Virus record (IMG/VR): IMGVR_UViG_3300037762_000224
Location: 1 to 44,026 of that record
Reading direction: 5' to 3' (one strand)
DNA length: 44,026 nt
Source: a virus
Lineage: Duplodnaviria > Caudoviricetes
The translations under genes were made by a program, and so were the position numbers. Position 1 is the stretch's first letter; the number at the start of each line of letters is the position of its first letter. Below are positions 1 to 44,026 of the stretch, one piece after another. Below the pieces are notes generated by a model, which had not been told where the DNA came from, did not search any database, and saw only the letters and a program-made list of their open reading frames with translations.

Positions 1-62
1 GTCCGCAGGGGGCGCCACGTTAAAAAAACGGGAACGCGAATCCGGGTTTCGAATTTCGGAAG

Positions 63-320
63 TCACCATCGTCTCGATTGTCGCCGCGGCTTTCGCCGAT
101 GTGTTTTTCGGTTGTGGTGGAGACGGCACAGCGTTCGAAGGTTAGTGGGCTCGAAGGCGAGGTCAGGTTCCCTGGTCCACTCGATGATGTGGTCAATGTC
201 GAGGGTGCGACTGTGCTTGGGGCCTGGGGCCTGGCACTGGTAGCCGTCTCTGGCGAGTACTGCTAGTCGGATGCGGGTCCAGCGTGGGTCGCAGTAGGGC
301 CACCGTCCGTTGGCCGGCAT
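63..320 (-). CDS. HNH endonuclease, terminase-associated type
   Basis: W..IR..VLARDGYQCQ...DIDHII...NLRTLCRLHHNRKT. Adjacent to terS across the genome ends, as for HK97 gp74-like packaging HNH proteins. Confidence 0.9.
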   Translation of the reverse strand: MPANGRWPYCDPRWTRIRLAVLARDGYQCQAPGPKHSRTLDIDHIIEWTREPDLAFEPTNLRTLCRLHHNRKTHRRKPRRQSRRW

Positions 321-448
321 GGTGGTGATGGTAGCGGGGCCCCCGCTGTGTGGCCGTGTGTGGTGTGGCGGGTGGTGTGGTACCGGAGTGTGGGGTGGAG
401 GCCGTTAGGAGGCGATATAGGGGGGGATGGGGGGAGAGTAGGGGCGCG

Positions 449-480
449 GGAGACCCCCCGGCGTTGGCCCGGGGGTCTCC
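449..480. terminator. GC-rich hairpin, possible terminator after the lipoprotein gene
   Basis: ggagaccccc(c)gg / ccgggggtctcc inverted repeat; no clear U-tract. Confidence 0.4.
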
Positions 481-507
481 GGGGGGGGACTACTGGTGGT
501 AGGGGGG

Positions 508-804
508 TTACCAGTTGAGGGGGTTGTCGGGGCTGGTGTCGATGCAACCGGTGCCCATGGGGTGCTGCTCGAGGCAGTTGTTCCACTGGATGACTTCGAT
601 GATCCAGCCGGCGATCTGTTCGTCGGTGGCGTCGGGTTCCTGGTCCTTGATGATCTCGATGTCGACGGCGATGTCTGACCGGTCGGCTTCGGGTTCGGCC
701 TCGAGGACGGCAGTGGTAACGGGATCGGCACCAGCCGCGTTGTCGCTGCAGGCGGCTGTCATGAGGGTGAGGGCTGTTAGAGCTGCGAGCACGGTTGTGC
801 GCAT
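508..804 (-). CDS. Putative lipoprotein
   Basis: ATG at 804 gives MRTTVLAALTALTLMTAAC (signal peptide plus lipobox TAA-C); acidic mature part with two further Cys. Confidence 0.75.
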   Translation of the reverse strand: MRTTVLAALTALTLMTAACSDNAAGADPVTTAVLEAEPEADRSDIAVDIEIIKDQEPDATDEQIAGWIIEVIQWNNCLEQHPMGTGCIDTSPDNPLNW

Positions 805-899
805 GGGTTGCTCTCTTCCGCTAGGGGTGCTTCCGGACACCACATCCGGGGTTGGTCGCAGTATGCGCCTTGGGGTTGGGGTGTCAAGGGCCGAACGTC
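802..899 (-). promoter_or_regulatory. Promoter/operator cassette, copy 1
   Basis: GACGTTCGGCCCTTGACA...CATACT...CCCGGATGTGGTGTCCGGAA..CCCCTAGCGGAAGAGAG; blocks shared with 15705-15788. Confidence 0.65.
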
Positions 900-902
900 A
901 CT

Positions 903-1193
903 TCAGATGTCGGTGCTCGGGTTGCGGTGTGGCCGCGGCCGCGGCAGGGGGTCCGGCCGAGGCCGTTCCGATTCATCCTCGAGGGGAACGAGCTTGTAGC
1001 GCTCGAGTGTGGTGGCGACTTCGTCGTTGATGGCGTAGAGCTTGCCTTCGCTGTTGCGGAGGAATATCTCGATGGTGGCGATGGGGCCGGCGTCGGTGAG
1101 TTGGATGGTGAGGCCGTTGCGGCGGATGTTGTGGGGGTCGAGGCCGAGGGCGTTGATGATGGCGAGGTTGGCTTCGAACGCGTCCTGATTCAT
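903..1193 (-). CDS. Hypothetical protein
   Basis: ATG at 1193 (MNQDAFEANLAIINALGLDP) preceded by AGGAG. Confidence 0.7.
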   Translation of the reverse strand: MNQDAFEANLAIINALGLDPHNIRRNGLTIQLTDAGPIATIEIFLRNSEGKLYAINDEVATTLERYKLVPLEDESERPRPDPLPRPRPHRNPSTDI

Positions 1194-1230
1194 CGGTGCT
1201 CCTGGCTGGCTGCGTGGGTGGGTTTCACCA

Positions 1231-2703
1231 TTAGAAGAGGTTCTCCGTGTCGAGGGGACCGAGGAGGTCAGGGGTTTCGTTTCCCATTTGGACAACCCCC
1301 TGTCTTAAGACAGGGGGTGGTTTGTCCGAATAGGAAGTGTCCGAATCGCTGACCTGGAGTTGTGTCCGAATGAGGGAAGGGTTGTCCAAGTTAGATTTGG
1401 ACATTCCGTCGGATGTCCGAATCGACTCGATGAGCCGCCACTTCTTGCTGCGGGTCGCCCCGAACGACTCGACCACGGCGTCTGTCTCGAGGTCGCTGAG
1501 GGTCCGGCGGATCTTCTTGCTCTGTGATTCGTTGGGCTGGTCGACCTTGTAGAGGATGCGGGCGATGTGTATGGCGGTGATCCCGTCGTAGCCGGCTTGG
1601 TCGAGGATGGTGATGAGGTCGGGGATGGTGGGGGGCCGTACGTCGCCGGTGGCGGTGACGTGTTCGTAGGGGATCTCGGCCTTGTTGCCGATGGGGGATT
1701 TCAACTGGGTGAGCGTGTAGGTGTCGAAGTCGCCGGGTTGGAGGTAGACGACGCTGCCGTTGCCGGCGGTGACCCAGTAGGCGCCGTAGAGGTCGTCGAG
1801 GACGCGGACGGGGTTGTCGCGGGTTTCGCCGGAAAGTTTGCGTGGGTGGTGGAGGGCGACGATTTGGATGTCGGCGGCGACGCAGTGTTGGAGTGCCGAG
1901 TTGTAGGCGGCTCCGACTTCGTCGGCGGAGAGTTTGATGGCGATGTCTTTGGCGGAGTCGATGACGATGAGGTCGGCGTCGGCGACTTCGGCCATTTCGA
2001 GGAGCATGAGCGGTTGTTTGGCGACGTCTTCGGGTGGGGGGCCTTTCCAGACTCTGAGTCGTGCTTCGAGGGTGTCGAGCTGGTCGTTGGTGACCATGCG
2101 TCGCATGGAGAGTCGTGCTTGGTCGGGCCGGTCGGAGGCGAGGTAGAGGACGTTGCGCTCGCCGTGGTGGACGGGGTGTCCGAGGATGTGGTTGATGGCG
2201 CCGATCCAGCCGAGGGCGAGTCGTTGCCCGAAGACGCTTTTGCCGGAGCCTTGGGGGCCGGCGATGGTGGTGGGCTGGTTGAGTGCGGCGAGGACGGTGT
2301 CGTTGGTGCCCCAGAGTGGTTGGGCGGTGTCGGGCCCGTTGGTGAGCCATGTTTTGCCGTCGATGATGAGGTGTGCCCAGGAGGGGAGGTAGTCGTCGTC
2401 CCGGTCGGCGACGAGTTGTTCGAGTGCTGCGACGGTGGCTGCGTCTTCTTCCAGGCCTGGTATGAGCCAGGTTTGTTCGAGGGTTTCGAACCGGCGTTCG
2501 TCGTGGCCGTTTTTGATGTCGCCGGTTAGGAGCGCCTCGAGGGATTCTTGATCGAGGGTGCCGTCGTCGGCGAGGGCGCGGGCGGCTCGGATGGTGGCGT
2601 AGGCGGCGTCGTTGCCAATTTCGCCTCGGAGGGCGGCGAGGTTCCATGCCCGGTTGTAGTTGTGATCGTCGCCATTGCTGGTGATGTGTCCGTCTATGGC
2701 CAT
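1231..2703 (-). CDS. AAA+/RecA-fold replicative helicase-like protein (RepA/AAA_25 type) with possible C-terminal winged helix
   Basis: Walker A GPQGSGKS, Walker B LIVIDS, LHHPRK motif; likely start MAIDGH at 2703. Confidence 0.8.
   Translation of the reverse strand: MAIDGHITSNGDDHNYNRAWNLAALRGEIGNDAAYATIRAARALADDGTLDQESLEALLTGDIKNGHDERRFETLEQTWLIPGLEEDAATVAALEQLVADRDDDYLPSWAHLIIDGKTWLTNGPDTAQPLWGTNDTVLAALNQPTTIAGPQGSGKSVFGQRLALGWIGAINHILGHPVHHGERNVLYLASDRPDQARLSMRRMVTNDQLDTLEARLRVWKGPPPEDVAKQPLMLLEMAEVADADLIVIDSAKDIAIKLSADEVGAAYNSALQHCVAADIQIVALHHPRKLSGETRDNPVRVLDDLYGAYWVTAGNGSVVYLQPGDFDTYTLTQLKSPIGNKAEIPYEHVTATGDVRPPTIPDLITILDQAGYDGITAIHIARILYKVDQPNESQSKKIRRTLSDLETDAVVESFGATRSKKWRLIESIRTSDGMSKSNLDNPSLIRTQLQVSDSDTSYSDKPPPVLRQGVVQMGNETPDLLGPLDTENLF
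1288..1422. repeat. Putative replication origin: perfect 24-bp palindrome plus iteron-like repeats
   Basis: ACCCCCTGTCTTAAGACAGGGGGT at 1295-1318; TGTCCGAAT at 1323, 1338, 1363 and 1414; TGTCCAA/TTGGACA variants at 1288, 1383 and 1397. Confidence 0.7.
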
Positions 2704-2716
2704 CACCTGCCCCTGT

Positions 2717-3286
2717 TCATCTGGTCTCTCCATGTTCAAATCTGGCGGATCGGGCTGCGACGTATGCGGCGCGTGCGTCTCGGAGCCATTCATTGCATAG
2801 AACTGGTGTGGTCCATTGGTGACTTGCCTGGTCGCCCATGATGTCGGCCCACCACGGACGTAGGTTTTTGGCGTACATGCCAAATACGTAATGGCCTGCG
2901 GCCCAGTCGTCGCCGGGACCATGGGGGGCGTCTAGCTTCGTCCATCCCCAATCGCATCCCGACGGGTCAGGCTGGGGGATAGGTCCAAGGATCATGAGCC
3001 CGCCGCATTGTTCGCCTAGGCCGTTGTGCAGAAATGGCAGGTGTTGTGCTGCTTCCAATAGGAGTGGCCTGTTCAGATCACCGTCATGGCCTTTGACTTC
3101 GATCCATGTGCCGCAGTCGGGCAGCAGGAAATCGGGGAGATATCTCTTGCCGCTTGGCAGCTCGTAGCCCTCTATCTCGTAGTCCCATGTGATGCCGAGG
3201 CTGTCGAAGAACACGGCCCAACGCGCTTCGAGCCGGCTACGGAATCGGCAGCCGGCGTAGCGGGTTTCGATGGCCTGGATGGTCAT
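2717..3286 (-). CDS. PD-(D/E)XK-like nuclease family protein
   Basis: RFRSRLEARWAVFFD...YE.EG...YLPDF...WIEVKG. Confidence 0.8.
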   Translation of the reverse strand: MTIQAIETRYAGCRFRSRLEARWAVFFDSLGITWDYEIEGYELPSGKRYLPDFLLPDCGTWIEVKGHDGDLNRPLLLEAAQHLPFLHNGLGEQCGGLMILGPIPQPDPSGCDWGWTKLDAPHGPGDDWAAGHYVFGMYAKNLRPWWADIMGDQASHQWTTPVLCNEWLRDARAAYVAARSARFEHGETR

Positions 3287-3314
3287 CCCCAACTAGTCCT
3301 TTCTGGGTTGTGGT

Positions 3315-3350
3315 GGTGGTCTGGGACGCCCCAGCGCGCCCCAGACCACC
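3315..3350. promoter_or_regulatory. Intergenic hairpin upstream of a ribosome-binding site
   Basis: ggtggtctggg / cccagaccacc, 11-bp stem. Confidence 0.55.
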
Positions 3351-3363
3351 TACGTGCCTGGGT

Positions 3364-3555
3364 CTACTGGATGTCTTTCATTTCGTAGTGAGGGAAGCGG
3401 GTCTCGCTTTCTGCCCATAACAGGGTGGCCACCATGTCGCCGCTGGCTGTCTTGACGATCGATGTGCCGCTCTGGACGTGGAACCCGCTTTCTCGTGCTG
3501 ACTTGTCGAGTTCGTCGAGTAGTCCAGCGAGCCGGTTGAGGTCGCCTGCGTCCAT
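3364..3555 (-). CDS. Hypothetical protein
   Basis: MDAGDLNRL..., start overlaps the upstream stop (TGATG). Confidence 0.65.
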   Translation of the reverse strand: MDAGDLNRLAGLLDELDKSARESGFHVQSGTSIVKTASGDMVATLLWAESETRFPHYEMKDIQ

Positions 3556-3959
3556 CAGAAGGGTTCTTGGCCGGGGATGAGGTCGGCGGCGGTGAGTTGG
3601 GTGCGGGACGCCAACCACTGGACGGCGACGGTCTCGTCCTGTGTGGTGCCGGTGTTGAGGGTCCAGGGGGGTGACTGGCCGGGCTTGGCGACACCCTGAC
3701 CGAGCCGGCCGAGGACCTTCTGTCCGATCCTCGAGGAGAGTTGGGATTGGAGGACCTTGGGGAACACCAACGTGTCGTCGTAGGTTTCGCCTTGCTTGGG
3801 GCCGTCGATGACGTGGACGTTGGCGCGGACGGCGTTGGTGGTGCCGTAGTTGGTGCCGATGTCGTGGACGACTTCGACGGGTTCGATGATCAACAGGGAG
3901 CCTTTGAGGGTTTCCCATTCGATGCCGCTGGAGGCGGCGGGTGCTGCGAATTGGCTCAT
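3555..3959 (-). CDS. Conserved actinophage protein, possibly ssDNA-binding
   Basis: MSQFAAPA...LKGSLLIIEP...AVRANVHVIDG...LGRLGQG.AKPGQSPPW; ends in EPF; follows the exonuclease. Confidence 0.6.
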   Translation of the reverse strand: MSQFAAPAASSGIEWETLKGSLLIIEPVEVVHDIGTNYGTTNAVRANVHVIDGPKQGETYDDTLVFPKVLQSQLSSRIGQKVLGRLGQGVAKPGQSPPWTLNTGTTQDETVAVQWLASRTQLTAADLIPGQEPF

Positions 3960-5134
3960 GCTTGTGCTCTCGCTTTCGCTTTGGTTGTTGGTTGCATTGT
4001 CGGGTCGGGTGGCCCGAAGGGGAGCTCGTGGGCGTCTTCTACGGTGCCGCACATTGCGATGATGGCGTCGACGTGTTCTTGTGTTTGTGGGCCGCCGTGT
4101 TTGAAGGTGGGGATGTGGGGGTGGCGGGTCCATTGGGCGGCGAGTTGTCCGCCGTATCCGTGGTCGATGAGCCATCCGACGCGTGCCCGGAGCCATTGGA
4201 CCTGTGCTGCGGGTGGGTGGTCGCGGTCCCCCGACACCACCGGCGGAGGGTTGTCGGTGGTGTCGGGGGTACCGCTGCCCGTCACCCGCACGGCAGGTGG
4301 GATGGCGGGGATCTGTTGGGCGAGGTCTTTGCGTTTGCGCCAGGCCCGGACGTCGACGGCCAGCCGGACCGCGTCCCAGCCGGCGGCGATGTCGACCTCG
4401 TAGAGGGTGCAACGGCCCTGGCCGACGGGGAGGTGGATGACGATGGCACTGGTCTTGTCGACGTCGATCATCGGGTGCCATTGGGTGCCGTCCCACCAGT
4501 GGGTGGCGTTGGCGTAGAGAGCGAGCTGCAGTGCGATCTCGGTCATCCCGTACTTGACGACGTCCTTGCCCGTCTTGAGATCGGCGACTCGTGGGAGTGG
4601 GCCGTCCCATGGGTGTTCGACGACCCGGTCGAGGGTGCCGACCACGTCGAGCTCGGGGATGCACACGACCTTTTCGATCCACCCGTAGACCACCTCGATG
4701 TCGGCGGCTCTGAGTGTCGTCTGGTAGGCGTTGACGTCCTTGTCGTGGGGCGGGGGCACCACCAGGGTTTCGCCGCGGTCGATGCGTTCGGTGAACTGGT
4801 GGATCGCGGAGCCGAGGTTGGCACCGGCCTTATCAGCGGCGGCGGCCTGTGCGGCGTCGACGATCTCGGTGAGCGTGTCCTTGTCTTCGAGCTTGGCGGC
4901 GGCGGCGCGGGCGTAGAGGTCCTGTCTCTGGCCGATGCCGTAGACGATGTTGCGTTGCATCCATTTCTCGAGCCCGAACCGGTCCGCCAGGGTCGAGCTG
5001 AGGGTGGTGACACGGGTCCACGCCTGCTCCACGCCGGTTTCGGGGTGGGGGAGGAGGTATCTGCCCCAGCGGTCGCGTCGGATCTGACCGTTCGGGCCAT
5101 TGTCGGGTTGGGTGAGGAGTTCGTTGACGCTCAT
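3956..5134 (-). CDS. PD-(D/E)XK (Cas4/RecE-like) exonuclease
   Basis: WTRVTT...GSAIH...VGTLDR...VADLKTG...QLALYA. Confidence 0.85.
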   Translation of the reverse strand: MSVNELLTQPDNGPNGQIRRDRWGRYLLPHPETGVEQAWTRVTTLSSTLADRFGLEKWMQRNIVYGIGQRQDLYARAAAAKLEDKDTLTEIVDAAQAAAADKAGANLGSAIHQFTERIDRGETLVVPPPHDKDVNAYQTTLRAADIEVVYGWIEKVVCIPELDVVGTLDRVVEHPWDGPLPRVADLKTGKDVVKYGMTEIALQLALYANATHWWDGTQWHPMIDVDKTSAIVIHLPVGQGRCTLYEVDIAAGWDAVRLAVDVRAWRKRKDLAQQIPAIPPAVRVTGSGTPDTTDNPPPVVSGDRDHPPAAQVQWLRARVGWLIDHGYGGQLAAQWTRHPHIPTFKHGGPQTQEHVDAIIAMCGTVEDAHELPFGPPDPTMQPTTKAKARAQA

Positions 5135-5137
5135 GGG

Positions 5138-5257
5138 TTACGGGGATCGATCTATTGAGAGCCGCACGAACGGCAGGGGGTAGATCCTCACGATCGGCTT
5201 GTCGCGGTCCTTGTAAATGCCGATTACGGCGTATCGCCAGGACAGTTCGAGTTTCAT
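5138..5257 (-). CDS. Small hypothetical protein (39 aa, not in ORF track)
   Basis: MKLELSWRYAVIGIYKDRDKPIVRIYPLPFVRLSIDRSP; AAGGA upstream; fills the gap in the operon. Confidence 0.55.
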   Translation of the reverse strand: MKLELSWRYAVIGIYKDRDKPIVRIYPLPFVRLSIDRSP

Positions 5258-5269
5258 GTTGTCGATCCT

Positions 5270-5608
5270 TCAGGGGCTGGTGGCTTCTCGGATGAGTGCG
5301 GCGAGTTGTTCGAGGGTCATGACGGCGAAGTAGTGGCCGCCGGGCCGGCGGATGAGCCCGGCGGCGAAGGGGGTGCCGGCGTTGGCTTGCTGGGCGGGGA
5401 GTTCATGGAGGGTTTCGCGGATGGCACGTTGGATGTCCCGGTAGGCCTTGACTTGGATGGTGGTGTCGGGGATGCCGTCGAGGTCTCCGGTGTCGCCGAG
5501 GCGGCCGGCGCCGAGTTTGCGGCGGACGGGCCAGCCGGTGAGTTCGGCGAGTAGCCGGGCGGCCTCGAGTTCACTGCGGTCACCCTTTGACTTCGACGGG
5601 TGGGCCAT
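5270..5608 (-). CDS. Holliday junction resolvase (Hjc-like)
   Basis: SKSKGDRSELEAARLL...DTGDL...IQVK. Confidence 0.8.
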   Translation of the reverse strand: MAHPSKSKGDRSELEAARLLAELTGWPVRRKLGAGRLGDTGDLDGIPDTTIQVKAYRDIQRAIRETLHELPAQQANAGTPFAAGLIRRPGGHYFAVMTLEQLAALIREATSP

Positions 5609-5829
5609 CACCAGACCTCGGATCTGGCGCCCCCGCCGGCCACCTCGACCCGCAGGTTGTCGACGAGGTTCCAGTCGTCGATGACCCGCCACTTGGAGCC
5701 GCACGACTCCATAACCGCCTTCACGTCGGCGGCGGTCCAATTCTCGGGGGCGTCCTTGTCGGGCCAGATAGAGCCTTCGTCGAGTTCGATTTCCCCGGAG
5801 AACATGATGAGGATGGTGCAATGGTTCAT
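5608..5829 (-). CDS. Hypothetical protein
   Basis: MNHCTILIMF..., translationally coupled on both sides. Confidence 0.6.
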   Translation of the reverse strand: MNHCTILIMFSGEIELDEGSIWPDKDAPENWTAADVKAVMESCGSKWRVIDDWNLVDNLRVEVAGGGARSEVW

Positions 5830-6083
5830 GACGCTTCCTTGAGTCGTTGGGCGTGGCGGCGGGCGATGCGGATGTGGCGCCGTTCGGTGGGGGTGGTCTT
5901 GCCCCAGATGCCCCAGCGTTCGCGGGCGATCGCCCATTCGAGGCATTGGGTTTGGACGGTGCATTCGGCGCAGATGGCTTTGGCGGCGGCGACCCGCAGT
6001 TTGGTGATACGGGGTTCTTCGCGGGGTGGGAAGAACGCGTCGGGGTCGACGCCCTGGCATGCGGCGTGGTCCCACCAGGTCAT
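5826..6083 (-). CDS. whiB: WhiB-family transcriptional regulator
   Basis: W..HAAC...DPDAFFP...AKAICAECTVQTQCLEWA...WGIWG.TT..ERR. Confidence 0.95.
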   Translation of the reverse strand: MTWWDHAACQGVDPDAFFPPREEPRITKLRVAAAKAICAECTVQTQCLEWAIARERWGIWGKTTPTERRHIRIARRHAQRLKEAS

Positions 6084-6349
6084 GCTGCTGCCGCCATTTG
6101 GGTCAGGAGCTGGTCGCTGTAGCCACGCCGGTAGAGGCGGGCGATGAGGCTCGAGTCGGTGGGTGGGACGCGGCAGGGCCGCCGGTGGCGGGCGTCGATT
6201 ACGCCGGTGTAGTAGGCGATTGCCCGTTTGTCGCCCTCGTGGCGGTCTTTGAGTTCAAACCCGTTGGTCCGCCACCACCGCTGATAGTGCATGTCGCACA
6301 GGCCGCGGGCTTTTATGGCCCGGTCGCAGTTTTCGATGGTGCAGGTCAC
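6080..6349 (-). CDS. Zn-finger-like hypothetical protein
   Basis: CTIENC.R..KARGLCDMHYQRW, a motif common at the N-terminus of phage DNA-binding and HNH proteins. Confidence 0.65.
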   Translation of the reverse strand: MTCTIENCDRAIKARGLCDMHYQRWWRTNGFELKDRHEGDKRAIAYYTGVIDARHRRPCRVPPTDSSLIARLYRRGYSDQLLTQMAAAA

Positions 6350-6573
6350 TTGAAGACCATCCGATAGCAGCGGATTGCGCTGATGAGAGCTTCCCGTCGT
6401 CCCATGTCCGGCCAGGTTTCCCGGTTGATGTCGTAGAACGATCTGATCCGGGACCGGGCTGTGTCCGTCTTGCAGTCACCGAAATGGAATCGGTGACGGA
6501 CGCAGCGGGTTTCGTAGACGTTGTGTTCGTTGTCGGTGTAAAGGCCGATGGTTCGCCGGCATTCGATTGTCAT
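6346..6573 (-). CDS. Hypothetical protein
   Basis: MTIECRRT..., ATGA/GTGA coupling. Confidence 0.6.
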   Translation of the reverse strand: MTIECRRTIGLYTDNEHNVYETRCVRHRFHFGDCKTDTARSRIRSFYDINRETWPDMGRREALISAIRCYRMVFK

Positions 6574-6731
6574 GGGGTGGCCTGTTCGAGTTGTCGGGCG
6601 ATGTGCCGTCGCCGGCATGGTGGGCAGAGCCGGCGTTCGCCGATGTGGGCGAACGTGGCGTAGTGGTGTTCCCAGTGCCAGTGGGTGCGGCGCCGCCACC
6701 AATGCCAGCAACGGTCAGGTTCGACACGCAT
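6570..6731 (-). CDS. Small Cys/His/Trp-rich hypothetical protein
   Basis: MRVEPDRCWHWW...LCPPC; coupled start and stop. Confidence 0.55.
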   Translation of the reverse strand: MRVEPDRCWHWWRRRTHWHWEHHYATFAHIGERRLCPPCRRRHIARQLEQATP

Positions 6732-7393
6732 CAGCCGGCCGCCTGGAATACGAGGAGGTAAGAGTGGTGGCGGCGTGCCCGTAGCGGCGTGTAGATGTTG
6801 TGGCCGCCGGGCCCTGGGCCGGTGTGGTGGATGATGAGATCCCAGGGGTCGCCGTTGTCGGTGAGCCCGAGCTTGTCGGCAGCGTCGAGAACTTTGCGGT
6901 GCCCGAGGGTGAAGTGGCGGGCGTTGACGTAGTCGCAGCACTTCACCAGCACCCACGTGCGTGCCACCCGGGCCACCTCGGCGAGCCCGTCCTGGATGAG
7001 CTGGTCGAGCTCTGCCTGGCTTCGGTAGATGGCGAGTCCGAACCGCTCCCGGTACTCGGGTGCAGTTGTTGTGCCCTGCCCACCCGCGGGGATGTATGGC
7101 GGGTCATAGCAGACGACATCGACTGACCCGTCTGACTCGGGGAGGTGACGGAAGTCGACGCCGTCGACGGCGATGTCATGGAACGTGAAGGGGTGTGGCT
7201 GGTAGCGGGTCCACCAGCCGCCGCGGCCGTAGGTGACATCAAGAACAGAGTTGCCCTCGAGGTAGGTGGGTGCGATGGCAGCGATGAGGTCGGCGTTGGT
7301 GCCGCCGATGACGGATCCGACGAGGGGGCCGCGGGGCCGGTCGGGAGCGTGGTCGGGGAATAGGGATTGTTCGACGGGCCGGGCGGTGGTCAT
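6731..7393 (-). CDS. SAM-dependent methyltransferase, probably amino (m6A/m4C) DNA methyltransferase
   Basis: VLDVTYGRGGWW (motif I-like), DFRHLP, DVVCYDPPY (motif IV), EVARV...LVKC.D. Confidence 0.78.
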   Translation of the reverse strand: MTTARPVEQSLFPDHAPDRPRGPLVGSVIGGTNADLIAAIAPTYLEGNSVLDVTYGRGGWWTRYQPHPFTFHDIAVDGVDFRHLPESDGSVDVVCYDPPYIPAGGQGTTTAPEYRERFGLAIYRSQAELDQLIQDGLAEVARVARTWVLVKCCDYVNARHFTLGHRKVLDAADKLGLTDNGDPWDLIIHHTGPGPGGHNIYTPLRARRHHSYLLVFQAAG

Positions 7394-7506
7394 GCCGCGT
7401 CCTGGGGTGGTTCGAGTTCGTCAGGGCAAAGGATGTGGATGGTGCCGGCGGGGGCGAGGGCCCGTGGCCGTGGTCGGCGGTGGAGGAGCCGGCGGAGCCA
7501 CCTCAT
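7390..7506 (-). CDS. Small hypothetical protein (38 aa)
   Basis: MRWLRRLLHRR..., ATGA coupling on both sides. Confidence 0.5.
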   Translation of the reverse strand: MRWLRRLLHRRPRPRALAPAGTIHILCPDELEPPQDAA

Positions 7507-7697
7507 GGCTTGGTTTCCCACTCGTAGCCGCAGCAGCACTTATGAGGACCGGTGTGGAGTGCGTCGAGTACGGAGCAGGTGTGGTGCACGCCAGGCCATG
7601 CATCTTCGGCCCAGCAGCCGGAGGCGGTGGCCTTGTAGGCCATCACTGCCCGCTCCCAACGGCGCTTCGATTTGCGGCTGCGCTTCGACTCAGTCAT
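7503..7697 (-). CDS. Small Cys/His hypothetical protein
   Basis: MTESKRS...HHTC...H.GPHKCCCGYEW. Confidence 0.6.
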   Translation of the reverse strand: MTESKRSRKSKRRWERAVMAYKATASGCWAEDAWPGVHHTCSVLDALHTGPHKCCCGYEWETKP

Positions 7698-7930
7698 GGC
7701 TTGTCGGGGGTGTGGTGGGCGCGGATGACGGCCCAGATGGCGACGGCGACGACGGGGATGGCGGTGAGGGCTGGGAGCCAGGTGATGGGTGTGTCGGGCG
7801 CGGCGACGTTGGCGCGTTCGACATGCCAGAGCACCTGGCCCAGCAGCCACCCGACAGCGACGCCGCCGAGAATGATGAGGAGGGCGTTGACGACGAGATC
7901 GCCGCCACGACGGCGGGAGCGGCGAGTCAC
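7694..7930 (-). CDS. Membrane protein (2 TM)
   Basis: Two hydrophobic stretches; coupled to neighbours. Confidence 0.65.
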   Translation of the reverse strand: MTRRSRRRGGDLVVNALLIILGGVAVGWLLGQVLWHVERANVAAPDTPITWLPALTAIPVVAVAIWAVIRAHHTPDKP

Positions 7931-8166
7931 GGCAGGCCGCTTCCTGTAGCGGCGGCCTCGATCTCGGCTCGCTCTTCGGTGGCCTCAATGCGCGAGCACG
8001 ATCGGCAACGGGCGCTGTGCATCTGGTCGGGGATAACCCATGCCCCGCCTGTCAGCAGCAGTCCACAGGCGCTCCGGGCGTACTGTCCCGCGCTTTCGAC
8101 TGCGAGATGGAGCAGTTCGCCGTGTTCCGTGTACCCACCCCAATAGGACTCGTCGAGGAAACTCAT
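7927..8166 (-). CDS. Zn-finger-like hypothetical protein
   Basis: MSFLDESYW...LH...SACG...RCRSC. Confidence 0.6.
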   Translation of the reverse strand: MSFLDESYWGGYTEHGELLHLAVESAGQYARSACGLLLTGGAWVIPDQMHSARCRSCSRIEATEERAEIEAAATGSGLP

Positions 8167-8366
8167 GGCCGTTGGTGGGGGTCGATGGCGGCTTGGGGCC
8201 AGGGGCGCCACCAACGGGTGGTTTGGTGGATGCGTGCCCGCCGGGCCTGGACGTGCAAGTGGTGGGCGTGGTTTTCGACGATGAGCGCCGCCGTCAACTG
8301 GGCGAGCACATCCGCCTCACGGTCGGTGTCCCGGGCCGTCCTGCCGTAGAACGGATGGGACCTCAT
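8163..8366 (-). CDS. Hypothetical protein
   Basis: ATGA-coupled ORF in the early operon. Confidence 0.55.
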   Translation of the reverse strand: MRSHPFYGRTARDTDREADVLAQLTAALIVENHAHHLHVQARRARIHQTTRWWRPWPQAAIDPHQRP

Positions 8367-8521
8367 GGCTGGTCGTCTCCTGTGGCTCGGTCAAGACACC
8401 AGAGGTCGGTCTCGTCGCGCAGCCAGCGCAGGGTGAACGCCGACGATGCGCCGGACTCGACCAACGCCTTGTGCTGCTCGTTGAGTTCCCGCCCGGTGAG
8501 TGGACGCGGTCGGTCGGTCAT
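8363..8521 (-). CDS. Small hypothetical protein (52 aa)
   Basis: MTDRPRPLTGRELNEQHK..., ATGA coupling on both sides. Confidence 0.55.
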   Translation of the reverse strand: MTDRPRPLTGRELNEQHKALVESGASSAFTLRWLRDETDLWCLDRATGDDQP

Positions 8522-8817
8522 GATTGGTGTCCTTGGAGGCCGCGGGTTTGGGCGAGCCAGGGGACGGCGAGGTCGAGTGCGTGGCGGAGCTGTTCGGCCT
8601 GCGCGGCGTTCAAATCGCCGCCGTTGGGGAGTTGGACGATCAGGGCGTGGTCGCCGTCGTCTCCGGTTTGTGCCCGGGTGACGTCGATGTACACCTTGAC
8701 GGGCTGGTCGATCCGCCCGGGGTCGATGACGGGTTCTTCGTCCGTGTTGACGATGTCGCCAGTGGTGGGGTCGTCGAGGTCGAGCTCGCCGGCGGGGTCG
8801 TGGGTGGTGGCGGTCAT
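8518..8817 (-). CDS. Acidic hypothetical protein (start may extend to GTG at 8967)
   Basis: GAGGA before MTATTHDP; the frame stays open upstream to a coupled GTG at 8967. Confidence 0.6.
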   Translation of the reverse strand: MTATTHDPAGELDLDDPTTGDIVNTDEEPVIDPGRIDQPVKVYIDVTRAQTGDDGDHALIVQLPNGGDLNAAQAEQLRHALDLAVPWLAQTRGLQGHQS

Positions 8818-8963
8818 GGGTGTCCTCGAGACGTTGGGGTTGGGCCAGCGGCCAGACCCGTAAGGGACGGTCGCATCGACAGCGAACAGGGGGGCGGCTT
8901 GGAGCCGGTAGGCGGCGGCGAGAATGGCCGCCGCTGCCGCCAGGGTGAGAACGAGTTCGGTTG

Positions 8964-9200
8964 TCACCGGTCCTCCTTCGTCATGCACACCCAGCAGCGG
9001 CCGTGCGTGAGTTCGGTCACCGTGTCGATCGCCTCTTCCCACGCCTGTTTCGGGCTGATGGGCATTGCTCCGGAGAACAGGCCTAGGGCATCTCGGAGCT
9101 CGACGATCAGGTCATGGGTTGTTGGCTCGGAGTCGCTCACTGGTCTTTCTTGTAGTGATGCGGTGTAGGGCCGCCAGCGGGCGAAATCGTCGGCGGTCAC
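8964..9200 (-). CDS. Hypothetical protein
   Basis: GTG coupled to the upstream stop; ELRDALGLFSGAMPISPKQAWEEA. Confidence 0.55.
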   Translation of the reverse strand: MTADDFARWRPYTASLQERPVSDSEPTTHDLIVELRDALGLFSGAMPISPKQAWEEAIDTVTELTHGRCWVCMTKEDR

Positions 9201-9478
9201 TTGTCCTCCTGTGGTCCGAGCCACCGCACCCACACGTACGCTTCGCCGTCGTCGTCTATTGCGCCCCTGGCTTCATATTCGGCCGGTTCAATCCCGGAGT
9301 AGAGTCCGTGCTTTATGCGAGTTGCCTGAGTTCGGGCGGCTGAGAGACTGGGTACAGGGAACACTCGTCCCCACTCGCCAGGACGTTCTCGTAGGGGGGC
9401 AAGTCGCGGTCCAATGGACGGCTTACTGCCATGCCGTGGTCTCTTGGCCGGCGGATCTTTGAACACGATCTCGCTCAT
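9197..9478 (-). CDS. Hypothetical protein
   Basis: MSEIVFKDPP...LRERPGEW...YVWVRW; GGAGG upstream. Confidence 0.7.
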   Translation of the reverse strand: MSEIVFKDPPAKRPRHGSKPSIGPRLAPLRERPGEWGRVFPVPSLSAARTQATRIKHGLYSGIEPAEYEARGAIDDDGEAYVWVRWLGPQEDK

Positions 9479-9687
9479 CGGTCCTCCATGGTGGGGTCGA
9501 TGCCGGGGTACGAGTGGATTTGGGCGTGGGCGATCTTGCGGCCGACGTCGACCCATAGTTCGTGCATGGCTTCGATGGTGGGGGTCCACACGTTGAGGTC
9601 GCCGAGTTCGGCGATGACGCCTTGGGGGTGGACACGGATGTGGATGTCGTCGGGGGTGATCCCGTAGATGACAGTGCTGGTGTACAT
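9475..9687 (-). CDS. Hypothetical protein
   Basis: AGGGAG upstream; coupled to the next gene. Confidence 0.65.
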   Translation of the reverse strand: MYTSTVIYGITPDDIHIRVHPQGVIAELGDLNVWTPTIEAMHELWVDVGRKIAHAQIHSYPGIDPTMEDR

Positions 9688-9706
9688 CTATGCTCCCTTG
9701 GGTCTG

Positions 9707-9747
9707 GTGCCCCGCCCTTTGGCTTCGCGGTCTTGGGGGCGGGGCAC
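9707..9747. promoter_or_regulatory. Intergenic hairpin upstream of a ribosome-binding site
   Basis: gtgccccgccc / gggcggggcac, 11-bp stem. Confidence 0.55.
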
Positions 9748-9751
9748 TTGG

Positions 9752-10000
9752 CTATTGAGATGTCAGTTCACGGACTTGGCGGTCGAACTGTTCCTTGGTG
9801 AGTCGTAGGCCGACGATTTGGACGGGCCAGACCCAGGACAGGTAGCGGCGGCTACCCGGGTAGAGGGCAATGCCGATGATCTTCCCCGGGTATCGATTGA
9901 GGTTGACCCGTGGCCGCTGCGGGTCCGCGGCCGTAGGGATGGTGAACCGGCCGACAGGGCGACGCCAGGAGCCGTAGCGGGCTTTCGTGAGTCGGATCAC
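9752..10000 (-). CDS. Basic hypothetical protein
   Basis: Likely GTG start at 10000 (VIRLTKARYGSW), directly after the hairpin array. Confidence 0.55.
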   Translation of the reverse strand: MIRLTKARYGSWRRPVGRFTIPTAADPQRPRVNLNRYPGKIIGIALYPGSRRYLSWVWPVQIVGLRLTKEQFDRQVRELTSQ

Positions 10001-10020
10001 GTCAGGGTCTTTCGGTTGTT

Positions 10021-10265
10021 GCCCCGGGTGGGCGGACGGGGGGGTGTCCGGCGTCCACCCGGGGCGTCCCCAACCCGGCGGTGAGACGGTTCCGGGTTGG
10101 GGGGCCGGCGGTCCAACGTGAGGCGAAACCACGTTGTAGGAGGGAACCGCCGGACAAGAAGTGGTGTGCGTGGTCTGGGCTGCGGTGCCCCCCTGGGGTG
10201 GGCGTAGATGGGGGCGTGCAGCTCCTGGCGGGTAGGCGGTCGCCGGGCACGGACCAGACCACGCA
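10021..10265. ncRNA. Candidate structured RNA element: four abutting long hairpins
   Basis: Outer stems 10021-10065 (11 bp), 10068-10102 (11 bp), 10105-10153 (8 bp plus inner 7 bp), 10167-10265 (12 bp, branched). Confidence 0.55.
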
Positions 10266-10270
10266 GAACA

Positions 10271-10588
10271 TCACTGGGCCTCCTGGCGTGGGAGGGCGGC
10301 GACCTCGCCCAACAAGGCACTCCAACGGTCTACGAGGACACTGCTGTTCGGTTCACCGTCCGGGTCGTCCATCCAATCGAGTGCTGCTTTGAGTTCAGCG
10401 GCAAGGTCGTCGGCGAGGCGGGCCGCCCGCACATCAGCCACCAGGGCGTCATACGCGGCGTCGAACTGCGGTTGTGCTACCTGGGCACCGTGGGTGCCGG
10501 GCAGCGCTTCCCATGGCTCGAGCGCTTCACCCGCGCCGAACAGGAACCAGAGCGTGCCGTCGTCGTCGACAGTCCAGTGGGCGGTCAT
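10271..10588 (-). CDS. Hypothetical protein
   Basis: MTAHWTVDDDG..., ATGA coupled. Confidence 0.65.
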   Translation of the reverse strand: MTAHWTVDDDGTLWFLFGAGEALEPWEALPGTHGAQVAQPQFDAAYDALVADVRAARLADDLAAELKAALDWMDDPDGEPNSSVLVDRWSALLGEVAALPRQEAQ

Positions 10589-10698
10589 TTGTCGCCCCGG
10601 TAGCTCGAGACGGCGAGGACGACACCGGCGACGAGGACGACAGCGGCGAGGGTCATGGCGCCGACGGCGAGCGTCCCAGCGAAACCGGCGGCAGTCAT
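10585..10698 (-). CDS. Small membrane protein (37 aa)
   Basis: MTAAGFAGTLAVGAMTLAAVVLVAGVVLAVSSYRGDK; coupled on both sides. Confidence 0.55.
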   Translation of the reverse strand: MTAAGFAGTLAVGAMTLAAVVLVAGVVLAVSSYRGDK

Positions 10699-10967
10699 GG
10701 GGCTTCCTGCATGACGCCTGTGCAATCGAGGGCTTCGTCGTCGGCGTACCCGCAGGCGCAGCAGGGCTTCTCGTCGTTGAGCCAGCAGGTGCAGTGTTCG
10801 CCGTTGCCTTGGTGATGCTGGTTATCGGTGCGCTTCTGCATCTCACCGCAGAGGCACCAGTCGCCAACGCTGGTCGGGGTGTTCCACCAGTGGACGCTGG
10901 TTTCACCGATGGTGCGGCACTTCACAGGGTCACCGGGACGACCGAGCACGGAATCGATGGCGGTCAT
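10695..10967 (-). CDS. Cys-rich hypothetical protein
   Basis: WCLCGE, HCTCW, PCCACG. Confidence 0.6.
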   Translation of the reverse strand: MTAIDSVLGRPGDPVKCRTIGETSVHWWNTPTSVGDWCLCGEMQKRTDNQHHQGNGEHCTCWLNDEKPCCACGYADDEALDCTGVMQEAP

Positions 10968-11050
10968 CGTTTGGCCTTGGCTTGTTTGGTGGTGGCGACG
11001 GCGGGGGCGAGGATGCGGGCTACCTGCCGGGCCACCTCACGCTCCGTCAT
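10964..11050 (-). CDS. Very small hypothetical protein (28 aa)
   Basis: MTEREVARQVARILAP..., ATGA coupling on both sides. Confidence 0.45.
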   Translation of the reverse strand: MTEREVARQVARILAPAVATTKQAKAKR

Positions 11051-11310
11051 GACCCGTCTCCGATCCATTCCCAGCCGGCTTCGTAGTCGGCTGGGGAGAT
11101 CGGGTACGACCGGCCGTTGGGGCGGCGGATGACGAAGTCGTCGGGGTGGGCGACATGCTCGCCTTCGCGGGTGTGGATGATGAGTTCGCCGCGGAGGGTC
11201 TGGTAGGCGTCGGGGCCTGCCCAGGTGCAGATGGCGTCGGCGTTGTCGCCGTCGTACTGGAATGCCTGGGCGACGGTGGGGAGGTGACGGACACGCATCG
11301 GACCGGTCAC
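11047..11310 (-). CDS. Conserved phage hypothetical protein
   Basis: AQAFQYDGDN...I.T.EG...A..DDFVIR...YP....YEA.WE, a widespread phage family pattern. Confidence 0.75.
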   Translation of the reverse strand: MTGPMRVRHLPTVAQAFQYDGDNADAICTWAGPDAYQTLRGELIIHTREGEHVAHPDDFVIRRPNGRSYPISPADYEAGWEWIGDGS

Positions 11311-11498
11311 GGCCGCACCCCTTCACCGAAAGCCCAGTCGAGCGACGCGTCGTCGCACTGCTCGATGTCGACCTTCTGGTCGGGACGGTCACCCTCGACG
11401 AAATACAGAAAGTCCTCCGCTGCCTGGCGTGCCGACAACGGGTTCATGGGGTCGATGGGCGTGTCGTCGACCATCACGTACCAGTAGCGACCAGTCAC
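11307..11498 (-). CDS. Hypothetical protein
   Basis: GTGA coupled. Confidence 0.6.
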   Translation of the reverse strand: MTGRYWYVMVDDTPIDPMNPLSARQAAEDFLYFVEGDRPDQKVDIEQCDDASLDWAFGEGVRP

Positions 11499-11950
11499 GA
11501 GTCCAACCCGACGAGGGTGATGCCGAGTTCATGGGCGTAGGCGAGGTACATGGCGAGGCTGCCGGTGCGGCCGCGTTCGAGGCCGCTGATGGTGGTCTGG
11601 TCGGCGTTGAGGACGGCGGCGAGGTCAACTTGGGTACGGCCGGCGGCTTTGCGGGCTTCGAGTAGCCGGGCCCCCCAGGCGACTCGGACGTCTTGGGCGG
11701 TAGAGGGTGGTGGGGGTGGCGGCGGTGGGGGTGGCTTGGGGTGCGGGTCGCCGGGCGGCTTCTTGTGCCCGCACAGGGGGCACTGGCCAGTGTCGATCTG
11801 CCCGAAGCAGGAACGGGTGAGCTCGTCGAGGAGCCCGGCGTGGTTGAGCCGGTCGATGAGCTGTTCCCAGGATTCGGCGAGGAGGCCGACTCGGGCGGCG
11901 AGCTCACCGGCGTCGACGAACGTGTCGATGATCTGGTCGGTGACGGTCAT
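11495..11950 (-). CDS. XRE-family HTH protein with N-terminal CxxC and poly-Pro linker
   Basis: CPLCG; run of nine Pro; GARLLEARKAAGRTQVDLAAVLNADQTTISGLERG. Confidence 0.8.
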   Translation of the reverse strand: MTVTDQIIDTFVDAGELAARVGLLAESWEQLIDRLNHAGLLDELTRSCFGQIDTGQCPLCGHKKPPGDPHPKPPPPPPPPPPSTAQDVRVAWGARLLEARKAAGRTQVDLAAVLNADQTTISGLERGRTGSLAMYLAYAHELGITLVGLDS

Positions 11951-12183
11951 GCCACGACCTCGTCGGATTCGTCGTCGGTGATGCTGGTGATGCTGGCGAT
12001 GTCTTCGATGTCGACGCCGAGGGCGTCGGCGAGCCGCAGCGCGGTGGGGGGGAGGATTCCGACGGGGCTGGTTTCGAGGTCGGAGATGCGTTGCTTGCTG
12101 ACGCGGGAGAGGGCGGCGAGTGCGGTGATGGTGTGCCCTTGGCGTTCTCGGGCGGCGCGGAGGGCGGCGGGCTTGGACTTCAT
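11947..12183 (-). CDS. Cro-like XRE HTH protein (probably leaderless mRNA)
   Basis: LRAARERQGHTITALAALSRVSKQRISDLE...LADALGV; first gene of the early operon, divergent from the repressor. Confidence 0.85.
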   Translation of the reverse strand: MKSKPAALRAARERQGHTITALAALSRVSKQRISDLETSPVGILPPTALRLADALGVDIEDIASITSITDDESDEVVA

Positions 12184-12269
12184 GTCCGGCACCATATCCG
12201 GATGTGTCCGGAACCGTCAACCCCCTGTCAGTTGACACTCCCGGACATGCCCGGACATAGTGGGTGTTA
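12183..12269. promoter_or_regulatory. Divergent lysis/lysogeny promoters with CCGGA operator repeats
   Basis: Minus: TTGACG (12220-12215)-N18-TATGGT (12196-12191)-N7-ATG. Plus: TTGACA (12232-12237)-N18-CATAGT (12256-12261)-N7-ATG. Five CCGG(A)-containing repeats. Confidence 0.8.
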
Positions 12270-12619
12270 TGGCCGACGAAGCATGGAAGCGCGTCGCCAC
12301 CCAAGTTCGCTCCCGCCGCAACGACCGCCGCATGAGCCAACAGGAGCTGGCAAGCGCAGCAGGAACAACCGACCGACTCATCAGATCGATCGAAAAAGCT
12401 GAACGCACCACCTACCTGCGCCCGACTCTGCGCGCCGTCTCAGAAGCCCTCGGCTGGTCGGCCGACAGCATCGACCGCATCCTCAACGGCCAAACCCCCA
12501 TCGTCCTCGACGCCCCCATCGACGCCACGCCCGCAGACCTACGGGCCGAGGTCGACCGGCTGCGCGGCGAAGTGAATGCCCTACGCGCCGCGTTCGATCG
12601 ACTGGCGGAGACGCGCTAG
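12269..12619 (+). CDS. Immunity repressor (XRE HTH)
   Basis: VRSRRNDRRMSQQELASAAGTTDRLIRSIEK...LRAVSEALGW..DSIDRIL.G; C-terminal coiled coil; divergent from the Cro-like gene. Confidence 0.85.
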   Translation: MADEAWKRVATQVRSRRNDRRMSQQELASAAGTTDRLIRSIEKAERTTYLRPTLRAVSEALGWSADSIDRILNGQTPIVLDAPIDATPADLRAEVDRLRGEVNALRAAFDRLAETR

Positions 12620-12928
12620 TTCGTCACGGGCACCCCGGATGCTCACGCACGCCTCACGCTCCATGTCATCCAAACGTTCCATCACGATGGCCTCGACTTC
12701 GGCCAGGTCGGTGGTTGTGGCGGGGCAGGTGGGGGGTTGGGGTCGGCAGGCGTAGCCGATGAGGGTGATGGCACCGACGGCGAGGACGATGCGGGCGGTG
12801 CCGGGGTCGATGGTGGTGACGGCGATGAGCATGAGCGTCCCGTTGCTCATGGCTGCGACCCTCCCCAACTTCCGGTTGAGGGTGTCCGTGACCCATTGTC
12901 TTGGTCCGTCGTCGATGATGGCTGCCAT
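12581..12928 (-). CDS. Membrane protein (2 TM)
   Basis: TLMLIAVTTI / IVLAVGAITLIGYAC; convergent 39-nt overlap with the repressor. Confidence 0.55.
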   Translation of the reverse strand: MAAIIDDGPRQWVTDTLNRKLGRVAAMSNGTLMLIAVTTIDPGTARIVLAVGAITLIGYACRPQPPTCPATTTDLAEVEAIVMERLDDMEREACVSIRGARDELARLRQSIERGA

Positions 12929-13050
12929 AGCCCGTCCGTCCGCCTTTCCCCCACCCGTCACGTAGTGACAGGCGTACACACTGCCCGTGACACCCCCGGC
13001 ACGTCAAGAGGTCATGTCGCAGACGGTGGCGGAGCGCCGTGTAGGATGAG

Positions 13051-13170
13051 GCCCGTCTTCATTAAAGGGCACGCGGCGCCCGGCTTGTAGTAGCGGCCGA
13101 GCCTGGGGCAGCGGCACTGATCCGACCGGTACACGGGTACCGCCGGGGAGTCGCTGCCCCTAGCGCCGCA
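13051..13170 (+). other. Structured intergenic element next to the integrase (small RNA and/or attP)
   Basis: gcggcgc/gcgccgc closing stem; cggct/ggccg; ggggcagcggc/gtcgctgcccc; cggtac/gtaccg; TAGGAT at 13042. Confidence 0.45.
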
Positions 13171-13175
13171 CCTCT

Positions 13176-14576
13176 TTACTCCCACACTGGCCGCAACGCC
13201 GCCAGCCGTTCAGCCACCGGTACGACGTGCCCGTCGGGGGTGCGGCCGGGTGCGACGGGGATGGGGCAGTTGGCGGCCAGTCGGATGACCTCACGGCGAC
13301 CGGGAATGTCGAGCACGGCCCAGCCGGCCGCCATGTCTTTGGCGGTGATCCCGGCGCCGCCGGCGAGGCGTTGGGCGCCCGCGAGGCGGGCTTCGATCTC
13401 GGCCCGCCGCGCCTTCAACACGGCGGTGGCGGCGGTGTGGGCGTCGTCGCCCATCACCCCGCTGGCCCACTGCTGTGCCGAGAGGATCTCGCGGCGGTCG
13501 ATCTCGTCGAGCTCAGCCTTGGCCGCGCCCATGGCCGGGTCGCCGTAGGCGAGGAAGGCATCCAACACGGCGACGAAGATGGGCCGCTCGAGCCAGGCGC
13601 CGACCGTGTCGGCCACGTACGTTTCGGTGGGCCCGGCGACGATGGAGGTGCGCCCGCAGCCTTTCCCGGTGGTGGTCTCGACCAGGTGGCACCGGTACTG
13701 GGCCTGCCGCCGGTGGCTGTACCAGTACAGTTTCCGGCCGCAGTGGTGGCAGGCCAACAGCCCGGTCAACAGGTGTTTGTCGGAGGGCGGGCGGCCGGCA
13801 CGGCGGCCCGCGGTGTCGGCCCGCAGGAGTTCCCATGTGCCGCGGTCGAGGATGGCGGGCCAGGTGGCTTCGCCGACGATCTGGCCGTGGTAGGCGCGCA
13901 GCCCGGCGATGTGAGGCGAGGTGAGGACGCGGCGCAGGGTGCGGATCTCCCACCGCTGCCCGCTGGTGTTGCGTACCCCGTTGGCGTTCAACGTTTCGAC
14001 CTGTGAGCGCCACGACCCGCCGGCCAGGATGCCCGCCGCCACCTCACGGAGCGCATTGGCTTCCTCTGGTACGAGGGCGGTGCGTTTCTCGGTGAGGCCG
14101 AACGGCCGGCGGCCCCCGCCACTGTGTCGGCCCTGGGCAGCGCGTTCCTTCTTCGCCCGGGACACGAGTTCCCCGATGCGTTCGACTTGTTGGCGGGCAA
14201 CGGCGCCAAGGATGCGGGCGACCATGCGGCCCGAAGGGGTCGACAGGTCGACATCACCCGCTTGGACGGTGGCAACATCGGCACCCACGGCCTGGACGGT
14301 ATCGACGAAGCGTTCCAGGTCGCGGGGGTGCCGGTAGAGCCGGTCGGGGTGATAGGCGATGACAGTCGTTAGTTGACCGGCGGCGATGTCGGCGAGGAGC
14401 CGTTCGTACTCGGGGCGCCGTTTGCCGTGGTATGCCGACACGTCGTTGTCGACGTATTCGGCGAGGTCGGTCCAGCCGCGTTGGGCGGCGAGGGCGCGGC
14501 AGTCGGCGAGCTGGCGGGCGACACCCTCGCCATCCTGGCGATCCAAACTGATCCGCGCATAGATGCCAGCGGTCAC
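13176..14576 (-). CDS. int: Large serine recombinase (integrase)
   Basis: YARIS catalytic Ser, DNDVSA, RPEYERLL, DRLYR, recombinase domain, LLTGLLACHHCG Zn ribbon. Confidence 0.95.
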   Translation of the reverse strand: MTAGIYARISLDRQDGEGVARQLADCRALAAQRGWTDLAEYVDNDVSAYHGKRRPEYERLLADIAAGQLTTVIAYHPDRLYRHPRDLERFVDTVQAVGADVATVQAGDVDLSTPSGRMVARILGAVARQQVERIGELVSRAKKERAAQGRHSGGGRRPFGLTEKRTALVPEEANALREVAAGILAGGSWRSQVETLNANGVRNTSGQRWEIRTLRRVLTSPHIAGLRAYHGQIVGEATWPAILDRGTWELLRADTAGRRAGRPPSDKHLLTGLLACHHCGRKLYWYSHRRQAQYRCHLVETTTGKGCGRTSIVAGPTETYVADTVGAWLERPIFVAVLDAFLAYGDPAMGAAKAELDEIDRREILSAQQWASGVMGDDAHTAATAVLKARRAEIEARLAGAQRLAGGAGITAKDMAAGWAVLDIPGRREVIRLAANCPIPVAPGRTPDGHVVPVAERLAALRPVWE

Positions 14577-14591
14577 GGGTCCAGGAAAGTC

Positions 14592-14864
14592 CTAGTACTC
14601 AACCGTGATCTTGATGCGCTCATGCTTGCGGATCGCGTCGATCAGGGCTTCCGCGTCCTCCACAAGTTCATCAACACCGCCAGCGTCTTTCACGCCGTGA
14701 AGCCACTCGATGTCTTCCCTACCGAGTTCCTTGCCGTTGATGTACGTGGTGTCTCCGTGGCCGAGTCGGCGAACGAGTGCGTCACGCATGGCGAGGCCGA
14801 CGCCTCCGCCTGGCGGCATGGGTGTTGCTGGTGACCAGTACGTCGATGCGCTCATGTCACTCAC
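14592..14864 (-). CDS. Hypothetical protein
   Basis: GTGA coupled; WL.G..DAG...DAEALIDAIRKH. Confidence 0.7.
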   Translation of the reverse strand: MSDMSASTYWSPATPMPPGGGVGLAMRDALVRRLGHGDTTYINGKELGREDIEWLHGVKDAGGVDELVEDAEALIDAIRKHERIKITVEY

Positions 14865-15175
14865 CTGCGGTCCTTGCTTGCGTCGAGTACGGAGGCGATG
14901 TAGCTACCGACCTCATGCGTGACCTCTTCCCACTCATGGGAAGCCATGCCGGCCAGGTTGTCGCGGATGTTCCGTAGGGCGGACCGAAGCAAGGTGTTGT
15001 TGTCGAGGGCGTGCCCGACCCACGGCTTCCAGTCCAGTTCGATCGAGGTCTTGAGCCGGTTGACCTCGTCTTGTAGTCCTTCCGCCGACTCAGTCACGGG
15101 GTCCGGTGCGAAGGTGACGTGTAGGTCGTCGCCTCGGTGGAGCTTGAGGTCGTGGGTTGTCATGGCCGCCATCAT
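14861..15175 (-). CDS. Hypothetical protein
   Basis: Helical-looking ORF heading the minus-strand unit that continues into the integrase. Confidence 0.65.
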   Translation of the reverse strand: MMAAMTTHDLKLHRGDDLHVTFAPDPVTESAEGLQDEVNRLKTSIELDWKPWVGHALDNNTLLRSALRNIRDNLAGMASHEWEEVTHEVGSYIASVLDASKDRR

Positions 15176-15234
15176 GCACTCATGTACCCCACCTGTCTAG
15201 TTCGTCTTGACCAACAGTCCCATACAGGTACACC

Positions 15235-15700
15235 CCCTGGTGATGGAAACGCAGGTCACCGCAGGGTAGGCGACGCGCAGAGGCCCCCGCCCACTCACCT
15301 TCCGGTATACGCCGGTCAGCGGGTACGGGGGCCTTGCGAACCCGGCCCCCAGAAGAGGACGGGTGGGAAGTCTTCCCTGAGACGATCGGAATGGTAGTGG
15401 GCGTGAGACGGGATTGCCTACCCGCATCATCGCCCAACCTGGTCGGTTGCAGGACTGCGACGAACCGAGAGTGTGCTGCGAAGCAACCCGGCCCCGAGGC
15501 GCTACCCCCGTGGGAAACTCACGTCGTCTCACCGGATCGGCCTGACGAGTAGAGCAGCGGATCCTCTCGTACCTTGTCCCTCCCCGGTTGGAGGGAGGGC
15601 ATTCAGTCACCCACACCTCACCCATGCGCATGGGCAAGGTCCACTACCGGAGGCGCACTATGAACGCGCCGGATGACGAAGTCAAGGAGACACCCGTCAC
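15235..15700 (+). ncRNA. Candidate large structured non-coding RNA
   Basis: Long intergenic region with no credible ORF; nested long-range helices with G-U pairs on the plus strand; promoter-like TTGACC-N16-TACACC at 15207-15234. Confidence 0.55.
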
Positions 15701-15704
15701 CTGG

Positions 15705-15788
15705 GACGTTTGGCCCTTGACGTTGGCGGTACGGTGAGGTTGCCCGGGTGTGGTGTCCGGGACCCCTAGCGTGAGGAGAGCGAACATG
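15705..15788 (+). promoter_or_regulatory. Promoter/operator cassette, copy 2
   Basis: GACGTTTGGCCCTTGACG...CCCGGGTGTGGTGTCCGGGACCCCTAGCGTGAGGAGAG..ATG; matches 899-802 on the minus strand. Confidence 0.65.
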
Positions 15789-16139
15789 GCCATAGACGAT
15801 GAGATGATCGTCGAACGCATCATGGACAAGGCAGCTCAAGCCGACCGGCGTGCACTGTTCGCCGCTGTGCAGGCTGCGCTCGGTCCGATCATCGACACCG
15901 AGTACGGCATGTACCGCGGCCAAGGTTTGGAACGGGTCGAGAGGGCTTTGGACGTCGGAGCCGAGTTCGGTTCGCCTGAACAGATCGCACACATAAAATT
16001 CACCAAACGCCTGATCGACGCCATCCCTGACGACATGCTCATTCGACTTGCTGTGGATCGAGTCGGGAGAGCAGCTGCTCTTGACGCCCTGTCCGAGGGC
16101 ATGAAGTTCGTCCGCCTGCCGACACCCGATGGCGATTGA
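15786..16139 (+). CDS. Hypothetical protein
   Basis: GAGGAG RBS, then MAIDDEM. Confidence 0.75.
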   Translation: MAIDDEMIVERIMDKAAQADRRALFAAVQAALGPIIDTEYGMYRGQGLERVERALDVGAEFGSPEQIAHIKFTKRLIDAIPDDMLIRLAVDRVGRAAALDALSEGMKFVRLPTPDGD

Positions 16140-16150
16140 GTGGAAGTGGA

Positions 16151-16756
16151 ATGACCCACCTCACCCGCGTCCTAACCGTCGCGGTCGTGGCCGTGGTTGT
16201 CGGCTGTCTCCCCCCAGCCGGCACCACCAGCCCGCGTCGGACGGTGGTGTTTGGTGCCAGCATCACCGCCCAGGTCACCGCCACCCCGGTCGAGGACGGT
16301 GACGGCCGCACCTGGCGGGCCAAGCCTGGGGCCACCGTCCACTACTGGGCCGACGCGATCGTCGACGAGCTCCACGCCGGTGGGCGGAACATTGTGATCG
16401 CCGACCCCATCTACAACAGCCTCATCAAAGGCGGGTGGACCGCCGACGACGAGGCGGTGTTGTCGTGGATCATCATGGCCGCCCAGCCCGATGACTGTGT
16501 CGTCATCGAAGACCCGTGGGTGCAAGCGACAGCCGAGCTGTCGTGGCCGGGGATCCTCGAGAACGTCAACCGTGCCCGCGCCTACCTGGACCGGGTCGGG
16601 GCCCGCACCTTCGACTGGCAGCCCGTCATCGAAACCGACCCCACCCTCATCGCCGGCGACGGCCTCCACCTCGCCGCCTACGGCACTGAGGTGACATCGG
16701 TGGTGCAGGCCCGCTACGACTCCACCGAGACGGGCGCAAGGATGTGCAGACGATGA
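16151..16756 (+). CDS. SGNH/GDSL hydrolase-like lipoprotein
   Basis: Signal peptide ending VVVG-C; block I VVFGASIT; block V GDGLHL. Confidence 0.75.
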   Translation: MTHLTRVLTVAVVAVVVGCLPPAGTTSPRRTVVFGASITAQVTATPVEDGDGRTWRAKPGATVHYWADAIVDELHAGGRNIVIADPIYNSLIKGGWTADDEAVLSWIIMAAQPDDCVVIEDPWVQATAELSWPGILENVNRARAYLDRVGARTFDWQPVIETDPTLIAGDGLHLAAYGTEVTSVVQARYDSTETGARMCRR

Positions 16757-16935
16757 TCCGCCACTATGAGATCCGGCGCTTCTGGCCCTTCTGGATCGTT
16801 GAGTCCCTGTGGGACGAAGGCACCGACCACCGAGGCCGCCACTACCAGCTCTGGAAGCGTGTCGGACTGTTCCTGCGGCACAGCAGCGCCGAGAGCTACA
16901 AGGCTTGGTGCGAACGAAAGGTCGCTCCCCGCTAG
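16753..16935 (+). CDS. Small hypothetical protein
   Basis: ATGA coupled; MIRHYEIRRFWPFWIV. Confidence 0.6.
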   Translation: MIRHYEIRRFWPFWIVESLWDEGTDHRGRHYQLWKRVGLFLRHSSAESYKAWCERKVAPR

Positions 16936-16941
16936 GGAGCA

Positions 16942-16990
16942 GCCCCGGCCTCTACACCACCCGCCCCGAGCGGGCGGCAGAGGCCGGGGC
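16942..16990 (+). promoter_or_regulatory. Intergenic hairpin upstream of a ribosome-binding site
   Basis: gccccggcctct / agaggccggggc (12 bp) with inner ccgccc/gggcgg. Confidence 0.55.
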
Positions 16991-17010
16991 AACCAACGAA
17001 AGAGACGAGG

Positions 17011-17247
17011 ATGGCCGAGACCCAGAAGTTCTACGAGGCCAACGGCGGTGAACAGTGGTGGGACATCGTCGGTTACCTGAAACGGGACCGCTACCCAGGC
17101 ACACGCGTCCTGCTGACTGCCACTTTGGGCGGCGACTACATCGAGTTCCACTCGCCAGAAGCCATCGATCCACTCATCGAGGCACTCACCGAAGCCAGGC
17201 AGGCTTTCGCAGAGGCCTTGGCGCTCGACAAGGCAGACACACAATGA
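17011..17247 (+). CDS. Hypothetical protein
   Basis: MAETQKFYEA..., coupled to the next gene. Confidence 0.7.
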   Translation: MAETQKFYEANGGEQWWDIVGYLKRDRYPGTRVLLTATLGGDYIEFHSPEAIDPLIEALTEARQAFAEALALDKADTQ

Positions 17248-17408
17248 CTGATGCCGAATGGGAAGCCGACAAGCTGGAGGCTGACGGCCTCATAGCGATG
17301 GCCGAGCTCGAGGCGGTGCGGGTGATTGTGGATCGGGCGACGACCCAGTGCGGGCTGGGTGCCGCGATCGCCGAACACTTCGGCGCCGACCTCCCCCGCA
17401 CCGACTGA
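17244..17408 (+). CDS. Small acidic hypothetical protein
   Basis: MTDAEWEADK..., ATGA coupled. Confidence 0.6.
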   Translation: MTDAEWEADKLEADGLIAMAELEAVRVIVDRATTQCGLGAAIAEHFGADLPRTD

Positions 17409-17410
17409 CC

Positions 17411-17605
17411 GTGCTTGATTTCCTGTTGTTCCGGCCGACGTTGTGGGTGCTTGGTGTCGCCTTCGGTCGGGCGGGTTCTCTCCTGGTCCACGACGATTGG
17501 GGCAACGTCGCACTATGGGTCGCATTCGGGCTCACCATCGCTTGGTTGCTATGGATGAGAACACCAGCCGATCGGCGGCGAGCACCGTCCTACCGCCGCC
17601 CCTAG
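17411..17605 (+). CDS. Small membrane protein
   Basis: GTG at 17411; two hydrophobic segments. Confidence 0.55.
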   Translation: MLDFLLFRPTLWVLGVAFGRAGSLLVHDDWGNVALWVAFGLTIAWLLWMRTPADRRRAPSYRRP

Positions 17606-17625
17606 ACGCGACACCGGACGCGACG

Positions 17626-17658
17626 AAACCCCCTGACCGTGAGGCCAGGGGGGCTTTA
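17626..17658. terminator. Probable bidirectional terminator between convergent units
   Basis: aaa ccccctg ... caggggg g c ttt, at the junction of the plus and minus operons. Confidence 0.6.
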
Positions 17659-17663
17659 CGTCA

Positions 17664-18044
17664 TCAGAAGAGGGTGAGCGGTGGAGGGCGGCTTCCAACC
17701 GGTTCGCACGTGAACCCTGTCGTGGCCATCTTCCGCGTGTTGCACATGCTGTGTGCCAACTGCAAGTTGGCAATCTCATGAGTCCCGCCCTGCGCCCACG
17801 GGACGACATGGTCGATCGTCGGACCTAGCGGACCCGATGCCTGCAAATCGATCAATCCCGAGCAGACACCGCAGCCATGCCCATCTCGAGCTGCCAAGGC
17901 GACCAGCGAGACAGTAGTGCCACAAAGCCGACGCCATTCGTAATGCCTGCTCCTATGGGCATGAGAACAGAAGCGTTTCGGCCGGCCCTTCCCGTCGTGG
18001 TCCAGTCGAGCTCCGCACCATAGGCATGACAGGACTCGACTCAT
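17664..18044 (-). CDS. HNH endonuclease with N-terminal Zn finger
   Basis: CLWCG..GRPKRFCS; RDG..CGVC; TIDHVVP...GG.H...NLQLAHSMCN..K. Confidence 0.88.
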   Translation of the reverse strand: MSRVLSCLWCGARLDHDGKGRPKRFCSHAHRSRHYEWRRLCGTTVSLVALAARDGHGCGVCSGLIDLQASGPLGPTIDHVVPWAQGGTHEIANLQLAHSMCNTRKMATTGFTCEPVGSRPPPLTLF

Positions 18045-18060
18045 ACGGTGACGCTAACGG

Positions 18061-18252
18061 CTAGTTGCCGTCGTTGCCGGTGGTGTTGTGGCAGGCGGCC
18101 GGCCGGTCGGCGTTGGCGCCGGTGCACTGGCCGGACTGGCCGCCACCGTTGGCGGAGCCGCCGTTGGTGGGTGCGTCGGGGTTGGCGCCCGCGGCGCCGG
18201 CGGCGGCGAGCAGGAAGGTGGCGGCGACGATGGAGACGATGGTCTTGCGCAT
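18061..18252 (-). CDS. Small secreted Gly/Asn-rich peptide with two Cys
   Basis: MRKTIVSIVAATFLLAAAGAAGA signal peptide (A-G-A cleavage site). Confidence 0.7.
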   Translation of the reverse strand: MRKTIVSIVAATFLLAAAGAAGANPDAPTNGGSANGGGQSGQCTGANADRPAACHNTTGNDGN

Positions 18253-18274
18253 GGCCGCAGGGTAGCCCGTCAGT

Positions 18275-18583
18275 TCAGGCGTAGCAGTTCCCGAGCCAGA
18301 CTTCGTAGCCTGTGATCAGGTCAACGAGAACGCAGTGGATGATGTTGGAAGGCCCCTCGATCAGGTAGCGGCAGTCGGCCTGGTGGCTACCCCAGTAGTG
18401 GACGGGCGAGTTCTTCAGCCGGGTGATGTTGTTCGGGTTCGGGCCCCATACCCGGACTTCGATCCAGTCGCACGCGGCCTTGGCCGCGGAGTAGGTGTGG
18501 CCGCTGGCCGGGGCAGTGCCGAGGGCGATCCCGCCCGTCAGCAGCGACACGGTCAGGGCGATGGTGGCGACGATGCGTCTCAT
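18275..18583 (-). CDS. Small secreted protein with four Cys
   Basis: MRRIVATIALTVSLLTGGIALGTAPASG signal peptide; ATGA coupled to the holin-like gene. Confidence 0.7.
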   Translation of the reverse strand: MRRIVATIALTVSLLTGGIALGTAPASGHTYSAAKAACDWIEVRVWGPNPNNITRLKNSPVHYWGSHQADCRYLIEGPSNIIHCVLVDLITGYEVWLGNCYA

Positions 18584-18774
18584 GCCGTGGCCGGCTTGTT
18601 GGGGGCGAGCCACACGGCCACACCCGCAGCCAAAGCTGAGGCGACAACGACGACCCATTCGTCTGCGGTCACGCCACCGTCCACAGCGCCCGCATACGCG
18701 GCCGAGCCGGCGGCGGCAACGGCGACAAGCGCCTTCACGGCCTGGGGTAGATAACCGACAATCTTCACAAGCAT
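18580..18774 (-). CDS. Holin-like membrane protein
   Basis: KALVAVAAAG...DGGVTADEW....ALAAG.AVWLAPNKP, an actinophage holin-like pattern; AGGAG RBS. Confidence 0.75.
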   Translation of the reverse strand: MLVKIVGYLPQAVKALVAVAAAGSAAYAGAVDGGVTADEWVVVVASALAAGVAVWLAPNKPATA

Positions 18775-18783
18775 TCGAATCTC

Positions 18784-19299
18784 CTATTGGTCGAGCCGGG
18801 CTTGGGCCGCGGCGAGGTCACATTCAGGATCGGGGTAGGCCTCGGCGATCCGCCGGTTGATCGACGCCCGGAACGCATCTATCTGCGCCGGAGGGGCATC
18901 AGTCGCCACTTCGATCAAGGCCTCGCTCGGGATGGCGATGGCCTGCCGGATCTGTTCGCGGGATTCCCATGCCCTCACGCATCCCTGTGCCTCGTTCTCC
19001 GCGACGATCTCGTCGACCGCGTTGGCGGTGTCCTCTGCCCGGTTGGCGGTCGTTTCGACCCGCCACAAGCCGGCGACACCAACGATCGCCATGAACAGAT
19101 AAGCGGCAAGCCGGCGACGGCTCGGCGTGAACCCGCTGCCATAGACGCGTCCGCCCCGACCGCCGGGGCCGCCTGTGCCGCCAGCACCGGATGGCGCTCC
19201 GCCTGCTCCGCCGACGCCGCCGACACCGCCCGCGCCGCCATGGTGGCGGTCACCGGCCTGTCCCGGTCCCCCGGGTTGCCCGGGTTCGCCTGTGGTCAC
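18784..19299 (-). CDS. Lysis-cassette membrane protein with Gly-rich N-terminus
   Basis: GTG at 19299; G-X-X repeats, one TM segment, helical C-terminus with two Cys. Confidence 0.65.
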   Translation of the reverse strand: MTTGEPGQPGGPGQAGDRHHGGAGGVGGVGGAGGAPSGAGGTGGPGGRGGRVYGSGFTPSRRRLAAYLFMAIVGVAGLWRVETTANRAEDTANAVDEIVAENEAQGCVRAWESREQIRQAIAIPSEALIEVATDAPPAQIDAFRASINRRIAEAYPDPECDLAAAQARLDQ

Positions 19300-19403
19300 C
19301 AGTGTCCCCGCATGATCCGGTATTCCAGGATCAGGTAGGCGGTGATGAGCAGCCAGGCGGCGCTGTACCGGTAGCGGTCGATCACGTGCCATGGAGAGAT
19401 CAC
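19296..19403 (-). CDS. Small membrane protein (35 aa)
   Basis: VISPWHVIDRYRYSAAWLLITAYLILEYRIMRGHW; GTGA coupled on both sides. Confidence 0.55.
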   Translation of the reverse strand: MISPWHVIDRYRYSAAWLLITAYLILEYRIMRGHW

Positions 19404-19630
19404 GAGAGTCGTTCCTTGGGTGGTGGTGGCGACTCGGTTGAGCCGTTCGCCCGCTTGTCGTCCGCCTTCAAGAACGCCGGCAGCCCGCACATCGCCGCGT
19501 ACAACAGGAGCAGCGTGGGCCGTTCGGGGCCGGGCCGGAACACGGCCTCGTACACGATCAGGCCGAGCCCGGTGAGGAACAGGGACGCGTCGCGCCACTG
19601 AGGGAACGTCGGCCAACGGTGACCGGTCAC
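19400..19630 (-). CDS. Membrane protein, holin-like
   Basis: RDASLFLTGLGLIVYEAV...PTLLLLYAAMCGLPAF; directly downstream of the endolysin. Confidence 0.7.
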   Translation of the reverse strand: MTGHRWPTFPQWRDASLFLTGLGLIVYEAVFRPGPERPTLLLLYAAMCGLPAFLKADDKRANGSTESPPPPKERLS

Positions 19631-19681
19631 CTGGCACCTGTGCAGGCTCCATGCTGGATGTACACGACCAACCTCCCGGTC

Positions 19682-20473
19682 CTAAACAGGCGGCGGGACG
19701 GCCTTGAGGGCGTCCTCGGCGCCAAGCTTGGCCAACACCCGGCCCTCCTTACGGAGCACCGAACCGGACTCCTGGATCTCACGCTCGAGCACCTCGGTGA
19801 CCTTGGCGTCAACCAAGCCGGGCACTTCCTGTTTGATGATGTTGCGGATCACCGTCTTGAACTCGTCTTCGGTCCAGCCATACATATCGTCTTCTCCTAG
19901 GACTAGGGCCCGCACGCCGGGCACGACCTTGGTCTTGAACTGGTCGATGCGCCGCCAATCCGGGCAGCACTTCCCCGTGGACTTGGTCCACGACAGGTTG
20001 CCGGTGACCCATTCGGGCGAGTTAGGGACACCCTGCCGGTGGTAGGCCAACCCGCGTCGGCCCTTCTTCGTGTCAGGGATCAACACCGGGGGGATGTTGA
20101 ACCGGACACAACACCAGGCCATGTCCTTGATGAGCCGTTGAACCTGGGCATTGGTCCACGCCGGCACATTGCCGCAAGTGTGGTCCCAGTCAGCGAAACA
20201 CGCGGACTTGGTGTCCTCGGTCTCCCAGCAGATCGCATAGGGATTCCCTTCGAGAACAGCCGCGCTCCGATGCTTGAGATCCTGGCATTGGACAGTCTTG
20301 CCACCACAGGACGTGTAGTTGTGGGCGTAGGGGTTCCCCGCCTTCGCACCCCAGGAGATGGATCCTTCGTTTGACCCCACCTCGGTATGAGCCACCAGGA
20401 TGTCCGGTTGCACAGGAGTCGTGGACTTGCCGGAGAACGGCCGCCACTCGGCTTCGGGAAGGATGACGGCCAT
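19682..20473 (-). CDS. Endolysin, N-acetylmuramoyl-L-alanine amidase (Amidase_2-like)
   Basis: LVAHT, YAHNY, ICWETED, W.NAQV, LAYHRQ, KCCP (His/His/Cys Zn ligands). Confidence 0.85.
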   Translation of the reverse strand: MAVILPEAEWRPFSGKSTTPVQPDILVAHTEVGSNEGSISWGAKAGNPYAHNYTSCGGKTVQCQDLKHRSAAVLEGNPYAICWETEDTKSACFADWDHTCGNVPAWTNAQVQRLIKDMAWCCVRFNIPPVLIPDTKKGRRGLAYHRQGVPNSPEWVTGNLSWTKSTGKCCPDWRRIDQFKTKVVPGVRALVLGEDDMYGWTEDEFKTVIRNIIKQEVPGLVDAKVTEVLEREIQESGSVLRKEGRVLAKLGAEDALKAVPPPV

Positions 20474-20628
20474 CAGATCCCGTGGTCTCCGCAATCGAGC
20501 CCGTCGGTGATCGGGTCGGGGAGTTCGTCGATCCGGGCCAGGTAGTCGAGCTGGTCGTCGGTCATGTCGGCGAGAGCGTCGATGTCGGCTGCCCGTTCCG
20601 CCTGCGCGGATTCCAGGTAATCGTCCAT
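20473..20628 (-). CDS. Small acidic hypothetical protein (51 aa)
   Basis: MDDYLESAQAER..., TGATG coupling on both sides. Confidence 0.6.
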   Translation of the reverse strand: MDDYLESAQAERAADIDALADMTDDQLDYLARIDELPDPITDGLDCGDHGI

Positions 20629-20954
20629 CAGGTGACGACCCGGGTGACAGGGAACTCGAACTGGCAAATCAGGTCCTTGTTGTCCGCTGATCGCCGTGCC
20701 TTGACCTGCCCCGTGTAGTTCTTGGCGGCGATGTTGAGCTCGTCCGGCGCAAACGCGATGACGACGTTCGGAAACGTCGCCGCACCCGTGATCCCTGTCG
20801 TCTTCGTCAACACGGCGACCGAGTCGAGATCCCCGACTTTGAACTCGAACGCCCACAATCCACCTGAGAAGTCTCGGGGTTGCCCGGTCCGTGGGTCTGG
20901 CCATGAGACGTGGAGATCGTCGAGCTCTTCGCCGATCTCATAGGAAACAGCCAT
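20628..20954 (-). CDS. Virion accessory protein, BppU N-terminal-like beta-sandwich
   Basis: All-beta pattern (W..P..GQPRDFSG...Y.GQVK) and position after the large fibre gene. Confidence 0.55.
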   Translation of the reverse strand: MAVSYEIGEELDDLHVSWPDPRTGQPRDFSGGLWAFEFKVGDLDSVAVLTKTTGITGAATFPNVVIAFAPDELNIAAKNYTGQVKARRSADNKDLICQFEFPVTRVVT

Positions 20955-20965
20955 GAGGCCTCACT

Positions 20966-23900
20966 TTACTCTGAGGTACTGGTCACCACTGATTGCGTCG
21001 GATCGTCGATAGCCACGGTTTGGTCGGCGTCGCTGATCGTCAACAATTGGTCGGAGTCGCTGATCAACACGCTCTGGTTGGAATCGACGATGAACACGGC
21101 TTGGTTAATGTCGGAGATCAGCACCATTTGGTCTGCGTCGGTGACAGTGATCGGCCAGCCAGCGTCGGGGACGGTAGGTGGGACGCCACCCGATACGACA
21201 CCAGCGAACACGTAGTCGCCGGTGGTCGGCGCGCCGATGAGACGGCGCATACCAGCGGTCGTACCCACGTAGGTGAAGGTCCCGGTAGCTGTCCCGGTGG
21301 CCCGTCTTTGCCCGATGGTGGCGCCAGTGAATGTGAAGGTGCCGGTGGCGCTGCCGTTGACCGCACCGGTGGGTATCTCGCCGGCAACATCACCCGTGAA
21401 CCCGAAGCTGCCGGTCGCCGTGCCGACAGAGCGGGCGACACCAGCGGTAGCACCTGTGAACCCGAAGGTTCCGGTGGCGGTGCCGACGGCTCGAGCGACG
21501 CCGGTAGTGGTCCCGGTGAACCCGAACACTCCGGTGGCGGTGCCGTTGACCTCGCCGCCGGCGACACCGGGGCGGACGGCGACGGTTGCCGCTACCCAGA
21601 TTTCGCTGTTCACGATCGCGAACGTGCCGGGGTCCTCGGATGCCGCGGAGAGCTCGCGGCGGGCCATCATGGCGGTGCCGTTGTCGCTGTTGGTGGTGTG
21701 GCTGCGGGTCTGGAGGTCCGTGTAGTTGGCGGGCGCTGAGGAGACTGTGTTGTTGAACCGGGTGCCACCGACCGCGAGCCATAGGGCGTTTTCGATGTCC
21801 CAGCCGGCCGGGTTCAGGGTGGGCGGGTTGACCGAGTTGTCGGGCCCGCCGGCGACGACGGCGACCTCGGGGACGGTAGAAGCGTGGGCGCCGCCGATAC
21901 CGAGCCCGAGGTGGACGGCGGTCATGCTGGCCGAGCTGGTGACCGTGATGGTGTCGCCGGTGCCAGTGAACCCTTCGGTGCCATCGATGATCTTGCGGCC
22001 CACCGACAACTGCACACCGGTCGCACCCTGGTTGGAGGCGGTCCACCCGGACGGCCACCCGGGGGTGGTGGGCAGATCGAACACGACAGCGATGACAACG
22101 GTCTTGCCGACGACATCAGAGCCGTCGGGGACAGTGACGGTGTGGTTGGTGCCAGCGGCGCTCTGCGAATCGGAGGGCGTGAACGTGAACCCCGCGCCCC
22201 CGGTCACCCCACCCGCAGCCGACCCAGTGAACGTGAAGATCCCGGTGGCTGTCCCGAAGGCCCGGGTCACACCAGCGGTAGCACCTGTGAACCCGAAATC
22301 GCCGGTCGCTGTACCTGGTGTGCGACCCACCCCGGCGGCGGCTCCTGTGAACACGTAGGGGCCTGTGACGGCACCCTGGACGCGGGGCACACCCGCCACC
22401 GCGCCCGAGTATCCGAAGATCCCCGTGGCGGTACCGGTGACAGGGCCGCCCGCCGCCAACGTGCTCAACAGCTCCAACGCGATCCCCGCCAAGTCGGGAT
22501 CCGTTACAGCCGCCGTGGCATCGACAGTGGTGTCAGCCCCCGCGAACTTCCACTCGGTTAGCAGCGTGCCGTCCGCCGCTTCGGGGCTCGCGTTCAGATC
22601 GTGCAGCTCGAGGAATCCGTCGCCCGGCGTGAACGTGGTGTTAGAACCGTTCACGAACACGCCAACAGCGAGGTTGACCGGGTCACCGATCGCGCCCGGC
22701 AACGTGACCGTGAGAACGGTGCCGCTGACCTGGTTCTGTGCCGACTGGACGACACCCTTACTGGTAGCGGTGTCGACCTCGCGGGCTTCGACAACCGACC
22801 ACAGGACGGTCGCCTGGTTCTGGCTGGCGTAGTCGATCGTGATCGTGCCCGTCGTCTCGGACGCTGCCGTCCCGGCGAACACGGTCAGGCGACGGAACGT
22901 GGAGACCTGATCGAAGAAGAAATCTCTGGCGACCGCCCAATCGGTACCGGTCGGTCCCGAGAGCGTCGGTGTGTTCGGCGACGACGCGTTGATCGTGAGG
23001 ACCGCGACCAGAGCGACCTTGTCCGCGCCGCCGATGGTGACCGAAGCAGTCGCATACGACGACTTGTCGACGGGGTCCATGCCGCTCGTCTTCGGGAGGA
23101 CGAGAGGGACGACCGTGCCAGCGACCGCGTCGGTGAATGTGAAGGTGCCTGTGGCGGCACCCTGGACGTTGGGGACACCAGCGGCAGCACCGGTGAACCC
23201 GAACACTCCGGTGGCAGTGCCTGTGACCTGCCCGCCGCCGGTGATCTCACCCGCGACCGCACCGGTGAACCCGAACAGGCCACTAGCGATTCCAACGACC
23301 TGGGGGACGAGCCGGTACTCGCTGTAGTACGCCGGTTCTTCGAACGACGCGGCGTCGTAGGCGGCGACCGAGATCAGGTCGGTGGCACTGTTGTGGACGT
23401 AGAGGAAGGTGATGTTGTTGCCGGGCTGCCAGCCGGGCCGGTCAACGACCTCCTGGACAACGGCAGCAAGGCTGGGGGTCGTGGCCTGGTTGCCTGCCGT
23501 CCCGAGATCGTTGGTTGTCCACGCCACCGACGCTGTGGTCTTGGTGCGCCCGTCGATGTCACCGTCGACCTCATGTTGAAGTGTCGGCGAGTCGTCAATG
23601 TCGTGGGCGTACCAGGTGCCCTCGGCGTCGTTCTTCGCCGAATCAGCGATCGTGAGGATGAGCCGGGCGTCGGAGACGGTCGCACCGTTCTGGTAGGGCA
23701 GATCGGTGATCCGCACCGCCATGTGTTCGCCGACAGCGGACATGAGCAGGGCGCTGCCGACAGTGGTGGGGACGGTCGCCACGACTTCGACCCCGTCGTC
23801 CGACGAGGCGACGACCGCCCGGTTGACCATCCACACGCCGGGAACCATCCCGATGCCGGCACCGGTGAACCCGAAGGTTCCGGTGGCGGTGCCGAAACGG

Positions 23901-24481
23901 TTGATGCCGTGGACCGCGCCCGTGAACCCGAACACCCCGGTCGCCGACCCGTTGACCGCCCCAACGACAAACGGTGTGACGATCGTGTCCGCCGACGAGT
24001 CGACGTTGATCGTGGCCGTCTGGTTCATCGACCCGGAACTGTTCGTGATCTGGACCCGGGTGAGTAGCCGGTCACCAGCCGCCCATGTCCCCAACGATTG
24101 GGCGGTCCACGTGAACGTCCTGGTCGTGGACGCGATCGCTGTCTGCGATCCGCCGGGCGCCTCGACCTCGGAACCCTGCAGGACTCCGGCGGCGTTGTAC
24201 CGGGCTAGGAACACCCGGAAGTTGACCGTCTCACCAACGCTCGCCGCCGTACAGCGGACAGCGACCGAATAGTTGCCGGTGGCGCCGTCGACGCCAGGGG
24301 CACCGGACGGGGTGAAGAAGTTCTGGTTGCAGAACAACCCCGAGTTCATGTTGCCGGAGATGAGTGCGGTATCGCCGCCACCTGCGGTGCCGGAGGCGAC
24401 CAAATGGCGGGTCGTGCCGCCCGTCCCGCCCGGGCCGGTCAGATCAGAGGTCGTTGACAGCTGAAAGTAGGTGATCGCCAT
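20966..24481 (-). CDS. Large modular virion fibre/decoration protein with GTATGxFxFTG repeats
   Basis: 1171 aa, G/T/A-rich; about 15 repeats of ~20 aa in clusters between globular domains; C-terminal 9-aa repeats. Confidence 0.8.
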   Translation of the reverse strand: MAITYFQLSTTSDLTGPGGTGGTTRHLVASGTAGGGDTALISGNMNSGLFCNQNFFTPSGAPGVDGATGNYSVAVRCTAASVGETVNFRVFLARYNAAGVLQGSEVEAPGGSQTAIASTTRTFTWTAQSLGTWAAGDRLLTRVQITNSSGSMNQTATINVDSSADTIVTPFVVGAVNGSATGVFGFTGAVHGINRFGTATGTFGFTGAGIGMVPGVWMVNRAVVASSDDGVEVVATVPTTVGSALLMSAVGEHMAVRITDLPYQNGATVSDARLILTIADSAKNDAEGTWYAHDIDDSPTLQHEVDGDIDGRTKTTASVAWTTNDLGTAGNQATTPSLAAVVQEVVDRPGWQPGNNITFLYVHNSATDLISVAAYDAASFEEPAYYSEYRLVPQVVGIASGLFGFTGAVAGEITGGGQVTGTATGVFGFTGAAAGVPNVQGAATGTFTFTDAVAGTVVPLVLPKTSGMDPVDKSSYATASVTIGGADKVALVAVLTINASSPNTPTLSGPTGTDWAVARDFFFDQVSTFRRLTVFAGTAASETTGTITIDYASQNQATVLWSVVEAREVDTATSKGVVQSAQNQVSGTVLTVTLPGAIGDPVNLAVGVFVNGSNTTFTPGDGFLELHDLNASPEAADGTLLTEWKFAGADTTVDATAAVTDPDLAGIALELLSTLAAGGPVTGTATGIFGYSGAVAGVPRVQGAVTGPYVFTGAAAGVGRTPGTATGDFGFTGATAGVTRAFGTATGIFTFTGSAAGGVTGGAGFTFTPSDSQSAAGTNHTVTVPDGSDVVGKTVVIAVVFDLPTTPGWPSGWTASNQGATGVQLSVGRKIIDGTEGFTGTGDTITVTSSASMTAVHLGLGIGGAHASTVPEVAVVAGGPDNSVNPPTLNPAGWDIENALWLAVGGTRFNNTVSSAPANYTDLQTRSHTTNSDNGTAMMARRELSAASEDPGTFAIVNSEIWVAATVAVRPGVAGGEVNGTATGVFGFTGTTTGVARAVGTATGTFGFTGATAGVARSVGTATGSFGFTGDVAGEIPTGAVNGSATGTFTFTGATIGQRRATGTATGTFTYVGTTAGMRRLIGAPTTGDYVFAGVVSGGVPPTVPDAGWPITVTDADQMVLISDINQAVFIVDSNQSVLISDSDQLLTISDADQTVAIDDPTQSVVTSTSE

Positions 24482-24810
24482 CAGCCGTCGCCGCCGCCGC
24501 CGTCATCGGGGAGCCACCAACCGACCTTGACCTGGCCGTGGGCGAGGTCGGGCGGGTACGCGGGCCGGCGGGTCGTCACCACGTCGCCGGACGGGCTGAA
24601 CAGCAGCTCGAGCGGCGGATCGGGCCCATAGCCGCCAGCTACCCAATTGTCCCCGTCGAGGTACAGCCAGTACAGCGTGAACCCTTGGAACCGGTGGCCA
24701 TCAATATCGAAGTAGTCGACGCCGTCACCGCGCACGTCCGGCCAAGCGTCCAAGGTGACGGTGAGCTCGGTGCCATCGACGTAACGGACAATGACCGCGG
24801 GGGATGTCAT
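24481..24810 (-). CDS. Hypothetical protein
   Basis: MTSPAVIVRYVDG..., coupled on both sides. Confidence 0.7.
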   Translation of the reverse strand: MTSPAVIVRYVDGTELTVTLDAWPDVRGDGVDYFDIDGHRFQGFTLYWLYLDGDNWVAGGYGPDPPLELLFSPSGDVVTTRRPAYPPDLAHGQVKVGWWLPDDGGGGDG

Positions 24811-25250
24811 GGTCCCGCCCGCTTGTACGTGAAGATCTGCGAATCGTCCCGCCGGGGGACACATCCGAACCCGCGGATGGCCTCCTGGATCTTCGGGTTA
24901 GTGATCCGCCCCCACACCCAGCCGTGGCTGTCGCACACGGCGTCGAACAGGCCCTGGATGACCTCCGGGTTGTCGGCGCCCATCCACCGGCCCCGATGGC
25001 CGCCGTATTCGCTGCTGTTGTCGTCGGCGATCAGATAGCCGACCACGGTGCTGGTGCCCTCGACGGCGACGACCACGACCGTCTCGGGGCGTCGTAGGAA
25101 CTCGGCGACCGCGGCCCTCGACGGGCCCGGGTGTGGCCGGTCGGCTCGCAGCGCGGTGATGTCACACACCCAGTCGTCCGGGAGCTGCCGGTCGTACTCG
25201 ACGATCCGGTCAACCCACAACGGGGTGTGGACTTCCTTGTACGTGGTCAT
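24807..25250 (-). CDS. Hypothetical protein, possible GNAT-like fold
   Basis: VVVVAVEG..VVGYL beta-hairpin and a late ...RGFG segment; fold call is weak. Confidence 0.6.
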   Translation of the reverse strand: MTTYKEVHTPLWVDRIVEYDRQLPDDWVCDITALRADRPHPGPSRAAVAEFLRRPETVVVVAVEGTSTVVGYLIADDNSSEYGGHRGRWMGADNPEVIQGLFDAVCDSHGWVWGRITNPKIQEAIRGFGCVPRRDDSQIFTYKRAGP

Positions 25251-28200
25251 GCGAACGGGTCCCTATTCATCTCGACCATCACGAAATGGTTGACCGGGGC
25301 GATCGTGTCCGTATCGGTGACATCCACATCCCACCCGAACGTGATGACGCTGTACCCGATCATCAGCCGGTTGGGGCCGTCGTCACGTTCCGGGTGCCAG
25401 AACGGGAAATAGCCGTACAGGTCAAACCCGTAGTACAAGCCACCGACGTTCTTCACCGGTATGTGCGTGTACAGGTCGTAGGGGCCTTGCGGCTGATCCG
25501 AATAGTAGATGGCGATGTGCTGCTCGAGATAGTTCATGCCGAGGGCAAGCCAGCCGGTCCGCCATCTGCGAATGTCCCATTCGCCGCCGTTGTTTCCACT
25601 GCCGACCGTGGTGCCGGCTAGCCAGGTTGTCCCGCCACCCGGGAGGTTGCGGAGCACCGGCGAGATCTGCGCCTTGTCCGTGTTCCACGTCGCCCCATCC
25701 CAGTAGGTGTAGGAGGCGAGGTCGTGCAGGAACCCGATCGGTACCCGCCAAATCTGTGAGGGGTTGATCGTCACCCCGTAGATGAACCCCGTGTCGGTGT
25801 CCGGGTAGATCGTCGAGGTGCGGAGCTCGGTGTCACCGAGCGAGATGATCGAATCGGTGGAGAAGTCGGCAGGGTCGAGACGGACGATGTGCCGGTCGAG
25901 AGCGTCGCCGAGCCCGGGCCCGGTCCGTTGGTCGCACACGATGTTCAACAGGCCGAGTTCCATACACCCGCCGATAAGCCAGTAGAAGCTGCCCGGGTTC
26001 TCCACCTGGTCGGAGATCAACGCCGCCGTCCCGACCGCGCCTGAGTAGAACTGGCCGGTGATGTCCCCGAACCCGTTGTGGATCAGGATCGAGTTGCGGA
26101 CCATGCCGATCGTCGAGTTCCACGTGTCGTCCGGGTCCAAGATCCCGGTGCCGGTATCCGAGTTGAGGGTCACCCACCGGCCGTCAGGCAACACCACGGT
26201 CTGGCAGCCGTCCGACGATTTCCATGTCCCGAACACGGCCCGGTTGGTACGGGCGTAATCGTGGAGCTTCTTCATCTGCTGCCACGCCTTCTGTTGCATC
26301 CACTCCTGGCCGTCAGGGCACACCTCGGCGGTCGTCCCCAAGCTGGTGTGGAGGGTTGCCCTGATGGTCGTGGCGATGGCGTCGGTGACCGCCGCGGGGG
26401 TGACGCTGTCGGCGCTGTCACGCCAGATGTGCAACCGGGAATCGAACAGTTGGCGCATGATGTGAAGCCGATGGTTGGCGCCCGGGTTCCACTCGCCCAT
26501 CTGGGACACATAGCCGTCGACGATCTCGACGGTGCCGTTCACCGTCCACGTCTTACCGGTCGAATCAGCGAAGCTGGTTATGCCCGCGTCCTGGACCGTG
26601 AAATCAGGGTTGGCGACCAGGGTGCCACCGATGCCGTTGCGGAGCTCCATCTTCGTGACCGACCCGGTGTACTGCTCGAGCGCCCCGGCGTTCACCGCAC
26701 CGATCTCCAACACGGCTGTACCGGCGAAGATCGACGTGTTTCCGGCGCTGGTCACGGTGGCGCCAAGCTGGGTCCATGACCCACCGATGGTCGGTGATGT
26801 GTAGAACCGGGTGGTCTTGTTGGCGCCGTCGACAACATCCATCTCGACCTTGATGGCACCACCGTCGGCTTCGAAATCGATCCCGTTGTTATCGATCGGC
26901 ACGGTCGAGGTGTGGATGCTGATCGTCGAGGAACCGGTGACCGACCAGGAGAACACGAGGTTGCCGGTGGCGTTCAACGTGAGCCGGTAGCTGCGCTGGT
27001 TCCCGGTCGTCAGATACTTGGAGACCAGCGACTGCGCCGACGTGAAATCGGTCGGCTGCAGCTCGATGCGCAGGTCGAGGTCGCCGACGATGTCAAGTGA
27101 CGCGGCATCGGGGGTCGACACGTAGTTGCCGGCCCCGCCAGGGAACTGGGCGCTGGCACCGGCCCCGCCGTACGCGGTTTCTATCGACGTGGCCTCGGCG
27201 CCGCCGACCCGGTCGTGGCGTTCCTCCAGGTCGATGATCGGGGCCCGCAGGGCGATCTCCTGGACCTCGTCGTAATGGCGGAGAGCCCAATTCAGGGCGG
27301 CGACGCAGCGGCCGTCGGCGGTCCCGTTGTCTTCGGCGATCAACACGACCCGGGTCCGGTCCGGATAGTTCGCCGCCAACGCCGCGTCGATCAACGCCAT
27401 GTCGGTGGCGTTCCCCCAGTTCGCGGGGGTGACCGCCAGCTTGTAGTAGGGGTGAACGTTCCAATCACCCGGGGTGTTGACCATCAGGATGGCGGGGATC
27501 GGCGCCCGGGACAGCGGCGCCTGCGGCTGAGGCAACCGCAGGCCGGTGATCGTGGGGGCGAACTCGAAGTCGCCGGTCGCAGTGCCGAGCACGGGAGCGC
27601 CGGCGGCAGGGAGGAGAGCGAAGGTGAGGGTCCGCCAGAAGTCGTTGGCGGCCATTGTCCCGAGCGTCACACCGGCAACGGTGGTGGCGATGGGGACGGT
27701 ACGGCTGACGGCATCGGACATACAGTCGCCGCCACGGGTGGAAATCAGCCGGCCGCCCATGTTGTCCCAGCCGGTAGGCGGCATCCCCGACGCCCACGGG
27801 TTGTCATCGTCGACCAGGACCATCGACACGACGAGCTCGTCGGGACCGGTCGTGATCACCTGCCCCGAAACGGGGGTGGCGCTCGATGTGGGCGTGCCGT
27901 TATTGGTGACCGCTTCGAACGGGTCGCCGGTGGTTACACAACCCCGCCACACGTAGATGCGCCCGTACAGGCCGGCGGCATTCGAACCGGTCGTCGACGT
28001 GGTAGAGGTCGGGTTGCCTTCCGCGCCAGTCAACCGTTTCCAGAACCAGCCGGTCGACTGGTTGCTCGAGTCGACCGGCGTCCCCAACACCGCCCAGTCG
28101 GTGGGAGTCGAGAACGTCGACGAGACATTGCACATGCACTCCATGACCGCGACATCATCCGCGGCGAAACCAGCCGGGATGACAGGAGTGATGCTCGTCC

Positions 28201-28252
28201 CCGAGTTCGCGTCGAACAGATCGCCGGCAGCGAACGGGGTCGGGGCAGCCAC
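25247..28252 (-). CDS. Large multidomain minor tail / receptor-binding protein
   Basis: 1001 aa: N-terminal virion domain, LamG/ConA-like insert, C-terminal propeller-like domain. Confidence 0.8.
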   Translation of the reverse strand: MAAPTPFAAGDLFDANSGTSITPVIPAGFAADDVAVMECMCNVSSTFSTPTDWAVLGTPVDSSNQSTGWFWKRLTGAEGNPTSTTSTTGSNAAGLYGRIYVWRGCVTTGDPFEAVTNNGTPTSSATPVSGQVITTGPDELVVSMVLVDDDNPWASGMPPTGWDNMGGRLISTRGGDCMSDAVSRTVPIATTVAGVTLGTMAANDFWRTLTFALLPAAGAPVLGTATGDFEFAPTITGLRLPQPQAPLSRAPIPAILMVNTPGDWNVHPYYKLAVTPANWGNATDMALIDAALAANYPDRTRVVLIAEDNGTADGRCVAALNWALRHYDEVQEIALRAPIIDLEERHDRVGGAEATSIETAYGGAGASAQFPGGAGNYVSTPDAASLDIVGDLDLRIELQPTDFTSAQSLVSKYLTTGNQRSYRLTLNATGNLVFSWSVTGSSTISIHTSTVPIDNNGIDFEADGGAIKVEMDVVDGANKTTRFYTSPTIGGSWTQLGATVTSAGNTSIFAGTAVLEIGAVNAGALEQYTGSVTKMELRNGIGGTLVANPDFTVQDAGITSFADSTGKTWTVNGTVEIVDGYVSQMGEWNPGANHRLHIMRQLFDSRLHIWRDSADSVTPAAVTDAIATTIRATLHTSLGTTAEVCPDGQEWMQQKAWQQMKKLHDYARTNRAVFGTWKSSDGCQTVVLPDGRWVTLNSDTGTGILDPDDTWNSTIGMVRNSILIHNGFGDITGQFYSGAVGTAALISDQVENPGSFYWLIGGCMELGLLNIVCDQRTGPGLGDALDRHIVRLDPADFSTDSIISLGDTELRTSTIYPDTDTGFIYGVTINPSQIWRVPIGFLHDLASYTYWDGATWNTDKAQISPVLRNLPGGGTTWLAGTTVGSGNNGGEWDIRRWRTGWLALGMNYLEQHIAIYYSDQPQGPYDLYTHIPVKNVGGLYYGFDLYGYFPFWHPERDDGPNRLMIGYSVITFGWDVDVTDTDTIAPVNHFVMVEMNRDPFA

Positions 28253-28272
28253 GTCAGACCACTAACGGGCCG

Positions 28273-28665
28273 TCAGGCTGCGACGTTGAAGCTGAAATCG
28301 ATGTCGCCGATCGGGATGACGAACTCGTCGCCGACTAGCACCGCGTTCGCCGTCACCAGCCCACTGGCACGGAACGTGCCCGCGGTGGACGCGGACCATG
28401 CGGTCCAGTGGGTGTAGTCCTCGGCGGTGTCGACCTCGCCGGTCGTCCACGTGATCGCCGTGTCGTTCGACATCAGACCACCCGACGCCGTGCCGAAACT
28501 GATCTGCTTCCGGGTCGCGTTCCCGGCCACCGCGGCCGTGCCAGCGGAGCCCGGGTCGGCGGTATGGAGCTGGATCCAGATCGCCGCGTCTGCGGTGTAG
28601 TTGGAGGCGTTGCCGAGCGCGTCGAGGAACGCGTTGGCGGTCGCCGGTGAAAGTCCTACTGCCAT
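28273..28665 (-). CDS. Phage virion (tail fibre-associated) protein
   Basis: IQLHTADPGSAGT...RKQISF...TH...WSASTAGTF, a widespread family pattern; AAAGGG RBS. Confidence 0.8.
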   Translation of the reverse strand: MAVGLSPATANAFLDALGNASNYTADAAIWIQLHTADPGSAGTAAVAGNATRKQISFGTASGGLMSNDTAITWTTGEVDTAEDYTHWTAWSASTAGTFRASGLVTANAVLVGDEFVIPIGDIDFSFNVAA

Positions 28666-28667
28666 GG

Positions 28668-29264
28668 TTATGCCCTTTCGTAAACGAAGATGCTGCGGAA
28701 CGTGTCGCCGCTGGCCCACGCCCACGGGGTGCCGGAACCCCAGAAGTTGTTGCCGATCGTCACCACGTTCTTACCGATGGTCTCGCCGTCGAGGATGACA
28801 CCCAGGCCAGAGGCACCAGAGGACGCGGATGCGTCGTAACCGCGACCGGCGTACACCCAGTCGGCCCCGACCGTCCCGGCCGTGAACGGCAGAGTCATGG
28901 TGATCGTCCCGGTGACAGACGAGCTCGTTCCGAGCGTGAAACCGCCCACGCCGACAACCAGTTTCCCGAACGCCAGATAGCGTCCGAACTTCGTGCCACC
29001 CGACCCGAGTGTCACGTTCGTGAAGGTGGGTACGTAGTTGGTGCCGGAGACGGTGCCGATGATGACGTTCAGCCACGACGCACCGTCGAACACCTCGAGC
29101 GTGTTGACGTCGGACAGGTACGAAACCATGCCCTCGATCGGCGACGTGACTGCCGAGGTGCGTGCCGCCGACGACGCGAATGGAGTGACGACCTGGTCGC
29201 GGACGTTGGCGTTGGACCAAGCAGCGGTGATCGTGGTCCCGGTAACAACGGTCGTGTACGGCAT
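28668..29264 (-). CDS. Minor tail / fibre protein, paralog B
   Basis: N-terminus MPYTTVVTGTTITAAWSNANVRDQV..F...AR..A..SP.EGM.SYL. Confidence 0.8.
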   Translation of the reverse strand: MPYTTVVTGTTITAAWSNANVRDQVVTPFASSAARTSAVTSPIEGMVSYLSDVNTLEVFDGASWLNVIIGTVSGTNYVPTFTNVTLGSGGTKFGRYLAFGKLVVGVGGFTLGTSSSVTGTITMTLPFTAGTVGADWVYAGRGYDASASSGASGLGVILDGETIGKNVVTIGNNFWGSGTPWAWASGDTFRSIFVYERA

Positions 29265-29902
29265 CAGACGGTCGGCCCCAGGTAGACGAGTTTGAAATTG
29301 CTCACCGATGCCTCGAGGGTGCGGGCGGCGCCGGCGTCGTGGGTGACCCGCACCTCGAGGAAATCGCCGGCGGTCAACAGGACCCCCGTCACCGCCACGT
29401 TCTGTCGCAGCGGGTTGGCGTCGGTCGTGTTGTTCAACTGGACGGACTGCTGGTCCTCGACGGTCCCGTTCTTGTAGATGCCGATACGCCGGTAATCACC
29501 GCTGGTCGACGACCCCCACGACACGCTCGACGACGATGAGAACATCCCGGTCCACAGAGCCGTCAGGCGGGTCGGGAAAGATCCGTTGAACATGCCGAAA
29601 GAGTCGTACGTGGAGTTCTGCCATTCGATCGGCGTGATCGTGCTGGTCGGGATCGACTGGTCGCTGGACCGGGTGACCCGGGCGGCGGCCCCGACGACCG
29701 GTTGCCACGCCGCCCCGTTGTAGAAATAGAACCGGTTGACGTCCCGCAGATAGGAGACCATGCCTTCGAGCGGTGATGTGATCGCTGCCGTACGCGACGC
29801 GGCGTCGGTGAACGGGGTGATGACCTGATCGCGGACGTTCGTGTTCGCCCACGATGCTGTGACCGTTGTCCCCGCGACCACCGTCGTGTATGGCACGGTC
29901 AC
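29264..29902 (-). CDS. Minor tail / fibre protein, paralog A (C1q-like C-terminus)
   Basis: Same N-terminal domain as paralog B; C-terminus YD..GMF...TRLT...G...LTAGDFLEV. Confidence 0.8.
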   Translation of the reverse strand: MTVPYTTVVAGTTVTASWANTNVRDQVITPFTDAASRTAAITSPLEGMVSYLRDVNRFYFYNGAAWQPVVGAAARVTRSSDQSIPTSTITPIEWQNSTYDSFGMFNGSFPTRLTALWTGMFSSSSSVSWGSSTSGDYRRIGIYKNGTVEDQQSVQLNNTTDANPLRQNVAVTGVLLTAGDFLEVRVTHDAGAARTLEASVSNFKLVYLGPTV

Positions 29903-30171
29903 ACCCCCATCGGGATCGGGTCATGGTCGAGCTCACGCACCTGGTAATCCACAGGATGCCCCAGGGCGTGTAGAGCCTTGCCGACGGCGACACCGACTGC
30001 TTCGCCCTCGACGAGGGCTTCGTTCCTGTTGGGGCACCAGCCGGCGTTCAACATGCGGGACTCATCTTCCCAGGGTTCGCCACCCAACATGACACACCAC
30101 CGCCAGCCCGGAGGGATCGTATGGTGGGCTTCGGTGTCCACCTGGTGGGCGACAACGGTCAGAAGAACCAT
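29899..30171 (-). CDS. Hypothetical protein
   Basis: PPGWRWCV...LNAGWCP...EALVEGE. Confidence 0.7.
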   Translation of the reverse strand: MVLLTVVAHQVDTEAHHTIPPGWRWCVMLGGEPWEDESRMLNAGWCPNRNEALVEGEAVGVAVGKALHALGHPVDYQVRELDHDPIPMGV

Positions 30172-32114
30172 GTCGAATCATCCCACGTGGCTGTGTCCCA
30201 CAAGTAGCTAACGAACGTCCCGTACACGGTCGCCGAGATCAGATCCCATGTGACCTGCCATTCGCCGGACTGGTCGATCGAATGGGAGATCCCGGAGATG
30301 TGACAATCCCGGACAATCACCTCACCGGTCGTAGCGGTAGCGCCCGGTGGCCGGCGGATGACCCGGATCTTGTCGCGGACCTTCCGGTTGACCGCCTCCG
30401 CCACCAGCCGCTCGTGGGTGGCCTGGCCGAGCGACCGGTTGCGGGGCGGGAAACTGATCTGGTCGATGCGCAGCTCGGGGTCTTTGGCGGCGGCGAGAAT
30501 GAAATCGCCAAGCCCGGATAGTTGGCTGTCCGCCTCGACCACCAGGTCATCGCGTGCGTACCGTGAATCGCCGTAGAGGGCTCTTGAGGTGACGTCTTGG
30601 ACGGTGACTGCCGGCGGCACGAACTGGGCGTCCTTTTCTTCTTCGGTCGCCGCCCTCGAGAGGGCCACGATGTTGACGAGGTCGGCGCCGTCGTAGGAGG
30701 GGGAGATGTCGCTGTATGGGAGTTCGACGGGGGCGGTGAGGTCGTCGACGATGTTGGCGTTCCCGGACCGGGTCCACGTCTTCCCGGTCGAATCGATGAG
30801 CGTGGTCGATCCGGGGATCTGTAGCGAGAAATCAGGGTTGGTGACCACCGTGCCGTTGATGCCGTTGCGGACTTCGGCGTAACGGACGTTGCCGGTGAAC
30901 GGCAGGATGGTGGAGATGGCGACGTTGGCGGTCGAGTTGAACAGCGAGGTGGTGCCGGCCCCGTTGACAACCCCACCGAGTTGCGTCCAGTTGCTGCCGT
31001 CAGCGGACGTGTAGAACCGGACGTCGTGGCTGCCGGCCCCGTTGTTGACGTCGAGCGTGACCCGCACCCACTGGTAGGTGCCGTTCGAGAACGTGGGCAC
31101 CTCGGTCGACGTGCGGGCGATGACGGCGCCGCTGGTCCCGTCCGGCGACCATTGCAATTGGGGGCGCCCGTCGGACGTGATACCGAACAGCCACCCGTTG
31201 TTGCTGGCACCGCCGGTCCATTGGGAGATGACCAGGACCCCGAACCCGCCCGGAACCCAGTTGTCCATCGACAGGTGAGCCCGAATATCAATGTCACCCG
31301 TGATCGCCAACGACGTGTGGTCGGGGGTGGAGGTGGATCCGCCGGTGAGACGGAGCACGGATGGCCAGCCGCCATCCCCGAATGTCGCCTGTATGTGGCT
31401 CGAGTCGGGATGTTCGACCAGGTGGTAGCGATCGTCGAATATGACGGCGCCGTCCCGTTCGATGTACAGGGCGCCGCCCTCAGAGTCGGCGACCAGCTTC
31501 ATTTCGGTCACGGCGTTCTGGTCGTGGACCGTGGGCTGCAGGGTGACCCGTCCGATGTCGACGTCACGTAGGCCGGTGTGGCCGGCGTTGTCGAGGATCC
31601 GGTGGATCCGATCACCCGCGGGTTCGCCACCCCCGATCGGCACGGTGAGGACACCGTCGAACCGGGCGAGGGACGCCATCTCGTCGACACAGCGGACGGT
31701 CATGGTGGCGCCGCCAGTGCGTGGCCCCGCGGCCTGGTAGGTCTCCTGCCACGAGATCGCATACCCAGTGAAGATGGGGACACCCTCAACGTTGATGACG
31801 ATCGGGCGCCACGGCCGGATGCCGGTGATCCCACCAACCATGTACGGCGACGCGGGATTCGACGGTGAGAACCGGCCGTCCTGGTTCTTCAATACCAGGG
31901 TGGCTGAGCCGGCGTTCCAGTCCTGCACCGATCTCGAGAACCCCCGGTCGGTTTGCACCGACCGCACCCACGCCGAGATGTCGGTGAACACGGTTTCGGG
32001 CCCCCACGTGCCGGTGCCCCACACGCTGGTGCCCCACACCCCGAAACCCGACCCGGCGGCAGAGAACCCGGCGAGCACCTGGATTTGGATGCCGTCGTAC
32101 CAGGTGACAGTCAT
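30159..32114 (-). CDS. Minor tail protein with LamG-like insertion
   Basis: Follows the tape measure; TDISAWVRS...RG...AGSATLVLKN.DGRFSP...ADSEGG.LY. Confidence 0.85.
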   Translation of the reverse strand: MTVTWYDGIQIQVLAGFSAAGSGFGVWGTSVWGTGTWGPETVFTDISAWVRSVQTDRGFSRSVQDWNAGSATLVLKNQDGRFSPSNPASPYMVGGITGIRPWRPIVINVEGVPIFTGYAISWQETYQAAGPRTGGATMTVRCVDEMASLARFDGVLTVPIGGGEPAGDRIHRILDNAGHTGLRDVDIGRVTLQPTVHDQNAVTEMKLVADSEGGALYIERDGAVIFDDRYHLVEHPDSSHIQATFGDGGWPSVLRLTGGSTSTPDHTSLAITGDIDIRAHLSMDNWVPGGFGVLVISQWTGGASNNGWLFGITSDGRPQLQWSPDGTSGAVIARTSTEVPTFSNGTYQWVRVTLDVNNGAGSHDVRFYTSADGSNWTQLGGVVNGAGTTSLFNSTANVAISTILPFTGNVRYAEVRNGINGTVVTNPDFSLQIPGSTTLIDSTGKTWTRSGNANIVDDLTAPVELPYSDISPSYDGADLVNIVALSRAATEEEKDAQFVPPAVTVQDVTSRALYGDSRYARDDLVVEADSQLSGLGDFILAAAKDPELRIDQISFPPRNRSLGQATHERLVAEAVNRKVRDKIRVIRRPPGATATTGEVIVRDCHISGISHSIDQSGEWQVTWDLISATVYGTFVSYLWDTATWDDSTWFF

Positions 32115-34915
32115 CGGATCCGAGCGGCGCTGCGCCCGTTGTTGGCGACGGTGTGCCGGGCGACCGTCTCAGCGATCTGACGGCCATCCAAATGCAGATG
32201 AGTGTGCACCTCGACGACACCGCCGGTGGAACGACCGGCGGGAGTGACGTTCTCGCCGCCCTGCAGGCCGTAGAACTTGCCGGTACGGTGCCCGACCCCC
32301 GTGATGTCCTCCGGCAGCCGGCCGCCGTTGTGGAAGTAGGAGAGGTGGACGTGGTCGGTGTGCGGCGACGGACCCGAATAGCTGCGAGCCCGCCAACCAG
32401 TAGCAGCGGACGCGAACTGCCGGTTCCAGATCCAATACTTGGCGCCCGCCTGACCCAGGAACCGGCCGATGATCTGGTTCGCGACGGCGCTCGAACCGGT
32501 CATCAGGTCGAGCGCCTTGCCCTTGGGGTGGTCGGAGCCGGGGACGGAGCCGCGGGAGCGCCAACCACCGATCGTCATCCACGGGAACAACGACTTCCAC
32601 ATGGGCATGTACTTGGCGGCGTAACCGACTAGGCCTCGGGCCGAACCGCTGCCCCCCGTGTTGGACGGGAGTTTGGCGTCCTCGCCCTTCACCCAGTTCC
32701 ACACCGTTTCCCGGAACTTGTTGCCGAGACCGCCCGCCAGCTTCCAGGGGACGGCGTCGAGCAGGGCTTTGGCGGCCGAGTTCACGGGCCCGAACACGGC
32801 GGTCACCGCACCCTGGCGGAGTAGGTCGGCGGCCCCGCCGAGCTTGTCGCCGATGGCGTCGATGGCGTCGGACAGGACTGGGATATCGCCGAGCCCGGAA
32901 CCGGTCTGGCCGGGCTGGCGGCCGTGGCCGAGCAGGTGTGCGATCTGCGGCGGGACATCCCGGCCGGTCGGACGGCTGCCACCTGCACCGCCGGCCCGCG
33001 GGGCCGTCAGGGTGCCAATCTGGCGGATGTTGGGAAGGTCGCCGGGCAGGATATTGATGACCGTGTTGATCCCGCGAATGAGCGAGTTGATGATGCCGAT
33101 CACACCGTTCACGCCACGCCGGACAGCCGACTTGATGCCTTCCCACACCCCAGAGATCGAGTCCCGTATCCCGTTCCAGATGCCGGTGACCTTGTCCCGG
33201 ATGCTGTTCCACACCCCGGCGAGCTTGTCCCGCACCCACCCGACCGCGGCCGACACCTTCGTCTTGATGCCCTCCCACACGTTCGAGATCCGGTCCTTGA
33301 CCCAGTTCCACGCCACCGACGCCGCGTTCTGGATCACCGCGTAGGCGCCACCGAGCACGAGGACGATGACGGCGAGGACACGTTTCAGGTTCCCGAGGAT
33401 GACCTGCCACACCCCGAAGAAGATCTGCTTGACCGCTTCCCACGCTTTGCCCCACTCGCCGTTGATGATCGCCAACACGAGTTTGATGACCCCGGAGATC
33501 ACGTTCATGACCCCGGTGATGATCATCTGAATCGCCGACCACGTAGAGGTGACGAACGTCAGGACGTCGTCGCCGAACAGCCGCCACGCCTTCTGCAACA
33601 CGTCAAGAACGGTGCTGACGATCCCGCCGATCACGTTCATGACGTGACTGATGGTCTCTTGGATCTGTGGCCAGATCTCCCGGACCCACCCGGCGAGCTC
33701 CTGGAACTTGGTGACGACCATGGCCACGAAGTCGGAGACGGCGGGGATGGCGGTCTGTTTGAACCAGGAGACGACGGCGTCGACGGCGTCACGGAACCAG
33801 TTCCAGCGGGTGTACGCGTAGACGACGGCGCCGGCGAGCGCGGCGATGGCGGCGATGATCAGGACGACGGGGGAGATCGCGGCGAGGAACGCGGCGCCGA
33901 GCGCCACGACAGCGAATAGGAGGGCTCCGCCGATGACGGTGGCGAGGACAGCGAACCCGACGGCGGGGTTGGCTTTGAAGAACTTGACGACCGCCTCGAC
34001 CACAGGCCGGAACCGTTCGGCCACCCCGGAGAACGCGGTCTTGACCCGCTCGAACGCGTTCTTGGTCGCGTCGATCGCCTCGGGCAGATAGGCGTTGAAC
34101 AGGCTGACCGCCCGGTTCACGATCGGGAACAGCTTGGCGCCCAGGTCTTCTTGGACGTTGCCGAGCGTGACCTTCAGGCGGTCCCACGGCGACGCCACCG
34201 CCTTGGCGGTGCCACCGAACTGGGCTTCGACCTCTTTCAAGATCAGTTTCTGGGCGCCGAGAATGTCACCAGACTCGGTCAACACCTTGATTTGATCGCG
34301 TTGCCCCTGCGTGAAACTGACACCGACCCGTTGCAGGGCGGTGATGCCCTTGATCGGGTCGTTCAACGCCTTACCGAGCTGGATGCTCGACGACTTCATG
34401 TCCTGACCCAACGCCACACTCATGTCGTTGGCGACGGTGACGGTCCGGTCGAAGATGGCGTTGCCCTTGCCGGCCTCATTGCGGATGTTCTTGAACGTCA
34501 GGACCAGGTTGGCGCCCTGCTGAATCACCTCATCGTCAACACCGGTGAGCTGACCCATCCGTTCGGCCAGGTTGCTGATCTGACCGGCGGATGTCCACGA
34601 CGCCGCACCCATCGTCTTGATGACATTCTTGGTTTGCTCGGCGATCTTGCGGGCTTCCTCGGCGGCCTTGAACGCGCCCACCAGCCCGGCACCCAAAGCG
34701 ACGACACCGCCAGCGGTGGCCAACGCCAGGCCCTTGGCGATCCGGTTGCCGGTCTTCGCCAGGCTGGCACCCATGCCGTCGAACTTGGACTTGATCCCTT
34801 TGGTGGTCCGGTCGAAGTTCGATGACAGTTTCTCGTTGGCGTCGCGAACCTTGCGGGCCGCCCGTTCCGCCGACCCCGAATCGCCGACATACCGGATCGT
34901 GATGTCCCTGGCCAT
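32111..34915 (-). CDS. Tape measure protein with C-terminal peptidase-like domain
   Basis: QLGKALNDP.KG..AL.RVGV; W/F periodic amphipathic repeats; SDHPKGKALD...HTDHVH. Confidence 0.92.
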   Translation of the reverse strand: MARDITIRYVGDSGSAERAARKVRDANEKLSSNFDRTTKGIKSKFDGMGASLAKTGNRIAKGLALATAGGVVALGAGLVGAFKAAEEARKIAEQTKNVIKTMGAASWTSAGQISNLAERMGQLTGVDDEVIQQGANLVLTFKNIRNEAGKGNAIFDRTVTVANDMSVALGQDMKSSSIQLGKALNDPIKGITALQRVGVSFTQGQRDQIKVLTESGDILGAQKLILKEVEAQFGGTAKAVASPWDRLKVTLGNVQEDLGAKLFPIVNRAVSLFNAYLPEAIDATKNAFERVKTAFSGVAERFRPVVEAVVKFFKANPAVGFAVLATVIGGALLFAVVALGAAFLAAISPVVLIIAAIAALAGAVVYAYTRWNWFRDAVDAVVSWFKQTAIPAVSDFVAMVVTKFQELAGWVREIWPQIQETISHVMNVIGGIVSTVLDVLQKAWRLFGDDVLTFVTSTWSAIQMIITGVMNVISGVIKLVLAIINGEWGKAWEAVKQIFFGVWQVILGNLKRVLAVIVLVLGGAYAVIQNAASVAWNWVKDRISNVWEGIKTKVSAAVGWVRDKLAGVWNSIRDKVTGIWNGIRDSISGVWEGIKSAVRRGVNGVIGIINSLIRGINTVINILPGDLPNIRQIGTLTAPRAGGAGGSRPTGRDVPPQIAHLLGHGRQPGQTGSGLGDIPVLSDAIDAIGDKLGGAADLLRQGAVTAVFGPVNSAAKALLDAVPWKLAGGLGNKFRETVWNWVKGEDAKLPSNTGGSGSARGLVGYAAKYMPMWKSLFPWMTIGGWRSRGSVPGSDHPKGKALDLMTGSSAVANQIIGRFLGQAGAKYWIWNRQFASAATGWRARSYSGPSPHTDHVHLSYFHNGGRLPEDITGVGHRTGKFYGLQGGENVTPAGRSTGGVVEVHTHLHLDGRQIAETVARHTVANNGRSAARIR

Positions 34916-35343
34916 CAGCGGAACCCCGCCGATCGGATCAGATCATTAACAGCGTCCTCGACCTGTTCGCTCACATCAGACGCGGAGCCACGGATGGTGG
35001 GGTACACGAAGTAGCCAGCCCCGCCGCCAGAACCGCGCCACGGCTGGAACTGGCGGGTCGTCTTACGGGCCCCGCCACCGAACTCGGCGCCGAAAATCGT
35101 CGGCTCCCGGCCCAACAGTTTGATCCACGCCGTGTTCTGCGTCGCACCCGCCCGCAGGCCCCGCCGGACAGCGTGCGCGGCGACCCCACCCTGGCCCTGA
35201 GCCCGTTGCCGTATCCGAGACAGGACCTCTCGGGACACGGGGAGCAATGCCTTCCGCATCTCTTTGGGGAGATTCTTCTCGACCCGGCGGGCGTCCCGGA
35301 GCAACTGTTTCAATCCGTCGACCTGGACTCGAGCGATTGTCAA
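34915..35343 (-). CDS. HK97 gp10-like tail/neck protein
   Basis: VQVDGLKQL.R...GAEFGG...YFVYPT; TTG start. Confidence 0.75.
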   Translation of the reverse strand: MTIARVQVDGLKQLLRDARRVEKNLPKEMRKALLPVSREVLSRIRQRAQGQGGVAAHAVRRGLRAGATQNTAWIKLLGREPTIFGAEFGGGARKTTRQFQPWRGSGGGAGYFVYPTIRGSASDVSEQVEDAVNDLIRSAGFR

Positions 35344-35522
35344 CTTGAGCCTTTCAGTTCGGCACCGGATTGGTTAGCGGCCCATCTAGGTAGCTGGTCG
35401 AGGTACTCCACCAGGTCGCCTTGCGGCATAACGAGAATGTCGGGCCATGTCAGCCCGTAGACTGCGGCGAGTCCTGGGAGGCTGGGGCGGAGGACCCGCC
35501 TGAGAGTTCCGGGTCCTTTCCG
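35340..35522 (-). CDS. -1 frame extension of the tail assembly chaperone (G-T fusion)
   Basis: The -1 frame reads ...LAAVYGLTWPDILVMPQGDLVEYLDQ... and its TGA overlaps the next TTG start. Confidence 0.65.
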   Translation of the reverse strand, partial: RKGPGTLRRVLRPSLPGLAAVYGLTWPDILVMPQGDLVEYLDQLPRWAANQSGAELKGSS

Positions 35523-35866
35523 TTATAGGCCGGTTCCTGTACCTCTTCGTCCACCTCGCTGCCGTCATCGATTTCGAGCGTCTCCATGTCAGAGATCTTG
35601 ACCTCGCGGAGCACCTCTTCGAAGGTGAGCTTCTTCTCGTAGCGGCGGCGGATGCACCACACGAACCCGGCGATGGTCACCGACGAGAAGTTCCCGGAGG
35701 CCATTTCTTCCATGAACGTGCGGCCGGTGCCGTTGGCCATCGAGTAGTCGCGTTCGTCCAGGGCCGAGATGTCGGCCATCGTCCACTCGTAGGGGTTGCC
35801 GTCGATGGAGACCGAGATCTGGACGGAGTCGAGCTCGCCGGAGCGTCGCTGGGCACGGTTCGGCAT
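35450..35866 (-). CDS. Tail assembly chaperone
   Basis: Position between the tail tube genes and the tape measure; acidic C-terminus; overlapping -1 ORF. Confidence 0.75.
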   Translation of the reverse strand: MPNRAQRRSGELDSVQISVSIDGNPYEWTMADISALDERDYSMANGTGRTFMEEMASGNFSSVTIAGFVWCIRRRYEKKLTFEEVLREVKISDMETLEIDDGSEVDEEVQEPAYNGKDPELSGGSSAPASQDSPQSTG

Positions 35867-36150
35867 CAGGCCACCCCCGAGTCGACAGCGATCTGCTTGC
35901 CCGCTGGCGTGATCACTGGGATCTTGCCTTCGAATTGGTTGTCGACGATGGGGATCTTGGTGACAGCGGTCGCTACATCGTTACCCGCTGCGCATCGCTT
36001 GCCCTTCTCGTCGATCACCATCAAGGTGACCTCGATGTAGTGACGTCGAACGCAGAGGGACTGGACACTCGCCGGATCGATGCCCAATACCCGGATCGCC
36101 TCGAGTATCTGGCTGTGGGTGATGGTGGGGACCGTGGGGCTGCTGAGCAT
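35866..36150 (-). CDS. Hypothetical protein
   Basis: MLSSPTVPTITHSQILEAIRVLGIDP; TGATG coupling on both sides. Confidence 0.7.
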   Translation of the reverse strand: MLSSPTVPTITHSQILEAIRVLGIDPASVQSLCVRRHYIEVTLMVIDEKGKRCAAGNDVATAVTKIPIVDNQFEGKIPVITPAGKQIAVDSGVA

Positions 36151-36629
36151 CAGGCGGCCATCACTGCCTTGAGGTTGGGCTGCGACGTCACCGGAAAACT
36201 GATCGTGAACTGGCCGACCGTGTTGCCGCCAGTCTGCGCCGGGACGGGCTCGTGCATCTGCACCGGATACACCTCGACCTTCTGCGACGCGGCGAACGCG
36301 ACCGCAGAGGCCGTGCCCCGGCGGACCACGACGAATCCGACGGTGCCGTACACGCACAGGTCCCAGAACGTGTCCGCCGTGTCGTTGCGGACGCCGGTCA
36401 TTTCGAGTGCCCCGCCGAACGACCCGACAACCTGGGCGTCGAATGTGTCGGAGAGCACGGCGACATCCACATTGTTCTGGTCCGCGGGGACGGTCAGGCC
36501 GTCCTTGGTGACGAACAGGTCGAGGCGGGTGCCGGCGGTCACTGTCGCCGCCGACGGGGTCGACACCGACAAGGTGGTGCCGGGCACCCACTGGATCCGG
36601 ATCTTTCCATCGTTGGAGTAGACAGGCAC
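36150..36629 (-). CDS. Major tail (tube) protein, copy 2
   Basis: DG.IR..WV...P...TKDGL...GF.VVRRG...QKVEVYPV, an actinophage tail tube pattern. Confidence 0.85.
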   Translation of the reverse strand: MPVYSNDGKIRIQWVPGTTLSVSTPSAATVTAGTRLDLFVTKDGLTVPADQNNVDVAVLSDTFDAQVVGSFGGALEMTGVRNDTADTFWDLCVYGTVGFVVVRRGTASAVAFAASQKVEVYPVQMHEPVPAQTGGNTVGQFTISFPVTSQPNLKAVMAA

Positions 36630-37114
36630 TAGACCACCGTCGCTTTCAGGTTGGGCTGGCTGGTCACCGGCGCCGAGATCGTGAACTGGCCCACCGTGTT
36701 ACCGCCCGTCTGCGCCGGCACCGGCTCATGGAGCTGCACCGGATAGACCTCGACGTCCTGGGCGGCCGCATACGTGGTCGCGGTGGGGAGCCCACGGCGG
36801 ACGACAATGAACCCGACGGTCCCGTAGATGCACAGGTCCCAGAACGTGTCAGTGGTGTCGTTCCGGACACCGGTCATCTCGATGGCGCCACCGAAACTGC
36901 CGACAACCTGGGCGTCGAACGTGTCCGACAGGACCGCCACATCCACGTTGTTCTGATCAGCAGGGACGGTGAGCCCGTCCTTGGTGATGAACCCGGAGAT
37001 CATGTTCGACGCCGGCGGCGCCGCGTTCAACTGCACGGCAGTCGGGCTGGTAATGCTCGAGAGGGTGGTGACGAAGTTGACCCGGATCCGGCCGTCATTG
37101 GCGTAGACAGGCAT
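36629..37114 (-). CDS. Major tail (tube) protein, copy 1
   Basis: MPVYANDGRIRV...; close paralog of 36150-36629; AAGGA RBS. Confidence 0.85.
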   Translation of the reverse strand: MPVYANDGRIRVNFVTTLSSITSPTAVQLNAAPPASNMISGFITKDGLTVPADQNNVDVAVLSDTFDAQVVGSFGGAIEMTGVRNDTTDTFWDLCIYGTVGFIVVRRGLPTATTYAAAQDVEVYPVQLHEPVPAQTGGNTVGQFTISAPVTSQPNLKATVV

Positions 37115-37293
37115 CAGTCCTTCTTCACTTCGCTCGCGGGCTTGGCCTTGGCCTTCCGCTTCCAACCGGACTGCTCGTACACCGCGACCTGCGCCAGCTT
37201 CGACGGCCAGAACGGGTCGTCTTCGCCGGCCTGGACGAACTCGAGGTCCTCGTCGAAGTCGGGGTGTTCGAGCGTGATCTTTTCGTCTGCCAT
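37114..37293 (-). CDS. Small hypothetical protein (59 aa, not in ORF track)
   Basis: MADEKITLEHPDF...VAVYEQSGWKRK; GGAGG RBS. Confidence 0.7.
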   Translation of the reverse strand: MADEKITLEHPDFDEDLEFVQAGEDDPFWPSKLAQVAVYEQSGWKRKAKAKPASEVKKD

Positions 37294-37306
37294 GTTGCCT
37301 CCAGGT

Positions 37307-37711
37307 TTAGCCGATCAACGTTCTCACACTGACCGATGCCACATAATATTTGGTGCCGCCAAGCTCCTGTTGACTGAACGGCCGCGCCGACAAGCTGACA
37401 ACATCCACGTTCAACCCGCCCAATGTCCGGTCGGCTTCGATAGCGGCGAAGACCGACCAAGCACCCGACCGCTCCAACAGGGGGAACAGCTGCAGTTGCT
37501 GTTCGGGGACACCGGTCGACACGGCGAGGGCGATTTCCCAGGCGGCGTCCATCACCGTCTCGGGATCGGACCGATAGTCGTTGACAGTCGGGGCGCCGAT
37601 GAACGCTGCCGGCGGCTCGATGGTCGGAGGCACCAGGGGATAAACATTCAGCCCGGCGACGGTGTTGAGCCGGGCTGCGAGGCCGAGACGGACTTGGTCG
37701 AGGGTGGTCAT
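37307..37711 (-). CDS. Tail completion / terminator protein
   Basis: VR.GLAARL..V.GL...PPAA...AIEADRTLGG. Confidence 0.75.
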   Translation of the reverse strand: MTTLDQVRLGLAARLNTVAGLNVYPLVPPTIEPPAAFIGAPTVNDYRSDPETVMDAAWEIALAVSTGVPEQQLQLFPLLERSGAWSVFAAIEADRTLGGLNVDVVSLSARPFSQQELGGTKYYVASVSVRTLIG

Positions 37712-38322
37712 GCGACCCCGAATTCGACCTTCTGGTACGGCAGCAGATAGCGGGCCGCATCCGGGTCAGCACGAGACGAGATACGGATCACTCCCCACTC
37801 GTCGGACCCCTCGAATCCCTGCGGTGACCCTCGACGCTTGATTGTCGCGTGCACGAGAATCAGCGCCGCCTGATAGACGCCCCAGGGGATAGCTGGCCAT
37901 CCCCATGTTCCCGTCACTTGCACCAGCCCCAACCGGCTGACGGGACGTGGGAACCGCAGAGCGCCAGCCGCCCATAGACCCGTGAACGGCTCTGGTTCAG
38001 GTGCATCAGCCGGGTTCAACGGCAACAACTGGAAATCGGTGGCAGCCCAGACGGTCTCGAATACGCCGTCGTTGTCCGTGTCCGTGGCCACCTGGGTGAT
38101 GGCCACGGCGTCGCCGATTTCCAGCTGTCGGCCGTTGCAACTATCGAACACCCGGTTGGTTCCCGGGAACGTCCGCCAGAACTGCCGTTTCGTGAAGTTG
38201 TCGATGCCACGCGACACTGCATCGATGGCGCGATCGATGATCACGTCAGGGATCTCATCGATGATGCCGGCCCAGGTTTTGAACTCCTGGACAGTGCAGT
38301 AGCCGTTCGTGGCCACCGGCAA
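37708..38322 (-). CDS. Head-to-tail adaptor
   Basis: NGYCTV.EFK...A.SR.ID.F..RQF...VQVTG.WGWPAIP..V.QA...DPD...LL.PY. Confidence 0.85.
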   Translation of the reverse strand: MPVATNGYCTVQEFKTWAGIIDEIPDVIIDRAIDAVSRGIDNFTKRQFWRTFPGTNRVFDSCNGRQLEIGDAVAITQVATDTDNDGVFETVWAATDFQLLPLNPADAPEPEPFTGLWAAGALRFPRPVSRLGLVQVTGTWGWPAIPWGVYQAALILVHATIKRRGSPQGFEGSDEWGVIRISSRADPDAARYLLPYQKVEFGVA

Positions 38323-38622
38323 CTACTTCTGTCGGAGCAGCGTCGCCGTACCGTCAACCACAGTGGCACCCACAGCTGGCGCCGTCGGCGGCGCCGCCGC
38401 CGTAGTGCCAGCCACAGTGACGACAAACTTCTCGCCACCGGTGAACTGCAGCTCCTGACCCAACGTGACCGCGGTCGTGTTAGCCCGCAGAACCCGTCGC
38501 AACGCCCTGCCAACGTGATCCACGGTCGACGTGGTCACCCGACCGATGTAGTCCAACGCGTTGACGGTCGGGGCCACCAGGTCACGGCCGAGGTAGTCCT
38601 CGCGAAACGTTGTCGTTGCCAT
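38323..38622 (-). CDS. Putative capsid decoration / virion protein
   Basis: DYLGR repeats, then TVAGTTAAAPPTAP.VG.TVVDGTA. Confidence 0.6.
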   Translation of the reverse strand: MATTTFREDYLGRDLVAPTVNALDYIGRVTTSTVDHVGRALRRVLRANTTAVTLGQELQFTGGEKFVVTVAGTTAAAPPTAPAVGATVVDGTATLLRQK

Positions 38623-38624
38623 GG

Positions 38625-38963
38625 CTACTCCTCAACCGCGGCGATGATCTCGTCGCGGGTCATGTCGTCGGTCACCTCGACACCCTGGGATTCGGCGTAT
38701 GCCGCCCAGACGTCCCGGCCGGAACCCGCACCGGCCCGCGGCGGAGCCTGATCCTCCGGCTCGGGCTCCGGTTCGGGCTCGGGCTCGGCTTCCGGCTCAA
38801 GCTCCTCGGCCTCAGACTCGTCGGCCTCGAGGTCGACGCCGTGTTCGGCGGCAACCTCGGCGTAATGGGCCTTGAGGTCGGCGTCGTCGCAGTCCGCGTA
38901 CATCTCGGCGAGAACGGCCCGGTCGATCGACCCGGCCACCCGCCCGTACTTGTCGACGATCAC
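38625..38963 (-). CDS. Hypothetical protein with EP linker and C-terminal helix-extended-helix-like domain
   Basis: GTG at 38963 coupled to the capsid stop; GSGRDVWAAYA...TRDEIIA. Confidence 0.7.
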   Translation of the reverse strand: MIVDKYGRVAGSIDRAVLAEMYADCDDADLKAHYAEVAAEHGVDLEADESEAEELEPEAEPEPEPEPEPEDQAPPRAGAGSGRDVWAAYAESQGVEVTDDMTRDEIIAAVEE

Positions 38964-40213
38964 GCCAAGTTCACGATCTCTTGGACGCCGCCGGCCTCGA
39001 CTGTCATCGGCGTGAAGTAGCCCGCGTAGGCGACCTGCACACCGAGCACCGAAGGCTCCGTGGCAGACAAGGCGCCCACCCGCTGCTCGTACACCTCGAC
39101 CGCTGCCGTAGACAGGACGGTCCCGAACGTGGTCGCCGGTGCAGAGACGAGCCCCGAGGACACGTACACCGGGACACCGGAAACGTTGCCGATCAGTCCT
39201 TGGGCGAAGTCGGCGGCGGAGAACCCGGCCGACTGGGCGTTCTGCGGGTTCACCGGAGCGAACAGGCTGCCCCAGGCCCCCAGCTTGGCCGGCTGCACGG
39301 CGAGGATGACCCGGCCCTGCCCCTTGGTGGCGTTGTAGATGTTGCCCACCGCGGTCCACAACGCCGCCACCAGCTCCGCCGCGGTGGGAACGCCACCGGA
39401 AGCAGTGGTGAGCTCGACCGCGTTCGTACCAGCGATCAGCGCCACACCCAACGCCGCCTCGGTCTGAACCGCGTACTGGGCGGCGAGATCGTTGACGATC
39501 GCGTCCATCATCTGCGGCGACGAGAAGTCGATGTTCTGCCGCGACACGTTCACGTAGCCGCCATAGGTGACCGCGTTCCCGGTGAGCCGGGTGATGGTCA
39601 TCTTCTGGCTGGACAGCTCCGCCTTTTCGTCCGAAGCCCCGCCAGCTGAACCCTGCACCCCGACGAGAGTGCGGGCGGTCACCTTCGGCCGGTACCACGT
39701 CGCCGACGGCATATCCCGGGGCCCGAGCGCGTTAACCAGCGGCCGGGCCGCATCGATGAAGTTGAGCACCTCACCGATGATCGGGTCGGGGATGACACCC
39801 AGGTTGTCCGACGTCTTCTGGTGCGCGGCGGCACGGGTGTACACCTCGAGGCGTTCCCGCGCCGACTGGCTGCCGGTCTGCGCTGCGACGTAGTCGCACA
39901 GGTAAGCGCCGGTGGACCGGTACTCGACCGGGCCGGCATCGACCTGGTTACGCAACCGGTCGATCTCCAGGTGCACATCCTTGGCACGCTGACGGGCCGC
40001 AGTCGTACGGGACCGGGCCTCGTACAGATGGTTGAGCTGCTCCTCACAGGCCTCGATCCGGCCCCGGGCGTTGCCCGTCAGTTCCTTCTCGTTGTCAGTG
40101 AGGTCACGATCGGTGTCCTGGGCGCCACCGATGACACCCTCAATGAACGACGACCGCTCCTCGATCTCCTTCTCCAGACGCTCAATCATCGCGTCCGTAT
40201 GAGTCCCAGCCAT
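38960..40213 (-). CDS. Major capsid protein (HK97 fold with N-terminal delta domain)
   Basis: Coiled-coil N-terminus; EKAEL.S; TYGGYVNVSRQ.ID; DLAAQYA..TE. Confidence 0.92.
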   Translation of the reverse strand: MAGTHTDAMIERLEKEIEERSSFIEGVIGGAQDTDRDLTDNEKELTGNARGRIEACEEQLNHLYEARSRTTAARQRAKDVHLEIDRLRNQVDAGPVEYRSTGAYLCDYVAAQTGSQSARERLEVYTRAAAHQKTSDNLGVIPDPIIGEVLNFIDAARPLVNALGPRDMPSATWYRPKVTARTLVGVQGSAGGASDEKAELSSQKMTITRLTGNAVTYGGYVNVSRQNIDFSSPQMMDAIVNDLAAQYAVQTEAALGVALIAGTNAVELTTASGGVPTAAELVAALWTAVGNIYNATKGQGRVILAVQPAKLGAWGSLFAPVNPQNAQSAGFSAADFAQGLIGNVSGVPVYVSSGLVSAPATTFGTVLSTAAVEVYEQRVGALSATEPSVLGVQVAYAGYFTPMTVEAGGVQEIVNLA

Positions 40214-40250
40214 GGGAAGGCTCGCTTTCTGCTGAGTGGCAACATTTCCG

Positions 40251-40315
40251 TGGCCCTCTCGGCCAACGACGCACCTACGTGCGGCTTAGGAAATGGCCCT
40301 CTCGGCCAGCGACGC
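40251..40315 (-). repeat. Two 22-bp direct repeats, each a hairpin, upstream of the capsid gene
   Basis: TGGCCCTCTCGGCCA[A/G]CGACGC at 40251-40272 and 40294-40315. Confidence 0.75.
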
Positions 40316-40332
40316 GGCTTCCCACGTATTTG

Positions 40333-41085
40333 TCAGCCCTTGCGGCTGTCCAAGAACGCTATCAGTTCATCCATGACCGGGGTATCTAGACGAGGCCGGT
40401 CGTCCACACCGTTCCCGTCACGAACCGCGAGCACCCTGGCACCCACATAGGCGGGGGACTCAACGAACGACATGTGGTCGATGAACGCCTTACGGATCCG
40501 GCGAACCATGGATGACTTGTCGAGCAATTGGTCGCGGCCCCGGACCGCGAACCCAACCGACGCCGACAACATGTCCTCATTCGCGAGCGCCAACGTCTCA
40601 TCGCCCCGGACGGTGGGTGCGACCCGCACCTCGGAAACCAATCCCTCGGTTCGTTCGGGCCACCAGCGGACCACTTTCCCGACAGTCATGGTCTTGTCGT
40701 GGTTGCGGTTCACTCGGATCTGGTCCTGCCGAGTTTCGATCCCGTCGAACGAACCACGAACGAACATCTCTTGCCAGATCTCGCCGCGGTACTCGACCAT
40801 CGTGGGTTCCTCATAGGGAACGGCGACAACCTCAATGATCCGCTTGTCGAAGTTGACACCAGCCACGCTCGCGTCCCGGAACTCGACTGGCGCGTTTGGC
40901 AGCTCATCAGCGGCCCGGTTGCCGGTGCCAGGGAACTCGCCCATCGCAGCAGCCTGGGCCATCGCCTTCTTGCGGGCCGCCATCTCCGACTCTTCATCGC
41001 CAGACGTGTACGTGTAGCACTTGCCGGAATCACCCCACTTCCAGCCGGGCTTGTCGTCGTCTTGGCAACGGACCAAAGGCATCAT
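40333..41085 (-). CDS. HK97-family prohead protease with N-terminal extension
   Basis: AVPY...E.F.RGSF...NH...VG...GL...RGDE.L...SVGF...HMSFV..PAY.GA.V..VR. Confidence 0.9.
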   Translation of the reverse strand: MMPLVRCQDDDKPGWKWGDSGKCYTYTSGDEESEMAARKKAMAQAAAMGEFPGTGNRAADELPNAPVEFRDASVAGVNFDKRIIEVVAVPYEEPTMVEYRGEIWQEMFVRGSFDGIETRQDQIRVNRNHDKTMTVGKVVRWWPERTEGLVSEVRVAPTVRGDETLALANEDMLSASVGFAVRGRDQLLDKSSMVRRIRKAFIDHMSFVESPAYVGARVLAVRDGNGVDDRPRLDTPVMDELIAFLDSRKG

Positions 41086-41095
41086 CGAACCCCGT

Positions 41096-42352
41096 TCACG
41101 AGAGGTCACCGCCGGTCAACGCTACTGCAGCCGATTCGTCATCCAGGCTGTCCACCGTCGGCGCGTCCCCAGCGAACCGTTCGGCGGCACGCACCTCGTC
41201 GGCGTCCACGATCCCCGCGTCCTTGAGTTTCACCCACGCGTCGGCACGCTCATTGAACGCCGGCCGGGTGTACTCGTCACGGTTCAACTCGACCGACTGG
41301 CCTCGAGGCAACGCCCAGAACGACAGGGCCGCCATCACATCCGCTGCCTTCGGCCGCAACGACGCCCGATCATGGAAATCAAACAGCGAGGTGATGTTGC
41401 TGTACGTCAACGAATCCCCCGAGGGGAGGCCGACCAGCGGCCCCGGGACTCCCAACAGCTCGGCGATCCGTGCCTCGGTGAACTGGGAGAGCTCCAACAT
41501 CGTCATGTCCTTCGGCGACATCGACTCATGGGTCTTCAACGTCACCCCATTATCGAGCACCGGTGGCGCACCGAGACTGCGCTGACGGGCTGCCACCCAC
41601 TCGCTTTGAAGTTGCAAAGCTTCCGCAGGTGAAAGATCCGCGTCAGCCTCCAACGTGTACTGCGGGATCCCGCCGGTCGACGCCACCTCACGCGCATACT
41701 TGGTCAACACCCCGGCCGTGATCACCCGGGCACCAGCCGATTCGAGCGGACCGACACCTCGGGCCCCATCGGTCGTCGACCGATATCGGATGTGCAGGAT
41801 CTCGTCGGTCACGTCCAACGCCCCGATGTTGTAGGCCCGCCGGCCACCCCGCATCTCGCTGTTCACCAGCCACGGCGGCAGCACCCGGAACGACAACGGG
41901 TAACCATCCGCCCCCCGCGCCATCGGCAGGACGAACGCCTCACCCAACTGGTAGTCCCAGAACAGCTGCTTGGCGAACTCGTGCCACGACGTATAGATCA
42001 TCGGATCCGGATTCGTCATCCACGTCGTCGGCTCGAGCATCTCGCCGGCCCGGATCCGATACACGGGCATCGTGGCTAGCACCGACGCGTTCTTGTCCAG
42101 GCACATCCACGCCACATCGATCAACGTGTTGAACTGCGAAGTCATGTTGAACTGGGGGGTGGACCACTCCTCCGGCCATCCGGACCACGGCGACGGCATC
42201 ACCACCGGGAACGAACGCAACTCCACCGGCTCAGGCGTCTCGACCGTCACACCCTCCGGATCGCCCGGCGACCAAGCAGACGGCCCGTTGCTGTTCGGGA
42301 CGACACCGGCATGGTTCGGGCCATCACCGAACAGACGACTCCAAAACGCCAT
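41096..42352 (-). CDS. Portal protein (HK97 family)
   Basis: NP.P...GEAF...EILHIR...GVGPLE...IAELLGVP..LVG...YSN. Confidence 0.93.
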   Translation of the reverse strand: MAFWSRLFGDGPNHAGVVPNSNGPSAWSPGDPEGVTVETPEPVELRSFPVVMPSPWSGWPEEWSTPQFNMTSQFNTLIDVAWMCLDKNASVLATMPVYRIRAGEMLEPTTWMTNPDPMIYTSWHEFAKQLFWDYQLGEAFVLPMARGADGYPLSFRVLPPWLVNSEMRGGRRAYNIGALDVTDEILHIRYRSTTDGARGVGPLESAGARVITAGVLTKYAREVASTGGIPQYTLEADADLSPAEALQLQSEWVAARQRSLGAPPVLDNGVTLKTHESMSPKDMTMLELSQFTEARIAELLGVPGPLVGLPSGDSLTYSNITSLFDFHDRASLRPKAADVMAALSFWALPRGQSVELNRDEYTRPAFNERADAWVKLKDAGIVDADEVRAAERFAGDAPTVDSLDDESAAVALTGGDLS

Positions 42353-42359
42353 CAGACCC

Positions 42360-43787
42360 TCACCAGATCTTCGGGCGGCGCTGACGCTTCTGCGCCACCC
42401 AATGCGCCAACGTCACCGCCACCAACGGCGAAATATCTACGGACGACGAACGCCGCGACCACAACCACGCATCCCCGTAGAAACGGCGATCAGCCCCAGC
42501 GACCGCAGCATCCAACTCATCCTGACCAACATGCCGCAACCTCGATTCGACAACAGCATCGTACAGATCCCCACACGCCTGCGAATGCTCCTCAGTCGAA
42601 ACGACCAACAGATCGACCTTCGCAGCCTCCAAATCCTCCTTCAACGACCACGCCGGCGACCCCTTCGCCACCGCCACCTTCCCGCCCCACCGCCCCTGCA
42701 ACTCGACCGCCCGGCCAACAACCCAGCCAGTACCCGGCCGATGGTCATACACCTCATCGTTACCAGTGATCTCAACATGGACACCCCCACGATCCGACTC
42801 GGCGGCCATCACAATCGTCGACCACGCCCGGTCCGGCGAAACGTCCAACGCGAAACACAACGGGCCCGTGGGCTTCGATTCCTCGTCCTGACAGGCCGCC
42901 CATACCTCCGCAGGGATGATCCGAGGGTTCCGGTCCTCTTCCGTCCAGATACCGAGACGTTCCCGAGCGAAATCGCCAGGATCCAACGAACCCCGCTCGG
43001 CGTCGATCACATCCAAGTTCAACCGGATACCCAAACCCGGGTTCGCGGCAGCCAAAGCGTCCGGATCATCGATCGCGGAATCGGTCGGGGCGCACCATTC
43101 CAGATACGCCAGTCTCGGTGAACCCGCCCGGCCCTTCTTGCAAACCCGCCGCAATACATCAGATTCCGGGGTCGGCAATGGCGCCGACGACGTGTACCAC
43201 ATCTGCGGGTTCGGACGGGCAGACATCGTCGGCAACGCCGCCGCCAACGCCTCCGCCGGCAAGTTGTACGCCTCATCCAGAATGACGGTGTCGCCCGAGA
43301 ACCCCCGGCCGGCGCCACGGCTACGGGCCATGAACCGGATCCGCTGCCCCGACCGGAGCTCAATGCCCTCCTGGCCCGACGCCGTCCGGATGATCTTCAC
43401 CTTCCGTTCGAAATCCCGGTTGTCCTCAATCAGACGCCGCAACCGCCGGAACCCCTCCACCGCCGTCTTGAACTCGTGCGCCGACCACGTGATCAGATCC
43501 TCACCGAACAGAAACAGCCCGGCCAACGCCCGCGCCTCGAGCACCGTGCCCTTCCCGTTCTGGCGGGGAACAACCAGGGCAACCTCGAACGACGCCCACG
43601 TCCGGGCATCAAGACGAAGACCCAGAGCGTCCCTTAACGCCAGCTCCTCCCACGGATCCAGCACCAGCCCCGCCACCCGGGCGAGATCGATTGCCTCGTC
43701 GGCTGCCGTCTGCCGATACTGCGGCACGTTCCGATACGTCGGAACCTGAGAGCCGATCAGCTCGGCGACGGGCGATCTCATCGACAC
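42360..43787 (-). CDS. terL: Terminase large subunit
   Basis: VPRQNGKG Walker A, GRGFSGD.VILDEA Walker B, ANPGLG, F.RERLG.W, DISPL.A. Confidence 0.95.
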   Translation of the reverse strand: MSMRSPVAELIGSQVPTYRNVPQYRQTAADEAIDLARVAGLVLDPWEELALRDALGLRLDARTWASFEVALVVPRQNGKGTVLEARALAGLFLFGEDLITWSAHEFKTAVEGFRRLRRLIEDNRDFERKVKIIRTASGQEGIELRSGQRIRFMARSRGAGRGFSGDTVILDEAYNLPAEALAAALPTMSARPNPQMWYTSSAPLPTPESDVLRRVCKKGRAGSPRLAYLEWCAPTDSAIDDPDALAAANPGLGIRLNLDVIDAERGSLDPGDFARERLGIWTEEDRNPRIIPAEVWAACQDEESKPTGPLCFALDVSPDRAWSTIVMAAESDRGGVHVEITGNDEVYDHRPGTGWVVGRAVELQGRWGGKVAVAKGSPAWSLKEDLEAAKVDLLVVSTEEHSQACGDLYDAVVESRLRHVGQDELDAAVAGADRRFYGDAWLWSRRSSSVDISPLVAVTLAHWVAQKRQRRPKIW

Positions 43788-43992
43788 TCGACACCTCCTC
43801 CTGACCAGCCAACGAATCCAACCGCTCCAGCACGTCTACCAGCTGCTTCGCCAAACCGGCAGTCGGCGACGACATAGACCCGCCGCAGTCCTTGCACACC
43901 GCGCCCCGCTCGAGCTCCGCCGCCAACAGGTCCCGCGTCGCCTCCAACGACGCCCGCAGGTCCCCAGCCGCCACAACCGCTGTCAGCGCCAT
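43609..43992 (-). CDS. terS: Terminase small subunit
   Basis: GDLRASLEA.RD.LA..L...A.LAKQL..V...D..SSVDEIARRR, an actinophage TerS pattern; precedes terL. Confidence 0.8.
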   Translation of the reverse strand: MALTAVVAAGDLRASLEATRDLLAAELERGAVCKDCGGSMSSPTAGLAKQLVDVLERLDSLAGQEEVSSVDEIARRRADRLSGSDVSERAAVSADGSRRGNRSRPGGGAGAGSVGGAGVKGRSGSSS

Positions 43993-44026
43993 ATTTCACC
44001 ACACACCGTAGGTAAAAACGGCGGAC

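Follow-up and report, generated by a model that had tools for sequence, protein, structure and literature searches.

A predicted minus-strand RNA beside the integrase unit of a temperate phage is an enlarged, sub-threshold relative of manA

The window, the whole stretch of DNA analysed here, comprises the 44,026 nucleotides of the linear virus record IMGVR_UViG_3300037762_000224 and carries genes for terminase, portal, capsid, tape measure and endolysin. A serine integrase is encoded at 13176-14576 and adjoins divergent HTH genes; together with the structural and lysis genes, this indicated that the source phage is temperate and tailed. Its terminase shared ~40% identity with the terminases of Arthrobacter, Rhodococcus and Gordonia phages, which weakly suggests an actinobacterial host. 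Leaderless promoters and U-poor terminators are actinobacterial traits. The RNA locus is flanked by the ORF-ORF-integrase unit, which runs leftward, and by an operon of unknown genes that runs rightward, as the first-pass annotation had placed it. No tRNA was found in the window scan, and no syntenic loci were recovered via the neighbour proteins. A homologue of the RNA was absent from 50 records (of 81 capsid- or integrase-related ones, most records being fragments), and the RNA thus looks like accessory cargo. Elsewhere in the window, at 12190-12260, divergent promoters (+12232 TTGACA-18-CATAGT and -12220 TTGACG-18-TATGGT) lie between two HTH genes and are overlapped by repeated CCGGACA boxes; this is likely the lysis-lysogeny switch with its operators.

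In the gap that holds the locus, where the first-pass annotation saw no convincing ORF, the codon-position GC bias of the neighbours was absent, with GC at positions 1/2/3 of 0.70/0.62/0.60 in one gap frame against 0.74/0.54/0.85 in the integrase. The first-pass annotation had proposed a multi-domain non-coding RNA of the phage, which the present analysis supports, and the complementary stretches that it listed are present where it placed them. It had read them as a nested fold on the plus strand. Complementary stems can be read on either strand, so the strand needs other evidence, and here the minus strand folded far better. Over 15700-15207 its z was -4.09 (0 of 60 shuffles as stable), against -1.55 for the plus strand at 15207-15700 and -0.51 at 15207-15760. 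The minus-strand z was -3.05 for 15648-15272 and -2.73 for 15648-15393; across the core, full and first-pass spans the minus strand gave -2.7 to -4.1 and the plus strand -0.9 to -1.9. In addition, the minus-strand G-U pairs in P1, P2, P8 and P9 would become A-C on the plus strand. The nested plus-strand fold had an energy of -184.1 against -206.1 for the free plus-strand MFE, a cost of 22 kcal/mol, and was infeasible as listed, its helices 15632-40 and 15639-48 sharing 2 nt. Among its helices, 15393-400/15641-48 (the mirror of P0) and the hairpin 15276-338 (the mirror of the terminator-like hairpin) survived in the comparative model and the others were lost. The alternative fold suggested between 15378-85 and 15524-31 was unsupported, 15524-31 being the 3' arm of the recurring P6 hairpin. 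The caveat that GC-rich DNA forms stems by chance was answered in part: perfect Watson-Crick stems of at least 8 bp were enriched (7 observed against a shuffle mean of 2.1-2.4, reached in 0-1 of 40 shuffles), but the plus strand was not unusually stable.

The features of the locus are given in Table 1. Two promoters were called by the scan, both on the minus strand (2 in 2 kb against 0.3 expected); the plus-strand promoter annotated earlier, TTGACC-N16-TACACC, was not among them and misses the T at position 6 of the -10. The RNA would start at about 15648, which is a G and the first base of P0. The -10 hexamer of its promoter recurs identically at +12232, before an HTH gene. A TGAC-N3-GTCA palindrome over the -35 was at chance level. 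P0 was not seen in the flanks of the relatives described below; it is therefore specific to the window and has no covariation support. The trailer comprises 58 nt between P0 and the terminator-like hairpin. The hairpin was not called by the U-tract terminator scan. Of 29 records searched, two near-identical ones from related phages each contained three copies of its arm and tail, and one copy sits just past a stop codon, which led us to read it as a probable U-poor terminator. Between this hairpin and the integrase-unit promoter, an imperfect inverted repeat at 15231-15268 has a size that fits a candidate serine-integrase attP or an operator.

Table 1. Predicted features at the RNA locus (positions in the window)
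Feature	Position	Strand	Remarks
Predicted sigma70/sigmaA-type promoter, TTGACT-17-CATAGT	15657..15685	-	promoter scan
P0 5' strand, GGUAGUGG	15641..15648	-	8-bp clamp with 15400-15393; probability 0.93 in core fold
P1 hairpin	15615..15640	-	11 bp, 2 G-U; probability 0.97
P2 5' strand GUGGG and conserved manA motif UGACUGAAU	15600..15614	-	pairs with 15407-15403
P3 hairpin and AAGGU motif	15571..15599	-	loop L3 = CCAACC, 15591-15586
P4 stem, GAGAG/CUCUC	15467..15568	-	encloses remodelled 92-nt middle domain
P6 hairpin, AG/GA internal loop	15548-15524	-	probability 0.96-0.97
P8, 7-bp stem, 3x4 internal loop, 4-bp stem	15427..15463	-	GGUUGG 15439-15434 complements L3
P9 hairpin, 8-nt loop UAGGCAAU, then P2 3' strand	15403..15425	-	manA match and covariation
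P0 3' strand (15400-15393) and 3' trailer with two small hairpins	15335..15400	-	prediction only
Terminator-like hairpin, 9-bp outer stem, U-poor tail UCUGCGCGU	15272..15334	-	probability 0.99; predicted 3' end
Predicted promoter of ORF-ORF-integrase unit, TAGACA-17-CATGAT	15171..15199	-	ATG at 15163, leaderless spacing

The comparative fold with P0 and the terminator lay 3.6 kcal/mol above the free MFE, the L3 pairing being uncounted. The earlier size of 470-500 nt was too large: the structured body has 255 nt and the predicted transcript ~375 nt, while the conserved body spans 212-256 nt. The gene product is likely a stand-alone folded RNA of ~255-375 bases. Two direct repeats were observed inside it. 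In the first, 15339-15352 equals 15485-15498 (GGGGCCGGGUU twice); the second, 15444-15453 and 15585-15594, places CAACCG in both L3 and L8, which would allow the two loops to share pairing partners.

The manA RNA was described as a riboswitch candidate in 2010 (PMC2864571) and has remained an orphan. The gathering cut-off of its Rfam family (RF01745) is 55.2 bits, and a gathering-mode scan of the window gave no matches. In E-value mode, manA matched 15639→15398 on the minus strand with 38.4 bits (E 2.6e-8; 751 nt searched), 17 bits below the cut-off, and the next-best match had an E of 1.4. The match covered model positions 1-192, and the three hairpins in the middle were bypassed as local ends; the span in the window is 242 nt, against 192 positions in the model. 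The conserved manA motifs GUGACUGAAU ... AAGGU and GGUA...AAUCC were present, and the two-motif pattern was held by none of 100 shuffles. The core helices P1, P2, P3, P4, P8 and P9 were all found, with covariation. Together with P6 they occur in the manA order, P8 with its 3x4 internal loop; L3 complements the strand before the P8 3' arm, and the RNA is phage-borne, as in manA.

The middle domain, in contrast to manA, is remodelled, and it was not stable by itself (z -0.31). The canonical P5 (GUGGUG) and P7 (ACCA) loops were unrecognisable in it, and the UGGU/ACCA kiss between L5 and L7 is missing. The P6 hairpin was kept, but its loop is AUC and not GNRA. The P6 motif was common to L338, L346, L341 and L299 (four of the five relatives examined) and to the canonical manA loci L004 and L045, and was not found in L288, L024, L023 and L075. 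An RCC in the P8 region of all eight members could give an L8-L9 core of only 2 bp, CC/GG (by eye, L9 being fixed by the search). The window RNA further differs from manA in its 8-nt L9, the extra P0 clamp and the trailer. It resides in a GC-rich temperate siphophage beside a serine integrase, whereas manA is found in marine T4-like cyanophages or Photobacterium, and its branch occurs stand-alone or in tRNA arrays, whereas manA occupies potential 5' UTRs of metabolic, chaperone or photosynthesis genes. Such a 5' UTR context was absent from the window, where the terminator-like hairpin and then the separately promoted integrase unit follow. Since the RNA fell short of the cut-off and had neither the L5-L7 pairing nor the 5' UTR context, it was classed as a manA variant and not as a member. 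The Rfam E-value search thus found a sub-threshold, full-length homologue, and, as judged from sequence, the minus-strand RNA is an enlarged relative of manA and not the novel family first annotated. Further sub-threshold manA-like RNAs with other P9 loops were observed at L023:1374-1568 (minus; 42.7 bits) and L075:1999-2255 (30.4 bits).

When viral contigs were scanned for the 14-nt P9 motif, 92 loci were obtained, and eight of these represent seven distinct relatives carried by other phages. Six of the eight loci (five of them distinct) were selected by visual inspection, and L281 and L321 were added by a descriptor search of 474 sources, which returned 12 loci besides the window; the reversed-sequence control of that search was unfair, as the loci had been chosen for the motif. 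Four other loci from it (L296, L308, L356 and L395) were dropped after folding. The Rfam scan of the relatives covered the five distinct ones other than L281 and L321: four matched manA below the cut-off (41.2, 36.7, 24.4 and 23.8 bits), and L288/L315 had no manA match at E<=1. The eight members (window plus seven) shared 51-71% pairwise identity in global alignment, and the P2-closed cores of the relatives measured 207-289 nt. Against cultured phages, blastn gave one 34-nt chance match for the window and none for L338 and L341. Recurrent UUAGC(G) loops in P1 and the middle domain were observed in L338, L346, L341, L281 and L321, and were absent in the window RNA.

Exact 5' motif patterns yielded no close relative in any search. 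The viral contigs gave 48 loci, with canonical manA in five of the 20 scanned plus the sub-threshold L023; a further viral search gave 18, none related; metagenomes gave 23, of which only L075 was an AT-rich manA-like RNA with a different loop; and GTDB gave 48, none convincing by eye. A relaxed two-motif scan returned ten loci, three of them known already and seven dropped, and an extended P9 scan returned 121 (98 distinct), mainly tRNA-like and with no new member. Among 401 genomes from the phylum of the Gordonia locus, there were seven motif matches and none with the 5' motif. Model R1 was dominated by the search motif and was left out of the results, and MAFFT alignments, which misalign the helices, were excluded from the counts. 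Two other elements were noted in passing. A structured intergenic element of ~175 nt with several nested stems (L174, G007:C1:22527-22715, minus; the same in G003) lies in a related phage between two hairpin-plus-UCUGCGCGU motifs and had no Rfam match at E<=0.5. A conserved stretch ending GTTGAC-TGTGGGTA-NNN-AATCCCAC, unrelated to manA and possibly another structured RNA, occurred in a family of viral contigs (L352, L366, L369, L386, L398, L409, L414, L421, L423 and others).

The fold is supported by covariation. In the first six members, 138 of 144 cells in P2, P3a, P4, P8a and P9 were standard pairs, and 17 of the 24 pairs changed on both sides; with eight members, 179 of 192 cells were paired and 19 pairs changed on both sides. 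When strands were crossed between members as a control, 56% were paired. For P3a, P4 and P8a the best-fitting 5' partners were chosen; in P2 and P9, whose positions are fixed, 59 of 60 cells were paired. The counts include L321 without correction, although the automatic selection likely put its P4 and P8a in the wrong place. The second pair of P9 is C-G in the window and U-A or G-C in the relatives. The conservation of L9 is circular because the shared L9 is the search motif. A 5' hairpin stood at the place of P1 in all eight members, and in the window none of the 24 pairs compared was broken and the L3 pairing was complete at 6 bp.

The L3 pairing was first noticed in six members (6/6; 1 of 720 permutations as good) and held in the two found afterwards. 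In all eight, L3 complements the 6 nt directly before the P8a 3' arm with 5-6 bp, and the letters differ: CCAACC/GGUUGG in the window, GCUACG/UGUAGC in L341 and GUCAAU/AUUGAC in L321. The mean was 5.75 bp against 3.36 bp for crossed strands, equalled by 1 of 40,320 permutations. This strong covariation indicated that the L3-P8 contact is under selection. The pairing was also found in five near-identical canonical manA loci. The structure lines of the 2010 manA alignment mark L5-L7 (SS_cons_1) and L8-L9 (SS_cons_2) and not L3-P8; visual inspection of the rows reveals the L3 pair (GGCA/UGCC versus GGAA/UUCC), and in two NZ_ rows whose P8 is short the corresponding sequences are UUCAGCG and AGCUGA (PMC2864571). 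Section 8 of a recent preprint describes an intermolecular L3-L8' kiss in manA_pho34_A767 (10.64898/2026.07.01.735769). We infer from the Rfam order and the NZ_ rows, by which the loop numbers were mapped, that the covarying L3-P8 pair corresponds to that contact. The covariation itself fits pairing within or between molecules equally.

A promoter was found in four of the eight members, ending 30-42 nt before P2 and sigma70-like, and a tRNA lies upstream of the other four. Those of L341, L299 and L288 resemble the window promoter and end 30-38 nt before P2. L338 stands at the end of an array of 34 tRNAs and L346 at the end of one of 33, and L281 and L321 lie between tRNA-Asn and tRNA-Cys, with tRNA-Cys directly downstream. 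Six members have a strong downstream hairpin. No common theme emerged from the neighbour proteins of five relatives, which comprised terminase and the products of oppositely oriented lysis genes and of unknown genes. Four relatives lie in phage tRNA arrays, and in two of these a tRNA follows immediately; such locations speak against the riboswitch label.

According to the preprint, marine manA RNAs form closed oligomers by cryo-EM, RNA-only cages seen in vitro only, and both of its manA pentamers use the L5-L7 kiss (10.64898/2026.07.01.735769). GOLLD and ROOL are phage or prophage ncRNAs, often near tRNA islands, that form cages joined by kissing loops (10.1101/2024.12.08.627333). The likeness of the window RNA to these two is a functional analogy only: it is far shorter (GOLLD is often >800 nt) and has a different fold. 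The scale of GOLLD or ROOL annotated earlier does not apply to a body of 255 nt, and the several hundred nt of continuous structure typical of them compare with 212-256 nt of conserved body here. No Rfam match to GOLLD, ROOL or OLE was obtained in the window at E<=10.

We propose, as slightly more probable than otherwise, that this is a stand-alone manA-type RNA which acts in trans and self-assembles through L3-P8 contacts into closed oligomers. The host-type promoter would drive a separate minus-strand transcript from ~15648 to ~15272, which may be expressed from the prophage, and its manA-type core would fold over 15640→15403. In the relatives of the tRNA arrays, the RNA would be released from tRNA precursors. 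It would then work in trans as a structural RNA, with the L3-P8 loop pairs made between molecules, clipping copies into closed oligomers. By analogy with GOLLD and ROOL, our guess at its job is a scaffold or container made alongside the phage tRNAs. Because the RNA has neither the L5-L7 kiss nor the GNRA L6 found in the solved pentamers, the assembly may differ or fail.

The same RNA could instead act as a monomer, the L3 pairing forming an internal pseudoknot, and bind a protein, the ribosome or a metabolite. This is somewhat unlikely in our judgement, even though the missing kiss and GNRA loop, the extra parts (P0 clamp and trailer) and a covariation that suits an internal pair equally well all agree with it; the corresponding contact is intermolecular in manA_pho34_A767, if the loop mapping is right, and every manA variant mentioned in the passages of the preprint formed oligomers (10.64898/2026.07.01.735769).

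A riboswitch-like leader, in which P0 sequesters 15403-15387 and thereby controls read-through into the ORF-ORF-integrase unit, is improbable. Segment 15403-15387 can pair with the terminator at 15304-15288 (17-nt inverted repeat I1, duplex -25 kcal/mol), the integrase unit is on the same strand, and manA has been rated a probable riboswitch (PMC2864571). However, the antiterminator fold is worse by 19.7 kcal/mol, a separate promoter is predicted for the integrase unit, and P0 is absent in the relatives, of which two are flanked by tRNAs and one is directed into the end of a lysis operon. Two further readings, a novel RNA of ~500 nt on the plus strand and a minus-strand RNA lengthened so that 15698-91/15365-58 closes it, would agree with the outer helix, whose 8 bp are perfect whichever strand is read, and with the drop of the minus-strand z when the upstream 50 nt are added (-3.98 vs -2.73). 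Both are very unlikely, given the plus-strand z of -0.5 to -1.6, the 22 kcal/mol by which the first-pass fold exceeds the MFE, the A-C mismatches that would replace the G-U pairs, relatives that begin at P1, and an outer helix that could form only if transcription began before the called promoter. A decaying remnant or chance GC-rich stems with nothing expressed would agree with the 50 capsid-related records, mostly fragments, that carry no homologue, and is scarcely credible against the intact compared pairs and L3 pairing and the promoter and terminator-like ends.

The proposed trans-acting, self-assembling RNA bears on the manA class as a whole. Members wedged between tRNA genes are unexplained by the cis-regulatory model, and the strong L3-P8 covariation was unannotated in the 2010 structure lines. 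The Rfam cut-off misses the class outside marine phages, and no description of such a branch was found in the literature searched, subscription papers and preprint supplements aside. As a broader and rather doubtful extension, we speculated that GC-rich temperate phages and phages with tRNA arrays may share a long manA branch, never a leader but either stand-alone or excised from tRNA precursors, that would have dropped L5-L7 and adopted a new L3-P8 cage geometry that would hold or shield tRNAs during lysogeny or infection. The natural variants without L5-L7 offer a test of which interface the assembly needs.
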